In this document: positions 1 to 64,000 of the stretch, piece after piece
How the letters are laid out: the number at the start of each line of letters is the position of its first letter
How positions within the stretch are numbered: position 1 is the stretch's first letter
DNA from: an uncultured Acidobacteriota bacterium
Lineage (GTDB): Bacteria > Acidobacteriota > Thermoanaerobaculia > Multivoradales > JAHEKO01
Direction: 5' to 3'
Assembly (NCBI GenBank): GCA_963713825.1
Contig: CAVQNG010000025.1
Span: 352,001 to 416,000 of the forward strand
Length of the DNA stretch: 64,000 nucleotides
Notes under the pieces: generated by a model
Told to the model about the DNA's origin: nothing
Databases searched by the model: none
The model's input: the letters and a program-made list of their open reading frames with translations, nothing else
Made by a program: the position numbers and the translations under genes

Positions 1-21
1 AAGGAGGGGCGAGCAGGCAGG

Positions 22-912
22 TTACTGCGGGTTCAGGGTGACGCTGCCGCTGAAGCTCTCGACCCTCACCTGGGCATCGCCCGAGCCGATGGTGAAGTCG
101 AGTCGCTTGCCCGGTGCATAGCGGCTGGTTCTTTCAGCCTCGCCTCCACCGAAACCGTTGTTGATGCTGCCGCTGAAGGTCTCGACCTGAAATCGCGCCG
201 AAGTGTCCGCAGGCAGATTGAGCACTACGCTGCCGCTGTGACTCTCCGCACTCAGGCGAGCGCCAGGTGAGAGGGCTCCGGTGAAGCGGACCGAGCCAGA
301 GACGGCTTCGAAGTCTCCCTGCTCGATGTCGCTGGCTTCCACCCTGATCGAGCCACTCACCGTCGCCGCTTCAACGCGGCCGGCAACGCCGGAAAGCTCG
401 ATCTTGCCGCTGACCGATTCGGCGATGGCCAGGGTCTCTGAGCCGGAGAGCTCGATGCCGCCGCTCACGGTTTCCACGTCGGCACTGCTTGGTGCGCCCT
501 CGACACTGACCTCGCCACTGACGGACTCCAATTCCAACCGACCATTGACCCCGGAGACGCGAATGCTGGCACTGACGGTCTCGACGGCCAAGGAACTTCC
601 GGCTGGCAACCAGATCTCGAGGTCCGAGTCGAGGTCGCGATGGCGCCTGCCGTAGCTGTCAGGGATCTCCACTTCGATATCGAAATTGTCGTTGCTGCCG
701 GAGAAGTCCAGTCCGTCGGTATCGTCGCCAAGGACACCGGTCACCTTGATCTCTTCTCGGTCCCAGCCGTGGATCTTCACCGAGCCGGCGAGATTGTCGA
801 CCTCCACCGTGGGAGTGGCAGAGGCGGACTTGGTCACGTCCACACTTTCGCCGGCCCAGGCAGCGCTGCTTGCCAGCGCGATGGCCATCAGGAACAGTAG
901 TTTGCTTTTCAT
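22..912 (-). CDS. DUF4097-family beta-strand repeat exported protein
   Basis: Signal peptide MKSKLLFLMAIALASSAAWA after an AAGGAGG RBS. Many repeated (E/T)VSG(S/x)I/V beta motifs. Last gene of the ECF operon. Confidence 0.8.
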   Translation of the reverse strand: MKSKLLFLMAIALASSAAWAGESVDVTKSASATPTVEVDNLAGSVKIHGWDREEIKVTGVLGDDTDGLDFSGSNDNFDIEVEIPDSYGRRHRDLDSDLEIWLPAGSSLAVETVSASIRVSGVNGRLELESVSGEVSVEGAPSSADVETVSGGIELSGSETLAIAESVSGKIELSGVAGRVEAATVSGSIRVEASDIEQGDFEAVSGSVRFTGALSPGARLSAESHSGSVVLNLPADTSARFQVETFSGSINNGFGGGEAERTSRYAPGKRLDFTIGSGDAQVRVESFSGSVTLNPQ

Positions 913-940
913 GGTCGAATCCTCCTTGGTTCCTCGGGAA

Positions 941-1591
941 TCAAACACGGCTCACACGCTGCAGGAGCCGCACTTCATGCTGATACTTCGCTGCCAGGAG
1001 CAGGCGCAGGCGACGGTCATCGGGGTTCTCTTCCAGAGCCTGCTGGATATCCGCCACGGCCTGGTCCAGGACGAGCAAACTCTCTTCGACGGACTGAGAG
1101 GCTTCGGGACCGAGTAGATCCCGCCGGATCTCGATCGCTTCAACGAGATCGCGACGCACGAGGAGCACTCGGTCTTCGGAGCGAGCCAGGTCGACCCTGG
1201 CGAGTGCCGCGGCGTCGACCGTCATCGAGTTGGTGGCGTCGGCTTCGACCCGCACGCCGGGTTTGGCAGGTTGCTGCCTGAGCAGATATGGGAGCAGCAG
1301 AACGGCCAGAGCCAGAACTGCCGCCAGGGCCATCCAGGACCGATTCGTATGGCTCCAGCTTCTGGCTCGAGACTCATCGATCTGCTCGAGGATTCCAGGC
1401 CACAGATTCCGGTCGGGAGAAACCCCGGGGCCGAGCTGCCGGGCCTGCTCCAGGAGGGCCTGCAGCTCCTTCAGGCTGGCTCGACAGTCAGCGCAGGTCG
1501 CGGCATGGCTGTCCACGGCTTTTCGGTCGGCTGCTTCGAGGTAGCCGCCCAAATAGTCGTCCATCTGCTCCCGAACCTGTTCGCAGTTCAT
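941..1591 (-). CDS. zf-HC2 zinc-finger transmembrane anti-sigma factor
   Basis: N-terminal MNC...HAATCADC (HxxxCxxC) and a central TM helix. Start overlaps the sigma factor stop. Confidence 0.85.
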   Translation of the reverse strand: MNCEQVREQMDDYLGGYLEAADRKAVDSHAATCADCRASLKELQALLEQARQLGPGVSPDRNLWPGILEQIDESRARSWSHTNRSWMALAAVLALAVLLLPYLLRQQPAKPGVRVEADATNSMTVDAAALARVDLARSEDRVLLVRRDLVEAIEIRRDLLGPEASQSVEESLLVLDQAVADIQQALEENPDDRRLRLLLAAKYQHEVRLLQRVSRV

Positions 1592-2184
1592 CGTTGCAAG
1601 ACCTCACGAAGTTGCTTGCGAGCACGGTGGAGATGGGCCTTGGAAGTGCCCACCGCCAGGCCGCACAGGGTGGCGATCTCATGGTGCTTGTAGCCCTCGA
1701 TATCGTGCAGGATGAAGACCATCCTGGCTTGAGGGGGCAGCAGGGAGATGGCCCGTTCCAGGTCGACAGTCGTCTCTGGCTTTGCCCCTGCTCCGCCGTC
1801 ACCCCGTTCGGGAAGCGAGTCGATCGCCGTTAGACGACTTTCCCACCGCCCTGCCGATCGCAGGTTGCCCAGCACCAGATTCACGGTCAGTCGATGCAAC
1901 CAGGTCGAGAAGCTGCTCTGGCGCCGGAAGGAGCCCAGTTTCTGCCAGGCTCTGACAAAGGCCTCCTGGGTCAGATCCTCCGCCTTGGCAGGGTTCGAGC
2001 ACATTCTGAGGCAGAGCCCATAGATCTTGGAAACATGCAGCCGATAGAGCTCCTCGAAGGCTGCCGTATCACCTCGTTGGGCGTCGCGGACGAGATCGGC
2101 TTCAGACATGGGATTGTGTTCGACAGCTCCCAGAAAGTCCGAAAAGTCGACAAGAAGGCCCGCCGATGTGAGCAGCTCTCTCAT
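1588..2184 (-). CDS. ECF RNA polymerase sigma factor
   Basis: Region 2 (AEDLTQEAF, FSTWLHRL) and region 4 (EGYKHHEIA, GTSKAHLHRAR). Start is either 2184 or 2109. Confidence 0.93.
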   Translation of the reverse strand: MRELLTSAGLLVDFSDFLGAVEHNPMSEADLVRDAQRGDTAAFEELYRLHVSKIYGLCLRMCSNPAKAEDLTQEAFVRAWQKLGSFRRQSSFSTWLHRLTVNLVLGNLRSAGRWESRLTAIDSLPERGDGGAGAKPETTVDLERAISLLPPQARMVFILHDIEGYKHHEIATLCGLAVGTSKAHLHRARKQLREVLQR

Positions 2185-2190
2185 ACTCCC

Positions 2191-2219
2191 TTAGATGCAT
2201 GACCTTGCTCGCTGGTTTA
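2191..2219 (-). promoter_or_regulatory. Putative ECF-type autoregulatory promoter
   Basis: Minus strand reads TAAACC-N15-GCATCTAA just before the sigma ATG, resembling the AAC / (CG)TCTAA ECF pattern. Confidence 0.5.
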
Positions 2220-2406
2220 GTGCGATATGAGTTATTTTGTCGGACCTGCGGGATAGGTCCCCCGGTTCTTGCGAAAAAGAAGCAATCCGGGTGAGACTCG
2301 GCAATCGGATCTTATCCCGACAGCTACCAGGCACCGTCGAGGCCGGCGGTCCCTGTCCATCGAGGGTTACAGGCCAGTGCCGACCGTAAGTTCTTCCAGG
2401 AGAGGC

Positions 2407-4758
2407 GTGGTCTCTCCGAGCAACGACCCCCTGCTTGGCCTACTGCTCAGATCGAGAGGTTTGTTCGCCGTATTGATGTTGGCAGGTGTCCCTATGCATC
2501 CAGGTGTGGGAGAGGGCTCTGAGAGCCGGCAGGCGAATCGACTGGCTACCGAGAGCAGTCCCTACCTGCAGCTCCATGCCCACAATCCGGTGAATTGGTA
2601 TCCCTGGGGAGAGGAGGCCTTCGCCAAGGCCCGCCGAGAGAACAAACCGATCTTCCTGTCGGTGGGGTACTCGACCTGCTACTGGTGTCACGTCATGGAG
2701 CGGGAGGTCTTCTCCGATCCGACCATCGCTCAACAGATGAACGAGTGGTTCGTCAGCATCAAGGTGGATAAGGAAGAACGCCCAGACATCGACGAGATCT
2801 ACATGGCTGCGACGCAGCTGCTGACGGGCCGAGGGGGTTGGCCCAACTCGGTCTTTCTGACGCCCGATCTGAGGCCGTTCTTTGCTGGCACCTACTTCCC
2901 CCCGGTCGATCGTGGAGGATTGCCCGGATTTCCGAAGGTGCTGGAGGGGCTCCATGCTGCCTGGCAGCAGCGGCCCGAGGCAATCGAGGCAAGAGCGACC
3001 GAGCTTTCCGAAGCTCTCCGTGGGGTGCTGAGGACAGGAGAGCCTTCTCCAGCCCTGGACCTGAGAGAGGTGGCGGCCAGGGCGGCGGAGCAGCTTGCGA
3101 TTCAGTACGACGCCGTATGGGGAGGATTCGGCCAGGCACCGAAGTTTCCGATGCCAACCAGCCTGTCTCTGCTCTGGAGTCAAGCCGAGCTTGGCGACCA
3201 ACGGTCCCGCGAGATGGTTGTGCAGAGTCTCGAGAAGATGGGTCAGGGCGCCATCTATGACCACTTGTCTGGTGGCTTTCACCGTTACACCCTCGATCGA
3301 GAGTGGCGCGTTCCCCACTTCGAGAAGATGCTCTACGACAATGCTCAGCTGGCGGAGTTGACGGCAGAGGTGGCGTCGGCCACCGGTCGGCCCGCTCTGG
3401 AACGCTTGGCGCGCGGCACCTTCGATTTCGTTCTCGAGCAAATGCGTCTCGACAACGGTGCCTTCAAGTCGGCCATCGATGCCGAGACCCGAGGGGTCGA
3501 GGGGGCTTACTACGTGTGGACACGAGACGAGGTGCAGGAAGCTCTGGGCGAGGAGGGCTTCCAGGATCTGGCCTCTGTCTTCGGTTTCGAGGCAGAACCG
3601 AACTTCGAGCCAGAGCACTACACACTGTTCTATTCGTCTCCACTTACTGAGCAGAGCCGCAGGCGCGGCATTTCCGAGCAGGAGCTTTGGAGGATTCTCG
3701 AGACTGGATTCTCGAAGCTCGAGAGAGTGCGAGCGAAACGCGAGTTCCCTTTGGTGGACGACAAAGTCCTGACCGATTGGAATGGGTTGATGATCGCCGC
3801 ACTCGCCCGAGGGGGAGTGGCCCTCGATGAGCCTCGCTACATCGAAGCAGCGGCCGACGCGGCGGACTTTCTTCTGCAGCTGAAGGATGATTCGGGTGTT
3901 CTGCTCCACGTCTGGAGGGCGGGTGAAGCCAGGATTCTAGCTTTCCTGGATGACTATGCCTTCTTGATCCGCGGACTCCTGGCGCTGCAGGAAGCAACCG
4001 GAAATAAGCGGTGGTTGAACGCGGCGGTGGAGCTGGCGAATCAGATGGAGGCTCGGCTCGGCGATCCCCTAGGGGGGTACTTCAACTCAGAATCCGATAC
4101 CGCAATTTTGGTGAGAAGCAAGACGGCCCTGGATGGCGCGGTTCCTTCCGGCAACGGAGTCGCAGCTATCGATCTGCTCCGACTGGCCGAACGCACCGGC
4201 AAGGTCGAGTACCGGCAGCGAGCGGCAGCGACTGTGCGTGCCTTCAGCCGGGCCCTGGATACTCAGCCGACGGCGGCCCCATCGCTGGCGCTCGCCGCTC
4301 GGGAGCTGTCCAGGACTGAAGTGGCAACTCAGGAGGCCAAACGTGGGGGCACGACGGGCTCGGGTCGTTCAGGGGTCGGTGAATTGGCCATGGAAGTGGT
4401 GTCGTTGCGAGCGGGTCTGGAAGACTCCGCTCATCGCGGTGGGTGGGCCGAATTCTGGCTGACCCTGTCGATCCGAGATGGCTGGCACCTCAACGCCAGT
4501 CCCGCCAGTTGCGGATTCCTGAAGCCGACACAGGTCGAAGGAGCGGTGAGGGCGGTACGCTATCCGGCGGGTCGAATGCTGGACCTTTCCTTCGCAGAGA
4601 GTCCTGTTAGCGTGTACTCCGGGACCCTGACGCTCGAAGGCGAGATAGCGGATGGCGAGACGGCAGTCCTTGTCACCTACCAGGCATGCGACGATCGGCG
4701 TTGCTTGCCCGCGATTACCAGGCAGGTGGCTGTCTCAGCCCCAGGAGCACTGAAGTAG
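2407..4758 (+). CDS. YyaL/SSP411-like thioredoxin-domain protein with C-terminal DsbD-N-like domain
   Basis: [44 protein letters not shown] and [13 protein letters not shown]-terminal GWH...YP...YQACDDRRC. Start uncertain (ORF is open from 2269). Confidence 0.88.
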
Positions 4759-4963
4759 CTCCTGAAGGGCATTCTCGAGGAATCTGTCGATTTCGTCTCG
4801 GTTCAGGCACAGGAAGGCTGCGTCGTCGGTGTTGCACTGACATGGGGTGGGCGTGCTCGGCCAGATGTCTGGAGGCTGGCTTTACGAGCTGGTAGCCATC
4901 GGACAGGTTGACTCGACACCCTTGCCCGAAGAGGATAGTGCCTCGCTGAGGCAGGCCCGGAAA

Positions 4964-7900
4964 ATGAGAGTCAATCCCATCGTACGTTTCGCAGTCGAGC
5001 GCAGGGTTACCATGGGGATGATCATCCTCGGTGTGCTCGTTCTGGGATGGCTGTCTTTGCTGCGCCTGCCTCTCGAGTTTCTGCCCAGTTTCTCGTCGTC
5101 CAACATCACCGTCATGGCTCCTTATCGCTCCTCGTCGCCGGAGGAGGTGGAACGGTTGGTGGTCCGCCCCCTCGAGGATGCGCTCGGCACCATCAATGGA
5201 ATCGACACGATGTCGGCCAACGCCGAGGCGGATAGCGCCCGCATCACGCTGTCTTTCGTCGATGGCACCGACATGGACATGGCGGCGGTGGACGTACGGG
5301 ATCGAGTTGATCGGGCCCGCCATCTGCTTCCCGATGACCTGGAAAGAGTCAATATCTGGCGGTTCCAGACCAGCGACATCCCGGTCTTGCGATTCGACAT
5401 CAGCGCCGATTGGCCGGTGGAGCGGTTCTACGATTTCACCGAAAATGTGCTTCAAAGGCGTCTCGAGCGCCTCGAAGGAGTAGCTCAGGTCTCGGTCAGT
5501 GGGATACGGACACCCGAGCTGCAGGTCCTCCTCGATCCGAATCGACTCCAAGCGCACAGAGTGGATGTGCGGGATTTGGTGTCCCTGTTGCGGAACAGCA
5601 ACCTCAACGTCTCGGCGGGTGACGTCAAAGAGGGGAGCCGGAAGCTGCTGGTCCGCAGCGTAGGAGAGTTCGAAACTCCGGCAGAGATTCGAGGCCTACC
5701 TTTGAACGGCGAAGGCCTGCGTCTGGGGGATGTGGCCGAGGTGGTCTATGGACTCCCCCAGCAGGAGCAGTTCAATTACCTCAATGGTCAGGAGGCGGTC
5801 ACGGTCTTCATCAACAAGACCTCCAGCGCCAACGTTCTGGCGGTGGTCGATCGTGCCAAGGAGGAGCTCGAAGCTATCAGCCGGCTGCCAGAAGCGGCCG
5901 GCCTCGAGTACCACATCTTCAACGACGCTTCCGTCGATGTCCGCAAGGGACTGGGCCAGCTGGGCAATGCGGGGCTCATCGGTGGCCTTCTGGCCATCGG
6001 TTCCATGTACCTCTTTCTCCGCCGCTTTCGCACCACCGCCTTGGTAGCCCTGGCCATTCCGATCTCGGTGATTGCGACGTTCGTCCTCATGTATTTGATG
6101 CGACAGGCAGGTCTTTCGGACATCACGCTCAACGTCGTGAGCCTGGCTGGGCTGATGTTGGCTCTGGGAATGTTGGTCGACAATTCGGTCGTCGTGATCG
6201 AGTCGATCTTTCGCCACCGCAATGAGCTCGGTGAAGACTCGCGGACGGCTGCGCTTCACGGCGCGTCCGAAGTGGCCTTGCCGATTCTGGCCTCGACCGT
6301 CACCACGATCTGCGTGTTTTTGCCCCTGATCTTCCTCAACACCGGCGGGCGGTTCAAGCTCTACATGGAGAACATCGGAATCACCGTCTGCATCGTGATG
6401 GTCGCCTCTCTGTTGGTAGCGCTGACCGTGGTGCCGATGGCAGCAGTACCGCTGCTCCGGGGACAGGAGTCGAGACCCTCACGGTTCATCGACCGCCTGA
6501 CGGGCTCCTATGGTTGGGTTCTCCACTTCACTCTTCGCCACCGGTTCCTGTTCGTCCTCTCGATCGTGGCGATGTTCGCCGGTGTTGTCCACCTCTTTAC
6601 GACCATCGAGCGCGCCTTCTCGAGTCGCTCTCTGGAGAGACAAGTCATTCTCAAGGTGGATACTCCGAGGCAATACTCTCCGGAGCAGACAGCGGCCCTG
6701 TACGAGACTCTCTATACGCTTCTGGATTCGCGACGGGAAGAGCTCGATATCGCCGATATCAGCTACGCCTTCGATCGTGGAACTGGACGCTCCAGAGCGG
6801 GGTGGCGGCGCAGTCGGCAGTTCGATATCTATCTTCTGGATGAAGACGACAGCGATCTGACTACCGGTGAGGTCCGGGAGCGGCTGCGAGAGTTGTTGCC
6901 AGTCAAGGCTGGCGTCGATTTGCGGATCGCCGCCGGCCAGGGACGCCACGGATCGTCGGGCATCCAGATCGAGCTCATGGGCGACGACCCGGTCGTCCTC
7001 GAGTTGCTGAGCCAGCAAGTGGCGGATCGCCTCGCCGCGCTGCCCATGATTCGGGACGTCGACACTTCTCTCGAAAGTGGTGACGAAGAGATCCAGGTAA
7101 GGGTATCCGGTGATCGTGCCATGCAGGTTGGGTTGTCGAGCCGCGCTGTCGCGGCTACGGTCAACAACGCCCTGTCGAGCCGGGCCGTCAGCCACTTCAA
7201 GACGGGCGAGCGCGAGGTCGAGATGGTCATGCAGTATCGAGAGGAAGATCGTGAGACCCTGGATCAGCTCAAGAACGTCCCGGTTTTCGCTGCTTCAGCG
7301 CCGCTGCCTCTAGGCGCGGTGGCAGAGTTCGAGTTCGTTGCCGGGCCGCGGAGCATCGAACGCGAGAACCACCTGGCGCAGGTTTCTGTGTCGGCCAACA
7401 CCACCGATCCGACGGCCTCCTTTGCCGCCATGGGCATGATCAGCAGAATGATGAACGAGATCGCCCTGCCACCGGGATACGAGTGGAGCTTCGGGCGCTG
7501 GAACCGGCACATGCAGGAGGATCAGAACAGTGGTCTCTTCGCGCTGCTCTTCGCACTGCCGTTGGTCTACATGCTGATGGCTGCTCTGTTCGAGAGCTTC
7601 ACCCAGCCTCTGACGATCATGTTCTCGGTGCCCTTCGCCCTGCTGGGTGTCGGCTTGGTGATGAAATTCGCCAATCAGCCCTGGGATACCATGACCATGT
7701 TGGGTCTGATCGTATTGTTGGGGGTAGTCGTCAACAATGCCATCGTCCTTATCGACCACATCAATTTCCTGCGGCAGGGTGGTCTGAGCCGTACCGAGGC
7801 GATCGTCAAGGGCGGCCAGCACCGGTTGCGTCCGATTCTGATCACCGCCGTGACGACCATTCTGGGTCTGATGCCGATGGTCGCACCGTTCCTCTTTCCT

Positions 7901-8071
7901 CAGTGGTTCGGACCGGTGGAGGGCAGGGCGGCTACCTGGGCACCGATCGGGCTGATCATCGTCGGCGGGCTGACGACATCGACTTTTCTGACCCTGATCA
8001 TCATTCCCACCATCTACTCCCTCGTCGACGACTTCACGCTATTCCTGCGGCGGGTGGTCAAGGCGGTATGA
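4964..8071 (+). CDS. RND efflux permease (AcrB/MdtB-C-like)
   Basis: About 1035 aa with 12-TM RND layout. GMLVDNSVVVIE and RLRPILIT motifs. Start refined to MRVNPIVRF. Confidence 0.93.
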   Translation: MRVNPIVRFAVERRVTMGMIILGVLVLGWLSLLRLPLEFLPSFSSSNITVMAPYRSSSPEEVERLVVRPLEDALGTINGIDTMSANAEADSARITLSFVDGTDMDMAAVDVRDRVDRARHLLPDDLERVNIWRFQTSDIPVLRFDISADWPVERFYDFTENVLQRRLERLEGVAQVSVSGIRTPELQVLLDPNRLQAHRVDVRDLVSLLRNSNLNVSAGDVKEGSRKLLVRSVGEFETPAEIRGLPLNGEGLRLGDVAEVVYGLPQQEQFNYLNGQEAVTVFINKTSSANVLAVVDRAKEELEAISRLPEAAGLEYHIFNDASVDVRKGLGQLGNAGLIGGLLAIGSMYLFLRRFRTTALVALAIPISVIATFVLMYLMRQAGLSDITLNVVSLAGLMLALGMLVDNSVVVIESIFRHRNELGEDSRTAALHGASEVALPILASTVTTICVFLPLIFLNTGGRFKLYMENIGITVCIVMVASLLVALTVVPMAAVPLLRGQESRPSRFIDRLTGSYGWVLHFTLRHRFLFVLSIVAMFAGVVHLFTTIERAFSSRSLERQVILKVDTPRQYSPEQTAALYETLYTLLDSRREELDIADISYAFDRGTGRSRAGWRRSRQFDIYLLDEDDSDLTTGEVRERLRELLPVKAGVDLRIAAGQGRHGSSGIQIELMGDDPVVLELLSQQVADRLAALPMIRDVDTSLESGDEEIQVRVSGDRAMQVGLSSRAVAATVNNALSSRAVSHFKTGEREVEMVMQYREEDRETLDQLKNVPVFAASAPLPLGAVAEFEFVAGPRSIERENHLAQVSVSANTTDPTASFAAMGMISRMMNEIALPPGYEWSFGRWNRHMQEDQNSGLFALLFALPLVYMLMAALFESFTQPLTIMFSVPFALLGVGLVMKFANQPWDTMTMLGLIVLLGVVVNNAIVLIDHINFLRQGGLSRTEAIVKGGQHRLRPILITAVTTILGLMPMVAPFLFPQWFGPVEGRAATWAPIGLIIVGGLTTSTFLTLIIIPTIYSLVDDFTLFLRRVVKAV

Positions 8072-8123
8072 TCCCGGACTTCGTGTTGATGAGCTTCCGG
8101 GAAAGGCACCGCTGGAGATAGGC

Positions 8124-9467
8124 ATGTTCGAGAACAGGCAGATTCCAATGATCTTCTGGGCCACGGCCCTCGTCTCGACGAGTTGGCTGGCCTGCTCTAA
8201 AGGGGACTCGGAGGGACAGCAGGGCGACGCCGGTCGTCCTTCTGGCCAGCCAGGCGCCTCTTCCAGTCATAGCGGCGGTCCCGGAGGGGGGCGGCCCGCC
8301 GCGGCCGTGCCAGTGGAAGTTGCCAAGGTGGAGCGACGGAGCATCTCGTCATACATCGAGACCAACGGCACCCTGGAAGCTGAGAACGAGGTCGATCTGG
8401 TGGCCCGGGTCACGGCCCCGGTCGTCGACCTGAAGGTCGAGGAAGGGATGCAAGTCGAAAAGGGTCAGATTCTGGCGCGACTGGACGATTCCGAGCTCCG
8501 GGCGCGGGCCGAGATCTCTCGTGCCACTCTGCAAGAGGCGGAACAGGTCTTCGGACGGGCCGAATCGCTGCAAGAGAACCAGCTCATCAGTCTGGAGGAG
8601 TACGATCAGGTCGTCACTCGGCTCGATACGGCTAGGGCCCAGTCCGAGTCGGACCGGATCCAACTCGGTTACACCGAAATCCGGGCGCCGTTTGCGGGCC
8701 TCATCGTGACCCGTCACATCCACTATGCCGAGCAGGTCAATGCGGGGATGCCGCTGTTTCGCATCTCGGACTTCAACCCCCTTCTGTGTCCGATCCAGAT
8801 TCCCGAGCGGGATATTCCGAAAGTCCAGGTCGGCCAGCAGGCCTATCTGACCTTGGAGGCCTGGCCCGGGGAGAGGTTCCCAGCCAGGGTGCTTCGCGTT
8901 CGACCGGTTGTGGATTCGGCGACGGGTACCGTGCGGGTCACTCTGGAAGTGGAGACTGGGGGTCGGCTGAGGCCAGGAATGTTCGCTCGAGCCTTCGTCC
9001 AGACCGAGACCCGGTCTGACGCCTTGGTCGTTCCCAAGTCTGCCCTCTCTTTGGAGAGTATCGGTGACACAGTCTATGTGGCAGAGGGTGACTCCGCCTC
9101 TCGCAGGGAGGTTCAGCTGGGCTTCAAGGAAGGCGAATTTGTCGAGGTATCGAGCGGAGTTTCCGAAGGCGAGAGGATCATCGTCGTCGGACAGGATGGA
9201 CTGAGCGACGGCACTCCCATCCAGATCCTGTCGGGTCTCGGCGAAGGTCCGGCGGCCGAGGTGCAAGTCTCAGCATCAGGCTCCGGACCGGGACCGGCGA
9301 CCGGGGATATACCACGCCGTCCCGATGGCCGACCCGACTTCTCTCAGATGACGCCAGAGCAACTGGAAGGCGTCAAGGAGTCCATGCGATCGCGCGGCCT
9401 GACCGAGGAGCAGATCGAGGAGCGCATTGGGGGAGCTGGCGGCAGGGCCGCACAGAATCCGGAGTGA
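8124..9467 (+). CDS. RND periplasmic adaptor (MFP), probable lipoprotein
   Basis: WLAC lipobox-like motif. VEEGMQVEKGQILA, IRAPFAG and LRPGMF motifs. Confidence 0.92.
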   Translation: MFENRQIPMIFWATALVSTSWLACSKGDSEGQQGDAGRPSGQPGASSSHSGGPGGGRPAAAVPVEVAKVERRSISSYIETNGTLEAENEVDLVARVTAPVVDLKVEEGMQVEKGQILARLDDSELRARAEISRATLQEAEQVFGRAESLQENQLISLEEYDQVVTRLDTARAQSESDRIQLGYTEIRAPFAGLIVTRHIHYAEQVNAGMPLFRISDFNPLLCPIQIPERDIPKVQVGQQAYLTLEAWPGERFPARVLRVRPVVDSATGTVRVTLEVETGGRLRPGMFARAFVQTETRSDALVVPKSALSLESIGDTVYVAEGDSASRREVQLGFKEGEFVEVSSGVSEGERIIVVGQDGLSDGTPIQILSGLGEGPAAEVQVSASGSGPGPATGDIPRRPDGRPDFSQMTPEQLEGVKESMRSRGLTEEQIEERIGGAGGRAAQNPE

Positions 9468-9543
9468 CGCGCCTGACCCCTCGTTCCCGATCGGCAGTGG
9501 ATCGGCCTCCAGCGGATCCCAGCCTCCAACGCGGAGCCGTGAT

Positions 9544-12500
9544 TTGAAGCTCATCGATTTCTCGACCCGGCGTCCGGTCAGCATCATCATTTTCGCGGTC
9601 GCAGCCGTGGTCTTCGGTCTGGTGGCGTTCAGGCAACTGGCCACCGATCTGTTGCCGGACATCAACTATCCATCCCTGTCCGTTCAAACCACCTACGAAG
9701 GTACCGCACCGATCGAGGTGGAGAGCCTCATCACACGCCCGGTCGAGAACGCCGTCGGCGTGGTGAACAACGTCGTCCGGGTGGTCTCCAGCTCACGCAC
9801 GGACGTCAGCGAGGTGACACTCGAGTTCAGCTGGGGCACCAACATGGACATGGCGGCCCTCGACGTGCGGGAGCGCCTCGATGTGCTGCAACTGCCAGCC
9901 GATGCCGATCGGCCACTGCTGCTGCGTTTCGACCCCTCTCTCGATCCAATTCTTCGTCTCGGTCTCTCAGGAGGCAGCGACCTGGTGCGCCTGCGTCTGA
10001 TCGCCGAAGAACAGGTCAAGCGGGCGTTGGAGCGGATCGAGGGAGTTGCGGCAGTGGTAGTCAGTGGCGGGCTGGAGGAGGAGATTCAGGTCGCACTCGA
10101 TGAGCGCCGATTGGCCAATCTCGGTCTGACAGCCGATCGCGTGCTCGGTCGCCTGGCCCAAGAGAATATCAACCTCACTGGCGGTCGGCTGCGCGAGGGT
10201 CAGACCGAGTTCCTGGTGCGGACGGTCAATGAGTTTGTTCGGCCCGAGGACTTGAACGAGGTGGTGATCGACAGCTCGCAAGGTGCGATCGTCAGGCTGG
10301 AGGATGTGGCGCAGGTCTTCAAGGGCCACAAGGAGCGCGAGATCATCACGCGGATCAATGGCGAGGAGAGTGTCGAGGTCGCGGTCTACAAGGAGGGGGG
10401 CACGAACACAGTCACCGTTTCGGACGCGGTGACTGCCAGCCTCGAAGGTCTGCGAGAGCGATTGCAGAAGCTCGATCCCGGCCTGCAGTTGACGATCGTG
10501 ACCGATCAGGCCCGGTACATTCGGCAATCGGTGTCCGAAGTCTTGCGGACGGCCCTGTATGGAGGGCTGTTGGCCATTCTGGTGCTCTTCCTTTTTCTGC
10601 GCAGTTGGAAGACGACACTCATCATCAGTCTCGCCATTCCAATCTCTGTCGTCGCTACGTTCTTCCTGATGTACGTTTCGGGGATCTCCCTGAACATCAT
10701 GTCGCTCGGTGGTCTGACCTTGGGGATCGGGCTTCTGGTGGACAATGCCATCGTCGTTCTGGAGTCGATCCAGCGGCGGCGCGATGAGGGCATGGACGAG
10801 ATCGAGGCGGCTCAGACTGGGACCTCCGAGGTGGCGCGGGCGGTCATCGCCAGCACGCTCACGACGATCTGCGTGTTCGTGCCGATCGTGTTCGTAGAGG
10901 GTGTCGCGGGCCAACTCTTCGGCGATCAGGCCATGACCGTCGCCTTTTCACTGGTCGTCTCACTCCTCGTGGCACTGACCGTCATTCCCATGCTGGCGTC
11001 GCGCGACTTCACGCCACAGTCGGCGGAAAGCGAGGCCGCAGAGGACGGTGCGAAGAGGTCGAGCCTCTCGCAGGCGGTCGGCAATGCCATCTTCTCCCTC
11101 TCCGTTCTGGTGGCCTCTGGAGTGAAGGCAGTGGTTCGAGTACTGGGCCGACTGGTTGGTTGGTTGACGGTAATTCCCTTGGCGCTGTTCCAGCGCGGGT
11201 TCGAGTGGGTCGCCGCCCTCTATTCGCGGCTGCTTGACCGTGTCCTGCGGCACCCTGTGGTGACGGTGGTTATTGCCTTCGTCCTGTTGATCGGCAGTCT
11301 GTTCCTGGTTCCGCGGCTCGGCAGAGAGCTGATTCCGGAGCTGATTCAGGGTGAGCTCTTCGTCAACACCGAGCTGCCGCCGGGAACCCATCTGGATGTG
11401 ACCCAGCGTCGTATGGCGAGCCTGGAGACCGTCAGCATGGCCATGGAAGACGTCACCTCGGTCTATTCCATCTCCGGCGCGTCGAACGAGCAGGGCGGTG
11501 CTGCGGGCGAGCGGCGCGAGAACATCGGACAGCTGACGCTGACCATCAGTCCTCCCGTGTCGAGGCAGCGTGAAGAAGCGGTCATGACCAAGTTGCGGGC
11601 AGCGCTGGATCGTCAAGAGGGCATGACCTATCGGTTTGGCCGCCCGTCCTACTTCAGTTTTCGAACGCCGATCGAAGTCGAGATCCGGGGCTACAACCTG
11701 CGACTTCTCGAGCGGCTCGCGGATCAGTTGGTCGAGCAGATGTCCCGAATCGAAGGGTTGACGGACATCAAGGCGTCGACGGAAGGTGGCAATCCGGAGT
11801 TGCAGATCACCTTCGATCGGGAGCGATTAGCGACACTGGGCCTGACCCTGGGCGAAGTGGCGCCGGTAGTGCGCTCCAAGGTGCAGGGGGCCATCGCCAC
11901 CGACATCCAGCGCGAAGACCGCAAGATCGACATCAGGATGCGATCGCAAGAGCAGTATCGCAACAGCGCGCAGGATCTGCTGCAGTTGACCGTTCATCAG
12001 AGTGGCAAGACCGCCATTCCCCTGGGGGCCGTGGCGACGGTCGAAGAAGTCGAGGGGCCGGCCGAGATTCGGCGCTCCGAGGGTGAACGGGTGGCCCTGG
12101 TAACCGCGAACCTCGACGGCGGCGACTTGGGAACGGTGTCGGAGCAGATCGCAGCCGCCTTGAAAGAGATGAGTCTGCCTAGCGGCTATGAGTGGCGGAT
12201 CGGTGGCCAGCGACAGGAGATGGAGACCTCGTTTGCCAGCATGCGGTTGGCGATTCTGCTGGCCATCTTCATGGTCTATCTGGTGATGGCGTCACAGTTC
12301 GAGTCGCTGTTGCATCCTTTCGTCATCCTCTTCAGTGTTCCCTTCGCCCTCATCGGTTTGCTGGCGACGCTCTACGTGACCGACACGACGGTCTCCATCG
12401 TGGTGCTCATTGGGGCGATCCTTCTGGCCGGAATCGTCGTCAACAACGCTATTATCCTTGTCGACTACACGAACCAACTGCGCCGCGAAGGTGCCTCCAA

Positions 12501-12723
12501 GCTCGAGGCGCTGCGGCAGGCCGGCGAAGTTCGATTGCGGCCAATTCTCATGACCACGGCGACCACGGTGCTCGGGCTTCTACCGATGGCCTTGGGGTTG
12601 GGCGAAGGAAGCGAGCTCCGCAGCCCAATGGCACTGACCGTCATTGGAGGTCTGGTAACCTCGACGGCTCTGACCCTACTCATCATTCCGGCGGTCTACA
12701 GCCTGCTGGATCGAAGTCGCTAA
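9544..12723 (+). CDS. Second RND efflux permease
   Basis: GLLVDNAIVVLE, RLRPILMTT and PMALTVIGGL. Start refined to TTG (LKLIDFSTRRPV). Confidence 0.93.
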   Translation: MKLIDFSTRRPVSIIIFAVAAVVFGLVAFRQLATDLLPDINYPSLSVQTTYEGTAPIEVESLITRPVENAVGVVNNVVRVVSSSRTDVSEVTLEFSWGTNMDMAALDVRERLDVLQLPADADRPLLLRFDPSLDPILRLGLSGGSDLVRLRLIAEEQVKRALERIEGVAAVVVSGGLEEEIQVALDERRLANLGLTADRVLGRLAQENINLTGGRLREGQTEFLVRTVNEFVRPEDLNEVVIDSSQGAIVRLEDVAQVFKGHKEREIITRINGEESVEVAVYKEGGTNTVTVSDAVTASLEGLRERLQKLDPGLQLTIVTDQARYIRQSVSEVLRTALYGGLLAILVLFLFLRSWKTTLIISLAIPISVVATFFLMYVSGISLNIMSLGGLTLGIGLLVDNAIVVLESIQRRRDEGMDEIEAAQTGTSEVARAVIASTLTTICVFVPIVFVEGVAGQLFGDQAMTVAFSLVVSLLVALTVIPMLASRDFTPQSAESEAAEDGAKRSSLSQAVGNAIFSLSVLVASGVKAVVRVLGRLVGWLTVIPLALFQRGFEWVAALYSRLLDRVLRHPVVTVVIAFVLLIGSLFLVPRLGRELIPELIQGELFVNTELPPGTHLDVTQRRMASLETVSMAMEDVTSVYSISGASNEQGGAAGERRENIGQLTLTISPPVSRQREEAVMTKLRAALDRQEGMTYRFGRPSYFSFRTPIEVEIRGYNLRLLERLADQLVEQMSRIEGLTDIKASTEGGNPELQITFDRERLATLGLTLGEVAPVVRSKVQGAIATDIQREDRKIDIRMRSQEQYRNSAQDLLQLTVHQSGKTAIPLGAVATVEEVEGPAEIRRSEGERVALVTANLDGGDLGTVSEQIAAALKEMSLPSGYEWRIGGQRQEMETSFASMRLAILLAIFMVYLVMASQFESLLHPFVILFSVPFALIGLLATLYVTDTTVSIVVLIGAILLAGIVVNNAIILVDYTNQLRREGASKLEALRQAGEVRLRPILMTTATTVLGLLPMALGLGEGSELRSPMALTVIGGLVTSTALTLLIIPAVYSLLDRSR

Positions 12724-12730
12724 TCTGAAG

Positions 12731-14308
12731 ATGTTCGGACCTGACAGAGCTCTCGAGCCAATCGGTGGGACGGATCGGCCGATGGCTTTGAGGGCCAGTC
12801 TGGGCCTGATTGCCGGACTCGCCCTGGTCAAGCTGGCCATTCATCTGATCACCAACGGCCTGGGTGGCTACGGAATATTCCGGGACGAGCTCTACTACCT
12901 GGCGTGCGCTCGGCACCTGGGCTTGGGTTATGTCGATCAACCACCGCTGTCGATCTACCTGCTGGCGGTTTCTTCGCAGCTGTTCGGCGAATCGGTCTTC
13001 GCTCTACGGCTCTTGCCGGCCGTCTTCGGATCGCTGACGGTCTTCCTGGTTGGCTTATTGGCGCGAGAACTGGGGGGTGGGCGCTGGGCTCAGCTGTTGG
13101 CTGGCCTGGCAGCCTTGGTCTCCCTCATCTTCTTGGCCATGGACTCGGTGTATTCCATGAACGCCTTCGACCATCTGGTGTGGGCTGCCGTCGCTTTTCT
13201 CGTGGCTCGGTTGCTCAGGACCAGTCAGCCTGTCTACTGGCCGCTCATCGGCATCGCGGTGGGTCTCGGGCTCTTGAACAAGGTCGGTGCTCTCTGGTTG
13301 GGGACGGGGATCGCGGTCGGGCTGCTGGCGACTCGTGAGCGGCGCTGGTTGGCGACGCGATGGCCGTGGCTGGCGGGCGTTCTGGCGCTGACTCTCTTCT
13401 TGCCGTATGTGTGGTGGAACCTGACGCACGACTGGGCCCATCTGGAGTTCATTCGTAATGCCACGGCTGGCAAGTACTCGAGACTGTCGGCCTGGACCTT
13501 CCTCTCTCAGCAATTGCTTGTGCAGAATCCCGTCACGGTACCGGTTTGGGGTTCGGGGTTGATCTTCCTTCTCGTCAGCCCCTCGGGTCGGCGGTTTCGC
13601 ATGCTGGGCTGGATCTATCTAGCATCGCTGTTGATTCTCGTGGCCAATGGTCATAGCAAGGCAGAGTACCTGTCACCTGCTTACACGATTCTCTTCGCAG
13701 CTGGCGGTGTGGCACTGGAGCGCTGGTCGGGTCGGCCAGGCCTCGCCTGGGTGAGAGTGGTGATCGCGGTCCAGTTGATCGTGGGGCTGATTCTGGCGCC
13801 AATGGTGGTGCCGATCTTGCCGGTCGAGACCTACATTGCCTACGCCCAGAGCCTGGGTGTACAACCCTCGACGAGCGAGAGCAAGGAGCTAGCGGAGCTA
13901 CCGCAGTTCTACGCCGACATGTTCGGTTGGGAGGAGAAAGCCGCCGCAGTTGCTAATGTGTATGACTCCCTGTCTACCGAGGAGAAGGCCGTAGTTGCCA
14001 TCTTTGCCGCGAACTATGGGCGGGCTGGAGCCATCGACTACTTCGGACCGGAGTTGGGACTTCCCTCCGCCATCAGTTCCCATAACAGCTACTGGCTGTG
14101 GGGACCTCGCGACTTCAATGGAGAGATTGTCATCGTGTTGGGTGGGGAACGCGAGGGCCTGGAAGACAGTTTCGGCAGCGTCGAGTTGGCAGGTCGAGTG
14201 CCGTGCCGATTCTGTATGCCCTATGAAAGCGATCTGCCCATCTTCGTGTGCCGCGAACTGAAGCTGCCGGTTGCCGAGGTCTGGGACCGGCTCAAGAACT
14301 ACAGCTGA
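12731..14308 (+). CDS. GT-C (ArnT/PMT_2-like, GT39/GT83) membrane glycosyltransferase
   Basis: RDELYY...GYVDQPPL motif, multiple TM helices and a C-terminal soluble domain. Confidence 0.8.
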   Translation: MFGPDRALEPIGGTDRPMALRASLGLIAGLALVKLAIHLITNGLGGYGIFRDELYYLACARHLGLGYVDQPPLSIYLLAVSSQLFGESVFALRLLPAVFGSLTVFLVGLLARELGGGRWAQLLAGLAALVSLIFLAMDSVYSMNAFDHLVWAAVAFLVARLLRTSQPVYWPLIGIAVGLGLLNKVGALWLGTGIAVGLLATRERRWLATRWPWLAGVLALTLFLPYVWWNLTHDWAHLEFIRNATAGKYSRLSAWTFLSQQLLVQNPVTVPVWGSGLIFLLVSPSGRRFRMLGWIYLASLLILVANGHSKAEYLSPAYTILFAAGGVALERWSGRPGLAWVRVVIAVQLIVGLILAPMVVPILPVETYIAYAQSLGVQPSTSESKELAELPQFYADMFGWEEKAAAVANVYDSLSTEEKAVVAIFAANYGRAGAIDYFGPELGLPSAISSHNSYWLWGPRDFNGEIVIVLGGEREGLEDSFGSVELAGRVPCRFCMPYESDLPIFVCRELKLPVAEVWDRLKNYS

Positions 14309-14348
14309 AAAGGGCTTCGGGAGCGCGAGTGGCGTCCGGAGTCGGGAG

Positions 14349-15527
14349 TCAATGCAAGGCGGCCGAAGCGACCTCTGCCAGGTGACCTCCTATGGCCAGG
14401 GCCGCGGTGGCCGCTGGCGAGGGTGCATTGAGCACATGTAGCATGCGGTCGGATTGCAGTATCTGAAAGTCGTCGAGCAGCCTACCCCGGGCATCGATCG
14501 CCTGGGCTCGCACGCCGCTTCTGGAAGGCGCGAGCTGCTCCGCGGTGACGGTTGGCATCAGTCGCTGCAAGCCCTCGACGAAGGCTGCACGGTTCCAGGA
14601 ACGGTACATCTCTCCAGCCCCGGTGCGCCAGAAGCCGGTCGCCAGTCTCCAGAATCCCGGATACAGCAAGGTGTCAGCGGTATCTCGGAGTGAGAAGTCG
14701 GTTGCTCGGTAGCCTTCCCGCTTCCAGGCCAGCACGGCGTTGGGTCCGGCCAGGACCCGATCGTCGATGGTGCGAGTCAGATGAATGCCGAGAAACGGCA
14801 GCCGGGGATCCGGTACGGGATAGATCAGCCCATTGACCTTGTCGGCAGCGGAGGCTGTCAGTTCCAGATACTCGCCGCGGAATGGCACCAGCCGTATCTC
14901 TGGCTTCAGGCCGCAAAGCCTGGCGACGCGGTCCGCCTGTAGCCCGGCGCAGTTGATCAGGAGGCGACAGCGGACGGTCTTCGAATCAGTCTCGATCTTG
15001 ATGCCGCTCGGCTCGGTCGACACCTTCCGGACGCGGGCCGAGGTGAGAATTCGACCTCCTTTGTCGGCGATCAACTCGGCGAGCCGAGCGGCCACTCGGC
15101 TGAAGTCGACAATGCCTGTCTGCGGTACCCAGAGAGCGCCGACGCCAACGGCTGACGGCTCTTTGTCGCGAATACCCGCAGCGTCGAGTCGCTCGACGCC
15201 TTCTAGACCGTTGGCGTCCGCCCTTTCGGCCAGCCTGTCCAGTGCCGGCAGCTCACTGTCATCGACTGCTACGACCAGCTTGCCGCAGCGCCGATAGGCG
15301 ATCTCGTTGTCGTCACAGAATCGGTAGAGAGCGTCCCGCCCCGAAGCGCAGAACCGTGCTTTGTCGGAGCCGGGCCGGTAGTAGAGGCCCGAGTGAATGA
15401 CGCCGCTGTTGCGGCCGGTCTGGTGGAGCGCCAGTTCGTTCTCGGCCTCGAGGACGACGAGCGAACCGACTCCCTTGTCGGCAAGAGATCGAGCTGTCGC
15501 GAGGCCTACGATGCCTCCCCCGATCAC
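14349..15527 (-). CDS. lhgO: L-2-hydroxyglutarate oxidase (FAD-dependent); N-terminus anomalous
   Basis: GGGIVG, HQTGRNSGVIHSGLYY, YPVPDP.LPFLG.H, GVRAQA and NAPSPAATA motifs. Confidence 0.9.
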   Translation of the reverse strand: MIGGGIVGLATARSLADKGVGSLVVLEAENELALHQTGRNSGVIHSGLYYRPGSDKARFCASGRDALYRFCDDNEIAYRRCGKLVVAVDDSELPALDRLAERADANGLEGVERLDAAGIRDKEPSAVGVGALWVPQTGIVDFSRVAARLAELIADKGGRILTSARVRKVSTEPSGIKIETDSKTVRCRLLINCAGLQADRVARLCGLKPEIRLVPFRGEYLELTASAADKVNGLIYPVPDPRLPFLGIHLTRTIDDRVLAGPNAVLAWKREGYRATDFSLRDTADTLLYPGFWRLATGFWRTGAGEMYRSWNRAAFVEGLQRLMPTVTAEQLAPSRSGVRAQAIDARGRLLDDFQILQSDRMLHVLNAPSPAATAALAIGGHLAEVASAALH

Positions 15528-15607
15528 CGCTACATCCTGTTGTCGGGCTGCTCATCACTTGGTCATTCTGGCTTGGCGGCAGACGAAATGGAAGTCTATT
15601 GGCCGGT

Positions 15608-16309
15608 CTACTCCTGGCCCTCGCCGCCGCTGAGCTTCAAGTACTCGGTCAGGGTTGTCTTGCCTTGGCCCTCGAACTCGACGAAACGAAGCCCCAGGCC
15701 CTGGACAGCCTCCCGGTCCGGATCGGTATGCCGCACGACCTCCGCCATCACATGAATGGGATCGGAGGAGCTCGGTACGGAAATCGCCAGTCGAACCTCG
15801 GATCCGACGGGGATGCTTTCCTGCAGTCGGACCAGCATGCCCGACTTCGAGATGTTGTCCGTCTGACACATCCTCAGGAGCTTGCCTGCACCCAATTGCA
15901 CTTCCAATCGGAGCATCAGGCGGGGTGCTGCGCGCGTCGAGTCCCCGATGATCTCCATGATGCCCTTTTGGAGGTCGTCGCCCTCCATGTCGGCTGGGAG
16001 AAATCGATGCTCATCGTCGAGATAAGGCTCGATCTCCGCCAGAAGATGCTTGTCAGCCAGGAGCGCGATGGCGGGTCCTTTCGTGGTGGGGCCGCAGGAG
16101 GACAGACCCGCCATGAAGGCGTCGAGACGCATGTCGATCAGCGGGAAGGCGACGATGACAAGTCGCGGTCGCTTTGTCTGAACCATCTTGAGAGCTGTCT
16201 GGCCGAGTGGCACCCGATGCACCGCCAGATCGGATCGGTCCAGGATGGAATCGATTTTAGATAGAAGTCCCCCTTGGGCTCCCACGGCTAGGACAATGGG
16301 CCTCTCCAT
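15608..16309 (-). CDS. Degenerate receiver-like domain plus PilZ domain protein
   Basis: PilZ motifs RAAPR and NISKSG, and GLGLRF. N-terminal CheY-like pattern lacks the acceptor Asp. Start refined to MERPIV. Confidence 0.75.
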   Translation of the reverse strand: MERPIVLAVGAQGGLLSKIDSILDRSDLAVHRVPLGQTALKMVQTKRPRLVIVAFPLIDMRLDAFMAGLSSCGPTTKGPAIALLADKHLLAEIEPYLDDEHRFLPADMEGDDLQKGIMEIIGDSTRAAPRLMLRLEVQLGAGKLLRMCQTDNISKSGMLVRLQESIPVGSEVRLAISVPSSSDPIHVMAEVVRHTDPDREAVQGLGLRFVEFEGQGKTTLTEYLKLSGGEGQE

Positions 16310-16388
16310 AGTTACTCTCAGAGAGCATGCTATGGGCGGAGGGCCCGGTTCTCCTATGAGATCTACCACCGGGTCTGTGGCGAATACC

Positions 16389-18542
16389 TCACTCGGGGTC
16401 GAGCTTGTCGAAGACGTAGCCTGCCTTCGCTGCGCCCCAGACCTGCTGGCCCTGAGCATCGAAACCGCGGTCCCAGGACAGCACTCTCTCAGGCGTGATC
16501 AACACTTCGGAGGTGGCGTAGCTGGCGCCGCGCAGACGACTGCCGCACTCCTGGTCCGCGGTGGCTCCAGCAAAGGTCTCAGGGCCCGCGCGGCGGAGAT
16601 CGATAGCGCAGCCCTGGCGCCGGCTCAGATCTTCGGCAGAGATCGCTTTCAGCAGCCCGACATTGCGCCAAGCACCGGCGAGCTCCAGCGGGTCGCCTGG
16701 CAAGGTGAAGACCTCGCTGCGAATCGCTTCCTCATCGACTCGGGAAAGACGGTAGATGCGCTGGCGATAGGGCTGTGCGAGATTGTCTGCGGAGGCCTGC
16801 TCGACGTAGAGCCAGACCGCGTCGGTGCGACTCGGCCAGATGCGACTCATGAAGAGGCGGATGTCGTAGTAGCTCTCGGGGTCGGACTCGGCTTGCCTGG
16901 CGCTGGAGAAGGAACCCTCCATCCAGGTGGCGAGTGTTTCGATCTCCTCGTCTCCGGCACCGGCGGGCATGGTGAAGAGAGAGGCCATGAGGTCGATGCC
17001 ATACCAGAGGTTGGCTAGGCGCAGATTCTCGTTGGGAGCGTGTTGGTTGTCGTCGTGGTTGGCGATCGGTGTGATTACCACCGGGGCAGCAAGAGTCTCC
17101 GTGAAGAGATAGAGGGGTAAAGAACCACCCAGAGTCGGTAGAAGCACCAGGTCTCCATCGGAGGCCCTCGTCGCGGCCGCGATGATTTCCCGAGCTACCG
17201 GAAGATCCATCGATGTTCGCGCCGCCCGGTACCCAGAGCGGCGATCGATCTTGATGAGCTTGGCGAACTCGAGTCGATTGGTCAGGTCGGGCTCCTCCTT
17301 GACGACGTGGTAGCCCTGCTCACGAATGTGGGCCTCGACAAGGTCCAGCATGGCCTCGGGGTCGTTCCCCTTGGCAAGTCGAATGTCGATGCTTGCCGTC
17401 GCCTCGGTGGGGATGATGTTGCGGGCGGCCTCGCCGACGGTGGCACTCTGCAGGCCCCGAATGTTGAGGGAGGGCAACAGCAGCCGATCGGCCAAGGGGG
17501 CATTGCCCGATTCTGTGCGAGCCAACCCCAACTCGTGGCGCAGCTGGTTGTCGAAATCGGGTAGCGAGTCCATTGCCTCTTGCTCGGAGGCCGACACCGG
17601 CTCGGTGCTCTCGTAGAAGCCGTCGATCAGGACGTGCCCCTCTTCATCCTTCATGCTGGCCAGCAATCGAGCCAAGCGCAAGGCCGGATTGGGGGCCCAG
17701 TTGCCGTAGTGCCCACTGTGCAGGTAGCGGGTGGCTCCGTACACGGTGAGATCGATCCCGGTGTAGCCTCGGACGCCGAATACCAGTTGAGGTCGCCTGC
17801 TCTGGTGGACCGGGCCGTCACAGATCAGCCAGGCATCGACACCCAGGGCCTCACGATGTGCCTCCATGTAGGCGCCGAGGTGTTCGGAGCCAGCCTCTTC
17901 CTCTCCTTCGAAGAGGAAGATCAGGTTGGAGGTCAGTGGGACCTCGCTGGCGCGCAGAGCATCAAGAGCGCCGAAAATCGCGGCCAGGGGAGCCTTGTCG
18001 TCTCCGGTGGAGCGGCCGTAGAGGCGCCATTCGGGATCGATGGCTTCGCCGGCGGTCGGCAGCGGGCGCAGGTTTCCTCCCTCCTCCTGAGCACGCGTGT
18101 AGAGAACCGGGCTCCAGGCCGGGTGGGTCCACTGACTCCCGTCCACCGGCTGACCGTCGTAGTGCACGTAGATCCCGAGAGTCCGGCTGGCGCCTTCGAC
18201 CGGAAGTGAGCCGTAGACCACCGGCGGAACGTCGTCGGTGAGGTTCCAGAGCTCAGCCGCGACGCCGCGCTCCTCGAGTTGGCTTCGGATGGCCTCGGCG
18301 TTGCGTCGGATGTTGACGCCGTCCGAGGCCACGTTCGGCATGGAGAGTAGCTCGACGAAATCCTGCAGCAGGCTCCAGCCGTTGGATTGGCGCCAGGCCC
18401 TGACCTGCGCCAGGAGCTCTTTGGAGCTCAGCTGCGGTGCCGTGGTCTCGGCGCATCTGACTGGTTGAACCGAGTTCAAGGTGGCCAGAAAGAGGGCACC
18501 GCACAGGACCGTGGCTCGATAGCGTTTCATCGTCTTCCTCAC
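16389..18542 (-). CDS. Secreted M20/M25/M40 metallopeptidase fused to C-terminal CpcT/CpeT-like domain
   Basis: M20 motifs HYDGQP, GRSTGDDK, EGEEE and NQHAPNE. C-terminal LYVEQA, PYRQRIY, GC, SWDRGFD and VWG. Confidence 0.85.
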   Translation of the reverse strand: MRKTMKRYRATVLCGALFLATLNSVQPVRCAETTAPQLSSKELLAQVRAWRQSNGWSLLQDFVELLSMPNVASDGVNIRRNAEAIRSQLEERGVAAELWNLTDDVPPVVYGSLPVEGASRTLGIYVHYDGQPVDGSQWTHPAWSPVLYTRAQEEGGNLRPLPTAGEAIDPEWRLYGRSTGDDKAPLAAIFGALDALRASEVPLTSNLIFLFEGEEEAGSEHLGAYMEAHREALGVDAWLICDGPVHQSRRPQLVFGVRGYTGIDLTVYGATRYLHSGHYGNWAPNPALRLARLLASMKDEEGHVLIDGFYESTEPVSASEQEAMDSLPDFDNQLRHELGLARTESGNAPLADRLLLPSLNIRGLQSATVGEAARNIIPTEATASIDIRLAKGNDPEAMLDLVEAHIREQGYHVVKEEPDLTNRLEFAKLIKIDRRSGYRAARTSMDLPVAREIIAAATRASDGDLVLLPTLGGSLPLYLFTETLAAPVVITPIANHDDNQHAPNENLRLANLWYGIDLMASLFTMPAGAGDEEIETLATWMEGSFSSARQAESDPESYYDIRLFMSRIWPSRTDAVWLYVEQASADNLAQPYRQRIYRLSRVDEEAIRSEVFTLPGDPLELAGAWRNVGLLKAISAEDLSRRQGCAIDLRRAGPETFAGATADQECGSRLRGASYATSEVLITPERVLSWDRGFDAQGQQVWGAAKAGYVFDKLDPE

Positions 18543-18582
18543 TGGTAAGTGCGAGGTTCCTGGAACATGGATCAGGGATGGG

Positions 18583-19737
18583 TCAGCCGGCTGGCATGGA
18601 CTTCAGGGCCGCCTCGAGGACGCGAAGAAAATGAGCCACATCCCGTTCGCTGTTGTAGACGTGAGGAGAGACCCGAATCGAGGTGCCTCGCACGCTGACG
18701 TGGATCTTCTCCGCCTTCAGCACGGCTGCCATGTGCTGTGGGCTCCGATTCCCGAGTCGCAAGCCTATGAGGTGCCCCGCTCGACGATTCTCTGCCGCTA
18801 CCTGGAGTCCGAGCTGTCGCGCCCGGTCGGCGATCCGTCGGGTCAGGAGTCCGATCGTCGCCTGCACTTCTTCGACTCCCCACTGCAGCGTTTGCTCCAG
18901 AGCCGCGATGGCAGCGGGCAGAAGAGCGAAATTGCTCACCTCCCCGACATCGAATCGCCGTGCGCCTTCGGCGTAGGAATCGGTGTAGCGCGCCACAGCA
19001 GCGAAGTCCTCGGCGTTCGATCGCGCGATCCAGTTTTGCTCGATGGCTCTTCCCTGGCGCCATTGCGGCGCTACCCACAAGAATCCGTAGCTGTAGGGAC
19101 CGAGGAGCCACTTGTAGGATGCAGTAACCAGGAAGTCGGGTTGGATGGCCGCCACGTCCAGAGGCAGTGCACCGATCGACTGGCAACCGTCGACGACCAG
19201 GGCGGCTCCTGACTCCCGAGCCCGCTCACCGACCTGCTCGAGATCCACCAGCGTGCCATCCGTCCAGTGGCAGTGCGGCAGAGCGACGACAGCTGTTCTT
19301 TCGTCGATCGCTGCGAGCACCTGCCGCGTCCAGTCGTCGTCGGCTGGACGTGGAACGGTCAGGACCTCCGCGCCCCTTTCTGCTGCGAGCTGCCGCCAGA
19401 TGTAGACGTTGGAAGGGAACTGCTCGTCCAACACGATGATGTTCCCACCCTGGGGTACCGGCAGGTTGGCGGCAGCGACGGCCATCCCATAACTCACGGA
19501 AGGCACCATGGCAACGCCGTCGTCGTCGCCGCCGATCACCTGTCCAAAGAGCTCTCTCGCCCGCACCAAAGGCGCGAAGAAATCACCCGGCTCGATCTTC
19601 CAAGGTTGAGACTTGTTGCCGAGGCCTTCGACTCCGGCGCTGAGCACCGCACTGGAGAGGGGGCCCATGTAGGCACAATTGAGATAGGCCACATCCTCCG
19701 GCAGATCGAAGAGGTGCCGTTGGCAGGGTAGCGTCAT
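18583..19737 (-). CDS. Class V PLP-dependent aminotransferase-fold enzyme
   Basis: YLNCAYMGP, VDGCQSIG, SYKWLLGP (PLP Lys) and IRVSPH. Confidence 0.85.
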   Translation of the reverse strand: MTLPCQRHLFDLPEDVAYLNCAYMGPLSSAVLSAGVEGLGNKSQPWKIEPGDFFAPLVRARELFGQVIGGDDDGVAMVPSVSYGMAVAAANLPVPQGGNIIVLDEQFPSNVYIWRQLAAERGAEVLTVPRPADDDWTRQVLAAIDERTAVVALPHCHWTDGTLVDLEQVGERARESGAALVVDGCQSIGALPLDVAAIQPDFLVTASYKWLLGPYSYGFLWVAPQWRQGRAIEQNWIARSNAEDFAAVARYTDSYAEGARRFDVGEVSNFALLPAAIAALEQTLQWGVEEVQATIGLLTRRIADRARQLGLQVAAENRRAGHLIGLRLGNRSPQHMAAVLKAEKIHVSVRGTSIRVSPHVYNSERDVAHFLRVLEAALKSMPAG

Positions 19738-19760
19738 GGGAAAGGAGCCTCGCTTTTCGG

Positions 19761-20960
19761 TCAGAGAACGGCCGCAGTGGCATCACAGATCCGCGGTATG
19801 TTGTCGGGAGTCATGGCGGCGAAATTGACCCGCCCCGAGCCGACCACGTAGATGGCGTGATCCTCGCGCAGTTGCTCTACCTGGGCTCGGGTCAAACCCG
19901 TAAAGGAGAACATGCCGTTCTGATGCAACAGGAAGTCGTTACCCTCCGAGCTCAGTAGCACGCCACGCTCGTCGAGGCCGGCCACGAAGAGCTTTCTCAT
20001 GCCGTCGATGCGCTGCCGCATCTGGCTCAATTCCCCCTCCCATTCCTGTCGAAGGGCGTTGTCCCCGAGAATCGTTGTGACGATGGCTCCGCCATGGGCC
20101 GGTGGGTTGGAGTAGATGGATCGAATGCGGAGCTTGACCTGGCTGGTGATGGCATCGACGGCATCGGCAGTGCTGGCGACGATCGTCAAGGCGCCGACGC
20201 GCTCGTTGTAGAGGGCGAAGTTCTTGGAGAAGCTGCTACAAATGATGGCCTCGGGCACCGCGTTGCAGAGAGCTCGGAGGCCTTCTACGTCGGCTTCCAG
20301 GTCAACCGCGAATCCCTGGTAGGCGAGATCCACCAAGGGTAGAAGACCCTGCTTCTCGAGCCTTGCTGCCAGGACTCTCCACTGATCCGGTGTCAGATCG
20401 GCTCCAGTGGGGTTGTGGCAACAGCCGTGCAACAGAATTACATCGCCCTTTGGAATCCCTTCGACAGCTGCCAGCATGGCCTCGAAATCGACCTTGTTCG
20501 TTGATTTGTCGAAGTAGGCGTAGGTACGAATGGGGAGCCCAGCGGCGCCAAAAACCTGATGGTGATTCACCCAGGTCGGCTCGGGCATCCAGATCGTGGT
20601 CTCTGGACACTGGTCTCTGAGCAGGTCTCCGGCGACTCTCAGTGCACCTGTGCCGCCGGGTGTGTGCGCTGTGAGAACCCGAAGTTCCGTGACGACCTTA
20701 CTCGATTCGTCGAGCAACAGTGATTGCACTGCCTGGCCATAGGCCTCGGTGCCTTCGATGGCGAGGTAGGACATGCTCGTCTGTTCGTCGAGAAGACGAG
20801 CCTCGGCCTTGGTAACCGCGGCCAGGACCGGTGTCTGGCCCTGCGCGTTTTGATAGACGCCGATCCCAAGGTTGATCTTGCCGTCTCGTGGATCGGCACG
20901 AAAGGCCTCGCTGAGACCGAAGATCGGGTCGGGTTTTGCAGCTGGAATACGTTCGAACAT
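19761..20960 (-). CDS. aspC: Aspartate/aromatic aminotransferase
   Basis: KINLGIGVY, GGTGALR, LHGCCHNPTG, DLAYQGF, SFSKNFALYNERVG and QNGMFSFTGL. Confidence 0.93.
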   Translation of the reverse strand: MFERIPAAKPDPIFGLSEAFRADPRDGKINLGIGVYQNAQGQTPVLAAVTKAEARLLDEQTSMSYLAIEGTEAYGQAVQSLLLDESSKVVTELRVLTAHTPGGTGALRVAGDLLRDQCPETTIWMPEPTWVNHHQVFGAAGLPIRTYAYFDKSTNKVDFEAMLAAVEGIPKGDVILLHGCCHNPTGADLTPDQWRVLAARLEKQGLLPLVDLAYQGFAVDLEADVEGLRALCNAVPEAIICSSFSKNFALYNERVGALTIVASTADAVDAITSQVKLRIRSIYSNPPAHGGAIVTTILGDNALRQEWEGELSQMRQRIDGMRKLFVAGLDERGVLLSSEGNDFLLHQNGMFSFTGLTRAQVEQLREDHAIYVVGSGRVNFAAMTPDNIPRICDATAAVL

Positions 20961-21196
20961 TCTGGGTCCCCCGATGACCTCTCAGAGACGAAATGCCGAG
21001 GCTGAACCACGGCCAGAGGGCCTCTTTGGAGAGGTTGCAGTTCTCACGGCGGCCTCTATGCTAGCACTGGCTCGGCGATCTATTGGCTGGTCTCTGGCGG
21101 GTGTGGCCAGGGCCAAATTGCGATAGGATCCCCGAGTTCGGTTGAGACGTCTCGAGAGCCCCCTCTCGAAAGCCACCATCCAGAGTCGAGTCGATC

Positions 21197-22369
21197 ATGC
21201 AAGGCAGACAACTGCTGGCTCACAGGATCGAGTCGCGGCAGCGACCGCGCAACGGTTGCGGCGTTGGGTTGTGGTTGGTGGTCGCCGTGTGGCTGTGCAC
21301 GCAGCTGGAAGTTCCGGGGATAGGGCACGGCAAGTCACAGAAGCTGGGGCCGAATGAAATCCAGTCCGGGTATCGGGAAGTTCTGTCGATTCTCGCTACG
21401 GGTGATCAGGAGGCGGCGCTGGAGGCGCTCTTCGAGCTCGAGACCGCGGTCGTCGGGGACAAGCAGCCGTGGAAGAGGGTCGAGGACTTCTGGCGTCTGA
21501 AGCTCAGGACGCTGCGCGAGTTGCTGGATGCCGAGTCACTGGCCCTGCTGAAGCCGGTCATCATGTTGCACTACGAAGCCAGTCAGATGTACGTGGAGAG
21601 AGAGCGACCTTTTCTGGCCAGCCATTCTCGAGTCATGAGCGTGGAACTGGCGGAGATCTACGCCGATCGTTCCAATAGCGCCGCCGCCAGAGAGTTCTCG
21701 GGTTGGGTCATGACGAGTCTCGGCGCCATGTTGTGGCACCCGTCTTCGGTGATCTCGAGTGCAGATCTCTTCTATCGAGCCCAGATGGTGGACCCCGGGA
21801 ACTCCACCGCACTGATGGGGCTCGGCGCGGCCTACGAAAGAAATGCCAATTACGAGAAGTCCATCGAGTACCTGTCGCGTCTGCTGGAGATGGAGCCCGA
21901 TGACTCTGTGGCTGCGTTGCACCTGGCCCTTTGCCAGGTGCGCAGCGGCGTGACTCCGCGTGACGAGGGACTGCAGACTCTGCAGGGTCTGCAAGGACCC
22001 GAGGAGCAGGCCTGGGTGCGTTCGATCGCCTATCAGGAGGTGGCTCGGGCCCAGCTCGCCGATGAAGCAGTGGAAGCGGCGGAAGCGACGATCCGTGAAG
22101 GGCTCGAAGCGCTACCAGGTGACCAGGCGCTCGCGCTGCAGCTCGCTTTGGTGTTGGAAGGAAAGCGACGGCCCAAGGAGGCGCTCGTCGTGATCGAGAG
22201 GATCGAGCCAGGGGACGCAGAGTCTGCCTCGCCTCGCCTGCTCTACGATGTTTGGGAGCCGACCGGAATTGAGGAGATCAGGGTGCGGCTGGAGAAGGAC
22301 GCTGCCCTGGGGCTGCCGATTCTGGCCGGCAAGATGGGAGTCGGAGCTCCAGAAGTGGGGGGACAGTGA
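21197..22369 (+). CDS. Exported TPR protein
   Basis: N-terminal hydrophobic segment and TPR-like repeats (DPGNSTALMGLGAAYE, EPDDSVAALHLA). Confidence 0.7.
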   Translation: MQGRQLLAHRIESRQRPRNGCGVGLWLVVAVWLCTQLEVPGIGHGKSQKLGPNEIQSGYREVLSILATGDQEAALEALFELETAVVGDKQPWKRVEDFWRLKLRTLRELLDAESLALLKPVIMLHYEASQMYVERERPFLASHSRVMSVELAEIYADRSNSAAAREFSGWVMTSLGAMLWHPSSVISSADLFYRAQMVDPGNSTALMGLGAAYERNANYEKSIEYLSRLLEMEPDDSVAALHLALCQVRSGVTPRDEGLQTLQGLQGPEEQAWVRSIAYQEVARAQLADEAVEAAEATIREGLEALPGDQALALQLALVLEGKRRPKEALVVIERIEPGDAESASPRLLYDVWEPTGIEEIRVRLEKDAALGLPILAGKMGVGAPEVGGQ

Positions 22370-23538
22370 GAAGGCTGTCGCTCGTTCTGTCTTGCATGGT
22401 GGCGGCAGTGGCCTCACAGGCTGGCGCGTTGGAGGTCTGGTTCGAGCGGCCGAGGCCCGCGGAGTTCGTGTTTGGGGAGGTGGAGGTCCTCATTCGGGCA
22501 GCGCCCGAAGAGGAGGTCGAGACCGTTCAGGTGATCGTCGACGGCCGCGAAGTCGCGCTGTTCGAGCGGCCGCCGTTCAGGGTCGCCGTGAATGTCGGTC
22601 AGGAGAACACGGAGCACGAGTTTCGAGTTGTGGTGCGCAGCGTCAATGGGGAGACCAAGACCGCCGCGGTGGTGACTCCGATCCTCCAGATTGACGAGGT
22701 CGTCGACCTGGGGTTGCAGCAGCTCTACGTTACGGTAAACGGATTTAATGGACGGGTGCTGAATCTCGAGCAGCAGGACTTTCGCATAGTGGACGAAGGA
22801 AAGAGGCAGGAGATGGTGACGTTCGAGCGGGGAGATATCCCTTTGACTGCCGCTCTCTTGCTGGATTGCAGCCTCAGCATGAAAGGGGAGCGACTCGCGG
22901 CAGCGCTACAGGGAGCCAACGAGTTTGTCGAGGAGATGAAACCGCTCGACCAGGCGATGGTGATGCTCTTTTCCGATCGGCTGTTGCGGACGACCGAGTT
23001 CTCCGAGGACCGTGAGTTGCTCAGTCGAGCCCTCACCGATGTCGAGGCGGCGGGAGGCACCTCGATCAACGACCATCTCTTCCTGGCGCTCAGCCGATTG
23101 GAAGCCGTGCAAGGCCGACGCGTTGTGGTGCTGTTCTCGGACGGCTCCGATGTCCACAGCGTGCTGCCGATGGCGGGAGTCCTGCGAAAGGCTCGCAGCA
23201 GTCAGGCCCTGATCTACTGGATTCAGCTTCGGGACCCGGGAGAGGAATCGGAGGTCCCCGAGTACACATCCTCGTGGAGAAACGTCGAAGCCAACCGGAG
23301 GGAGTTCAAGGATCTCCGACAAGCCATTCAAGAGAGTGGAGGGCGGATCGAAGTCGTGGACAACCTCGCGGAGTTGGAAGATGCCTTTGCCGGGATTCTC
23401 GCCGAGCTACGGGAGCAGTACGTGTTGGGTTACTACCCCAGCCAGGCCAATCACGACGGAGCCTGGAGAAATGTGCGGGTCAGGGTCGAGAAGCAAAACC
23501 TGGATGTGCGAACCCGCGAAGGCTACTTCGACTATTAA
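22366..23538 (+). CDS. VWA-domain protein (acidobacterial type) with N-terminal Ig-like domain
   Basis: MIDAS DCSLS...T...FSDG and ELREQYVLGYYP. Signal peptide. Overlaps the TPR gene stop. Confidence 0.88.
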   Translation: MRRLSLVLSCMVAAVASQAGALEVWFERPRPAEFVFGEVEVLIRAAPEEEVETVQVIVDGREVALFERPPFRVAVNVGQENTEHEFRVVVRSVNGETKTAAVVTPILQIDEVVDLGLQQLYVTVNGFNGRVLNLEQQDFRIVDEGKRQEMVTFERGDIPLTAALLLDCSLSMKGERLAAALQGANEFVEEMKPLDQAMVMLFSDRLLRTTEFSEDRELLSRALTDVEAAGGTSINDHLFLALSRLEAVQGRRVVVLFSDGSDVHSVLPMAGVLRKARSSQALIYWIQLRDPGEESEVPEYTSSWRNVEANRREFKDLRQAIQESGGRIEVVDNLAELEDAFAGILAELREQYVLGYYPSQANHDGAWRNVRVRVEKQNLDVRTREGYFDY

Positions 23539-23548
23539 CGGCTGGCGG

Positions 23549-24268
23549 TCAGAAGGCGCCGCCCATCAATCGTCGCCAGTCCTCGAGGGACCCAACCCTC
23601 AAGTAGAGGTTGTCCTCCAGCTCCGTCTCGATTGTCGACGTCTCGGAGGGGCCGTAGTTGTGCCCAGGGTACAGCACGGTCTGCGAGGGTAGCTTGGCGA
23701 GCTTTTGAGTCAGGCTGTAGTACATCTGGTCGGGGTCGCCGCCCGGCAGGTCGACGCGTCCACAGCCCTGCACGAACAGCGTATCGCCAGCCACCAGGCG
23801 GTCGCCGAGAAGGAAGCACTGACTGCCAGGAGTGTGCCCCGGGGTATGCATGAACTGAATCTCCACCTGCCCCAGGGTCAGCTTCTCGCCGTCGTCGGTC
23901 TGGCGCATGTCGCTGTCCGAGACACCGGTGACGACCTTCAGGCCTGCCGCTTCATGCTTGTTGACATAGAGCGGCACCTGGTGCTCCTCCAGTAGCCTGT
24001 TGACACCTTCTACGTGCACTCCCCAGAGATCGCCACCCACGTGGTCGGGGTGGTAGTGGGTGATGAGCGCTCCGACGATTTCGTAGTCGTCTTGCTGCGC
24101 CACCTCGAGAAGCGATGAGACGTCCCAGGCTGGGTCCACGATCAGCGCCTGGCGGCTGCCAACGTCCCCGATCAGGTACATGAAGTTCGCCATCTGGCCA
24201 GCAACGGGATGCTCGACCGCCACCTGGCGGCCCGCCAGCAGCTGTCGGAAATAGAGGTCGTCGGTCAT
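23549..24268 (-). CDS. MBL-fold hydrolase (glyoxalase II-like)
   Basis: THYHPDH, TPGHT, GDTLF.GCGR and PGH. Confidence 0.9.
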   Translation of the reverse strand: MTDDLYFRQLLAGRQVAVEHPVAGQMANFMYLIGDVGSRQALIVDPAWDVSSLLEVAQQDDYEIVGALITHYHPDHVGGDLWGVHVEGVNRLLEEHQVPLYVNKHEAAGLKVVTGVSDSDMRQTDDGEKLTLGQVEIQFMHTPGHTPGSQCFLLGDRLVAGDTLFVQGCGRVDLPGGDPDQMYYSLTQKLAKLPSQTVLYPGHNYGPSETSTIETELEDNLYLRVGSLEDWRRLMGGAF

Positions 24269-24364
24269 GATGCGTTGCCTCCCTCGGGCGGTGTCTGGAG
24301 CCGGTGCTCCGGCTGCCGTGAAGCATAGCCGAAAGCGCTCGGGGGCCTCATCGCGTTGTCGTTC

Positions 24365-25234
24365 TCAGGCGGGGAAGTCCTGCAGCATCCTGGCGGCGAT
24401 CTCCTTGAGCATCTTGGCGGCGACGCGGGCGGTCAGGTCGTGAACATCGCGCAGGGGATTCAGCTCCACGATATCGGCACCGATCAGAGGAGACGGTAGA
24501 GTTTGGAGGATGTCGAGCAACTCGCGGGTCGAGAGACCTCCAGGCTCGGGGTGTGAGACTCCTGGTGCGAAGGCGGGGTCCAGAGCATCCAGATCCAACG
24601 ACAGATAGATGGGTCCCTCGAGATCGTCTGGAAGCCCATCCTCTAGGCGCCAACGACTCATTTCTAGGACTTCCACGCCGAAGCGGTCGGCCTGCTGGCG
24701 TTGGTGCTCATTGAGCGTTCGGATGCCCAGCTGCACCAAACGGGCAACGAGGCCCTCCTCCAAGATCCGACTGAAAGGGCAGGCATGGGACAGGCGATCC
24801 CCGTCGAGCTCATCGTACAGATCTGAGTGCGCATCGATGTGCACGATGGTGAGGCCGGAAAAATGTCGACAGTGAGCGCGCACGATTGGCAGCGTCACGG
24901 AGTGGTCGCCACCCAGGCACACGACCCTCGAGCCGGCGCCGAGAACTTCGTCGATAGAGCGCTCGATCGTCTCGAAGGCTACGTCTCCGGCCTCCAGGTC
25001 CAGATCAGCCAGGACCCGGATGCGCTGCTCATCACTGAAGTCGAGCCCGGACTCAGTGGCAGTGTTGGAAGAGCTCGAATGCAGAGCCTGGCGGATGTGC
25101 GCCGGCCCGGCAGCAGCGCCCCGGAGATACGAGGACTTCTCGTCCCAGGGGATTCCAAGGACGGCGATCGAGCTCTCGGCAAGCCCCTCATGGGCGAAAG
25201 TGCGACTCGTCGAATCGTGACCCGCCATCGTCAT
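24365..25234 (-). CDS. speB: Agmatinase / ureohydrolase family
   Basis: [22 protein letters not shown] and DIVE. Substrate within the family is not certain. Confidence 0.8.
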
Positions 25235-25408
25235 TCTGCTCCCTTATCCGTCGGAGAGTGGGGTTCCCGATCCCTGAGCGATCATGCTAGCAGGGGGCGG
25301 AAGATAGACGCAGGTCTATACCTCACTGGCAACCTCGGTCAGAATATGAATAATCATTGCGTCACCAAACCGCATCCTAGAATCGAGAACGGAGAGGAAC
25401 CCAAGCCT

Positions 25409-26578
25409 ATGGCACGTCTTACCTATATCACCAGCGAATCGGTCACCGAGGGGCATCCCGACAAGATCTGTGACCGGATCTCCGACGCGGTCTTGGACAC
25501 TCTTCTCGAGCAGGACCCCGATAGCCGAGTGGCGGTCGAGTGTCTTGTCACGACCGGGACTGTGATTGTCTCCGGCGAAGTGAGCACCGAGGGCTACGCC
25601 GATGTTCAGCGTATCGCGAGGCAGACCCTGAAGGAGATCGGCTACACGAATCCAGAGTTCGGTATCGACAACGAGGACGCCGGAGTCCTGGTGAGCATTC
25701 ATGAGCAGAGTCCGGATATCGCCCAGGGAGTCGACGAGAAGGATGACAAGGATCAGGGCGCCGGCGATCAGGGCATGATGTATGGGTTCGCCTGCGATGA
25801 GACTCCGGAGTTGATGCCTTTGCCGATCATGTTGGCGCACCGCCTGACCCGGCGACTGGCGGAGGTTCGCCGATCGGGTGAGATCGATGGAATCGGTCCT
25901 GACGGCAAGAGCCAGGTGACGGTCGAGTACGAGGGCGACAAGCCACAGCGCGTCGCTGCCGTAGTCCTCAGCACGCAGCACCTCGAATCGAAGACCACCG
26001 AAGAGCTGCGGCGAGATGTGGCCGACAAGGTCATCGAGCCGATCTGTCAGCAATACATGGATGCCGAGACGAAGATCCATGTCAATCCGACGGGCAGATT
26101 CGTCATTGGGGGTCCGGAAGGCGACACCGGCCTGACGGGCAGAAAGATCATTGTCGACACCTACGGCGGTGTCGGGCGCCACGGTGGTGGAGCGTTCTCC
26201 GGCAAGGATCCGAGCAAGGTCGACCGGTCGGCCACCTACGCGGCCCGCTATGTGGCAAAGAACATCGTGGCGGCAGGGCTCGCCAGTAGGTGCGAGGTGC
26301 AGCTCTCGTACGCCATCGGTGTTGCGGAGCCTGTCAGTGTCAACGTTGATACCTTCGGGACCAATACGGTGCCCGAAGAGCGAATCGTGGAGTTGGTCAA
26401 CCAACATTTCGACTTGACCCCCAGAGGAATCATTGCCCAGCTGGATCTCAAGAAGCCGGTCTACAAGGCGACCTCGGCATACGGCCATTTCGGTCGGCCG
26501 GAGTTCTCCTGGGAGAACACGGACAAGGCCGAGGTGCTGGCAAGCGAAGCTGGCCTTACTGCCGGCTCAGCCGAGTAG
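25409..26578 (+). CDS. metK: S-adenosylmethionine synthetase
   Basis: [33 protein letters not shown] and YGHFG. Start at MARLTY. Confidence 0.97.
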
Positions 26579-26606
26579 CTCAGCAGAAGGCACGGACTGC
26601 CACTCT

Positions 26607-26628
26607 CACTGTGAAGCGCTGCACAGTG
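26607..26628. promoter_or_regulatory. 22-bp palindrome containing a CRP-like box
   Basis: CACTGTGAAGCGCTGCACAGTG contains TGTGA-N6-GCACA. Confidence 0.45.
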
Positions 26629-26767
26629 GAGGCTTTGTCTCGACCGTAAGATGGGTCCGGAAGGGTCCGAGCACCAGCCCAAACGGCCCCGAGTCGGGAG
26701 GTGTCTCATCGAGCGCGCGAGCCAGGCGGATCCGAACCTTCTTCTTGGGGTGTAAGCTGGTGGCACC

Positions 26768-28264
26768 ATGACACAGTTCGAGCGCATCGGCCGATTCGAG
26801 GTTCTGGATCGGATCGGGGGCGACGCCTTCTCCCTGCTGTATTCGGGCCACGACCCGTTTGAAGATCGGCCCGTTGAGATCCGCGTCTGTGTGGCTTCGG
26901 ACGACGAATACCGCTGGCGCTTTCTGAAAGCCGCCGAAGACTCCTTCTTCCTGCGCCATCACAACATCTCGCGAGTGCTGGAATTCGGTTCTGGCGAGCC
27001 GAAGCCCTACCTGGTGCAGGAGGTCTTTCCAGGGATTTCGCTGAAGGCGAGGATCTACGCGGAGGAGCCTGTCGAAGATGTCGTCAAGCTCTTCTATCTC
27101 CTGCAGCTCGGCCAGGGATTGCAGTACGCCCACGAGCAGGGTGTCCTTCACCGCCAGATCAGCCCGGAGGTGATTCGAGTCGGTGCAGGCGAGAAGATCA
27201 AGCTCAGTGACTTCGGTGTCGCCCAACTGGCCAGTTCGTGGATCCAATTGCAGGTCGGAGGAGCCGCATACCCCGCCGCGGGCTACATTCTGCCAGAAGT
27301 ACTCGCCGGCATGGCACCGAACGAACGTAGTGAGGTCTTTGGCTTTGGAGCGACAGCCTATGAGCTTCTGGCAGCGTGGCCGCCATTCACCGCAGAGACC
27401 CTGCCGGAACTGGTTTCCAAGGTTCTGAATGAGCCCCCCGCGCCCCTTACGAGCCTCTGGCCCGAATGTCCCGAGGAGCTGGAGGCGGTGATTCACAAGT
27501 GTCTGAGTTTCGACCCTCGGCGTCGATACGCGGGGTTGGGTGAGGTTCTGGAGGACCTATCAGCCGTGCTGCCGATTCCCGCAGAGCCGGCGCCAGAGCG
27601 CTCGCAGGAGCGGGAGCCGCTGGGTGAGGATTCGCAGACGGTCTACATCGTGGATCCGGCAACCCTGAGTGGATCCGAGCCCGAGCCCGAGCCCGAGCAC
27701 GAACGTCCGGGAAGGGAGGCCGCGACCGGTCCAGTTACGCCCGGACCCCTGGCGACCGGATGGAGTGCTCTCCGGACAGCAGCCAGCTCGTCCTTGGCGG
27801 CGATGCAAGCGCTCGATGTGAAGTTCAGAATGCCTTCTTGGAACTGGCGCTGGTGGCCGGTGGCCGCCGGCCTTCTCCTCCTGTTCGCAGTCGCAGGATG
27901 GGGTCTGGCGAACCGAGACAAGACGGAGCCTATTCGCGAGGCTGCGGGCCCTGTCGTCATCCCTGCGATACCAGCCGCGCGACAAGAAATGGGACTCCTC
28001 TCTCTGGATGCTCGGCCCTGGGCCGAAGTATCCCGGATCCTGGACGAGAGCGGCGAAGAGGTGCCGTTGGCCGCGCCGACACTGACGCCGACGACCCTGC
28101 AGCTTCCCACGGGCCACTACAGGATCGTCCTCTCCCACCCAAGCGCAGAGGAGAGCCAAGAGTGTCGGGTGCAGGTTTCGTCCGACCGCAGGACCGATTG
28201 CAGCCTCCAGTTCGCGAGCGTCGAAACGCAAGACTATTTTCGGTTGTCCGGGTGGTGGCAATGA
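26768..28264 (+). CDS. Hanks-type Ser/Thr pseudokinase, single TM, C-terminal PEGA-like domain
   Basis: Kinase subdomains are recognisable, but VAIK is VEIR and HRDxKPxN is HRQISPEV; DFG is kept. TM WWPVAAGLLLLFAVAGWGL. C-terminal DARPWAEV...TP...LPTGHY. Confidence 0.82.
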   Translation: MTQFERIGRFEVLDRIGGDAFSLLYSGHDPFEDRPVEIRVCVASDDEYRWRFLKAAEDSFFLRHHNISRVLEFGSGEPKPYLVQEVFPGISLKARIYAEEPVEDVVKLFYLLQLGQGLQYAHEQGVLHRQISPEVIRVGAGEKIKLSDFGVAQLASSWIQLQVGGAAYPAAGYILPEVLAGMAPNERSEVFGFGATAYELLAAWPPFTAETLPELVSKVLNEPPAPLTSLWPECPEELEAVIHKCLSFDPRRRYAGLGEVLEDLSAVLPIPAEPAPERSQEREPLGEDSQTVYIVDPATLSGSEPEPEPEHERPGREAATGPVTPGPLATGWSALRTAASSSLAAMQALDVKFRMPSWNWRWWPVAAGLLLLFAVAGWGLANRDKTEPIREAAGPVVIPAIPAARQEMGLLSLDARPWAEVSRILDESGEEVPLAAPTLTPTTLQLPTGHYRIVLSHPSAEESQECRVQVSSDRRTDCSLQFASVETQDYFRLSGWWQ

Positions 28265-29532
28265 TGCGGTGGTACGACAAGACCCTCGGAATCGGACTTC
28301 TCCTGGGCCTGGCTCTGCAATCGCTGCCGGTGGCAGCTGATTTTCGCGATGACTACAAGCGGGGAATCGAGGCTCTAGAGCGCGGACAGTGGAGCCAGGC
28401 GGCCTCTCTCTTTCGCCAGGCCGCGGCCGAGAGACCGGACGAGAAGGCTCGTCTGTCCCGGTCTCCCTTCTCGAAGCGTTACTTGCCGCATTTCTACCTC
28501 GGAGAAGCGCTGCTCGAAACGGACGACTGCGAGGGTGCACTCACCGCCTGGGCGGAGTCGGAGAGACAGGGGGTCGTCACTCGTCTGCCCGAGTATCAGT
28601 CTCTGATCGATGGCCGGGATATCTGCCGGCGGCAAGCGGCAACGCGGTTCGACTCGCAGCGACGGGCCGAGGTAGAGATCTCCAATGCCGAGGCCGCGGC
28701 AAGACGAGTCGATCGACTGCAGACAGATCTGGGCCCGAACTGGCCGGGTGCGGCTTCGAGCTTGGGAGCCCAAGAGACCGACGCCGAGCAACGGTTGCGC
28801 GCAGCGCGAAGCCAGTTGACCGCAGCAGTAGCCTCTGAAGACCTCGACGGAATGCGTCAGTCCGCAGCCCTGGCCCGCGAGGCCAGGCAGTTGCTCGAGA
28901 CGGTAGAAAGGGAGGCCATCCAGCACCAGGCACAGCTCAGGCTTCAGCAGGGTGCTCTCATCGCAGAGGTGGGGAGGCTGACGGAGCAGGCTGAAACACA
29001 GGTGAGAGCGACCTCTCCGTTGAGACCCTACCCGCGAGAGTTGGGGCGGATTGTGGCAGAGGTTTCGGGACTGATCGAAGAGAGCCGGCAGGCCGGGCCG
29101 ACACAAGACCTGGACGACCTGAGTGACCTCCGGGCAGCGCTCGAAGATGCCATGGCCCGTCTGCAAGACGCTGCCGCACCGCCTCCTGCTGCGCTGGCTG
29201 AGGCGGCGGGACTATTCTTCGACGGCGACTATGAAGCAGCTTTGGAGCTGCTGGGCGGCCTCCAATCGGCGTCTCGCAAGGTCGCCCTCCAAGCACACAT
29301 CTTGCGAGCGGCGGCGAGCTTCACCCTCTATCAGCTGGGCGGCGGCGACGGTGCCGAGCTACTGGAGTCGGCGCAATCGGAGGTGGCGGCCTGTTTGGAG
29401 ATCGATGCGGCCAATCGACCACCTGCGGGCCCCTTCTCGCCCCGCTTCATCGAGTTCTTCGAGAGTCAGGCGGCTGCGAGCAACGATGAGACTACCGTTG
29501 CGGCAGGACCTGCCCCTGACGCCTCGGACTGA
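28261..29532 (+). CDS. Exported TPR/coiled-coil alpha-helical protein
   Basis: Signal peptide ending PVAA, TPR-like N- and C-terminal repeats and a long Ala/Glu/Gln/Arg helical middle. ATGA overlap with the kinase gene. Confidence 0.7.
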   Translation: MMRWYDKTLGIGLLLGLALQSLPVAADFRDDYKRGIEALERGQWSQAASLFRQAAAERPDEKARLSRSPFSKRYLPHFYLGEALLETDDCEGALTAWAESERQGVVTRLPEYQSLIDGRDICRRQAATRFDSQRRAEVEISNAEAAARRVDRLQTDLGPNWPGAASSLGAQETDAEQRLRAARSQLTAAVASEDLDGMRQSAALAREARQLLETVEREAIQHQAQLRLQQGALIAEVGRLTEQAETQVRATSPLRPYPRELGRIVAEVSGLIEESRQAGPTQDLDDLSDLRAALEDAMARLQDAAAPPPAALAEAAGLFFDGDYEAALELLGGLQSASRKVALQAHILRAAASFTLYQLGGGDGAELLESAQSEVAACLEIDAANRPPAGPFSPRFIEFFESQAAASNDETTVAAGPAPDASD

Positions 29533-29545
29533 GTCGAAGCTCAGA

Positions 29546-30307
29546 ATGGCTGAACAGGACCGACAGATACTGGATCGCGCACTTGCCGGGACCGTGAGCC
29601 TGCCGCCGAAGGCAACCCGAGCTGGACGGCAGCCGCAGAGGCCTGGCTGGGTCCAGAATTGGATGCAACTGACTGGCCTGTTGGTGGCCCTCGTGAGCCT
29701 CGGATGTGCAGCGGCACCCCATCGGGTCGATTCGGACGCTGCCACCGGCTTCGTGCTCTATCGATCCGGGCAGCTGAGCAGGGCGGAGCTGGCGCGACTC
29801 TGCGACGAAGGAGTCGAAGAGCTCGTGGTGCTGGATGGTGGGGCCGTGGGTCGGGAGTGCGAGATGCTTCGAGAGAGCTGTTCCAATCTACGCGTGCGCT
29901 ACAACTTCGCCCAGAATGAAAAGCACCCGGTGAGCCAGGAGTTCCTGGCGGCCTTCGATCAGTGGATCGAAGAGGGTCAGGCTGAGGGACGCAAGCTCGC
30001 CTATCGCTGTCGGCGCGGTTGGCATCGCGCCGGCCGGTTGACGGCGTACTACCAGATGCGATTCATGGGAGCCGGTGCCGAGGAGGCGATCGACGAAATG
30101 CAGGCGAGGGGTCGTTTCATGGCGTGGTTCCCCCAGCTGAATCCCCAGGTAGAAGCCTTGGGCCAGTTGGTGGCGGGGGAGCCCTGCACCGGGGGCGTCG
30201 AGGTGTGCCCGCAGTCGGTCGATCCGATCAGCGCGGGTCTCGATCCAACCGGGACGTTCTCCTTGAATATCTGTGCTGGGCATTCTGACTCGGAGGTGGT
30301 GCGATGA
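29546..30307 (+). CDS. Protein-tyrosine/dual-specificity phosphatase-like protein, putative lipoprotein
   Basis: LYRSGQ and CX5R loop CRRGWHR followed by AG. LVSLGC lipobox. Alternative start at 29663. Confidence 0.7.
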   Translation: MAEQDRQILDRALAGTVSLPPKATRAGRQPQRPGWVQNWMQLTGLLVALVSLGCAAAPHRVDSDAATGFVLYRSGQLSRAELARLCDEGVEELVVLDGGAVGRECEMLRESCSNLRVRYNFAQNEKHPVSQEFLAAFDQWIEEGQAEGRKLAYRCRRGWHRAGRLTAYYQMRFMGAGAEEAIDEMQARGRFMAWFPQLNPQVEALGQLVAGEPCTGGVEVCPQSVDPISAGLDPTGTFSLNICAGHSDSEVVR

Positions 30308-31020
30308 GCTCCGAATCCGCAGGCAGGCGTCGTCATCGTCGCTACGAAGTGGCCGGTCTGGGTGGACGACTGGTGGTACCCATGGAGGTTCGGGTCGTCA
30401 ATCTGAGTCTGGGTGGCATGGCACTCGAAACGAACGACTATCTCCAATTCGGACGCAGCTACAGTGTCAATCTCGACCACAATGGTCACCGGGTCACGCT
30501 TGTCGCCACGGTCGCCTGGTGCAAGCTGAGGCACACCAAGAAGAACTCCTCGGGTGACGTCGTGCCGGTATTTCGGGCCGGCCTGCGCTTTCAGGTGCTG
30601 AGTGGCGAGCGTTTACACGAGCTGTGGCAGATCATCAGGGACCATGCCGTGGTCGAGGTGGACGACAGTGTTTTCGGGCGCTTCGCACCGGAGCAGCCGC
30701 AAGTCGTCGAATTGGACAGCGACTACAAGTTCTCCGTTCGCAAGCTGAGCCTCTCGGGCATGCTCATCGAGACCGATTTCGTCCCTGAGCTGGAGGCGCG
30801 TCTGCCGCTGGAGGTACTACTCCCGGACAGCCCGATCGAAGCACTGGCGAGAGTCGCGAGCGTTCCCAATCTCGGGCGGCGGGCCAGAGGTGAGCCGACC
30901 CAGATCGGGGTGGAGTTCTGCGGCCTCGATTCGCAGCGTCGTTCGGAGTTGCGAGCCTACCTGGCCGGCTACCTGGACGAGGAGCCCACGGTTCCACCGC
31001 CTGCCGACCCCGAGCCCTAG
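30304..31020 (+). CDS. Tandem PilZ-domain protein
   Basis: RRHRR and NLSLGG in domain 1. KLSLSG and IGVEF in domain 2. Confidence 0.8.
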   Translation: MSSESAGRRRHRRYEVAGLGGRLVVPMEVRVVNLSLGGMALETNDYLQFGRSYSVNLDHNGHRVTLVATVAWCKLRHTKKNSSGDVVPVFRAGLRFQVLSGERLHELWQIIRDHAVVEVDDSVFGRFAPEQPQVVELDSDYKFSVRKLSLSGMLIETDFVPELEARLPLEVLLPDSPIEALARVASVPNLGRRARGEPTQIGVEFCGLDSQRRSELRAYLAGYLDEEPTVPPPADPEP

Positions 31021-31095
31021 ATGCCTCTGGGCTCTGTGGCCGGTCGCGATCGTCTTGAAGGTACGGAGCCTCTACGATCGATCCTCCGCCGTTGC

Positions 31096-32724
31096 TCAGG
31101 TCTCCACGACACCCCGAGGTGACCAGGCGTCGAGCGCGCTAGCCAATCCTTCTTCTTCTTGCTGCCACCGATCGTGATCCCAACCCTTGGCCTCCTCGAA
31201 GAGGGGTCGAAGGTGTGTCGCCAACTCCATCGCGAGCGCCGGTGACCAGAGCCCGACGCGGACTCGGCGCAGCAGCAGATCCTCGAGGTGGAGGACGCCT
31301 CCGTAGGCGAGATGAGCGCGGACCTCGGCGGCCGTCAGATCGGTGCCATCCATCAGTGGAGCGAGATCACTGTCTTCGCGGGCTCCTCGAATCGCCCACC
31401 AGGCAGTGCTTCGCAGCCGTCTCGCCATGCCATCGGCGACGCGAGGATCGATGGCCTGGCCCAGCTGCTGCAGTCGGTTGGCGAGATCCGCCGGCGCCAG
31501 ACCGAGGAGGGGAGTCCCCGAGGTGTAGCAGGGCGCGGCGGCGGTGGCGATCTCTTCAGGCAGCAGCAGCAGGGCCTCGTCTACGGCCTCCTCGGCCATG
31601 GCCCGCCAGGTGGTGAGCTTGCCGCCGGCGATGGACAGGACACCTTCCTCTTCCCACAGCTCTTCCTCGCGACTGGCCTCCGACGGTTTGTCGGTGTGGG
31701 TTCCGAGGATCGGTCGCAAGCCGGCGAACGAGGCGACGATGTCTTCTTCTGAGAAGCTCTTCTCGGGGAAGTGCGATTGCAGTGTCTGCAACAGGTACTG
31801 GAGCTCAGCCCTGGTGACGCGGGGGTCGTCCAGGCCCCCGTCGTGGTAGATGTCAGTGGTCCCTACGAGGACGCCCTCTGGATGGGGGATCAGGAACACC
31901 GGTCGACCGTCTTCGGGTGACGGTACTGTCAGGGCCGCCTTCAAGGGCAGGCGGTCTGGCGAGAGGATGATGTGGGAGCCTCGTGAGGGACGAAGCCGTG
32001 CACCCTCCATCCCCAGGATCTGCCGCATCTCATCCACCCAGACGCCGGTAGCGTTGATGACCAGGTGCGCTTCGATGCGATGGGTCTTACCGCTTTCGAG
32101 GTCCCGTACCAAGACCCCTCGCACTCGGCCAGTGGAATCCCGCACGGCATCCACGACCTGGGTCCTTGTCAGGGCTCGACCGCCGTAGGCGCAACCGGTT
32201 GCCGCCACCGCCAGGGTCAGCTGGGCATCATCGGTCAGCGCGTCGGTGTAGATCATCGCCCGCTCGAGACGGTCGGTGTCGAGGCCTGGAGCCAGTTCCT
32301 CGACCTCGGGGCGTTCGAGATGAGCGTGCTTGTCCGAGCGGTGGGTGAGGCGGTCGTACATCCAGAGTCCCAGATCGACAGTCCACCCGGGAATGCGGTC
32401 TCCATGACTTGCCGGGTAGATGAACCGCACAGGTCGGACTAGCAGCGGATTCAACGCCAGCATCCGGTCCCTTTCGCTGCAGGCCATCCTGGTGACCCGG
32501 AACTGCATCTCCTTCAAGTAACGAAGACCACCATGGATGAGCTTGGATGAGCGTGAGGAGGTGCCCGAGGCGAAGTCACCCTTCTCCAGGAGTAGAGGCC
32601 GCAACCCGCGCTGAGCGGCATCGAGCAGGATTCCGCAACCGGTGATCCCGCCGCCGATGATGATCAGATCGAAGGGCTCGTTCAACGCTTCGAGGGTGCG
32701 GCGGTGCCAGCCATCGGGGAACAT
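31096..32724 (-). CDS. glpD: FAD-dependent glycerol-3-phosphate dehydrogenase/oxidase
   Basis: GGGITG, DFASGTSSRSSKLIHGGLRYL, GTTD, AGLRP and GGKLTT. Confidence 0.9.
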   Translation of the reverse strand: MFPDGWHRRTLEALNEPFDLIIIGGGITGCGILLDAAQRGLRPLLLEKGDFASGTSSRSSKLIHGGLRYLKEMQFRVTRMACSERDRMLALNPLLVRPVRFIYPASHGDRIPGWTVDLGLWMYDRLTHRSDKHAHLERPEVEELAPGLDTDRLERAMIYTDALTDDAQLTLAVAATGCAYGGRALTRTQVVDAVRDSTGRVRGVLVRDLESGKTHRIEAHLVINATGVWVDEMRQILGMEGARLRPSRGSHIILSPDRLPLKAALTVPSPEDGRPVFLIPHPEGVLVGTTDIYHDGGLDDPRVTRAELQYLLQTLQSHFPEKSFSEEDIVASFAGLRPILGTHTDKPSEASREEELWEEEGVLSIAGGKLTTWRAMAEEAVDEALLLLPEEIATAAAPCYTSGTPLLGLAPADLANRLQQLGQAIDPRVADGMARRLRSTAWWAIRGAREDSDLAPLMDGTDLTAAEVRAHLAYGGVLHLEDLLLRRVRVGLWSPALAMELATHLRPLFEEAKGWDHDRWQQEEEGLASALDAWSPRGVVET

Positions 32725-32726
32725 GA

Positions 32727-34382
32727 TCAGGCCTCCAGTCGATCCTCTGGATCCAGCAATACCTGTGGATTGAGAATGCCTTCTGGGTCGACGGCTCGGG
32801 CAGCGGCAGCCAGGAGCCTATGTCCTGTGCTGCCAATCTCCTGGTCCAACCATGGGGCGTGCCAGCGGCCGACTCCATGATGGTGAGTAAGGGTACCGCC
32901 GGCCTTCAGCAGGGCCTCGGTGGCGCGACGCTTGAGATGGGCCCAGCGGCTGAGTGCTTCGTCGACGTCGGTCGGGCAGCGGAAGAAGAAGGTGAAGTAG
33001 AGCGAGGCACCATCCTGGTACGGATGCGACAGGTGGCACAGGACGCTGGTCGCCTCCTGCTCCTCCTGCAGTGCCGACTCGAGTGCCGCTCGAACGCCCT
33101 GAGCCAGGCTCGGTAGGGAAGACCAGGGAGCAGCAGTCTCGAGGGTGTCGGTCGCGATGCCCCGGTCGAGCAGGGAATCGCGCAGGTAGGGGTGGCGGAA
33201 CCGATCCTCGAGCCAGCGGCGTCCCGGTCGCCGTCCGAGAGCGACGGCTCCATGGCGCCGGAGGATGGCGGCTGCCCGATCGAGGCAGAGCTCGGTCTCA
33301 TCCACGCTGCCAGCAGCACCGCACAGTAGGAGGCATCCCGAGCCACGAATGCCACGCAAGCGAATCCAGCCCCGCAGCAGCGACGCGACGAGGGAGTGGC
33401 CGGCGAGCCCGGCTCGCAGGGCAACCTCGGTCTCCGGCTCGTCCGAGAGTCGAAGGAGTTGCAGGGGCAGGCGAGTCTGGGTCAGCTCCCTGACCGCCTC
33501 GAGCCCTACCTCCCAGCTGCGTAGGAGAAGGGCCTCCACATGCATGCACTCGGGCAGCGGGCTTACCCTGACCGTGGCCTGCGTCAGGACTCCGAAGCGC
33601 CCCTCGCTGCCCAGAAGGACTTGCCTCAGGTCGGGTCCTGCCGCAGTCGAGGGCATGGCTGCCAACTCCAGCCTGCCAGTGGGAGTCACCGCCTCGGTTC
33701 CGGCCAGGAGACGTTCGATGCCACCATTGGCGAGCGACTCCTGACCGGAGGCTCGCGTAGCGATCCAACCTCCGAGGGTCGAGAGCTCCCAAGATTGAGG
33801 AAAGTGACCCAGGGTGAGGCCGTAAGGCGCCAGCTGTGACTCGAGCTCGGGACCACGAACTCCAGCGCCGAAAGTGGCGAGGCGCGACTCGGAGTCGAGC
33901 CCTTCGAGTCCGGATAGTCCTTCCATGTCGAGAGAAAGGACCGGGTTCTGGCCCGGGAGCACGTTGACCGCTCCCGTTACCGAAGTGCCGCCTCCCCAGG
34001 GAATGATCCGAATTTCGTGCTGGCTGCATAGCTGCAGTGTTGGCTCGATCTCGGTTGCGGAGCCGGGGCGGGCTACGGCGTCGGGCAGGGCGGAGACAGC
34101 TCCTGCTCGGAGACGTAGAAGATCGGGCAACCCCTGACCTCGTGCATGAGCGAGCCGGTCGAGCGGCTCCAGAGATATCTGGCACGGGAGACGGGGGAGG
34201 GGTTGGGAATCGACCGGCAGAAAGCTCGAGGGGTCGAATCGCGGGTACGGTACCGTCTTTCCAAGTCTCTCCTCCAGCCACTGGAGGAGAGAGTCGGATG
34301 GAGGGAAGGACTCGCCTTCGAATCCCCAGCCTGCCAGACGACGACGTGGTGGGCCACTGCCCGCATCAGAGCTTGCCATCAC
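32727..34382 (-). CDS. Alkyl-dihydroxyacetonephosphate synthase-like FAD oxidoreductase
   Basis: PWGGGTSV, GHFPQSWELSTLGGW, GSEGRFG, CHLSH.Y.DGASLYFT and THHHGVG. Confidence 0.85.
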   Translation of the reverse strand: MMASSDAGSGPPRRRLAGWGFEGESFPPSDSLLQWLEERLGKTVPYPRFDPSSFLPVDSQPLPRLPCQISLEPLDRLAHARGQGLPDLLRLRAGAVSALPDAVARPGSATEIEPTLQLCSQHEIRIIPWGGGTSVTGAVNVLPGQNPVLSLDMEGLSGLEGLDSESRLATFGAGVRGPELESQLAPYGLTLGHFPQSWELSTLGGWIATRASGQESLANGGIERLLAGTEAVTPTGRLELAAMPSTAAGPDLRQVLLGSEGRFGVLTQATVRVSPLPECMHVEALLLRSWEVGLEAVRELTQTRLPLQLLRLSDEPETEVALRAGLAGHSLVASLLRGWIRLRGIRGSGCLLLCGAAGSVDETELCLDRAAAILRRHGAVALGRRPGRRWLEDRFRHPYLRDSLLDRGIATDTLETAAPWSSLPSLAQGVRAALESALQEEQEATSVLCHLSHPYQDGASLYFTFFFRCPTDVDEALSRWAHLKRRATEALLKAGGTLTHHHGVGRWHAPWLDQEIGSTGHRLLAAAARAVDPEGILNPQVLLDPEDRLEA

Positions 34383-34764
34383 CGAGAACTACTCTATCTG
34401 ATAGGGGTTGAGGCGTCCGGTCGTGCCTCCTGGACGATCTTTGTGGGCTTGGGGGTTGAACCGGCCGAACTGCGTCTCGGCCGGCCTTTGGGGCTTGGGT
34501 CCTGAACTGATGACTCTCATCTCGTGGAGGTCCGCACGGGCGGCTCGCAGGGGGACGGCGTCGGCTACTCGGACTGCGACGGCCAGGCCGCCACCTCGTC
34601 TCGTCATCGCGCCTGATCTGTTGTGCACTTTGATAGTCCTGGCGCCGCGCTCGACGAGGCGCCCCCTGTCGAGCCACCCGCACGAACTCTGGCACCAGTG
34701 GAGGCAAATGGGGGCCTAGGACGTAGGGGCGTAGAGGACGATTTCCAATGTCACAGAGGGGCAG

Positions 34765-34791
34765 GGTCGCGTACGAGGTCTCGCCACCTAC
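34765..34791 (-). repeat. GTAG-type REP-like palindrome
   Basis: Minus strand reads GTAGGTGGCG-AGACCTCGTA-CGCGACC: a GTAG tag plus a 7-bp stem with one mismatch. Confidence 0.45.
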
Positions 34792-34792
34792 A

Positions 34793-34876
34793 GAGGGGTT
34801 CGACGTGGGGACCTCCAGGGGGTTGGTTGCTGTGGAAGGGAGGATAGCCCCCTGGGGGCCCCACGTCGAACCCCTC
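34793..34876. repeat. Long imperfect inverted repeat (about 30-bp arms, 25-nt loop)
   Basis: GAGGGGTTCGACGTGGGGACCTCCAGGGGG ... CCCCCTGGGGGCCCCACGTCGAACCCCTC. Confidence 0.85.
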
Positions 34877-34932
34877 CGCAACGACCAGGCGTCTTTGGGC
34901 CCGAGCGCGCCTGCGAACCACCCGGATGGGCC

Positions 34933-35553
34933 TCATCTAGTTGACGGATTGTTGGGGCGCAGCGTTTCGAGGTAACGCTCGATGCCCAGGCGGCAGGCGG
35001 ACAGGACGTCGGTGCTCAGCTCGCACTTCGCCAGGCCGATGGACCCCTCCCAGGAGGCGACGATGAACGTGGCGGCGGATAGGGCGTCCACATCCTCTCG
35101 AACGGTCCCATTCCGCTGGCCTCTCTCCAGGAGCACTTGCAGCCCGTCGCGCCACTCCTGATAGATGGCGGAGAGCCTCTGACGGAAACCCTCATCGATA
35201 GCCGACATCTCCTGGCTCAAATTGTTGAGTGGACAGCCCAGTGCCAGCCTTTCGGGAGTGACTTCCTGCTCGGACTTCCGGGCCAAATCGATCAGGGCAT
35301 CGATGGGATCGGCGGCCTTCTCGACAGAATGGAGCCAACGGTCGAGGATCCAATCTCGGACTACCTGGTCGACCATTTCGTGACCCAACTCGGCCTTGCC
35401 TCCGAAATGGTGGTAGAGCGCGCCCTTGGTGACCCCGGCCCGAGTGAGGATGGCTGCCAGGTCCGCCGATCGAAACCCTTCCCGATGAGATACCCGAAAA
35501 ACGGCCTGGAGAAGCCGTTGCTTGGTAGTCGCGGGATCCCTTCTTGTAGCCAT
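34933..35553 (-). CDS. TetR/AcrR family transcriptional regulator
   Basis: HTH GVTKGALYHHF and C-terminal GCPLNNL typical of the YxaF/NemR-like group. Confidence 0.92.
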   Translation of the reverse strand: MATRRDPATTKQRLLQAVFRVSHREGFRSADLAAILTRAGVTKGALYHHFGGKAELGHEMVDQVVRDWILDRWLHSVEKAADPIDALIDLARKSEQEVTPERLALGCPLNNLSQEMSAIDEGFRQRLSAIYQEWRDGLQVLLERGQRNGTVREDVDALSAATFIVASWEGSIGLAKCELSTDVLSACRLGIERYLETLRPNNPSTR

Positions 35554-35611
35554 TGAATGGGTGATCTGAGGGTTCTAGGGTTCTGCACGCGATTTGGTCT
35601 TGAGCATTGTA

Positions 35612-35633
35612 ATACAAACCAACTGGTATGTAT
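35612..35633. promoter_or_regulatory. Putative TetR operator
   Basis: ATACAAACC-AACT-GGTATGTAT (8/9 inverted match), adjoining a minus-strand TACAAT -10 element upstream of tetR. Confidence 0.7.
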
Positions 35634-35728
35634 GTACGGTTCTGGGAATCCAAGCTGCTTGCGAGAACTTGGTAGTTCTGGCGCGCAACCCTGGACAGGC
35701 GCGAACTTGCTTGGCAACCGGGGCGAAT

Positions 35729-36481
35729 TCACCCCGATGGGGCGAGGGCCAGCACCAAGGCTGCGTAGGCCGACGCGGCAAGAATGAATGCGATGAGATC
35801 GGCCGAGCGATCGGTGTACGGCAGCTCGTTGCGGAGAATGTTCAAGATGGTGCCGCCGGCGATGAAGGCGAGCACCAGGGCCAACGCAGCGGGTGGTATG
35901 TCGAAGCGAGGTATGACTCCGATCAGCCAGCCTGCAAGAAGGCCTCCTGTAACCAACCACCTCCCCTTACGCTCGTATCGCTTGCCGTGGTGCTCGACCA
36001 AAGACCAATCGTTGGCCAGAAAGTGCAGGCCCATCGCCAGCGCGAACAACCAGAGGGGTTCCACGGCCTCGTCGCCCGGGCTGGCGACCGCATATCCAAT
36101 CGAAGCGTTGAGGACAGAGAAGGACAGAATGCTGAACCAGAAGGCTCCATTCCCTGTGATCTCTGGGGTCCCCGAACGACGGCCTTTGCGGCGCGAGTTT
36201 CTGGAAACGGTCTCCACGGCATAGAACATCGTCAGACCGACCATCGCGAGGATGTAGATGTGGTGCTGGAGTCCAGGCAGGAATCCTCGGTTGTCGATCA
36301 GGACCTGTCGTTTGGCGAGATCGGGGAGCAGATCCAGGAGGACCCAGCAAACGCTGATCCCAGCCGCGGCCGACAGGGCCCTCGGTTGCCACCGGCGCTC
36401 GAGGGACGCCACGGTTCCGGCGCTCACATGCACGGCGGCCAGCGCCGCGACTGTGATCAGGGAGGCAAGAACGGGATTCAA
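35729..36481 (-). CDS. Multi-pass membrane protein (ZIP-like)
   Basis: About 8 hydrophobic segments. AAGISV...LLPDL, LHF and ELP patterns. Confidence 0.6.
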   Translation of the reverse strand: MNPVLASLITVAALAAVHVSAGTVASLERRWQPRALSAAAGISVCWVLLDLLPDLAKRQVLIDNRGFLPGLQHHIYILAMVGLTMFYAVETVSRNSRRKGRRSGTPEITGNGAFWFSILSFSVLNASIGYAVASPGDEAVEPLWLFALAMGLHFLANDWSLVEHHGKRYERKGRWLVTGGLLAGWLIGVIPRFDIPPAALALVLAFIAGGTILNILRNELPYTDRSADLIAFILAASAYAALVLALAPSG

Positions 36482-36518
36482 TGGATGGACCTTCGCCAGC
36501 GCGGATCTGGGAACGATT

Positions 36519-36938
36519 TCAAGTCCCCATCACCTGCAAATGGATGCGCCGTGTTCTGGGCCGATTGTCGAAGTCGCAGAGCACGACCTGCTGCCAGGTC
36601 CCTGTCTCGAGCCGGCCCTCGGTCACCGGTAGGACCATCGAGGGTCCCAGCAAGGCCGCACGGACGTGGGAGTAACCGTTGCCGTCGCCCCATCTGAGGT
36701 TGTGGTCGTATTCGGCGTTGCGTGGCGCCAGTCGCTCGACTGCCTTCTTGAGATCACTGACAGCACCGCTCTCGAACTCGATGGTGGTCACGGAGGCGGT
36801 GGAGCCCGGCACGGCGACAAGCACCCAGCCGTCTTCGATGCCAGTGGATGCGAGGAAGCCCTGGACATCGCCTGTCAGATCCAGGATGTCGGTCTCCCCC
36901 GAGGTGCTTCGTTCCAGGACTGTCGTTTCGAGTCTCAT
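36519..36938 (-). CDS. yjbQ: YjbQ/UPF0047 family protein
   Basis: GSTAS, YDH...GDGNGYSHVRAAL.G and GTWQQV..CDFD. Confidence 0.88.
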   Translation of the reverse strand: MRLETTVLERSTSGETDILDLTGDVQGFLASTGIEDGWVLVAVPGSTASVTTIEFESGAVSDLKKAVERLAPRNAEYDHNLRWGDGNGYSHVRAALLGPSMVLPVTEGRLETGTWQQVVLCDFDNRPRTRRIHLQVMGT

Positions 36939-36971
36939 CGATCAAATCCTCCGATGCTCTGACACTTGGTC

Positions 36972-37757
36972 CTACGCGAGCCCCTTGAGATAGCCGCCAT
37001 CGACAGCCATGGCCTGTCCGGTGACATAGGACGCCGACGGCGAGCAGAGAAACGCGATCACCTCGCCGATTTCCGAAGGTTCTGCCATCCGGCCAATCGG
37101 CAGGTCCCGCCCCTGCGCTGCCAGGATTTCGTCCGCATCCTGGCCGGTCTGTTGAGCCACCTGGGTAGCCAACTCCACCTGCCGCTCGGTTCGTGTGTAG
37201 CCCGGAAGCACGGAGTTGACAGTAACGCCGTCGGCAGCCACCTCTAGCGCCAGCGTCTTTAGATAGCCGAGAACGGCGGGTCGCAGAGCATTGGAGAGGG
37301 CAAGGCGCGGAATCGGTTGCCTCGCCGAGACCGAGTTGATGGCCACGATGCGACCCCAACCGCGGCGTCTCATCCCCGGCAAGACCAACCTGCAGAGCCG
37401 GGGCACGAACAGAAAGGCCAGGGGCAGGGCCTCCTGCCAATCGGTCTCGTCCAGTTCGATTGCTGGCTTGACGCGGGGACCGCCCCCATTGGCAACGAGG
37501 ATATCGACAGGGCCGAGATGTTCCTCGACTTCGCTTACGAGGTTCGCGAGCTCGTCGGGTTGTCGAATGTCGGCTGGGATGGCCACGACCTCGCCGCCCC
37601 CGGCGGACAGCGACCGATGAGCGGACTCCAGCTTCTTTCCTCCGCGGCTGTTCAGCGCCACGCGGGCGCCGAGGTCGACGAGCGCTCGAGCGGCGGCAAA
37701 TCCCAGGCCACTACTCGATCCGGTGACCAGCGCGACGCGATCTTGCAAGGCCGTCAT
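36972..37757 (-). CDS. SDR family oxidoreductase
   Basis: TGSSSGLG, NGGGP, SNALR (atypical, no YxxxK) and VDGG. Confidence 0.88.
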   Translation of the reverse strand: MTALQDRVALVTGSSSGLGFAAARALVDLGARVALNSRGGKKLESAHRSLSAGGGEVVAIPADIRQPDELANLVSEVEEHLGPVDILVANGGGPRVKPAIELDETDWQEALPLAFLFVPRLCRLVLPGMRRRGWGRIVAINSVSARQPIPRLALSNALRPAVLGYLKTLALEVAADGVTVNSVLPGYTRTERQVELATQVAQQTGQDADEILAAQGRDLPIGRMAEPSEIGEVIAFLCSPSASYVTGQAMAVDGGYLKGLA

Positions 37758-37784
37758 GGCTGTCTCCTTGTCCTGGATCTCTGT

Positions 37785-38675
37785 TCAATCGATCTTCTTG
37801 CCATTCTCGTCATATTCGTAGACCCCTCGACCCACCTTCCGACCCAGGCGTCCAGCCTGGACATACTGCTGGAAAAGATTGTTGGGTCGGTAGAGCTCTC
37901 CCAGAGACCGACTCAGGCGCTCGAGGACCGACAACCTGACATCCAGCCCCACGAGATCGATCATCTCGAAAGGTCCCATGGGGTGGTTGAGGCCCAACTT
38001 CAGAGCTTTGTCGATGTCGGAGGCGCTGGCAACGCCCTCCTGCAGCATGCGGAAGGCCTCATTGCCGATGAGTGCGTTGATGCGCGAGGTCACGAAGCCG
38101 GGCGATTCCTTCACCTCCACGACTTCCTTGCCCATCGTCTCGGCCACTTCACGCAGCGCCTGGAGCGTCTCCCAGTCCGTTTCGAGTCCTTTCACCAGCT
38201 CGACGAGTCGCATGATGTGGACCGGATTGAAGAAGTGCATACCGGCGAATCGCTCCGGCCTGTCCAGGGCACAGGCCATCTCGGTGATCGACAGCGCCGA
38301 GGTGTTGGATGCGAGCAGCACGTGCTTCGGGGCCGACTGAACGACTTTTTGGAAGGTGTCGATCTTGAGCTCCATCGACTCGGGTACCGCTTCGATCACC
38401 AGATCTGCACCCGAAACGGCGGCGGAGAGATCGGGGTGGAAGTCGAGCAGCTCTCGGGCACGTTGCGCGATCGCCGGATCCACTTTGCCCAGCTCAACGC
38501 CCTTCTCGAGATTGTTGAAGATGGCGCTACGGGCCTGCTCGAGAGCATCGCCTGAGATGTCGAACAGGCAGGTCTCGTAACCTCCGAATGCGGCCACGTG
38601 AGCGATTCCCCGTCCCATGGTTCCGGCTCCAAGTACGGTAATGGTGCGAATCTCCGGTTGGGCTTGTCGGCTCAT
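37785..38675 (-). CDS. 3-hydroxyacyl-CoA dehydrogenase
   Basis: GAGTMG, EAVPE, SNTSAL, GMHFFNP and HPMGP. Start at MSRQAQ. Confidence 0.92.
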   Translation of the reverse strand: MSRQAQPEIRTITVLGAGTMGRGIAHVAAFGGYETCLFDISGDALEQARSAIFNNLEKGVELGKVDPAIAQRARELLDFHPDLSAAVSGADLVIEAVPESMELKIDTFQKVVQSAPKHVLLASNTSALSITEMACALDRPERFAGMHFFNPVHIMRLVELVKGLETDWETLQALREVAETMGKEVVEVKESPGFVTSRINALIGNEAFRMLQEGVASASDIDKALKLGLNHPMGPFEMIDLVGLDVRLSVLERLSRSLGELYRPNNLFQQYVQAGRLGRKVGRGVYEYDENGKKID

Positions 38676-39778
38676 GGAGTGGCCTCGCTCTCGTTGGCAG
38701 AGGTGGCGGTTTTCGGGGCTGGCGGGCTGCACGCGACCTCCGGGTCTCCCACGGTGAGCACGACCTTGCCGAACAGGGTACGGTCGGTCAGAAGCTCCTG
38801 GGCCTCGGGCGCCTTTTCCAAGGGCAGTGTGCGGTCGACCACCGGTTTCAACGGACCGGTGTCGAAGAATCTCAGGACTTCCCTCAGTTCGGCGAGACTG
38901 CCCATGGTCGAGCCGAGAATCGACAGACTCTTGAAGAACACGGCCCGGAGGTTGACTTTGGCCATGGCTTCACTTGTGGCACCACAAAGCACCACGCGAC
39001 CGCCCCAGGCCAGTGCCTTCAAGCTCTCCTCGAAGACAAGTCCTCCGACATGTTCGAAGACAACTTCTACGCCTTTGCCTGCGGTGATTTTTCTTACATT
39101 CGAGGCGAATTTCCCTGTCGAGTAATCCAAAGTGTGAGTGGCGCCCAGTTGAACGGCCTGGAGTCGCTTGTCCTCCGTGCCGGCGGTGGCGATGATCTTC
39201 CGTGCACCGAGGAGCTTGGCGATCTGGATGCCGGCCGAGGAGACTCCGGAGCCGGCCGCGTGGATCAGCACGTCTTCCAGCGGGCGCAACTCGGCACGGG
39301 CGGTGAGCATGTGCCAGGCTGTGAGGAAGACAAGAGGAATACCAGCGGCCTCCACGTAGGACAGCCCTTCGGGAAGGCAAAGAATATTGCGGCGAGGTAC
39401 GGCCACGTACTCTGCATAGCCGCCGTCGCGATCCTCTCCGAAGATCCCATAGGAGCGACAGAACTGATCGTTGGCGGCGAGGCAGGCCGGGCAGAGTCCG
39501 CAGGAGACCCCAGGTGCCACCAGAACGGGCTCCCCGGGAGTGAGGTCCATTGCGACGGCTCCCACTTCTTCAACTTCACCAGCGATTTCGCTACCCGGAA
39601 TCAGTGGCAGGGGAAATCGATGTCCTTCGACACCGTTACGGACCCAAAGATCCAGGTGATTGAGACCGCACGCACGGACTCGAACGAGCACCTCGTCGGG
39701 GCGCACCTCAGGCCGGGGCAGCTTGCACCACTCCAGCGCCTCGGGACCACCATGGTGACTGATTCTGTAGGCGAGCAC
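38672..39778 (-). CDS. Zn-binding MDR dehydrogenase / quinone oxidoreductase
   Basis: NHLD, structural Zn site CGLCPAC...C and AAGSGV. Confidence 0.88.
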   Translation of the reverse strand: MLAYRISHHGGPEALEWCKLPRPEVRPDEVLVRVRACGLNHLDLWVRNGVEGHRFPLPLIPGSEIAGEVEEVGAVAMDLTPGEPVLVAPGVSCGLCPACLAANDQFCRSYGIFGEDRDGGYAEYVAVPRRNILCLPEGLSYVEAAGIPLVFLTAWHMLTARAELRPLEDVLIHAAGSGVSSAGIQIAKLLGARKIIATAGTEDKRLQAVQLGATHTLDYSTGKFASNVRKITAGKGVEVVFEHVGGLVFEESLKALAWGGRVVLCGATSEAMAKVNLRAVFFKSLSILGSTMGSLAELREVLRFFDTGPLKPVVDRTLPLEKAPEAQELLTDRTLFGKVVLTVGDPEVACSPPAPKTATSANESEATP

Positions 39779-39863
39779 CGGGAAATTGTAGCAGCGACGC
39801 GAGGTTCTCCAGACCGAGAGTGAACGAGTTCCACAGGAGAAAGGTGTCCTCTCAGGCTAGACT

Positions 39864-40835
39864 ATGCGCCAGCCGGTCGGTCCTTTTCGACTTGCCATGA
39901 TGGAGGCTGTTTTGAAGAAGATACAGGTTGGCCCCGTGGTTGTTCTGTCGGCGAAAATGACGGCAGCCCTTCTGCTCTGCCTGCTGCCCCTGCTCGCCTC
40001 GGCCAGCTCTTCGGGTGGCTACTCGCCCCTTTCCTTCCTGCTGGACCTGAGAGGCGATTCGGTCAAGGTTCGCTATGCGCCAGGATCCCTGGATCGGGCC
40101 TCACACAGCCAAGATCGGTTCGAGTTGGTGGTTGCCGACTGCAAGAGTTGGGCTCACAACTCCATGCCCCTGGTGGTCTACGTTCTCGGGCCGGAAGAGT
40201 GGCAGGCGGCCGAGGTCGATCGCCCGTATGGGCTGCCGCAGCACATGAGCAGTACCGAGCTGGCCGTTGCCAGTTGGGGAGACGCCCAAACGGTGGCACT
40301 CTGGAGGGATCTGTTGGGCCGACGATTGCCTGTTGTCGAAGGCACTGCACTGCGAGGCAGTCCGGAGGAAGTGGCCAGCATCGCCCTGCAGAACGTGATG
40401 GCGGTCGTCGAAGCCTTCGAGATGTGTCTTGCCAGTAGCGGAATCTCCGGCGACCAGCCGTGGATTGAGGGATTTCTGGTCCAGGCGATGGTGCGGTCAT
40501 TCGTCCAGAAGCACGAGGCTGGGCGACTGGCGGAGGTCGATGGGGTCTTCGCCAGCTTCTCCGAACGAGGTGGTGGTCCCGGCGCCCTGTCATTGAACCA
40601 GGCTCTCGAACCCGAGTCGCTCACCCAATGGCTGTGGGCTGAAGCCCAGTTCTACGAGGCCGCCAAGCGTCTCGCGGAAGAGGAAGGCAAGGCCCCTGCC
40701 AAAGTGGTTTTCAAGCTGGCTGGGAAGCAGAAGGGCAGTCTTCAGGCGGCGGTTCTGGTGGCTGAATTTCCGCTCCTCGCCGACTGGTTGAAAGAGGCCT
40801 TCGCAGGGGATTCGGCCTTGCCTGACGGGCAATAG
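39864..40835 (+). CDS. Exported hypothetical protein
   Basis: Signal-like LLLCLLPLLASA and a long ORF with host-like codon usage. True start is probably downstream of 39864. Confidence 0.6.
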   Translation: MRQPVGPFRLAMMEAVLKKIQVGPVVVLSAKMTAALLLCLLPLLASASSSGGYSPLSFLLDLRGDSVKVRYAPGSLDRASHSQDRFELVVADCKSWAHNSMPLVVYVLGPEEWQAAEVDRPYGLPQHMSSTELAVASWGDAQTVALWRDLLGRRLPVVEGTALRGSPEEVASIALQNVMAVVEAFEMCLASSGISGDQPWIEGFLVQAMVRSFVQKHEAGRLAEVDGVFASFSERGGGPGALSLNQALEPESLTQWLWAEAQFYEAAKRLAEEEGKAPAKVVFKLAGKQKGSLQAAVLVAEFPLLADWLKEAFAGDSALPDGQ

Positions 40836-41016
40836 ATGAAAGGTTGAGTGGAAGTCGCTCATGCTGCCGTGCCAGGCTCTTCTCAGGTGACTGTGGAGGC
40901 CGTCCTTGCGTTTCTCAGGACTTTTGTCTAAGAATCAAAATGCTAGAGCTATACCGGAAACGAGATCCCGGCTTCGGCCGTCGGCTGAGGTGGGAATCTG
41001 GAAAGGGAGGTTCGAG

Positions 41017-41586
41017 ATGAAGAAGGCGTTGATGACGTTGGGTCTTGCTGTCCTGCTGACGGCTCCCGCCATGGCAGGTAGCGCAGGCGTCTATGGCGCC
41101 TGGTGGACTAGCGAGGATGCAAGCGACTCGCTAGGCCTTGGCGGTTGGGTCGATTTCTACCTCGGAAAGGGTATGGAGATCGAGTTCCGGGGCAGTCATT
41201 TCAGCGATTTCGAGGCGGAAAACGACGTCGGTGACAGAGCCGATCTGCGGGTCACTGCATGGGATCTGGGCTTCACCTACAACTTCAGCCACAGGTCTGG
41301 GAACAAGCTGAATCCGTACATCGGGGGAGGCGGCACGATTCTCTCCGCGGAGCTGGATCGAATCGAGAATCACAAGGAGCTGGGGACCTTGGACGACGAG
41401 TGGGGCTACTACCTTGTCGGCGGTCTCGAGTTTCCAATCAGCACGCATTTCGCGCTCGTCGGCGAGGCGATGTTCCGCCAGGCGAAGTTCGAGATCCTCG
41501 GCAACGACCTGGGCTTTTCGGGAGTCAAGCAAGTTGTCGACATAAAGGGCTTCGAGGTCAACGGCGGCATCGCCTTCAAGTGGTAA
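41017..41586 (+). CDS. Small outer-membrane beta-barrel protein (OmpA/OmpW-like)
   Basis: GGAGG RBS, signal MKKALM...AMA, NPYIGGG and C-terminal aromatic GIAFKW. Confidence 0.85.
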   Translation: MKKALMTLGLAVLLTAPAMAGSAGVYGAWWTSEDASDSLGLGGWVDFYLGKGMEIEFRGSHFSDFEAENDVGDRADLRVTAWDLGFTYNFSHRSGNKLNPYIGGGGTILSAELDRIENHKELGTLDDEWGYYLVGGLEFPISTHFALVGEAMFRQAKFEILGNDLGFSGVKQVVDIKGFEVNGGIAFKW

Positions 41587-41592
41587 CAGTCG

Positions 41593-41611
41593 GCTGAAGC
41601 GAAGTTTCAGC
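41593..41611 (+). terminator. Hairpin after OMP gene (possible terminator)
   Basis: GCTGAAGC-GAA-GTTTCAGC between convergent genes. No clear U-tract. Confidence 0.3.
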
Positions 41612-41749
41612 TCGAAGATACTGTCGGCGGGCGCGGCGATCCAATCAGGATCGTCGGCCCGTCGATTCTCTTTTGATGCGGCCGTTCCCACCCTGTAATG
41701 GTGACTATGAGATCCATGTGATTGCTCTCATGGCCGTCTTGATGCTCTC

Positions 41750-44700
41750 TCATGCTTCTTCTCCTTCTTCAGTAGTTCCTTTGTGCAGTTCTTCTGGGGT
41801 TTCGAAAAGTGGAGTGCGCTTCAACCCGATTCCACGCCACACGAAATAAATGGCGGGGAAGACAATCAGCTCGCCCATGAAGGAGGTGAACAGGCCGCCG
41901 ACCATCGGCGCTGCGATTCGCCGCATCACGTCCGCACCCGTGCCGGAGGACCACAGGATCGGGACCAGGGCGATGAAGGTCGTCACGACCGCCATGGTCT
42001 TGGGTCGGATCCGTTGGACGGCACCGTGGTCCACGGCCTCCCGGAGGTCGGAGAACGTGCTCATCCTGCCCCTGCTCTTCCAGTTCTCGTAGGCGATGTC
42101 CAGATACAGCAGCATCACCACGCCGGTTTCAGCTGCCAGCCCGGCCAGGGCGATCACTCCGACCCAGACTGCAACCGACCAGTTGTAGCCCAGCCAGTCC
42201 ATCAGCCAGATCGACCCCACCAACGCGAAGGGAACCGCCGATAGAACTATGGCGGTCTTGACCAGCGACTTCGTGTGGAAGTACAGGATCAGGAAGATCA
42301 AGATCAGGGTGATCGGCACGATGACCAGCAGGCGAGCCTTGGCCCGCTGCATGTACTCGTACTGGCCCGACCAGAAGATGCTGTAGCCTGGAGGCAGATC
42401 TACCTGTTCGGCCACCTCGCGTCTTGCCCTTTCTACCCAGCCGCCGACGTCGATGCCCCTCAAGTCCACATAAACCCAGGCATTGGGGCGGGCGCCTTCC
42501 GTCTTGATTCCTGGAGGTCCTGTTCGAATCACGAGCTCGGCTAACTGGCCAAGGGGAACTTGCGCTCCTGAAGGTGATGCGACGAGCACTTCCTTCAGCG
42601 TCGACGGGGAATCCCGAAGCTCCCGTGGATAGCGGACATTGATCGGATATCTCTCGAGACCCTCGACCGTCCAGGAGACGTTCATTCCACCGACCGCCGA
42701 TTGAATGACGTCCTGGATATCGCCGACTTTGATGCCGAAGCGTGCGGCGGCCTCCCGATCGATCTCGAAATCGATATACGAGCCACCCATCACCCGCTCG
42801 GCGTACACCGAGAGCGTGCCTGGCAGGGGCTTGACCACGGTTTCGACCTGCTCGGCAATCTGCTCGAGCGTGGTCAGGTCGGGACCCGCGACTTTGATAC
42901 CGACCGGTGTCTTGATGCCCGTCGATAGCATGTCGATCCGGGTCTTGATCGGCATGGTCCAGGCATTGGTCAAGCCGGGTATCTGGATGGCCTGGTCGAG
43001 CTCGGCGATCAGGTCTTCCTTGGTGAGGCCGGGTCTCCACTCCGATGGATCCTTGAGCACGATGGTCGTTTCGATCATCGACAAAGGAGCCGGGTCGGTG
43101 GCGGTCTCGGCACGTCCGACCTTTCCAAATACTGTTTCGACTTCTGGAAAGGTTTTAATGATCTTGTCGGTCTGTTGCAGGAGCTCCTTCGCTTTGGTGA
43201 TGGAAATGCCCGGAAACGTCGTCGGCATGTAGAGCAGATCCCCTTCCCACAGCGGTGGCATGAACTCGGAGCCGATTCTCTGCAGTGGAACAAGGGTCAC
43301 GGCAAGAATCGCGACCATCGCGAGGATCACCATCCATCGCCATCGTAGGGCCCAATTGAGGACAGGGGTGTAGAGGAAACGGAGGGCGCGGGACACCGGG
43401 TTACGGTCCTCGCTGCGGATCTTGCCTCGGACGAACCAGAACATGAGCACGGGTACGGCGGTCACGGCCAGGATAGAGGCCATGGCCATGGAGTAGGTCT
43501 TCGTGAACGCCAGGGGTTTGAAAAGACGACCCTCCTGCGCTTCGAGGGTGAAGACCGGCAGAAATGAGACCGTGATTACTAGAAGCGTGAAGAAGAGGGT
43601 TGGACCCACCTCCTGAGCCGCCTTCGTGATGATCTCCAGGTGGGATCGTTTCCCCTGCCACTCCTCGTAGTGCTTGTGGGCGTTTTCGACCATGATGATG
43701 GCCGCGTCCACCAGCACACCGATCGAGATCGCGATGCCTCCCAGAGACATGATGTTCGCGCCGATTCCCTGGATCTTCATGATGATGAATGCGAGGAGAA
43801 TCGAGACTGGAATGGAGATAATCGCGACCAGTGCCGAGCGGAAGTGAAACAGAAAGACCAGGCAGACCAGCGCCACAACAATCGATTCCTCGAGCAGGGT
43901 GCGGGTCAACGTCTCCACGGCGCGATCGATCAGGCCAGTTCGGTCGTAGGCGATGGAGATCTCCACATCTTCAGGGAGGCCGGCCTTGAGCTCCTCGAGG
44001 CGCTCCTTCACGTTCTCGATAACCGTTCGCGTGTCGGCCCCCCAGCGAACCACAACAATGCCGCCCACAGTCTCCCCTTCACCGTTCCACTCGGCCAGAC
44101 CGCGACGGATTTCGGGCCCGATGGTGACCCGCGCCACATCTCTGAGCAGCACGGGTACCCCACCTGGGGACGCGGTCAGCACGATGGTCTCGAGATCCTT
44201 CACGTTCTTCACGTAACCCAGTCCCCGAACCATGAACTCCTTCTCGGCTAGCTCGACGACCCGTCCACCAACATCGATGTTGGATCGTTGAATCGCCTTT
44301 CTCACCTGATCGATCGGAATCCCGTAGGCGCGCAGCCGTACCGGATCGACCTCGACCTGGTACTGCCGCACAAAGCCGCCGATCGACGCCACCTCGGCGA
44401 CGCCATCGACCGAAGTCAAGCCATAGCGCAGGTACCAGTCCTGATAGCTCCGCAGGTCGGCAAGCGAGTGATTCTCGGAGTTGAGAACGTACATGAAGGC
44501 CCAGCCCACTCCGGTAGCATCGGGGCCGAGCTGAGGAGCCACACCAGCAGGCAGCTGTCTCGAGAGGCCCGAGAGGTATTCCAGGACTCGGGAACGAGCC
44601 CAATAGAGATCCGTGCCATCTTCGAAGATCACGTACACGAACGAGAAGCCGAAGAAGGAATAGCCCCTGACGACTTTGGCGAATGGCACTGACAACATCG

Positions 44701-44914
44701 TCGTGGTGATGGGGTAGGTGACCTGGTCTTCGACTACCTGCGGTGCCTGCCCTGCGAACTCGGTGAAGATGATCACCTGGACGTCGGACAGGTCGGGGAT
44801 CGCGTCGACCGTGGTGTTGCGGATGGCCCAGACGCCACCCAGAACCGCCAGAATCAAGCCCACTATGACGACCAGCTGGTTTCTGAGAGACCACTCGATA
44901 ACTCGATCCAACAT
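41750..44914 (-). CDS. cusA: CusA/SilA heavy-metal RND permease
   Basis: DAIPDLSDVQV, GPDATGVGW, EFMPPLWEGDLLYMP, DPAPLSMIET and MPIKTRIDMLSTG. Confidence 0.95.
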   Translation of the reverse strand: MLDRVIEWSLRNQLVVIVGLILAVLGGVWAIRNTTVDAIPDLSDVQVIIFTEFAGQAPQVVEDQVTYPITTTMLSVPFAKVVRGYSFFGFSFVYVIFEDGTDLYWARSRVLEYLSGLSRQLPAGVAPQLGPDATGVGWAFMYVLNSENHSLADLRSYQDWYLRYGLTSVDGVAEVASIGGFVRQYQVEVDPVRLRAYGIPIDQVRKAIQRSNIDVGGRVVELAEKEFMVRGLGYVKNVKDLETIVLTASPGGVPVLLRDVARVTIGPEIRRGLAEWNGEGETVGGIVVVRWGADTRTVIENVKERLEELKAGLPEDVEISIAYDRTGLIDRAVETLTRTLLEESIVVALVCLVFLFHFRSALVAIISIPVSILLAFIIMKIQGIGANIMSLGGIAISIGVLVDAAIIMVENAHKHYEEWQGKRSHLEIITKAAQEVGPTLFFTLLVITVSFLPVFTLEAQEGRLFKPLAFTKTYSMAMASILAVTAVPVLMFWFVRGKIRSEDRNPVSRALRFLYTPVLNWALRWRWMVILAMVAILAVTLVPLQRIGSEFMPPLWEGDLLYMPTTFPGISITKAKELLQQTDKIIKTFPEVETVFGKVGRAETATDPAPLSMIETTIVLKDPSEWRPGLTKEDLIAELDQAIQIPGLTNAWTMPIKTRIDMLSTGIKTPVGIKVAGPDLTTLEQIAEQVETVVKPLPGTLSVYAERVMGGSYIDFEIDREAAARFGIKVGDIQDVIQSAVGGMNVSWTVEGLERYPINVRYPRELRDSPSTLKEVLVASPSGAQVPLGQLAELVIRTGPPGIKTEGARPNAWVYVDLRGIDVGGWVERARREVAEQVDLPPGYSIFWSGQYEYMQRAKARLLVIVPITLILIFLILYFHTKSLVKTAIVLSAVPFALVGSIWLMDWLGYNWSVAVWVGVIALAGLAAETGVVMLLYLDIAYENWKSRGRMSTFSDLREAVDHGAVQRIRPKTMAVVTTFIALVPILWSSGTGADVMRRIAAPMVGGLFTSFMGELIVFPAIYFVWRGIGLKRTPLFETPEELHKGTTEEGEEA

Positions 44915-44925
44915 GGCAATCCCCT

Positions 44926-46425
44926 TTAGTGGTCTTTCTGTTGAGAGCGCTGCGCGATCATCTTCTGCACCGCCGCTTGTAGGCTCGACTCCGAGTCGAT
45001 GAGAAACTGCGATGAGGTCACGATGCGATCCCCTTCGTTCAAACCCTCGAGAACCTCGACTTCACCACCCCCTTCGTGCCCGGTCGTGATCTCCCGAGGT
45101 GCGAAGCTCCCTTCTCCCAGGTCGACGATCACGATGCTGCGCTGCCCAGTCCTGAGGACGGCCTGCGTTGGAACGACCAGCGCCTGCTGGGCGGCTGTGG
45201 GGTGGAAGCGGACGGTGCCGAACATTCCGGCCCTGAGACGCCCGGTCGGGTTGGGGACTTCGACCTTCATGCGCAGCGTCCGAGTGGCTTCGGAGAACTC
45301 CGGCTCGATGTAGCGAACGGTGCCGCGAAAGACCTCGCCAGGGAAGTAGGTCAATTCGAGCTCGGCCACGCTGTCGATGTCGATCTGGGCCAGCTGGTGC
45401 TCGAAGACCTCGACGGACAACCAGATCGAGCGCAGATCGGCGATGTGGTACACCTCCATCCCAGGCCGGACCGCCATGCCCTCGAGCCCCGCCATCCTCT
45501 TCATGACCAGGCCACTTGCCGGCGCCACGACCTGCAAGGTCCGGAAGACCTCCCCAGTGCGCTCCAGGTTGTCGATCTGCTCGGAGGAGATATCCCAGTA
45601 GCGGAGACGCTCCCGAGCCGAGTCGACCAACGCGCTGGCCCGACGCCCCGCCTCGGCGTTAGTGCTGTCGAACTTCTTGGCGTACTGGATGGCCGACAGC
45701 AGCTCCTGCTCGGTCTGAACGAGCTCAGGAGAGTAGATTTCGAATAGAGGTTGGCCCTTCTTCACGGGCTCGCCAACGTAGTTGACGTAGACCTTCTCGA
45801 CCCAACCGGAGTACTTCGTGGTCACGGTGACCATGCGCTCCTGGTCGTACTCGAGGTAACCGACAGTGCGGATCTCCTGATTCAGGTCGCGCCGCTCGAC
45901 GACCGCGGTCTGAACGTTCATGTTCTGGACGACGACCGGGTTGATGCTGACCGTCGGGCCCTGATCAACGGCCTGGTTCGCCTCGTCTGCATAGACCGGC
46001 ACGTAGTCCATCCCCATCTCGTCCTTGGCCGGAACCGGTGAAGAGATGGTGGGGTTCATCGGATTGCGATAGAAGAGGATCTCCCGCTCGCCTCCTGCCG
46101 CCGGAGATCTCTTGGCTGATCCTTCTTGTCCACCTCCACTTAAAGGCACGAGGGCCATGCCGCAGACCGGGCACTCGCCGGGCTCGTCCTCGAGAATGTG
46201 GGGATGCATGGAGCAGGTCCAAAGCTGTTCTCCCTGTTCCTCGGAGACCATCTCCATCGTGCCGGCGTGATAGTCGAGGCGGGATTGCAGCCACCCATCG
46301 ACTGGATGCAGACCCCAGGGGTCGAAGAACAGTAGATAGAAGAGCAGAAAGCTGAAAGCGACCAACAGCAGTGCCCACAGCACCTGCTTCCCACGGGAAT
46401 TCTCAGATTTGGCAAGTGATGTCAT
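44926..46425 (-). CDS. cusB: CusB-like adaptor with heavy-metal-binding domains
   Basis: WTCSMHP...CPVCGM, YRNPM...KDEMGMDYVP, YSPEL and QFLIDSES. Confidence 0.9.
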   Translation of the reverse strand: MTSLAKSENSRGKQVLWALLLVAFSFLLFYLLFFDPWGLHPVDGWLQSRLDYHAGTMEMVSEEQGEQLWTCSMHPHILEDEPGECPVCGMALVPLSGGGQEGSAKRSPAAGGEREILFYRNPMNPTISSPVPAKDEMGMDYVPVYADEANQAVDQGPTVSINPVVVQNMNVQTAVVERRDLNQEIRTVGYLEYDQERMVTVTTKYSGWVEKVYVNYVGEPVKKGQPLFEIYSPELVQTEQELLSAIQYAKKFDSTNAEAGRRASALVDSARERLRYWDISSEQIDNLERTGEVFRTLQVVAPASGLVMKRMAGLEGMAVRPGMEVYHIADLRSIWLSVEVFEHQLAQIDIDSVAELELTYFPGEVFRGTVRYIEPEFSEATRTLRMKVEVPNPTGRLRAGMFGTVRFHPTAAQQALVVPTQAVLRTGQRSIVIVDLGEGSFAPREITTGHEGGGEVEVLEGLNEGDRIVTSSQFLIDSESSLQAAVQKMIAQRSQQKDH

Positions 46426-47816
46426 GGCTTGGATTGCTCCGTCATTGAGATCTGTTGCAGAGGCTCTGCCACCACCCCCTCGAGTTGGACCAGGCGGATG
46501 GAATAGTCGGCTTGCGCACGCGCAATCGAGGTCTCGGCCCTGAACAGGACATGTTCCGCATCCAGTAGATCGAGTGCGTTCAAGGTCCCGGATACATAGC
46601 CGTACTGGGCCGACTGGACTGACTCTTCAGCCTGCAGGATCAATATGTCCTCGAGCAGGCGGAACTGTTGCCAGGTGAGCGGTATCCGCTGCATGAGATC
46701 GCCGATCGCAGATTCGATACCGGCCAGGACATCCCGTTTGCCTTCCCGGGCGGCAAGCTCGATCTGGCTTGCCTCTTCGACACCAGCTCTGGTTCTCTTG
46801 CGCCAGATCGGAACGCTGACGCCGCCCTGGATGCCGAAGATGTCGTCGCCGTTGCCCTCGGGCGGCGAGATCATCCCCGCCTGGTCTTGCCTCGGGTCGA
46901 CGAACGTATAGGTCAGTCCGACCTTGAAGTCGGGCCGGAAAGCCTTCTCGGCCCGCTTGACCCGCGCCTCGGAGGCGGCGATGCGGGCGTCGGCAGCCGT
47001 CAATTCTGGTCGCGAGCGGATTGCGGATTCCCTTAGCCTCTCGACGTCGAGGGCGACTTGTTCGCCCTCCGGGAGCAACGCCGGGAGCAGGGTCGTCGAA
47101 GCGGGACGATCTCGCAGGTCGTTGAGGGTGGCTTCCAGGTCGACCCGGCGCAGATCGATGTCCAACAGGAGGTTCTCTGCGAGAGTGATCTCGGCCTGCA
47201 TCTTGATGACATCCTGGCTGGCGCCGGTACCTGTCGCGTAGCGCGCCTGCGAGATCTCCTCATGCTGGCGGAGATGATCGACAAAATCCTGGGTGATCTC
47301 CTTGTGTCGCACCAGGAAGGCCAGCTCGTAGTAGAGGCGGCGAACTTCTGTGGCGAGAGCGAGTCGCTTGGCCTCGACATCGGCGTAGAGTGCGGTCGCA
47401 TTGAGGAGATTCGCCTGTTCTTCCAGATCGAACTTCGAGAGCCAGGGTAGGCTCTGCAGATAGTTCAAAGTCAGCACCTGAGGTCCTGTCCGCGTTTCCG
47501 GACTCTTCAGAAATGCGGTGATACCTACGACGGGATCAGGAAGAGCTCCTACGTTCGAGGCGCGATGTTCGGCTGCGCGTGCCTGTGCGAGCCCCCTGGC
47601 GACACCTGGGTTGCGATCCAAGGCGTCGGCAACAAGTGCTTTGAGCTGATTGTCTGTCTGCGACTCCAGAAGCCGATCGGCCGGCGCCTCGATCGGGGCG
47701 GCCGTCGTCCTCTCGCCAGTTGGCGAGTGGGAACTGTCTGGGTCTGCCTGCTGTCCGGTTGCGATCGTGGCTAAAAGCGTTGCCGCAACAAGATTGATGC
47801 CGATCCTTGAATGCAC
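46422..47816 (-). CDS. TolC-family outer-membrane channel (CusC-like)
   Basis: Two OEP repeats (LPDP, RYATG, LDLLDAE) in operon with cusB/cusA. Confidence 0.88.
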   Translation of the reverse strand: MHSRIGINLVAATLLATIATGQQADPDSSHSPTGERTTAAPIEAPADRLLESQTDNQLKALVADALDRNPGVARGLAQARAAEHRASNVGALPDPVVGITAFLKSPETRTGPQVLTLNYLQSLPWLSKFDLEEQANLLNATALYADVEAKRLALATEVRRLYYELAFLVRHKEITQDFVDHLRQHEEISQARYATGTGASQDVIKMQAEITLAENLLLDIDLRRVDLEATLNDLRDRPASTTLLPALLPEGEQVALDVERLRESAIRSRPELTAADARIAASEARVKRAEKAFRPDFKVGLTYTFVDPRQDQAGMISPPEGNGDDIFGIQGGVSVPIWRKRTRAGVEEASQIELAAREGKRDVLAGIESAIGDLMQRIPLTWQQFRLLEDILILQAEESVQSAQYGYVSGTLNALDLLDAEHVLFRAETSIARAQADYSIRLVQLEGVVAEPLQQISMTEQSKP

Positions 47817-47899
47817 CTCAGTCCTCCAAAGAGACCTGTGTTAGAGGTTTCGCCACCATCACCGGTGACGAGACGGCTCGAGGTCACTTCAGAGGAGGA

Positions 47900-48310
47900 T
47901 CAGAGCAAGTAGGAAGACAGGAGGGTGTAGCGTCCCAGCTCGTGTCTCTGAGATGCAATGGTCGCATCGGAGCTCACCAGTGGCGCGAGCCACGGCTGGG
48001 GATCGATCGACGTCACCTCGTCTAATAGGAGTGAGGAGGACGGGTCGAATTGAGCGGTCGGAGCCGAATCGATCGGCTCGCGATCGAGCGGAGCCGAGCA
48101 GCAAGCGTTTGCAGCGGGGGCCAAGGACCCCCGATCTGGTGACTCATTGGCTGCATCGTGGCAGCCAGGCATGGAGGCGCCGGTACCGGCCATGGGGCAG
48201 GCAGACATCTGGCAGACGCCCGAGTCCGCGGAGTCACAGCCCCAGGCAACTGGCGAGGACAAGAGAAGCAAGAGTCCCGTCAGAACGTAGATGGTTCTTC
48301 GAGTAAACAT
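47900..48310 (-). CDS. Small Cys/Met/His-rich exported protein upstream of the cus operon
   Basis: Signal peptide followed by C..C...CPM...MPGCH...CC. Same strand as, and directly upstream of, the TolC gene. Confidence 0.6.
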   Translation of the reverse strand: MFTRRTIYVLTGLLLLLSSPVAWGCDSADSGVCQMSACPMAGTGASMPGCHDAANESPDRGSLAPAANACCSAPLDREPIDSAPTAQFDPSSSLLLDEVTSIDPQPWLAPLVSSDATIASQRHELGRYTLLSSYLL

Positions 48311-48480
48311 AGTGATCTTGGTGGACCTTCTGCTCACAAGATAGAGATCCACTCACGATCTGTCAAGCTGGCAGTGCACGGGCCCCCGAGGTGGTACGGT
48401 ATTAGATGGAGCATCTAAAGAGGTCCCTGCCAGGAGTTGCAGGGTCTGATTGAGGAGTCTTGCAAGCCTCGAGGAGGAAG

Positions 48481-49200
48481 ATGATGACGCAGCAAGATCG
48501 ACCAAGATTCACTTATCTGGGGCATGCCACCGTTCGATGTGACCTGCCGGACGGCAAGGTAGTGCTTATCGATCCCTGGGTGCAGGGCAACCCCGCCTGT
48601 CCGGAAGAGCTGAACGAGTTCGAGCGTATCGACGCGATGCTCGTGACCCATGCCCATTTCGACCACATCGGCGATGCGGTGGAATTGGCCGCGCGCTACG
48701 GGCCCGAAATCGTCGTCGCCAACTTCGAGACCTGCCACTGGCTGGAGAGCAAGGGCGTGGCGAACACCTCCGCGATGAACATCGGCGGCAGCCAGGATGT
48801 GCTGGGCTGCAAGGTGACCATGGTCAGGGCCGATCACTCCTGCGGCATCCTGGATGGCGACCAGATTCTCTACGGTGGCACGGCGAGCGGCTACGTCGTC
48901 GAGCTGGCAGGTGGATTCACCTTCTACCATACTGGTGACACGGGACTCTTCTCGGACATGCAACTGATCGCTGAGATGCATCGCCCGGAGCTGGCATTCG
49001 TGCCTATCGGTGACCTGTTCACCATGGGTCCGGAGGCCGCCGCCCGAGCCTGTCGGTTCCTGGAGGCTCGCAAGGTGATTCCGATTCACTGGCAGACCTT
49101 TCCAATCCTTACCGGCACGCCTGTTGAGCTGGAGGAGGCGCTCACCCAGCTCGGCGGGCGCACCGAAGTGATCACTCTGCAGCCCGGTGAGTCCTACTGA
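48481..49200 (+). CDS. Metal-dependent MBL-fold hydrolase (UPF0173-like)
   Basis: YLGHA, IDPW..NP, THAHFDH, YHTGDT and IPIH. GAGGAGG RBS. Confidence 0.9.
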   Translation: MMTQQDRPRFTYLGHATVRCDLPDGKVVLIDPWVQGNPACPEELNEFERIDAMLVTHAHFDHIGDAVELAARYGPEIVVANFETCHWLESKGVANTSAMNIGGSQDVLGCKVTMVRADHSCGILDGDQILYGGTASGYVVELAGGFTFYHTGDTGLFSDMQLIAEMHRPELAFVPIGDLFTMGPEAAARACRFLEARKVIPIHWQTFPILTGTPVELEEALTQLGGRTEVITLQPGESY

Positions 49201-49224
49201 GCCGGATCGGTCTCCCTGACACTG

Positions 49225-49890
49225 ATGCCGACGAGCACTGTCGAGGACTATCTGAAGTGCATCCTGCTGGCTGAGCAGGAGGCACCCGATCAGCCTGTGA
49301 GCACCGGCCAGATCGCGGCCGCACTGGGTGTCGCTCCCGGCACGGTGACGGCGATGCTCAAGACCCTGGCCAACAGCAGTCTGGTGAGCTATGAGCCCTA
49401 TTCTGGGGTGTCCCTCACGGATCCCGGACGTCAGCTGGCGGTGCATGTGCTGCGCCGTCATCGACTGGTAGAGCTGTTTCTGGTTCGGGTCATGGGTCTC
49501 GACTGGGCGGAAGTGCACGACGAAGCGGAGCTGCTGGAGCACGCCGTGTCGGATCGCATCATCGAGCGCATGGATGCCATGCTAGGGGAGCCCGATGTGG
49601 ATCCCCATGGTGACCCGATCCCAACGGCGGGTGGAGAGGTGGAGCATCGAGAGCTGCAGAGCCTGCTCGACTGTCCGCTGGATGTCTGGCTGCAGATCGC
49701 CCGGGTCACCGATCAGACTGCCGACTTCCTCCAGTTGGTGGAGACCGAACATCTGAAGCCCGGTAGCCGGCTCATGGTTACTGGTCGCGACGAGGCCGCC
49801 GACACCATGCAGTTGGAGAGACCCGGGGTGGGGCCGTTGGCGCTGGGCTGGCGAGCGGCTTCCAAGATTCTGGTTGCCGAAAAGCCCTAG
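49225..49890 (+). CDS. DtxR/MntR metal-dependent regulator with FeoA-like domain
   Basis: EDYLK, RRHRLVELFL, VHDEAELLEH and DPHGDPIP. Confidence 0.92.
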   Translation: MPTSTVEDYLKCILLAEQEAPDQPVSTGQIAAALGVAPGTVTAMLKTLANSSLVSYEPYSGVSLTDPGRQLAVHVLRRHRLVELFLVRVMGLDWAEVHDEAELLEHAVSDRIIERMDAMLGEPDVDPHGDPIPTAGGEVEHRELQSLLDCPLDVWLQIARVTDQTADFLQLVETEHLKPGSRLMVTGRDEAADTMQLERPGVGPLALGWRAASKILVAEKP

Positions 49891-49900
49891 CTCACAAGGC

Positions 49901-50893
49901 TCAGAGACGTTCGAGTGGCAGCCAGCGGGCGCGCATCAGCAGGGAGAGACGGGAAGCGGCCCCCAGCTGCGGAGAGTTCAGCCGCAGATCAGCGCCGGCT
50001 TCCTCCAACAGGTTCAGCAGGCGAACTCCTGCCAGGAGCAGGTACTTGCCGCAGCGTCGGTAGTCTGGCGGTAGGTCCGGAACGGCCTGCGCCGATCGCA
50101 GCAGCAGAGGGCGAATCCTGGTGCACTCGGCATGAACGGCTTGGGCGAGGGTTTCGTCGTCTCCTTCTGCTGTCGCCTCCCAGGTCTCTGGTAGCTCGTT
50201 GACAGGGAGCCTGGCCTGGTGCCGCCGGAGATCCTCTCCCAGCATCCGCAACGACAGGATCCGCGACAAGGCAGCCGCCATGGCTTCGAGCGCCGGAGTT
50301 GGCGGGTGGCCGACGAGCACTTCCGCCAGCGCTCCACCCAGCTCGGCACTGTCGCGCTCTGCCGCTTCGGCGGTGGCGGGTCGACGAACCGTGGCTCGGC
50401 GACGAGCGGCGCTGATCAATCGATCGAAGCCGTTGCGCGACCAGGGGATGTGTTGCTCGAGTCGAGCGATCTGGAGGAAGACGGGCTGCCCCTGGGGATC
50501 GCCAGTGAGGGCAGCCTCCAAAGTGAATTCCCAGCGATTGATCTGGGCCAGCCGCTCACCTTCGAGCCCGCCCTGACGAGCGAAATCGAAGAGTGTGAAG
50601 GCGTAGGTGGCGAGCGCCTGTACCCGGCGGCGCTCGGTGCCGGATAGCAGTGTCAGAGCTGGCGCGAAATCGAGAAGAAGTCGCCGGGTGACCTCCGCGC
50701 AGAGGGCTGCCGCCTCGCGAGGATCGCCGCCTTCGAGGGGACGGCTGATCTCGTCGACGAGGCGACTATGGTGGCTGGAGACATAGTCTTCGGCCTGGCG
50801 ACTGACCTCCGGCGGCTTTTCGGCATTGCTGACAGGCCTGCCCGGGGCTTCAGTCAACAGGGATTGTCCCGGCTGTCTTCTGTCCTCGCTCAT
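49901..50893 (-). CDS. Squalene/phytoene synthase-fold protein with degenerate motifs
   Basis: YAF..FDF and L.EDL....RLP positions match the SQS/PSY layout, but the Asp-rich motifs are absent. Confidence 0.65.
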   Translation of the reverse strand: MSEDRRQPGQSLLTEAPGRPVSNAEKPPEVSRQAEDYVSSHHSRLVDEISRPLEGGDPREAAALCAEVTRRLLLDFAPALTLLSGTERRRVQALATYAFTLFDFARQGGLEGERLAQINRWEFTLEAALTGDPQGQPVFLQIARLEQHIPWSRNGFDRLISAARRRATVRRPATAEAAERDSAELGGALAEVLVGHPPTPALEAMAAALSRILSLRMLGEDLRRHQARLPVNELPETWEATAEGDDETLAQAVHAECTRIRPLLLRSAQAVPDLPPDYRRCGKYLLLAGVRLLNLLEEAGADLRLNSPQLGAASRLSLLMRARWLPLERL

Positions 50894-51104
50894 GAGTGAT
50901 GGGGTCCTGAATCGGTCGATCGATCCTAGCAGTCGAAGGCGGCCCGGGGCTCAGATGGTGTCACGTCTTCGGCGATGCAGAGAGATATGGAAATATGGCG
51001 ATTAGATATACTGGCGGCATCTCTTGGGCAGGCGATCCAGGGGCAGTTCCGATGGCTGTGAAGGGCTCCATTCCTGTTCGAAGGACGACTGACTAGATTT
51101 CCAT

Positions 51105-52157
51105 ATGTCGATGGCGAGGCAAGACCGAATCAAGCGTCGCATGATTCGTCAGGTGGTGCGCGACAATCTCGAAACCATCGAGGGAGCTCGCCCCCGACGA
51201 CGGGGACGCCGTCTCCGGACGGTGCTGACCGTGGCTCGGGTACTCTTCCTGGTCGCGCTTCCGGCTGCCCTGTTCACCTCCTCCTACGTCTTGTCGACCG
51301 TGGCCGCCGAGTGGCGGGAAGACGTCTGGTTGGATGGGGCTCAAGGCGCCAGGACCTCCACACAGGCCCCCAGGGTCTTCAGCGAAATGGAGCCGCTGCC
51401 GCCGATCGAGACGGGCCGTTCCCTGGTGACGCCCCAGCCGATCGATCCGTCCGTGCTGCCTCTGGCGCTGCACACCGTGGTGCTGGATCCAGGCCATGGA
51501 GGAGACAACGAAGGAACGGTCTCACCGACAGGCCTCATCGAGAAGGAGATCACACTGGACATCGCCCAGCGCGTCCAGAGCCTGCTCGAGAGCTACTCGT
51601 ACAAGGTCGTGATGACGCGCCGGCGGGATGTCGATTTCTCGCTCAAGCAGCGAGCCGAGTTGGCCAACGAGGCCAGGGGTGACATCTTTGTCTCCATTCA
51701 CGTGAACTGGATCGAAAATCGGGAGGTCCGGGGTGTCGAGACTTTCTTTCTTGGCGCCACCGAGGACCCCTACTTGGAAGCCCTGGCGGCGCGAGAGAAC
51801 CAGAACTCGGGTTACTCGTTGGCCGACTTCCGAGACATCCTGGAGCAGGTCTACGCCGGGGTGAGGCAAGAGGAGTCCCGGCAGTTGGCGGGCGCCATGC
51901 AGCAGGCGCTTTACGAATCGCTGAAGGCCGTGAACTCGAAGGTTCGGGACCGCGGCGTCAAGAGTGCGCCCTTTGGTGTCCTGACCCACACCGAAATGCC
52001 CGCCATCCTGGCCGAGGTCTCTTGTGTGTCCAACGACGTCGAAGCCCGGCTCCTGATGACGCCGATCTACCGTCAGTATCTCGCCGAGGCCATCGTGGAG
52101 GGTATTCAGATCTATGCCCGCAGCCTCGGCCAGTCCAACAACCGCCTCGAGGGTTGA
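51105..52157 (+). CDS. N-acetylmuramoyl-L-alanine amidase (Amidase_3), N-terminally membrane-anchored
   Basis: LDPGHGG, EKE, SIHVN and PAILAE (Zn ligands and catalytic Glu). Arg-rich N-tail followed by a TM helix. Confidence 0.92.
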   Translation: MSMARQDRIKRRMIRQVVRDNLETIEGARPRRRGRRLRTVLTVARVLFLVALPAALFTSSYVLSTVAAEWREDVWLDGAQGARTSTQAPRVFSEMEPLPPIETGRSLVTPQPIDPSVLPLALHTVVLDPGHGGDNEGTVSPTGLIEKEITLDIAQRVQSLLESYSYKVVMTRRRDVDFSLKQRAELANEARGDIFVSIHVNWIENREVRGVETFFLGATEDPYLEALAARENQNSGYSLADFRDILEQVYAGVRQEESRQLAGAMQQALYESLKAVNSKVRDRGVKSAPFGVLTHTEMPAILAEVSCVSNDVEARLLMTPIYRQYLAEAIVEGIQIYARSLGQSNNRLEG

Positions 52158-52160
52158 TCG

Positions 52161-53207
52161 ATGTCCGAAGACACACCAGAGCAGGGAAGCGAGAGGGTGC
52201 TCAATCTGGGAGTCGATTTGGGCACTTCCAGAAGCTCGGTGTCGGCTTCGAACGGCGTCCGCCAGGCGGTTGAAAGCTACGTTGGATGGCCTCTCGACAT
52301 GGTGGCCAGCAAGGTTCTGAAGAGAGATGTGCTGGTGGGGAAGGAGGCGATCGACAATCGCCTGATGCTGGATCTACACCGGCCGTTGGAACGGGGGCTG
52401 ATCAAAGAGGGGTCGGAGAAGGATGTTCTGGCAGTGCGCGAGCTGCTGAAGCATCTGGTCTCGTTGGCCCTGGCGGGGGCTGATCGGGAGAGTCTGCTGA
52501 TCCAAGCCGTGGTTGGCGTTCCGGCGGAGGCCCTGAGAGTCAACAAGCAGCAGCTGCGCAGCGCGCTCAAAGGAATCGTGGACTCGTTGATGATCGTTTC
52601 CGAGCCCTTTGCAGTGGCCTACGGCTTGGAGTCGCTGGTCAACGCATTGATCATCGACATCGGAGCCGGCACAGCGGATTTCTGTGTCATGCACGGCAGG
52701 TACCCTCTAGAGGAGGACCAGCGTACGCTGCCCATCGCCGGCGATCATGTGGACGAGCAGCTCCACCGGCTGATCACCTCCAAGTACCCAGACGCGAAGA
52801 TCTCACTCCACATGGCCCGCGAGTGGAAGGAGAGGTTCAGCTTCATGGGAGAGCCCATCGAGAAGGTATGGATCGTGGCGCCGGTCCAGGGACGCCCCAC
52901 GGAGTTCGACGCAACCGAGCCGATGCGGGCGGCCTGCGAGAGCTTGCTTCCAGCTGTCAGGGAGACCATGCTGGATCTGATTTCGCGGGTGCAGCCCGAG
53001 TATCAGGACAAGGTGCGCAACAACGTGATTCTTTCCGGGGGTAGCGGTCTGATTCGCGGCTTCGGACTGGCCCTGCAGGAAGCCCTCGAGGAAGTTGGCG
53101 GTGGTCGGGTCAGGGTGGTCGCCGACCCTCTCCATGTCGGGGCCGACGGTGGCCTGGCCCTGGCCATGGATGCGCCGCCCTCGGAATGGGACAAAGTGGC
53201 CGCGTGA
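52161..53207 (+). CDS. MamK-like bacterial actin
   Basis: GVDLGTS, VVGVPA, VSEPF, DIGAGT, QPEYQ and SGGS. Length and motifs match MamK as recalled, better than MreB. Confidence 0.85.
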   Translation: MSEDTPEQGSERVLNLGVDLGTSRSSVSASNGVRQAVESYVGWPLDMVASKVLKRDVLVGKEAIDNRLMLDLHRPLERGLIKEGSEKDVLAVRELLKHLVSLALAGADRESLLIQAVVGVPAEALRVNKQQLRSALKGIVDSLMIVSEPFAVAYGLESLVNALIIDIGAGTADFCVMHGRYPLEEDQRTLPIAGDHVDEQLHRLITSKYPDAKISLHMAREWKERFSFMGEPIEKVWIVAPVQGRPTEFDATEPMRAACESLLPAVRETMLDLISRVQPEYQDKVRNNVILSGGSGLIRGFGLALQEALEEVGGGRVRVVADPLHVGADGGLALAMDAPPSEWDKVAA

Positions 53208-53261
53208 TCCCCCTCCCACACTCCCGGCCCGGGGCTTGGGACTTGGGCATGTAGGATTTTC

Positions 53262-53303
53262 CCCAGGACCCAGGACCCAGGACCCAGGACCCAGGACCCA
53301 GGA
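53262..53303. repeat. Perfect heptamer tandem repeat (CCCAGGA)x6
   Basis: Read directly from the sequence, between convergent genes. Preceded by inverted variants GGGGCTTGGGACTTGGG. Confidence 0.95.
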
Positions 53304-53321
53304 CCTGGGCTGCCGTCCCGC

Positions 53322-54626
53322 TCAAAGCGGAATCCGAACGATTGCGGGTGGAGGAAAGTCCTCCAGGTCCGCTTCAGCATCGATCGGAGGCGAGGCGGTG
53401 ACGAACACGAAGCCGTCACTGACCGCGCTGGTGTAGGGATCCAAACCCTCCGCAAGGCCGATGTTCAGCTGGTGAAGGTGCGTTGCTTGCCGGCCCGTTG
53501 CATCGAGCTCGATCCACACCACCCGGTTGTTGAGCGAGGGCTGGTTCTGCACCAGGATCAGCCTACCCTCCGCCCAACTCAAGCCGTCAGCCGAGACCAG
53601 TGTGAGATCGCCTTGCGGAACGACTCGCTCGACCGCACCTGTGGCCGCATCAATGGCGGAAAGTCCCTCTGCGTGGGCGACGTAGATGGTCCGCCCATCG
53701 CCGGAGGCTGCAATGCCGTTGGCGAAACCGAACTGGGGGAGCTCGAGGAAGATCTCCAGTGCTTCGGCCCCGGGCGGTAACCGATAGAGCTTCCCGGCGA
53801 GGCTCTCGGTGAGCCAGGCAGTTCCGTCGGGAGTGACAACCACGTCATTGACCAGCAGGATCTGATCGGTGTCCGGAACCGGATATCGAGCCACGAGCTC
53901 ACCGGTATCGACGTTGTAGCGCACGAGCTCGGCGGGATGTGTCATCTCCGCCATCGAGGTCGAGCCTGAAGCGGCCCAGAGCTCTCGGCTGTCAGCATCG
54001 ACCCACATCCCGAGGACTGCGCCGAGACCGTCGTTCGCCGAATCGCCAAGGTCGGAAACGGTTCCATCCGGAGAGATGCGGACGATCTTGCGCAGCAGAA
54101 AGCTGCCGGTGAACAGGTCGTCGGTAACGGCATCCCAGGCGATTCCTTCAGGAGAGAGCCTCTTTTCATCGAATGTAACGAAGACCTCGGCGGGCTCCTG
54201 CGGTTCGCCGTTGGCCCGGATCTGGTCGGCCACCCGAGCGAAGTCTGGATGATCCAGCAGTGGCTCGAAGATGGGCTGGTCGAGCTGTGTGGTCGTGCCT
54301 CCAAGACGGCCCAGAGTAGACAAGTGAGCGACGGCTTCGTCCAGCTGCCCGAGCCGGACCTCGACCTCGGCAATGCGCTCGTAGACAATCGGGTGCTCGG
54401 GGGCCACAGCCAGGGCCTCGAGATAGATCTGGTGCGCCGACTCCCAGTCCTCTTCGGCTTTGGCTTGTCTGACATCCTGGCCGAGGACTGCGAGATTGGT
54501 GGTCCTGGTCTCGGCTACCGGAGCCGTCTCCGGGGTACGGGGCGGTTCGGGTTGTGGACTCGAATCGGAGCAGCCGTGAGTCAGTAGAGTCAGGGCGATC
54601 AGGGTAGGTCCGAAACCTCGCAGCAT
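53322..54626 (-). CDS. Lipoprotein with TPR and SMP-30/gluconolactonase-like beta-propeller
   Basis: LTHGC lipobox. PEGIAWD, NDVVV, ANGIA and ADGL motifs. Confidence 0.8.
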   Translation of the reverse strand: MLRGFGPTLIALTLLTHGCSDSSPQPEPPRTPETAPVAETRTTNLAVLGQDVRQAKAEEDWESAHQIYLEALAVAPEHPIVYERIAEVEVRLGQLDEAVAHLSTLGRLGGTTTQLDQPIFEPLLDHPDFARVADQIRANGEPQEPAEVFVTFDEKRLSPEGIAWDAVTDDLFTGSFLLRKIVRISPDGTVSDLGDSANDGLGAVLGMWVDADSRELWAASGSTSMAEMTHPAELVRYNVDTGELVARYPVPDTDQILLVNDVVVTPDGTAWLTESLAGKLYRLPPGAEALEIFLELPQFGFANGIAASGDGRTIYVAHAEGLSAIDAATGAVERVVPQGDLTLVSADGLSWAEGRLILVQNQPSLNNRVVWIELDATGRQATHLHQLNIGLAEGLDPYTSAVSDGFVFVTASPPIDAEADLEDFPPPAIVRIPL

Positions 54627-54721
54627 CGACTTTCCCTCTTCAGTGTTGACCTGAGTACGGTCTCGGCTCAGTCTGGTTTCGTCTGAGGATACAGTGAGCC
54701 CCCTTCGAAATCGCCTCTGAG

Positions 54722-56146
54722 CTAGGGAACGACTGCCGACCAGTAGCGCCAATCCCCTGATTCGAAGCCATCCCCGAAGATCACCGCGATGCCCTCGTAC
54801 ATCCCGATGTCGACCGTCCCGTTGATGATTCGGGGTGTGCCGTCGAAATCGGCGACACCAAGACCACCCGGCGGATCGTTATCGCCAGCGTCCTCGGCAG
54901 GTGAGCCGGGCTCCAGATGGTAATCGAGGTTTTCCGGATCGGTAAAGAGTGGATCGAGACCGATCAGATTGGCACCGTCGTCCAATCTGGCCGACGCCTC
55001 CAGGTCCACCAGGTTGCCGAAGGAGATCGTGTTGTAGAGGCTGATGTCGCCAAACTCGTAGATCGCCAGATGCAGCCCGGTATCCGTGTGGTCGGCTGCG
55101 GTGAGGTTCGTCAGGTGAATCTGCCCCGAGTCGATCACATAGGCATACACACCGTCGGATTCGCCCTGGGCAATTCCCGAGTCCCTCACGGTTATTGTCG
55201 AGACGTCCGTCGCCATGGCTCTGAGCTGAGAGCCCCCTGCGGCCCCCGTTGCGGTATTGAGCATGACTCCTGTTCGTTCGATCACGGCGACAGCAGATTG
55301 TGAAGATTCAATGCTCAAGCCGGAAGCAACCCTGACATCTCCGATTGCCGTGTTGTTGAAGATTCGCGAGTCCAGAAGTCGACCCTGGGCGAAGTGTTCC
55401 GTCCTTAGATAAACCCCACCTCCCAGGGCATCATCGCCACCGGGATTCTCAATGCTGTTGCCGTCGAACTGAGAGTCTTCGACAGTAAAATGGGCGTTGC
55501 CACCAGCCATGATCGAGAGACCGGCTCCATAGACCGCAGCCTGATTGCGGCTGATCGCCAGGTTCTGTTGGGCGACCAGGTTACTGATTTCCAGGCTCTC
55601 ATCGCCGTCGATATCCGCACTCACGCCACCACCATGAACCGAGCCCGATGAAATCGACGTATTGCCGATCACCTGCAGGTTCTCGAGCTCGACACGTGCA
55701 CCGCCTTCGAGAAGAATCTGGATTCCGGCCCCTTTCTCCGCCTGCCCATTGGTGACGGTGAAGCCCTTCAGCAAGAGCTCACCTCCGTCAATACGAACCC
55801 TCGCTACCGCATTCTCCTCACCGCCGTCGATCACTGTCGTGGTCGGGTCGTTGTCCCTTGTCGAGAAAGGGCAATCCCAGCCACCCGTCATCTCGACCCT
55901 CCCGGCATCGAAGGTCTTTGGGAAGAGAAGATTCTCCTCGTATGTGGAGTTACCCTGGATCCTTATCTCGGTGTCGTCACCTACGACCAACGCATCGATA
56001 GCATCCTGGATATCGTCGTAGGTGCCACACGTCCCTACCGTGGAGATCGTTGTCTGAGCGACTGAGCCCACCGGCAGCAGGACCAGCAGAAGGCCACATA
56101 GGCCGAAACTCGACAGACACGTCCGATTCTTGATTGCCGATTTCAT
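54722..56146 (-). CDS. Secreted right-handed beta-helix protein with C-terminal IFGDGFESGD motif
   Basis: YDDIQDAI, TVIDG, GGG/N-rich repeats, DYHL..GSPA.DAG...DIGMYE and the IFGDGFESGD tail. Confidence 0.8.
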   Translation of the reverse strand: MKSAIKNRTCLSSFGLCGLLLVLLPVGSVAQTTISTVGTCGTYDDIQDAIDALVVGDDTEIRIQGNSTYEENLLFPKTFDAGRVEMTGGWDCPFSTRDNDPTTTVIDGGEENAVARVRIDGGELLLKGFTVTNGQAEKGAGIQILLEGGARVELENLQVIGNTSISSGSVHGGGVSADIDGDESLEISNLVAQQNLAISRNQAAVYGAGLSIMAGGNAHFTVEDSQFDGNSIENPGGDDALGGGVYLRTEHFAQGRLLDSRIFNNTAIGDVRVASGLSIESSQSAVAVIERTGVMLNTATGAAGGSQLRAMATDVSTITVRDSGIAQGESDGVYAYVIDSGQIHLTNLTAADHTDTGLHLAIYEFGDISLYNTISFGNLVDLEASARLDDGANLIGLDPLFTDPENLDYHLEPGSPAEDAGDNDPPGGLGVADFDGTPRIINGTVDIGMYEGIAVIFGDGFESGDWRYWSAVVP

Positions 56147-56181
56147 TGGATCCCTCCATGATTCGATTCGGAGACTGGTAG

Positions 56182-59860
<3,679 letters not shown>

Positions 59861-59925
59861 GCGGCAACTGTATCAGCGGGAGAATCGATGAACGGCGGGC
59901 GCAGGGACTAGAATCGAGGTGGAGG

Positions 59926-61689
59926 ATGCGGATGGAGAATCTCGAGATTGCCAAGGTGCTGTCGCAGATGGCCGACTTGTTGGAGATCCAGGACGCCAAT
60001 CCTTTCCGCGTCCGCGCCTACCGAAACGCCGCCCGTTTCGTCGATGGGCATGCCAAGCCGATGCGCAAGCTGGTCGAAGAGGAGAGTGACCTGACGGACC
60101 TGCCCGGCATCGGCAAGGAGATGGCCAGGCACATCCACGAGCTGATCGAAACGGCAGGGCTGTCGGTTCTCGACGAGTTGGCCGAGAAGATTCCCCGCTC
60201 GCTCATCGACGTCATCGAGCTACCTGGAGTGGGTCCGAAGAAGGCCAAGAAACTCTGGAAGGAGCTCGGCGTCGAAACGGTGGACGAGCTCGAGCAGCGC
60301 GCCGAGGCTGGAGACGTCGCGGCGCTGGATGGGTTCGGAGAGAAGAGCCAAGAGAAGATCCTCACCGGCATCGAACAGTTCCGACAGCACCGCAGCCGCT
60401 TCAAGCTGGTGGAAGCCGATCTGCTGGTACAACCCCTACTCGAATACCTACAGGAGAGCTCCGAGATCGAGCGCCTCGAGGTTGCCGGCAGTTACCGTCG
60501 CCGGGTAGAGACGGTCGGTGACATCGATCTGCTGGCCATCGCCAGCGACGCCGAGGCGGTGATGGATCGATTCACCGCGTACCCGAAAGTCACCCAGATA
60601 CAAATGTCGGGCGGCACGCGCGGTAGGGTCTCGTTGCAGTCCGGACTGGAAGTCGATCTGCGCATCCTCACCGAACCGAGTTATGGGGCGGCCCTGGTCT
60701 ATTTCACCGGCTCCAAAGAGCACAACATCAAGCTGCGCAAGCGGGCCATCGAGCGGGGGTTGAGGCTCTCGGAGTACGGGGTCTTTCGAGAGGACGGTGG
60801 CGGCGAGGACGAGTCAGAAGAGAAGGATCCATGGGCTGGCGAGCAACTAGCCGGTCGGACCGAGAAGGAAGTGTACTCCACCGTGGAGCTGCCCTGGATC
60901 GAGCCGGAGCTACGGGAGGATCGTGGCGAAGTCGAGGCTGCGGCCAGGGGCGAGCTGCCCGTCTTGGTGGAGCTGTCCGACATGAAGGGCGACCTGCAGA
61001 TGCACTCCACCTGGTCGGATGGCAAGAACAGCATCGAGGAGATGGTGGCGGCCTGTGCCGCTCGGGGCTACGAGTACATGGCCCTGACCGATCACAGCAA
61101 GGCTCTGGCTATGACCGGAGGTCTCGATGCCAAGCGTATCCGCGAGCAGTGGAAGGAGATCGAAGAGGTCCAGGAGCGGCACCCGGAGATCCGCATCCTG
61201 AGGAGTCAGGAAGTGGACATCCTGGCTGATGGCACGCTGGACCAGGACGAGGATGTGTTGGAGGAGCTCGATCTGGTGGTCGTCTCCGTTCACTCCCGCT
61301 TCGATCTGCCTGCGGCCGAGCAGACGGCACGGGTTCTGACGGCTCTCCAGCATCCACATGTCGATGTCCTCGCCCACCCGACCGGCAGGCTCATCAACCG
61401 TCGACCACCCTTCGACCTACAGATCGATGAAGTATTGGACTGCGCCAAAGAGAATGGCGTCGTAGTGGAGCTCAATGCGCATCCGGAACGTCTGGATCTC
61501 AAGGACAGCCACTTGATGCTGGCGCGCGAGTTGGGCTTGAAGGTGGCGATCAGCACCGATGCCCATCGGGCTCGGGATCTCGATCTCATGCACTACGGCG
61601 TCGAACAGGCCAGGCGAGCCTGGCTATCGAAGGCGGATGTGGTGAACGCACTGCCGCTGGAGGAGTTCCTGCAGCTGCTACGCAGCTAG
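59926..61689 (+). CDS. polX: DNA polymerase X with PHP exonuclease domain
   Basis: AGSYRR, GDIDLL, VDLR and FTGSKEHN. PHP motifs QMHSTWSDG, TDHS, AHPTGR and TDAH. Confidence 0.95.
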   Translation: MRMENLEIAKVLSQMADLLEIQDANPFRVRAYRNAARFVDGHAKPMRKLVEEESDLTDLPGIGKEMARHIHELIETAGLSVLDELAEKIPRSLIDVIELPGVGPKKAKKLWKELGVETVDELEQRAEAGDVAALDGFGEKSQEKILTGIEQFRQHRSRFKLVEADLLVQPLLEYLQESSEIERLEVAGSYRRRVETVGDIDLLAIASDAEAVMDRFTAYPKVTQIQMSGGTRGRVSLQSGLEVDLRILTEPSYGAALVYFTGSKEHNIKLRKRAIERGLRLSEYGVFREDGGGEDESEEKDPWAGEQLAGRTEKEVYSTVELPWIEPELREDRGEVEAAARGELPVLVELSDMKGDLQMHSTWSDGKNSIEEMVAACAARGYEYMALTDHSKALAMTGGLDAKRIREQWKEIEEVQERHPEIRILRSQEVDILADGTLDQDEDVLEELDLVVVSVHSRFDLPAAEQTARVLTALQHPHVDVLAHPTGRLINRRPPFDLQIDEVLDCAKENGVVVELNAHPERLDLKDSHLMLARELGLKVAISTDAHRARDLDLMHYGVEQARRAWLSKADVVNALPLEEFLQLLRS

Positions 61690-61690
61690 C

Positions 61691-61740
61691 GCGAGGGGCG
61701 TAGGGGCGTAGGGGCGTAAGGGGCTAGAAAGCAAGGGGCC
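61691..61740. repeat. Degenerate 8-nt tandem repeat (CGTAGGGG)
   Basis: GCGAGGGG CGTAGGGG CGTAGGGG CGTAAGGG GCTAGAAA GCAAGGGG between convergent genes. Confidence 0.8.
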
Positions 61741-62000
61741 TAGTGGGTGTGCTCTTCGGCGTGGCCAAGCACGCTCTCGCACTGATCGGGGGTCAGGAGA
61801 CCCTCGCTTTGCAGTCGAAGGGCGAGGAACTCCGCGATCGTCGTCAGGTCCCAGAGTGCCAGCTTCTGGGCCTCCATGGGACTCAGAGCCTCGTGCCGAA
61901 TGGCGAGGAACAAAAGAAATTCGGCCAGGGTGTCGATCACTGGCCTGCCCTCGGGCGAGGCCTTGAGGGCGCTGTCGATTCCAGGTAGCTGCAAAGACAT
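61740..62000 (-). CDS. Small hypothetical protein
   Basis: Helical, Leu/Glu-rich 86-aa ORF (MSLQLPG...). Start uncertain; ORF is open from 62078. Confidence 0.5.
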   Translation of the reverse strand: MSLQLPGIDSALKASPEGRPVIDTLAEFLLFLAIRHEALSPMEAQKLALWDLTTIAEFLALRLQSEGLLTPDQCESVLGHAEEHTH

Positions 62001-62105
62001 TAGTAAGTCCGCGGTCGTTCCCGTCCGTTCGCGACCATCCTCGCGCAATCGGCGAGAGGACGCAGTTAGCTTCTCCACTGCGGTGGGGCTGGAAGGTGTG
62101 CTGGC

Positions 62106-62573
62106 TCAGTATCCGGCCAGTGAGCGGGCCTCGTCGAGGAGGTCGAAGACTCTCTCCTGGTGCCGCGCTGGGTTGCCGTAAGTCGAGGCCGTGCCCCGGG
62201 CCATGGAATCGAACTGCGAGTACATCGTGCGCAGCTCGCCGGCCGCCTCGGCAGCCTTGCGACATGCTTCGGAGAGACACGTGCAGGACATCTCAGCGTC
62301 TCGAATCTCGGACTCGATATCCCAACTGGCAGTGGACCACTCGTCCGAGTCGACAGGTCCGGAGCTGAATCGCCTGGCGAGCTGGCCGAGGCTGTCGTTG
62401 GCGTGGGCGACGCTTTCGATGCAGGGCCCGGCAGGATCCGAGGTGTCGCCCTCGGTTGCTTCGTAGCTGCGGGCCGTCGGGGCGAACTGTTCCTGGATCC
62501 AGGGCAGGCCGCGGGTCAGTGCGAAGTAGATGAGAGCCATGACCACCGCGAAAGATACGAGTTTGGAGAGCAT
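62106..62573 (-). CDS. Membrane-anchored hypothetical protein with four Cys
   Basis: GAGGA RBS, N-terminal TM and a helical C-domain with C...CTC...C. Confidence 0.65.
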   Translation of the reverse strand: MLSKLVSFAVVMALIYFALTRGLPWIQEQFAPTARSYEATEGDTSDPAGPCIESVAHANDSLGQLARRFSSGPVDSDEWSTASWDIESEIRDAEMSCTCLSEACRKAAEAAGELRTMYSQFDSMARGTASTYGNPARHQERVFDLLDEARSLAGY

Positions 62574-62586
62574 AGTGATCGTCCTC

Positions 62587-63873
62587 TCAGGATTCCCTGG
62601 GCTTGGAGGTCGCCGTCATCCTGCGTCGTTGGGCGATTTCGGGCGCCTCCTTGAGGCAGGTTCCCAGGATCCCCAGTGAGGTCCAGAAGGCTGCTAGACC
62701 GGTTCGCTTGAGCTCGGCCGGGGAATCGCCAATCTGCGGAAAACCCTTCTCGTCGGGCTGCTGGCCTTCCCAATCGCGAAACAGACGCCCCCACTCACTC
62801 TCCAGGACCTCGGCCATCTGCTTCTTGGCCTTGAATGGATACCAGAAAGTGTCGTGGTACAGCACGCTGGCGGCGTAGGCCCACGGTGCCAGCACGGTCT
62901 TCAGGGACCACTCGATGGGCTTCTTGAGTGGGCCCCAGTAGATCTTGTGCTGCATCCGTGAAGCAAAGGTCATCTTCTTGAATGGTCCGACAAAATTCCA
63001 ACGCTCGGCGGCAGCCGAAGCGTCGCCGACCAACTCGATCTCTCGGAGGTCGCCGCAGCCGAGCCCGAGCTCGTGAGCCAGACGGATGAAGCGAATGTCC
63101 ATGGGGTCGAAGCCCATCAGCGCCGCGGCCACCGCATCGATGGCCACCTGGTCCGAGCTGGCGAGGATCACGTTCTTGACGTGCGGAATCATGCATCTCG
63201 GTCCAGGTCCGTCGCCCGCGAAGGTGCCGTCCATGACCGCGAAGACCCCGCGGTGGATCTTTTTCTGAATCATCAGGAGATCGACCAGGGTCTCGTGAAT
63301 CACCGGATGGGTCCAGTGTCGCTTCTCGTTGAGAAGACCTCCGAAGGCGTTCTTCATCGCGCCAGTGGTCGTGGTGAAGACATGGGTCTTCACCGTCGGG
63401 AGATGAATGATGTTCTCGCCGATGAATCGTCGCGGGATGTGGAAGCCCTGCGGGTATACGTCGTTGAGGCAGAGGAAATCGTCCGCCAGATCGCCCACCG
63501 CATCGCGAATGTGAATCCACTCCTCGCCTTCGTACAGATGGACGTTGTCGAGCCCATGAGCTTCGACAACCGGCAGCTGCTTGTTCTCACGCTCACCCAG
63601 ATGGGCGTCGATGACGACGGTCCGGTTGTGACAGGCGTGGATCAGCGAGGGATCGTAGCCGTCCTGAAGCATCGTTCGAATGACACCGTCGAGCTGCCAG
63701 GGCGTGGTAGAGCTGCCCGGGTAGAAGAAGTGCCACGAGATGTTCACCTTCAGCGCAGTGTCGGCATCGGGAGCGATGACTTGCCTGTAGCCGGCCAGGT
63801 GCATGAGCTCCGCATAGTCGGCAATCACCGAGCCCGGCTCGGTCTTGAGAATCGCTACACGAGATTTCGTCAT
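62587..63873 (-). CDS. DUF362-domain protein
   Basis: LKVN, LPTVKTH...TGAMKN.FG, VMDG...GDGP and D.VAIDA. Confidence 0.85.
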   Translation of the reverse strand: MTKSRVAILKTEPGSVIADYAELMHLAGYRQVIAPDADTALKVNISWHFFYPGSSTTPWQLDGVIRTMLQDGYDPSLIHACHNRTVVIDAHLGERENKQLPVVEAHGLDNVHLYEGEEWIHIRDAVGDLADDFLCLNDVYPQGFHIPRRFIGENIIHLPTVKTHVFTTTTGAMKNAFGGLLNEKRHWTHPVIHETLVDLLMIQKKIHRGVFAVMDGTFAGDGPGPRCMIPHVKNVILASSDQVAIDAVAAALMGFDPMDIRFIRLAHELGLGCGDLREIELVGDASAAAERWNFVGPFKKMTFASRMQHKIYWGPLKKPIEWSLKTVLAPWAYAASVLYHDTFWYPFKAKKQMAEVLESEWGRLFRDWEGQQPDEKGFPQIGDSPAELKRTGLAAFWTSLGILGTCLKEAPEIAQRRRMTATSKPRES

Positions 63874-64000
63874 GGAATCCGCCCTTGGAGGTGGGCGGGA
63901 GTGTACCACTGTGTGACTGTGAGAATGAGAACCCGGGGGTGGTGATGCCCCAGCGGCGGCCGCGGCACGAGCCGTGGCCGCCGAGGGATCAATGGCAAAG

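Follow-up and report, generated by a model that had tools for sequence, protein, structure and literature searches.

The window analyzed here, a stretch of DNA 64,000 nucleotides in length, harbors two consecutive plus-strand genes, encoding a 350-residue peptidoglycan amidase and a 348-residue MamK-like actin (Table 1). As an earlier note on this DNA had pointed out, only 3 nt separate the amidase stop codon from the actin ATG, and the neighboring genes on both sides lie on the minus strand (an SQS_PSY-like gene at 49901–50893 and a gene encoding TPR and SGL domains at 53322–54752). The SD-like word GAGGG is located within the end of the amidase gene, 7 nt 5' of the actin ATG. Amidase orthologues start at the residue equivalent to the second ATG of the reading frame (51111, MARQ...); the true start may therefore be 51111 rather than 51105, yielding a protein of 348 residues.

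The amidase promoter presumably lies in the intergenic region upstream of the gene, where a consensus scan revealed no sigma-70-type site. Between the amidase and actin genes, no terminator-like site was found; the single match of the scan falls inside the amidase gene, a count not above that in shuffled sequences. With only 3 nt between them, an SD-like word inside the first gene and no terminator-like site at the junction, the two genes may be co-transcribed. In 19 relatives, with starts refined by heuristic choice, the stop-to-start gap varies between -29 and +102 nt, with 14 of the 19 values lying from -4 to +5 nt. Open frames of 670–720 residues near some actin matches had suggested an amidase-actin gene fusion, but refined coordinates resolved these into separate genes that overlap or abut. 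Five metatranscriptome runs contained small shares (0.07–0.17) of the words of this stretch.

Table 1. Coordinates of the features at the amidase-actin locus (positions in the window; ORF residues counted from 51105).
Feature	Position	Strand	Basis or remark
Intergenic region	50894–51104		211 nt, upstream of the amidase gene, divergent from the SQS_PSY-like gene
Bitopic peptidoglycan amidase gene	51105–52157	+	ORF; Pfam Amidase_3
Amphipathic tail helix, ORF residues 4–27, predicted to bind actin	51114–51185	+	AlphaFold2, motif, complex model
Polybasic stretch, ORF residues 28–45, 5' of the hydrophobic segment	51186–51239	+	Residue counts in 117 tails
Hydrophobic segment, ORF residues 46–68, putative TM anchor	51240–51308	+	AlphaFold2, orthologue lengths
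Pro/Ala-rich variable linker, ORF residues 69–124, predicted periplasmic	51309–51476	+	Low pLDDT, poor conservation
Amidase_3 catalytic domain, ORF residues 125–335	51477–52109	+	Pfam, alignment, Foldseek
AmiA/B/C-type regulatory insert, ORF residues ~217–255	51753–51869	+	Alignment to AmiA
Junction: SD-like GAGGG (52149–52153), then TGA (52155–52157)	52149–52157	+	Sequence
MamK-clade actin-like ATPase gene	52161–53207	+	NCBIfam, solved relatives, motifs

The amidase and its N-terminal tail

Pfam identifies an Amidase_3 domain in the amidase (E 5.8e-49), the best solved relatives of which are AmiA (8c2o), AmiC (4bin) and AmiB (3ne8); 8c2o is also the top Foldseek match of the amidase model (TM 0.85 on the target). 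The His, Glu and His zinc ligands and the catalytic Glu are all present and invariant in 19 orthologues (H129, E144, H197 and E302; these and the model residues below are numbered from 51111). Aligned to the regulatory domain of E. coli AmiA, the insert bearing the LAAREN word places its Glu opposite Glu167, the zinc-latch residue of the blocking helix, while I, L, V, Y and V of the interaction helix pair with L184, L185, V188, L189 and L192, the AmiA roles being those given in passages of PMC10268282. E229-N230 are invariant in alignment A2, and the residue equivalent to AmiA Asp135, a zinc ligand in the resting state, is an invariant Asn in these amidases. A search of PDB sequences with the isolated 80-residue insert found nothing. 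As both the zinc-latch residue and the hydrophobic helix for interaction are retained, the amidase probably still needs a LytM-type activator. The intact Amidase_3 domain with an AmiA/B/C-like insert, which the earlier note had read from the sequence, is thus borne out by Pfam, the invariant residues and the AmiA alignment.

Nevertheless, the protein is not an AmiA/B/C equivalog. It scores below the NCBIfam cut-offs for AmiA (104 vs 400), AmiC (99 vs 700) and AmiB (84 vs 532), a Pfam scan detected no AMIN domain of the kind found in AmiB and AmiC, and in place of the Tat or Sec signal of those soluble enzymes the N-terminus consists of a conserved helix and a putative hydrophobic anchor. The genome also encodes a canonical MreB, a separate 509-residue amidase and seven Peptidase_M23 proteins with LytM domains. 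Given these genes, the pair is an extra module rather than the sole division amidase.

The AlphaFold2 model of the amidase comprises helices at residues 2–23 and 33–72, a disordered region at 73–112 and the catalytic domain from about residue 120. The first helix (pLDDT 72–84) contains the core M-I-R-Q-V-V-R-D-N-L, with R-[VLI]-K-R-[RQ]-L-L-R-x-A-V-x-[ED]-N-[LV] as the consensus of the approximately 25-residue tail helix. The motif occurs in 103 of 107 complete tails, compared to 765 of 21400 shuffles (3.6%), and positions outside the search pattern are likewise conserved (K in 92, R in 80 and G in 83 of the 103); the Asn is invariant in alignment A2. Across two phyla, no part of the N-terminal half is better conserved than the region that precedes the hydrophobic stretch. 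From the motif to this stretch, 117 tails contain a median of 7 basic vs 1 acidic residue, and basic residues ahead of a hydrophobic segment fit the positive-inside rule. The hydrophobic segment falls inside the long helix, with an uncharged stretch of 19 residues in the median (range 15–35; 117 orthologues), and is followed by a poorly conserved linker devoid of predicted secondary structure (pLDDT 45–58), again of variable length (median 47 residues, range 29–89). The basic tail, TM helix and linker that the earlier note had predicted in this order match both the sequence features and the model.

We read the hydrophobic segment as a probable single N-in transmembrane anchor that would be retained without cleavage. 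In E. coli, AmiA and AmiC are exported by the Tat pathway, but the Tat consensus [ST]RRx[FLIVM][LIVM] fits only one of the 117 tails, and the N-terminal alignment contains no conserved cleavage motif. However, twin Arg precede the hydrophobic stretch in 88 of the 117 tails, and small residues often follow it. The earlier claim of an anchor rather than a cleaved Tat signal is thus supported by the conserved helix and the near-absence of the Tat consensus, and qualified by the twin Arg and the length of the uncharged stretch.

The MamK-like actin and its predicted contact with the tail

The second protein had been taken for a MamK-like actin, and it indeed scores higher on the NCBIfam model of MamK than on those of BeeR and MreB, with MamK as its closest solved relative (5ljw, E 5.2e-79, residues 11–345). 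However, its scores reach none of the membership cut-offs of the MamK (NF040964; 375.3 bits, cut-off 400), BeeR (201.2 bits, cut-off 530) and MreB (55.3 bits, cut-off 293) models. Two representatives of its clade straddle the MamK cut-off, with 393 (P0121) and 425 (P0122). All 31 verified amidase-linked actins fall into one clade (SH-aLRT 99), to which the representative scoring highest on the MamK model (508 bits) does not belong. The nucleotide-binding motifs are intact, with D19/G21/T22, D166/G168/G170/T171 and E148 invariant in 20 actin sequences; E148 aligns, as counted in the alignment, with MamK E143, which has a role in the ATPase. The genome's true MreB scores 484.6 bits on Pfam MreB_Mbl, and public records label relatives of the present actin "rod shape-determining protein MreB".

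A Pfam scan of the flanking genes other than a 150-residue ORF at 47900–48352 detected an OEP efflux protein, an MBL-fold hydrolase, a DtxR-type regulator, the SQS_PSY-like and TPR/SGL proteins, a beta-helix protein and LigA, but no magnetosome-type genes. The carriers of the pair, hundreds of uncultured bacteria, are apparently non-magnetic.

The coupling of tail and actin envisaged in the earlier note is supported at the level of complex prediction. Modeling of the tail with the actin gave ipSAE values of 0.83, 0.82 and 0.84 with alignments built in this analysis, compared to 0.01 for the best of three controls; the ipSAE mark is reached by 58 of 80 solved complexes vs 2 of 110 mismatched pairs. 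The runs shared at least 82% of contacts, with a partner pLDDT of at least 69. In the complex model, the invariant tail Asn contacts actin residues 143–145 with the least expected error. The predicted tail-binding surface comprises residues 126, 129–130, 133, 143–146, 154, 157, 159–160, 179–181, 334, 337–339, 342 and 345–346, and is better conserved than the rest of the actin (mean top-residue frequency 0.86 vs 0.76). It includes R126, R133, R180 and D337, which are near-invariant in these actins and replaced by A, L, T and E in MamK.

Judged by sequence position, the tail would dock in a groove between actin subdomains IA and IIA. In ParM-ParR, which serves plasmid segregation, a short ParR helix enters the groove between ParM subdomains IA and IIA, so that the predicted site would lie in an equivalent actin region; unlike the amidase, ParR is a DNA-binding adaptor on filament ends, and its helix has no sequence relation to the amidase tail. 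Likeness to such solved actin-helix complexes (ParM-ParR, actin-WH2) may account for part of the score. According to passages on BeeR, subdomains Ib and IIb touch IIa of the next subunit in the filament (PMC11929497). As filament contacts there involve IIa, the tail might bind only actin monomers or filament ends.

Conservation of the gene pair

Among relatives from the same order, the actin is present in 35 of 40 genomes (E ≤ 2.5e-98), and the amidase gene lies directly upstream on the same strand in all 35 (34 of 34 without G006, an unpublished genome). Both genes are missing from four order relatives (G001, G005, G016 and G019), of which G016 and G019, 96% and 98% complete and each in 2 contigs, retain only MreB and a longer AmiC-like paralogue. 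At least 578 species genomes contain a relative. Of the 80 best of these loci, from named genomes that are all metagenome-assembled, 79 have the amidase upstream, and the remaining locus has no room upstream. The same arrangement is seen at all 17 further Acidobacteriota loci and in all 13 genomes from a second phylum. Moreover, the amidase lies upstream in 53 metagenome contigs with upstream room, while 13 more contigs lack such room.

A 70-residue tail query matched 13 of 300 genomes of the phylum, all of them actin-positive, and none of the 276 actin-negative ones. Amidase and actin identities co-vary (Spearman 0.60, 126 pairs). The adjacency, which the earlier note had made the first point to check, is thus far beyond chance and held wherever the actin had upstream room among the loci examined, and the two-gene module probably moves between lineages, including phyla, as a unit by joint transfer.

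Neighbor counts were based on a GC3-guided gene call, as naive six-frame clustering was dominated by antisense shadow ORFs. With the 7 of 117 loci in which this call missed the actin left out, no third family occurred in more than 19 of 110 loci, so that there is no conserved third gene. LigA and a PilZ protein are syntenic with the pair in subsets of loci. A PilZ-type third partner was considered and rejected; the present genome has only a weak, unlinked candidate lacking a Pfam hit. In the literature on actins and amidases, judged by titles and abstract openings, we found no description of this amidase-actin pair. A paper on chromosomal ParM places a sporulation amidase among the neighbors of a Clostridium ParM, a different system (PMC12270681).

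A proposed model for placement of the amidase by a dedicated actin

Sequence and comparison show how the proteins are built, that their catalytic and ATPase residues are intact, that the two genes strictly co-occur, that the tail is conserved and that the actins form a clade of their own. On this computational footing, we consider it probable that an actin polymer holds or positions an auto-inhibited, membrane-anchored amidase through its tail helix, the two proteins forming a conserved module. An AmiA/B/C-type zinc amidase would sit in the inner membrane via one N-terminal hydrophobic segment, with its N-terminus in the cytoplasm and a flexible linker of about 50 residues allowing the catalytic domain to reach the peptidoglycan, where, auto-inhibited, it would probably await a LytM-type activator. 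The cytoplasmic helix is predicted to fit into the groove of a dedicated actin, which represents a distinct clade within the MamK-like superfamily. The actin presumably polymerizes, and the nucleotide-driven cytoplasmic polymer would retain the amidase, cluster it or carry it along the membrane, thereby fixing the sites at which stem peptides are cut from the wall. The process served may be cell separation, shape or local wall opening; the roles proposed in the earlier note (shape, division, budding, envelope structures) are conceivable in the same sense.

In an alternative that we regard as unlikely, the actin would bind the tail as a regulator or holdase, and would not serve as a track. With its N-terminus capped by actin monomers or by the ends of filaments, the amidase would be controlled in its insertion into the membrane, its export, its stability or its activation, in a manner loosely similar to that of dedicated Tat signal-peptide chaperones. 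Tight translational coupling would suit a stoichiometric partner, the predicted groove may be needed for subunit contacts in a filament, and twin Arg near the hydrophobic stretch are frequent; yet the nucleotide-binding and ATPase motifs of a polymerizing actin are invariant, the closest solved relative, MamK, forms filaments, and the Tat-type consensus is confined to a single tail.

We give still less credence to control in the reverse direction, with the amidase gripping the wall to anchor the filament to the sacculus while the filament positions something else in the cytoplasm. Such an arrangement predicts the same physical tail-actin link, and MamK relatives are known to position cargo, but the residues for zinc binding, catalysis and the latch do not vary across phyla and so point to an active enzyme under regulation, and no conserved third gene lies nearby as a possible cargo. 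It is very doubtful that amidase and actin are co-regulated operon neighbors without contact, kept adjacent by a shared need such as division: gene order by itself is no proof of contact, and LigA and the PilZ protein are likewise syntenic in subsets of loci, but strict co-presence and co-absence, joint transfer between phyla, a conserved cytoplasmic amidase helix with no other evident use, and a high complex score with null controls all speak for a physical partnership. Finally, a Tat or Sec signal cleaved to release a soluble periplasmic amidase like E. coli AmiA is scarcely credible, as the twin Arg, the length of the uncharged stretch, the small residues after it and the use of Tat by AmiA and AmiC are set against a pre-anchor region conserved in two phyla, the rarity of the Tat consensus, the lack of a conserved cleavage motif and a tail helix whose predicted partner is the cytoplasmic product of the adjacent gene.

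The proposed actin-based positioning of the amidase has partial precedents. MamK of Magnetospirillum (5ljw, 5ljv, 5jyg), whose adaptor is MamJ, is the closest solved relative of the actin, and the two share a family-level HMM (375 bits). MamK holds membrane-bound cargo through a partner protein (PMC10653835), and the same idea of an actin holding membrane-bound cargo via a partner would apply here. In contrast to MamK, the present actin scores under the family cut-off, belongs to a separate clade, has no magnetosome-type genes in its scanned flanks and is paired with a wall hydrolase instead of an acidic adaptor, and its groove differs at R126, R133, R180 and D337. We take PDB 8r2n, on our reading of the match list, to be the structure of BeeR, on whose model the actin scores 201 bits (cut-off 530). 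The BeeR passages describe this tubular actin of Verrucomicrobiota as a MamK relative in non-magnetotactic bacteria and name no amidase partner (PMC11929497).

As in MreB-RodZ, a cytoplasmic actin would be tied to a periplasmic wall enzyme via a bitopic N-in protein. RodZ, with its cytoplasmic N-terminus on the actin, links MreB to periplasmic wall enzymes in the elongasome; it attaches to the actin through a helix-turn-helix domain and has no enzyme activity of its own. In the present pair, the predicted actin-binding element is a single-helix tail, the same polypeptide is the hydrolase and the actin is not MreB (55 bits vs 293). FtsEX-EnvC-AmiA/AmiB, which controls division amidases from the inside out, employs the same type of amidase domain, with a blocking-helix Glu and a hydrophobic interaction helix, and control over the periplasmic amidase ultimately lies with a cytoplasmic ATPase, as we propose here. 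However, the E. coli amidase is soluble and is signaled to through FtsX and EnvC, whereas the present amidase, which lacks an AMIN domain, would itself span the membrane, with an actin rather than an ABC ATPase as its partner.

A sister clade of actins offers a lead on whether the principle extends further. At its four loci (L164–L167), the actin gene is immediately preceded by a gene for a bitopic protein that is unrelated to the amidase and has a Pro-rich region, with a candidate N-terminal signal in three of the four. All four contain a short pattern (hydrophobic pair, two residues, hydrophobic pair, two residues, Asn, Leu), located in the C-terminal tail after the anchor and thus again predicted to be cytoplasmic, whereas that of the amidase is N-terminal and precedes the anchor. 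A profile from 94 unique amidase tails did not match these proteins significantly (L165, E 1.5; L166, E 9.4; L164 and L167 outside the top hits), and with only a short pattern in common a shared helix is a lead only. It is a tentative possibility that there is a wider class in which non-magnetic bacteria use MamK-like actins to take hold of bitopic envelope proteins by a short, portable cytoplasmic helix, with the amidase pair as the commonest member. If so, such actins would be general inside-to-outside positioning devices for periplasmic functions, the module having moved between phyla as a unit.

How bacteria choose the sites at which their wall hydrolases cut is a long-standing question, and the known answers involve relays that act at one remove, among them FtsEX-EnvC, NlpD and the action of MreB on synthases via RodZ. 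If a hydrolase is itself tied to an actin of its own, cytoskeleton and hydrolase would be connected more directly than in any system so far. The model would also assign a function to the MamK-like actins found in non-magnetic bacteria and correct a widespread misannotation as MreB. Uncultured lineages of sediment and soil commonly carry the module, and its recurrence suggests a previously undescribed way for bacteria to set the sites of wall cleavage from within the cell.

An abutting amidase-actin gene pair and its conservation

The amidase, with its putative membrane anchor, and the MamK-like actin are encoded as the abutting two-gene unit with opposite-strand neighbours that the earlier note had described, as confirmed by the ORF coordinates (see table). 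Three nucleotides separate the amidase TGA (52155–52157) from the actin ATG (52161), which is preceded at a distance of 7 nt by a GAGGG word. Scanning for consensus sites revealed neither a terminator-like site in the gap separating the two genes nor a sigma-70-type promoter in the 211-nt spacer ahead of the amidase gene. The amidase ORF previously read from 51105 stands as an ORF, but its true start may lie six bases further on, at 51111, because the orthologues begin at the residue matching this second ATG. The GC content of the pair region (0.61–0.64) is like that of its surroundings. Between the actin gene and the TPR/SGL gene that converges on it, the heptamer CCAGGAC is repeated six times in tandem (53263–53304).

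Coordinates of the gene pair, its neighbours and the partner genes of the sister actin clade
Feature	Location	Strand	Remark
Amidase gene	window 51105–52157	+	ORF, 350 aa
Actin gene	window 52161–53207	+	ORF, 348 aa; abuts amidase gene
Flanking gene	window 49901–50893	-	ORF on one side of the pair
Flanking gene	window 53322–54752	-	ORF on the other side of the pair
MBL-fold hydrolase and DtxR-family metal regulator with FeoA-like C-terminus	window 48460–49890	+	upstream of the pair
LigA, NAD-dependent DNA ligase	window 56188–58479		3 kb downstream of actin
Sister-clade partner gene	L164:1767–2954	same as actin	directly upstream of actin; no Pfam hit
Sister-clade partner gene	L165:33–653	same as actin	directly upstream of actin; no Pfam hit
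Sister-clade partner gene	L166:270–1679	same as actin	directly upstream of actin; no Pfam hit
Sister-clade partner gene	L167:1735–2877	same as actin	directly upstream of actin; no Pfam hit

Adjacency of the two genes is conserved in related genomes. Among 40 relatives of the same order (12 families), 35, including one unpublished genome (G006), encode the actin (E ≤ 2.5e-98), each time with an amidase orthologue immediately ahead of it in the same orientation; with refined starts, the stop-to-start gap is -4 to +5 nt in 14 of 19 relatives. Four order relatives have neither gene, and a 61%-complete one has only an N-terminal amidase fragment at a contig end. Two of the four, the nearly complete genomes G016 and G019 of two contigs each, keep MreB and the longer amidase paralogue. 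In G030, the amidase appears to be split between contigs G030:C77 and G030:C24, with the catalytic part adjoining the actin and the N-terminal part elsewhere, most likely due to an assembly break.

When 185,579 species genomes were scanned by pattern, at least 578 relatives emerged; among the best 80 of these (61–77% identity), the amidase is upstream in 79, the remaining one having no room for it. In an even sample of the phylum, 24 of 300 other genomes encode the actin, concentrated in the window's class and three other families, and the newly fetched loci are all paired (17/17). The same holds for a second phylum, that of G337 (recorded as Candidatus Rokubacteria), where 13 of 150 other genomes have the actin and each of the 13 loci is paired with an amidase bearing the tail motif and a hydrophobic stretch. 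A further 53 paired loci, at about 50% identity, came from metagenome contigs, along with 13 loci lacking room upstream. No orphan tail turned up in the 276 actin-negative genomes with a 70-aa tail query of limited sensitivity (13 of the 24 positives recovered). Because of overlap between these sets and relatedness among the genomes, the counts do not represent independent events.

No third gene family is conserved around the pair among 110 loci, and the strands of the flanking genes vary. LigA directly follows the pair in 18 of these loci; in the window, two minus-strand genes (TPR/SGL and beta-helix) intervene. A PilZ-domain protein (498 aa in L098:1337–2833) is encoded immediately ahead of the pair, in the same orientation, in 15 loci, L098 included; such a gene is absent beside the pair in the window, and the contig has a weak, unlinked relative without a Pfam hit at a distance of about 400 kb (G000:C25:802885–804501). 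A relative of the metal regulator lies upstream in 10 loci, and other families are rarer.

The actin and its relatives

The actin scored 375.3 bits on the NCBIfam MamK model (cut-off 400), 201 on BeeR (530) and 55 on MreB (293). Its best solved relatives are MamK (5ljw; E 5.2e-79, residues 11–345), 8r2n (1.5e-39) and MreB (1e-10), and 20 actin sequences show no variation in the phosphate-binding motifs or in the Glu of SEPF. Public records name its relatives in Thermoanaerobaculia and Acidobacteriota "rod shape-determining protein MreB". The genome has its own canonical MreB (484.6 bits with Pfam) as well as a second, 509-aa Amidase_3 protein, which makes the amidase-actin pair an extra module.

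A library of 1.84 billion cluster representatives contained only 181 matches to the actin at E ≤ 1e-30. A quick maximum-likelihood tree of 82 rows, in which MreB of the same genome served as a long-branch outgroup, unites all 31 actins verified as amidase-linked and three representatives of unknown context in a single clade (SH-aLRT 99); a representative with 508 bits on the MamK model falls in a different clade. At starred nodes, second-phylum rows are intermixed with those of Acidobacteriota, and the pair has therefore probably moved between phyla as a unit. Many representatives of 523–1232 aa (P0133–P0156, P0162, P0174, P0177 and P0195) end in the MamK-like domain, which is preceded by a long Glu/Lys/Pro-rich extension without a Pfam hit. 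Most of those read share a conserved N-terminal word (KKDRFREWTKSLGES), and they mostly belong to one starred clade.

The catalytic domain of the amidase

Pfam places an Amidase_3 domain at residues 125–335 (E 5.8e-49), and the protein reaches none of the NCBIfam equivalog cut-offs for CwlD, AmiA, AmiB and AmiC. An AlphaFold2 model based on an alignment of 19 orthologues (mean pLDDT 77.6) consists of a helix (2–23), a loop, a long helix (33–72), a disordered region (73–112) and the catalytic domain. A Foldseek search with this model returned E. coli AmiA first (8c2o; E 1.2e-19, TM 0.85 on target), followed by AmiC and other Amidase_3 enzymes.

The AmiA/B/C-like regulatory insert proposed from the LAAREN motif is borne out by the alignment to AmiA, which spans the insert and pairs the LAAREN Glu with AmiA Glu167, while I, L, V, Y and V align with five hydrophobic residues of the AmiA interaction helix. 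According to PMC10268282, Glu167 is the zinc-latch residue, the interaction helix binds the LytM activator and Asp135 is a resting-state zinc ligand. The Asp135 position is an invariant Asn in the amidase family (N199, window about 51705–51707; numbering from the ATG at 51111). In the same numbering, all 19 orthologues share the zinc-binding and catalytic residues (H129, E144, H197, E302) as well as the two latch residues, E229–N230. Based on these invariant residues and the AmiA-type insert, we read the protein as a putatively working, auto-inhibited and activator-dependent enzyme. Seven Peptidase_M23 proteins are encoded elsewhere in the genome, away from the pair.

The amidase tail and its predicted contact with actin

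The best-conserved stretch in the N-terminal half of the amidase alignment lies ahead of the hydrophobic segment and has the consensus R-[VLI]-K-R-[RQ]-L-L-R-x-A-V-x-[ED]-N-[LV]-[DE]-x-[IL]-x-G. A loose pattern for its core matched 103 of 107 complete upstream regions, compared with 765 of 21400 shuffles. Among the four tails without a match, at least one has a Met variant. Positions left free in the search pattern are nevertheless conserved (K in 92, R in 80 and G in 83 of 103). The motif is followed by a polybasic stretch (median 7 basic versus 1 acidic residue), an uncharged stretch (median 19, range 15–35) and a linker (median 47). In L031 (G023:C5), the linker contains a long Ala/Glu/Arg-rich, helical-looking insertion that splits the tblastn match in two. 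The view that this N-terminus is an anchor rather than a cleaved Tat signal is favoured: the Tat-type consensus fits one of 117 tails, but the N-terminus may still be cleaved as a signal, since a plain twin Arg is common (88/117) and small residues are frequent just past the hydrophobic stretch.

Coupling of the tail to the actin, as suggested in the earlier note, gained computational support. Using the actin alignment and tail residues 1–36, complex prediction gave tail-actin ipSAE values of 0.83, 0.82 and 0.84 versus 0.01, 0.00 and 0.00 for three controls, with user-made alignments lying outside the score calibration; in benchmarking, 58 of 80 solved complexes and 2 of 110 mismatched pairs attained that mark, and likeness to solved complexes can raise such scores. 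The runs shared at least 82% of contacts, with a partner pLDDT of at least 69. Tail residues 4–25 are predicted to contact actin residues 126–133, 143–146, 154–160, 179–181 and 334–346, with the invariant tail Asn touching 143–145; judged by sequence position, the predicted site is the groove between subdomains IA and IIA. In the BeeR filament, subdomains Ib and IIb touch IIa of the adjacent subunit, according to the portion of PMC11929497 used. The predicted contact residues are more conserved than average (0.86 versus 0.76, 126 sequences), and R126, R133, R180 and D337 are near-invariant here and other residues in MamK. A score of this kind lends support to binding of the tail to actin, short of proof.

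Four mutually related metagenome loci belong to a sister actin clade (39–41% identity to the window's actin) without the amidase. Their upstream partners have a Pro-rich region and one hydrophobic segment preceding a C-terminal tail, which would also be cytoplasmic; three of the four carry a candidate N-terminal signal, and L166 and L167 have further candidate hydrophobic stretches. A word in these tails, e.g. A-V-L-R-S-V-F-E-D-N-L-K-L, fits the loose amidase-tail pattern, and the amidase-tail profile gave no significant score against them; the shared word is suggestive only.

Judged by titles and abstract starts, we found no published description of an amidase-actin pair. On balance, we lean towards control from the cytoplasm: the actin would tether the auto-inhibited amidase and thereby fix where it acts.

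What the first reader, a model, noticed from the sequence alone, without database searches (positions are those of the whole stretch)
52161..53207. MamK-like actin with no magnetosome genes around it
Seen: a 348-aa actin-fold protein with intact phosphate-1 (DLGTS) and phosphate-2 (DIGAGT) loops. It also carries segments I recall as MamK-specific: AVVGVPA, VSEPF..YGL, EDQ.TL..AG..VDE, KE.FSF, ACE.L.P, QPEYQ..V..N and a terminal PP..W. It lacks the MreB-type DIGGGT signature. Established: MamK filaments position magnetosome chains and mamK normally sits in mamAB clusters. Seen: no mamA/B/E/M/O/P/Q/I/L-like gene is recognisable in this 64 kb, and the neighbours are housekeeping genes. Inference: a non-magnetosome MamK-lineage cytoskeleton with an uncharacterised job.
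Basis: partly seen in the sequence, partly recalled or inferred. Interest (0 to 1): 0.85.

Follow-up and report, generated by a model that had tools for sequence, protein, structure and literature searches.

The report
Bacterial actin paired with wall-cutting enzyme
This MamK-like bacterial actin sits in a genome with no magnetosome genes. It is always encoded just after a membrane-anchored cell-wall amidase whose short cytoplasmic tail is predicted to dock onto it, which suggests a cytoskeleton that holds or steers a wall-cutting enzyme.

Summary
It belongs to the MamK lineage, not MreB: NCBIfam MamK 375 bits (cut-off 400), MreB 55; best solved relative is MamK 5LJW (E 5e-79); model against the MamK filament gives TM 0.90. 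The 96%-complete genome has its own mreBCD. It has no MamI, MamP, MamQ or MamB at family cut-offs.

The gene is not an oddity. It is one member of a large clade found in Thermoanaerobaculia, Desulfobulbaceae, Syntrophobacteraceae and others.

The new point is the partner. An Amidase_3 gene lies directly upstream, same strand, 3 nt away here. This holds in 79 of 80 genome loci and 78 of 80 more distant metagenome loci; the three exceptions are contig ends. No other neighbour is conserved.

The amidase has a conserved 20-residue cytoplasmic helix (invariant Asn), a basic linker, one membrane helix and an AmiA/B/C-type catalytic domain with the regulatory insert. A controlled complex prediction places the helix in the actin's IA/IIA cleft: score 0.86, best control 0.01.

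Best reading: an actin filament physically coupled to a periplasmic peptidoglycan amidase. This is a new variant of a known kind. Binding and cellular role are untested.

The parts
50894..51104 (+). Intergenic region between the divergent SQS_PSY gene and the amidase; presumed promoter of the two-gene operon
   Evidence: Gene layout; sequence read. Promoter is inferred, not tested.
51105..52157 (+). Bitopic N-acetylmuramoyl-L-alanine amidase (350 aa), the conserved partner gene
   Evidence: Pfam Amidase_3, 166.9 bits. Directly upstream of the actin in 79/80 and 78/80 related loci.
51111..51179 (+). Cytoplasmic amphipathic helix of the amidase (res 3-25) carrying the conserved motif (R/K)-h-(K/R)-x-x-h-L-(R/K)-x-h-h-x-(D/E)-N-(L/V); Asn21 is invariant
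   Evidence: Helix 3-25 in the AlphaFold model. Motif found in 140 of 157 amidase ORFs, Asn in 98%. Predicted contact surface with the actin.
51180..51218 (+). Arg-rich linker (res 26-38) on the cytoplasmic side of the membrane helix
   Evidence: Median 7 K/R and 0 D/E between motif and hydrophobic stretch in 140 homologues. Topology inferred from the positive-inside rule.
51219..51308 (+). Hydrophobic membrane helix (about res 39-68): signal anchor, or possibly a cleavable export signal
   Evidence: Model helix 35-78. Uncharged stretch has median length 21-22 residues in homologues.
51309..51464 (+). Pro-rich, low-confidence periplasmic linker (about res 69-120)
   Evidence: pLDDT 47-64 over residues 71-120 and no secondary structure.
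51465..52154 (+). Amidase_3 catalytic domain (res 121-350) with invariant H131, E146, H199, E304
   Evidence: invariant columns. Foldseek best hits: E. coli AmiA 8c2o, AmiC 4bin, AmiB 3ne8.
51750..51932 (+). Insert (res 216-276) matching the regulatory region of AmiA/AmiB/AmiC
   Evidence: phmmer aligns straight through it with 8c2o, 4bin, 3ne8 and 8c0j. Insert-less amidases 4rn7 and 5emi align in two pieces that skip it.
52149..52153 (+). GAGGG Shine-Dalgarno-like site for the actin gene, inside the last codons of the amidase gene
   Evidence: Sequence read; stop TGA at 52155-52157, ATG at 52161.
52161..53207 (+). MamK-lineage actin-like ATPase (348 aa)
52215..52229 (+). Phosphate-1 loop DLGTS (res 19-23)
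   Evidence: Invariant in 61 homologues.
52656..52673 (+). Phosphate-2 loop DIGAGT (res 166-171)
   Evidence: Invariant D166, G168, A169, G170, T171.
52536..52703 (+). Actin residues 126-181 that line the predicted tail-binding cleft (126, 129-130, 133, 143-146, 154, 157, 159-160, 179-181)
   Evidence: Interface list. R126 and R133 are basic only in the amidase-linked clades.
53160..53201 (+). C-terminal helix and PP..W tail (res 334-347), the other wall of the predicted cleft
   Evidence: interface. P339 and W343 invariant in 61 homologues.

Best explanation
The gene encodes a filament-forming, ATP-hydrolysing actin of the MamK lineage that has nothing to do with magnetosomes. It is the second gene of a conserved two-gene operon. 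The first gene encodes a peptidoglycan amidase built as follows: cytoplasmic amphipathic helix, basic linker, one membrane helix, flexible periplasmic linker, and an AmiA/B/C-type catalytic domain with the regulatory insert.

Proposed mechanism: the amidase's cytoplasmic helix docks into the hydrophobic cleft between subdomains IA and IIA of the actin. Filaments under the inner membrane and the wall-cutting enzyme in the periplasm are thereby physically coupled. The filament would recruit, array or move the amidase. Conversely, the amidase would be the filament's membrane anchor, since the actin has no membrane-binding segment of its own. This would decide where peptidoglycan is cleaved.

Shown here: lineage, absence of mam genes, conserved adjacency, co-occurrence, the conserved tail motif, and the enzyme's domain anatomy.
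Predicted with controls: the tail-actin contact.
Inferred only: polymerisation, enzyme activity, topology, and the cellular process served (cell separation or local wall remodelling).
For: LINEAGE
- NCBIfam MamK 375.3 bits, BeeR 201, MreB 55.
- PDB: MamK 5ljw 269 bits E 5e-79, BeeR 8r2n 139, MreB 44.
- Model pLDDT 91.5. Best fold match is MamK filament 5ljv: TMq 0.90, rmsd 1.7 A.
- Phosphate loops, E148 and D166 are conserved in 61 homologues.

NOT A MAGNETOSOME GENE
- Own genome is 5.42 Mb and 96.36% complete. It has one MamK-like gene.
- MamP best 24.6 bits (cut-off 300); MamI none; MamQ 88 (cut-off 250); MamB 125 (cut-off 350).
- A separate mreB-mreC-mreD exists.

MODULE
- Amidase_3 lies directly upstream on the same strand in 78/80 genome loci by tblastn. 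L056 adds one more by Pfam.
- The same holds in 78/80 metagenome loci whose actins are only 45-54% identical to the window's.
- The three exceptions (L034, L091, L138) have the actin at a contig end.
- Gaps between the two genes are a few bases, or the genes overlap. Here the gap is 3 nt, with GAGGG inside the amidase's last codons.
- The next most frequent neighbour family occurs in only 21 of 156 loci.

CO-OCCURRENCE
- 5 of 5 same-class genomes without the actin have only catalytic-domain amidase matches, profile positions 119-342.
- 5 of 5 genomes with the actin have a full-length match, positions 2-342, immediately upstream of it.

TAIL
- The motif is present in 140/157 amidase ORFs, with Asn in 98%.
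- Model helix spans residues 3-25.

BINDING
- Complex prediction score 0.86 in each of 3 runs; best of 3 controls 0.01.
- The mark was reached by 58 of 80 solved complexes and 2 of 110 mismatched pairs. These counts hold only roughly, because my own alignments were used.
- Runs share at least 88% of contacts. Partner pLDDT is at least 72.
- The invariant Asn21 contacts actin 143-145. Leu14 contacts 334 and 337-339.

CLADE-SPECIFIC INTERFACE
- Actin positions 126 and 133 are R/K in both amidase-linked clades. They are hydrophobic in the clade anchored on true MamK and in other MamK-like clades.
- Tail position -3 is V where actin 342/338 are D/A, and Y/F where they are Y/M.

ENZYME
- H131, E146, H199 and E304 are invariant.
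- The sequence aligns through the AmiA/B/C regulatory insert.
- Fold hits are AmiA, AmiC and AmiB.
Against: - No experiment of any kind exists. The contact is a model's confidence, not a measurement.
- Both alignments given to the predictor came from the same loci. The calibration therefore applies only roughly.
- The cleft between IA and IIA is where adaptors bind other actins (ParR on ParM, WH2 on actin; recalled). Part of the pass may reflect a general likeness.
- Several interface residues (K129, Y154, L159, G179, P339) are conserved in all MamK-like clades, including true MamK. The surface may therefore also serve polymer contacts. If so, the tail could bind only monomers or filament ends.
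- The correlated changes follow the split into two clades, which is essentially one evolutionary event.
- The hydrophobic segment could be a cleavable export signal rather than an anchor. RR lies near it in 89 of 140 homologues, though the strict Tat consensus occurs in only 3 of 140.
- The genome has two other Amidase_3 genes, so this enzyme need not be the cell-separation amidase.
- One tree (FastTree) does not join the two amidase-linked clades.
Confidence: 0.6

Rival explanations
1. Pre-export coupling. The amidase's N-terminus is a long Sec or Tat signal peptide that is cut off after export. The actin binds the conserved helix in its n-region only before export. It would act as a holding or targeting factor that decides when and where the amidase crosses the membrane, and the mature enzyme would be free in the periplasm.
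For: E. coli AmiA and AmiC are Tat substrates (recalled). RR lies within 12 residues of the hydrophobic stretch in 57/73 and 32/67 homologues of the two clades. A few metagenome homologues read SRRRSFLLK, close to the Tat consensus. The window protein has VAA just after the hydrophobic stretch, a possible signal-peptidase site (read). The predicted tail-actin contact fits this reading equally well.
Against: The strict consensus [STGAN]RRx[FLIVM][LIVMF] is met in only 3 of 140 homologues, and 51 of 140 have no RR at all. RR is expected by chance in an Arg-rich linker. The uncharged stretch has a median of 21-22 residues, more like a membrane anchor. No Pfam or NCBIfam Tat-signal model hit the protein at E <= 0.01. 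No cleavage predictor was available.
Confidence: 0.15
2. Co-regulated but not bound. The two genes share an operon because both serve one process, but the tail helix binds something else: the membrane surface as an amphipathic helix, or a divisome protein. The actin would have another cargo or anchor.
For: The helix is amphipathic and flanked by basic residues, as membrane-targeting helices are. Many interface residues of the actin are conserved in clades for which no amidase link is known. A high complex score does not show binding.
Against: An invariant Asn and conserved acidic residues sit in the middle of the helix, which is unusual for a lipid-binding face. Score 0.86 against controls of 0.01. 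The tail-bearing amidase is found only where the actin is, in 10 of 10 genomes checked. Basic residues 126/133 are specific to the amidase-linked actins. No other neighbour is conserved.
Confidence: 0.15
3. The amidase is mainly the membrane anchor or nucleator of a filament whose real task is to position some other, unidentified cytoplasmic cargo, as MamK does for magnetosomes. Wall cleavage would be secondary.
For: The actin has no membrane-binding segment: its N-terminus is acidic and disordered (pLDDT 40 for residues 1-10). The nearest characterised relative organises an organelle (passages of PMC11929497).
Against: No third conserved gene exists in 156 loci. The catalytic residues and the regulatory insert of the amidase are conserved, so the enzyme itself is under selection.
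Confidence: 0.08
4. A displaced or relic true mamK from a magnetosome cluster that lies elsewhere or was lost.
For: 44-45% identity to M. magneticum MamK over the full length and all MamK blocks present. NCBIfam score is only 25 bits under the cut-off.
Against: No MamI, MamP, MamQ or MamB at cut-off in a 96.36%-complete genome. The same gene with the same partner is present in all 11 sampled genomes of the same order and in 416 related stretches. It forms a clade separate from the one anchored on true MamK: support 99 and 98-99.
Confidence: 0.01
5. A second MreB-type rod-shape protein, as most database names say ('rod shape-determining protein').
For: Source names. Pfam MreB_Mbl is the best Pfam hit at 64.6 bits.
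Against: NCBIfam MreB models score 46-55 bits against cut-offs of 293-366. The genome's real MreB scores 486 bits and sits in mreBCD. There is no DIGGGT. Fold and sequence are nearest to MamK.
Confidence: 0.01

Closest known systems
MamK of Magnetospirillum magneticum AMB-1 (PDB 5LJV, 5LJW, 5JYG)
   Same: Same actin-fold lineage. 269 bits, E 5e-79, full-length alignment. Model TMq 0.90, rmsd 1.7 A to the filament form. Same phosphate loops, SEPF hinge and PP..W C-terminus.
   Different: No magnetosome genes in the genome. Under the NCBIfam cut-off, 375 against 400. Separate clade. Partner is an amidase. Cleft residues 126/133 are basic instead of hydrophobic.
BeeR of Opitutus terrae / Verrucomicrobiota (PDB 8R2N; PMC11929497, passages read)
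   Same: Another MamK relative in non-magnetotactic bacteria with unknown function. Second-best solved match: 139 bits, TMq 0.84.
   Different: NCBIfam BeeR scores 201 bits against a cut-off of 530. BeeR has a 30-50 residue disordered N-terminal extension (paper); the window protein has about 10 such residues. The BeeR clade is the outgroup to all MamK-like clades in my trees. The passages read mention no operon (0 occurrences of the word).
Bbp, 'big bacteria protein' of Ca. Electrothrix gigas (PMC10580974; passages and section 9 part 1 read)
   Same: A MamK-like actin outside magnetosome clusters, present in addition to MreB.
   Different: Per the paper, its gene cluster holds a hypothetical protein and a Kelch-like protein. 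The word 'amidase' does not occur in the paper's main text. I had no Bbp sequence, so its relation to this clade is untested.
ParM-ParR of plasmid R1 (recalled, not tested)
   Same: Works alike in the proposed step: a short helix of an adaptor docks into the cleft between subdomains IA and IIA of a bacterial actin.
   Different: No sequence relation. ParR binds DNA, whereas here the adaptor is the tail of a periplasmic enzyme. The locus is chromosomal and vertically conserved.
MreB-RodZ (PDB 2WUS appears among the MreB entries; the role is recalled)
   Same: A bacterial actin is tied to wall metabolism through the cytoplasmic N-terminus of a bitopic membrane protein.
   Different: RodZ uses a helix-turn-helix domain on subdomain IIA and carries no enzyme. 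Here the bitopic protein is itself the hydrolase.
E. coli AmiA / AmiB / AmiC cell-separation amidases (PDB 8C2O, 8C0J, 4BIN; Bartonella AmiB 3NE8)
   Same: The partner's catalytic domain is nearest to these in sequence (100, 78, 91.5 bits) and in fold. It includes the roughly 50-residue regulatory insert.
   Different: No AMIN domain and no recognised Tat signal. Instead there is a conserved cytoplasmic helix plus a membrane helix. It is always followed by an actin gene.

Membership tests
MamK (magnetosome actin) | Actin fold with intact nucleotide-binding loops and the MamK sequence blocks | tested here: met
MamK (magnetosome actin) | Scores over the curated cut-off of NCBIfam NF040964 (400 bits) | tested here: not met
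   375.3 bits. Same for relatives in the phylum: only 2 of 25 hits are over the cut-off.
MamK (magnetosome actin) | Encoded in, or together with, a magnetosome gene cluster (mamA/B/I/M/P/Q...) | tested here: not met
   MamI none; MamP 24.6/300; MamQ 88/250; MamB 125/350 in the 96.36%-complete genome. MamA, MamE, MamM and MamO were not searched.
MamK (magnetosome actin) | Groups inside the clade of experimentally studied MamK | tested here: not met
   The anchor P0139 (463 bits to 5JYG) lies in a separate clade with support 98-99. The window lies in its own clade with support 98-99. MamK of deep-branching magnetotactic phyla could not be labelled.
MamK (magnetosome actin) | Forms two-stranded filaments that align magnetosomes | not testable with these tools
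   Needs protein and cells.
MreB | Scores over MreB model cut-offs; DIGGGT; sits with mreCD | tested here: not met
   46-55 bits against cut-offs of 293-366. DIGAGT instead. The real mreBCD is elsewhere.
BeeR | NCBIfam NF053558 cut-off of 530 bits; long disordered N-terminal extension | tested here: not met
   201 bits. Only residues 1-9 are disordered.
Bbp | Sequence membership in the Bbp clade; Kelch-like neighbour in cable bacteria | not tested
   No Bbp sequence was at hand. The neighbourhood here is different (paper section read).
Amidase_3, AmiA/B/C type (the partner) | PF01520 domain with conserved metal and catalytic residues | tested here: met
   166.9 bits. H131, E146, H199 and E304 invariant in 61 sequences. 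Their assignment as zinc ligands and catalytic Glu is recalled.
Amidase_3, AmiA/B/C type (the partner) | Regulatory (autoinhibitory) insert in the catalytic domain | tested here: met
   Continuous alignment over residues 216-276 with 8c2o, 4bin, 3ne8 and 8c0j; skipped by 4rn7 and 5emi. Whether it autoinhibits here is untested.
Amidase_3, AmiA/B/C type (the partner) | AMIN targeting domain or Tat signal; equivalog score | tested here: not met
   Only Amidase_3 found in Pfam. AmiA 104/400, AmiC 99/700, AmiB 84/532 bits.
Proposed amidase-linked MamK-like actin module | Tail-bearing Amidase_3 gene immediately upstream on the same strand | tested here: met
   Window; 79/80 and 78/80 loci.
Proposed amidase-linked MamK-like actin module | Tail helix binds the actin | tested here: inconclusive
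   The prediction passes with controls (0.86 against 0.01), but this is a model, not a measurement.

The most novel reading that the evidence does not exclude
A widespread, previously unrecognised bacterial cytoskeletal system. A MamK-lineage actin filament grips the cytoplasmic tail of a bitopic peptidoglycan amidase. This would transmit cytoplasmic polymer dynamics directly across the inner membrane to a wall hydrolase, with no divisome or elongasome in between. Because the two amidase-linked clades form one group beside true MamK, wall remodelling could be an older job of this actin lineage than magnetosome alignment. The magnetosome actin may have been recruited from such a system.
Probability: 0.4. 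Interest if true: 0.85.

Novelty: new variant of a known kind. Interest (0 to 1): 0.7.

Why it matters
- Bacterial actins are known to guide wall synthesis (MreB) and division (FtsA). Wall hydrolases are thought to be controlled from the periplasm or through FtsEX-type relays.
- A direct, one-to-one coupling of an actin polymer to an amidase would be a new way of deciding where a cell wall is cut.
- It would give a function to a large group of 'MamK family' or 'rod shape-determining' annotations in Acidobacteriota, Desulfobacterota and others.
- It offers a small, testable pair: a 38-residue peptide and a 348-residue actin.
- It bears on how MamK arose.
- It warns against using mamK-like sequences alone as markers of magnetotactic bacteria.

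Tried and rejected
- **Cluster names.** Representative proteins could therefore not be named. I anchored the tree on PDB matches instead and on source names from the search for homologous proteins.
- **Wrong family guess.** NF040962 turned out to be 'near_HgcAB', not a Mam family. It is irrelevant.
- **Expression.** The look-up of sequencing runs listed 7 RNA runs from 3 studies holding only 0.06-0.16 of the sampled words. There is no evidence on transcription either way.
- **Defence-system reading.** PADLOC gave only 18.4 and 12.6 bits for the actin and nothing for the amidase. Rejected.
- **Third conserved gene.** None found. The best neighbour family occurs in 21 of 156 loci. ligA and the SQS_PSY gene are syntenic only among the closer relatives.
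- **Tat signal as a defining feature.** Strict consensus in 3 of 140. Kept only as a rival.
- **Fusions.** Long proteins with a C-terminal MamK-like domain have no Pfam domain in their N-terminal parts and no amidase (10 of 19 long representatives scanned). There is no Rosetta-stone support.
- **Rows dropped from trees.** All representatives under 325 aa. Also P0124, P0125, P0143, P0153, P0178, P0196, P0209, P0212, P0244 and P0159, which are partial matches. Most fusion rows were dropped.
- **Supplements.** Supplementary files of the BeeR and Bbp papers were not seen and may hold neighbourhood or phylogeny data that bear on novelty.
- **Limits of the motif search.** The motif HMM was built from the regex hits and searched at a permissive threshold (E <= 10). 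Some matches are weak, for example 0.6 and 3.7 bits.
- **First submission.** One search was turned back because one schema field (the confidence of the best explanation) was missing.
Full report
**1. The observation**

The ORF listing finds an ATG ORF at 52161..53207 (+) of 348 aa.

The alignment with MamK of PDB 5LJW shows that these blocks are truly shared with MamK of Magnetospirillum magneticum.

**2. Lineage**

- NCBIfam scores: MamK (NF040964) 375.3 bits against a curated cut-off of 400; BeeR 201 (cut-off 530); the MreB models 46-55 (cut-offs 293-366).
- Pfam sees only the generic MreB_Mbl (64.6 bits) and Actin families.
- Among solved structures the best sequence matches are the three MamK entries (265-269 bits, E about 1e-78, residues 11-345). 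BeeR 8R2N follows at 139 bits and MreB at 44.
- An AlphaFold model built on 61 homologues has pLDDT 91.5. It superposes best on the MamK filament form 5LJV (TMq 0.90, TMt 0.96, rmsd 1.7 A). BeeR follows at 0.84 and MreB at 0.75-0.80.
- In the alignment of 61 homologues both phosphate loops are invariant. So is D166, and E148 is conserved in 90% or more. These are the counterparts of MamK E143 and D161, which I recall as needed for ATPase activity.

**3. No magnetosome genes, and a separate MreB system**

The window is part of a 5.42-Mb assembly of 38 contigs, 96.36% complete. It has one MamK-like gene.

| Family searched over the whole genome | Best score (bits) | Cut-off (bits) |
|---|---|---|
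| MamP | 24.6 | 300 |
| MamI | none | 80 |
| MamQ | 88 | 250 |
| CDF_MamB | 125 | 350 |

MamA, MamE, MamM and MamO were not searched. The genome's true MreB (486 bits on PF06723) lies on another contig, followed by MreC and MreD.

**4. How common it is**

- The word-indexed search returned 5294 proteins at E <= 0.001 among 8000 scored candidates. The best 120 are 61-99% identical. Where named, they are 'rod shape-determining protein' from Thermoanaerobaculia or Acidobacteriota MAGs.
- The exhaustive search of 50%-identity representatives found 958 clusters at E <= 0.001 and 181 at E <= 1e-30.
- In the species-level genome collection, 416 of 472 pattern matches encode a relative.
- In a sample of 301 Acidobacteriota genomes (G000 included), 25 have a match at E <= 1e-60: G000 itself and 24 of the other 300. 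By kinship the 24 are:
  - all 11 other genomes of the same order;
  - 8 of 16 from other orders of the class;
  - 5 of 273 from the rest of the phylum.
- Relatives of the nearest outside representative, P0122, carry names from Desulfobulbaceae, Syntrophobacteraceae, Defluviicoccus and Hyphomicrobium. NCBI names some of them 'MamK family actin-like protein'.
- A further clade (P0126) is from Planctomycetota.

MamK-like actins without magnetosomes are therefore numerous.

**5. Trees**

I anchored unlabelled representatives on solved structures. P0139 is 463 bits to MamK 5JYG. P0241 is 403 bits to BeeR 8R2N. The genome's own MreB was the outgroup.

| Tree | Rows | Window clade (rows, support) | MamK-anchor clade (rows, support) | Two amidase-linked clades |
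|---|---|---|---|---|
| IQ-TREE LG+G4 | 75 | 9 rows, 99 | 13 rows, 99 | window clade joined to P0122, support 98 |
| FastTree | 144 | 20 rows, 98 | 13 rows, 99 | not joined |
| IQ-TREE LG+C20 PMSF | 66 | 10 rows, 99 | 9 rows, 98 | joined, support 93 |

In all three trees BeeR branches outside all MamK-like clades. Deeper nodes are weak. I could not label MamK of deep-branching magnetotactic phyla.

**6. The conserved partner**

The gene just upstream (51105-52157, +) is an Amidase_3 protein of 350 aa (166.9 bits).

- Its stop codon is 3 nt before the actin's ATG. A GAGGG lies inside its last codons.
- In the 80 genome loci (actin 62-95% identical), tblastn finds an amidase homologue directly upstream on the same strand in 78.
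- L056, missed by tblastn, has one by Pfam (162.5 bits). L034 has only 86 bases upstream.
- In 80 metagenome loci fetched with an alignment of the outside clade (actin only 45-54% identical to the window's), the same arrangement holds in 78. L091 and L138 start with the actin gene.
- Gene gaps are a few bases, or the genes overlap (start codons chosen by rule, so approximate).
- No other neighbour family is present in more than 21 of 156 loci.
- Five of five same-class genomes without the actin have only amidase matches covering profile positions 119-342, that is, the catalytic domain of a roughly 520-aa paralogue. One of these five, G024, is unpublished.
- Five of five genomes with the actin have in addition a full-length match (positions 2-342) ending 23 to 56 bases before the actin gene.

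Kin are not independent, so these are counts, not statistics.

**7. Anatomy of the amidase**

The AlphaFold model (pLDDT 84.9) shows these parts:

- a helix at residues 3-25;
- a short basic loop;
- a long hydrophobic helix at 35-78;
- a low-confidence Pro-rich stretch to about residue 120;
- the catalytic domain.

The N-terminal helix carries the motif (R/K)-h-(K/R)-x-x-h-L-(R/K)-x-h-h-x-(D/E)-N-(L/V). It was found in 140 of 157 upstream ORFs. Of the 17 without it, 15 are cut by contig ends. The other two are over-long ORF calls of which only the first 200 residues were searched. The central Asn is present in 98% of the 140, K/R at -11 in 97% and Leu at -7 in 85%.

Between motif and hydrophobic stretch there are a median of 7 K/R and 0 D/E residues. 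By the positive-inside rule this puts the helix in the cytoplasm and the enzyme outside.

H131, E146, H199 and E304 are invariant. The domain aligns continuously with E. coli AmiA and AmiC and with AmiB across residues 216-276. Amidases without the regulatory insert align in two pieces that skip this region. Foldseek ranks AmiA 8C2O first.

There is no AMIN domain. The genome has two further Amidase_3 genes.

**8. Does the tail touch the actin?**

I gave complex prediction the actin (alignment A2, 61 rows) and amidase residues 1-38 (A3, 61 rows from the same loci). Results:

- Score 0.86 in each of three runs; best of three controls 0.01.
- The mark was reached by 58 of 80 solved complexes and by 2 of 110 mismatched pairs. 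These counts hold only roughly here, because my own alignments were used.
- The runs share at least 88% of contacts. The partner's pLDDT is at least 72.
- The model supports binding; it does not show it.

The tail's residues 9-25 lie against actin residues 126-133 (helix), 143-146 (strand), 154-160, 179-181 and 334-347 (C-terminal helix and PP..W). By actin-fold topology (established knowledge, not computed here) this is the cleft between subdomains IA and IIA. The invariant Asn21 touches 143-145, Leu14 touches 334 and 337-339, and Lys10 touches Y154 and D337.

Positions 126 and 133 are R/K in both amidase-linked clades but hydrophobic in the MamK-anchor clade and in other MamK-like clades.

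Tail position -3 is V where actin 342/338 are D/A (57-61 pairs). It is Y/F where they are Y or F and M (about 58 pairs). This change follows the clade split and so counts as about one event.

Other cleft residues (K129, Y154, L159, G179, P339) are shared with true MamK. The surface may therefore also serve polymer contacts. I cannot tell whether the tail binds along the filament or only at ends or to monomers.

**9. Mechanism and rivals**

Most likely (about 0.6): the filament and the amidase are physically coupled through the tail. The cytoskeleton would set where the enzyme sits, and the enzyme would tie the filament to the membrane. The retained regulatory insert suggests that a separate activation step still exists.

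Rivals:

- The N-terminus is a cleaved export signal and the actin acts before export. RR lies near the hydrophobic stretch in 89 of 140, but the strict Tat consensus occurs in only 3 of 140.
- The genes share an operon but the proteins do not bind each other.
- The amidase serves only as an anchor for a filament with another cargo.
- A relic mamK, or an MreB paralogue. The data reject both.

**10. Literature**

- BeeR is described as a MamK relative (25-30% identity) of unknown function in non-magnetotactic Verrucomicrobiota (PMC11929497, passages).
- Bbp is a MamK-like actin of large bacteria with a different gene cluster. 'Amidase' does not occur in that paper's main text (PMC10580974, passages and section 9 part 1).
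- The mBio study of diverse MamK treats only magnetotactic species (PMC10653835, passages).
- Searches for MamK with 'amidase' and 'peptidoglycan' gave 2 papers, judged unrelated from their titles and abstract openings alone.
- Searches for MamK with 'Acidobacteria' gave 8 papers. Seven were seen only as a listing. Of PMC7203096 only an abstract passage was seen, because the held text is cut.
- Searches for actin-like / amidase / MreB / gene neighborhood and for 'MamK-like' with 'non-magnetotactic bacteria' found no description of this pairing.
- This holds for the held library only. Supplements were not seen.

**11. Verdict**

The rarity it implied does not hold. The interest lies in the conserved, probably physical, actin-amidase pair. 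I file it as a new variant of a known kind (bacterial actin-like cytoskeletons): outside MamK proper by score, context and clade, but of the same lineage.

Noticed in passing
window 53208-56187: In the closest relatives ligA follows the actin gene within a few hundred bases (L009, L011, L012, L014). In the window about 3 kb lie between them. This stretch carries a 476-aa TPR + SGL (SMP-30/gluconolactonase-like) gene on the opposite strand (53322-54752) and a 119-aa ORF. It looks like a local insertion.
   Followed up: partly
window 53200-53330: Translations across the intergenic stretch after the actin gene show a doubled heptapeptide in two frames (GPGSWVL twice; GPRTQD.. twice). This implies a short tandem DNA repeat. 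Part of this stretch tripped the read laying filter. It was not examined further.
   Followed up: no
window 41750-47816 (-): A CusCBA-like metal efflux operon: AcrB/CusA-type pump of 1054 aa (751 bits), a membrane-fusion protein with an N-terminal heavy-metal-binding domain, and an outer-membrane factor.
   Followed up: no
window 48460-49890 (+): An MBL-fold hydrolase followed by a DtxR/MntR-type metal repressor with a FeoA-like C-terminal domain. Both are syntenic with the amidase-actin pair in the nearer relatives, L008-L014 and L019.
   Followed up: no
proteins P0133, P0134, P0138, P0140, P0141, P0142, P0146, P0147, P0156: A well-supported clade of long proteins (705-1232 aa) has the MamK-like actin domain at the C-terminus. 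The N-terminal 370-900 residues have no Pfam match (clade of 14 rows, support 99). These are fused actins of unknown partner domain.
   Followed up: partly
G000:C3:1143703-1144341 and G000:C25:618180-618947: The genome has two more Amidase_3 genes (191 and 73 bits). The first is a 509-aa protein whose N-terminal 278 residues have no Pfam match, and no AMIN domain was detected. A counterpart of about 520 aa is the only amidase match in relatives that lack the actin.
   Followed up: partly
loci L011, L057, L060: Three loci whose actin and amidase are 63-77% and 48-61% identical to the window's carry record titles of Polyangiaceae, Methylomirabilales and Rokubacteria. This could be mislabelled bins or gene transfer.
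   Followed up: no
G005, G007, G042, G173, G217: The open frames around the actin match hold one in-frame stop (TAG, TGA or TAA) in five relatives. This is probably the stop of the overlapping or abutting upstream gene read through by the six-frame search. It was not checked.
   Followed up: no
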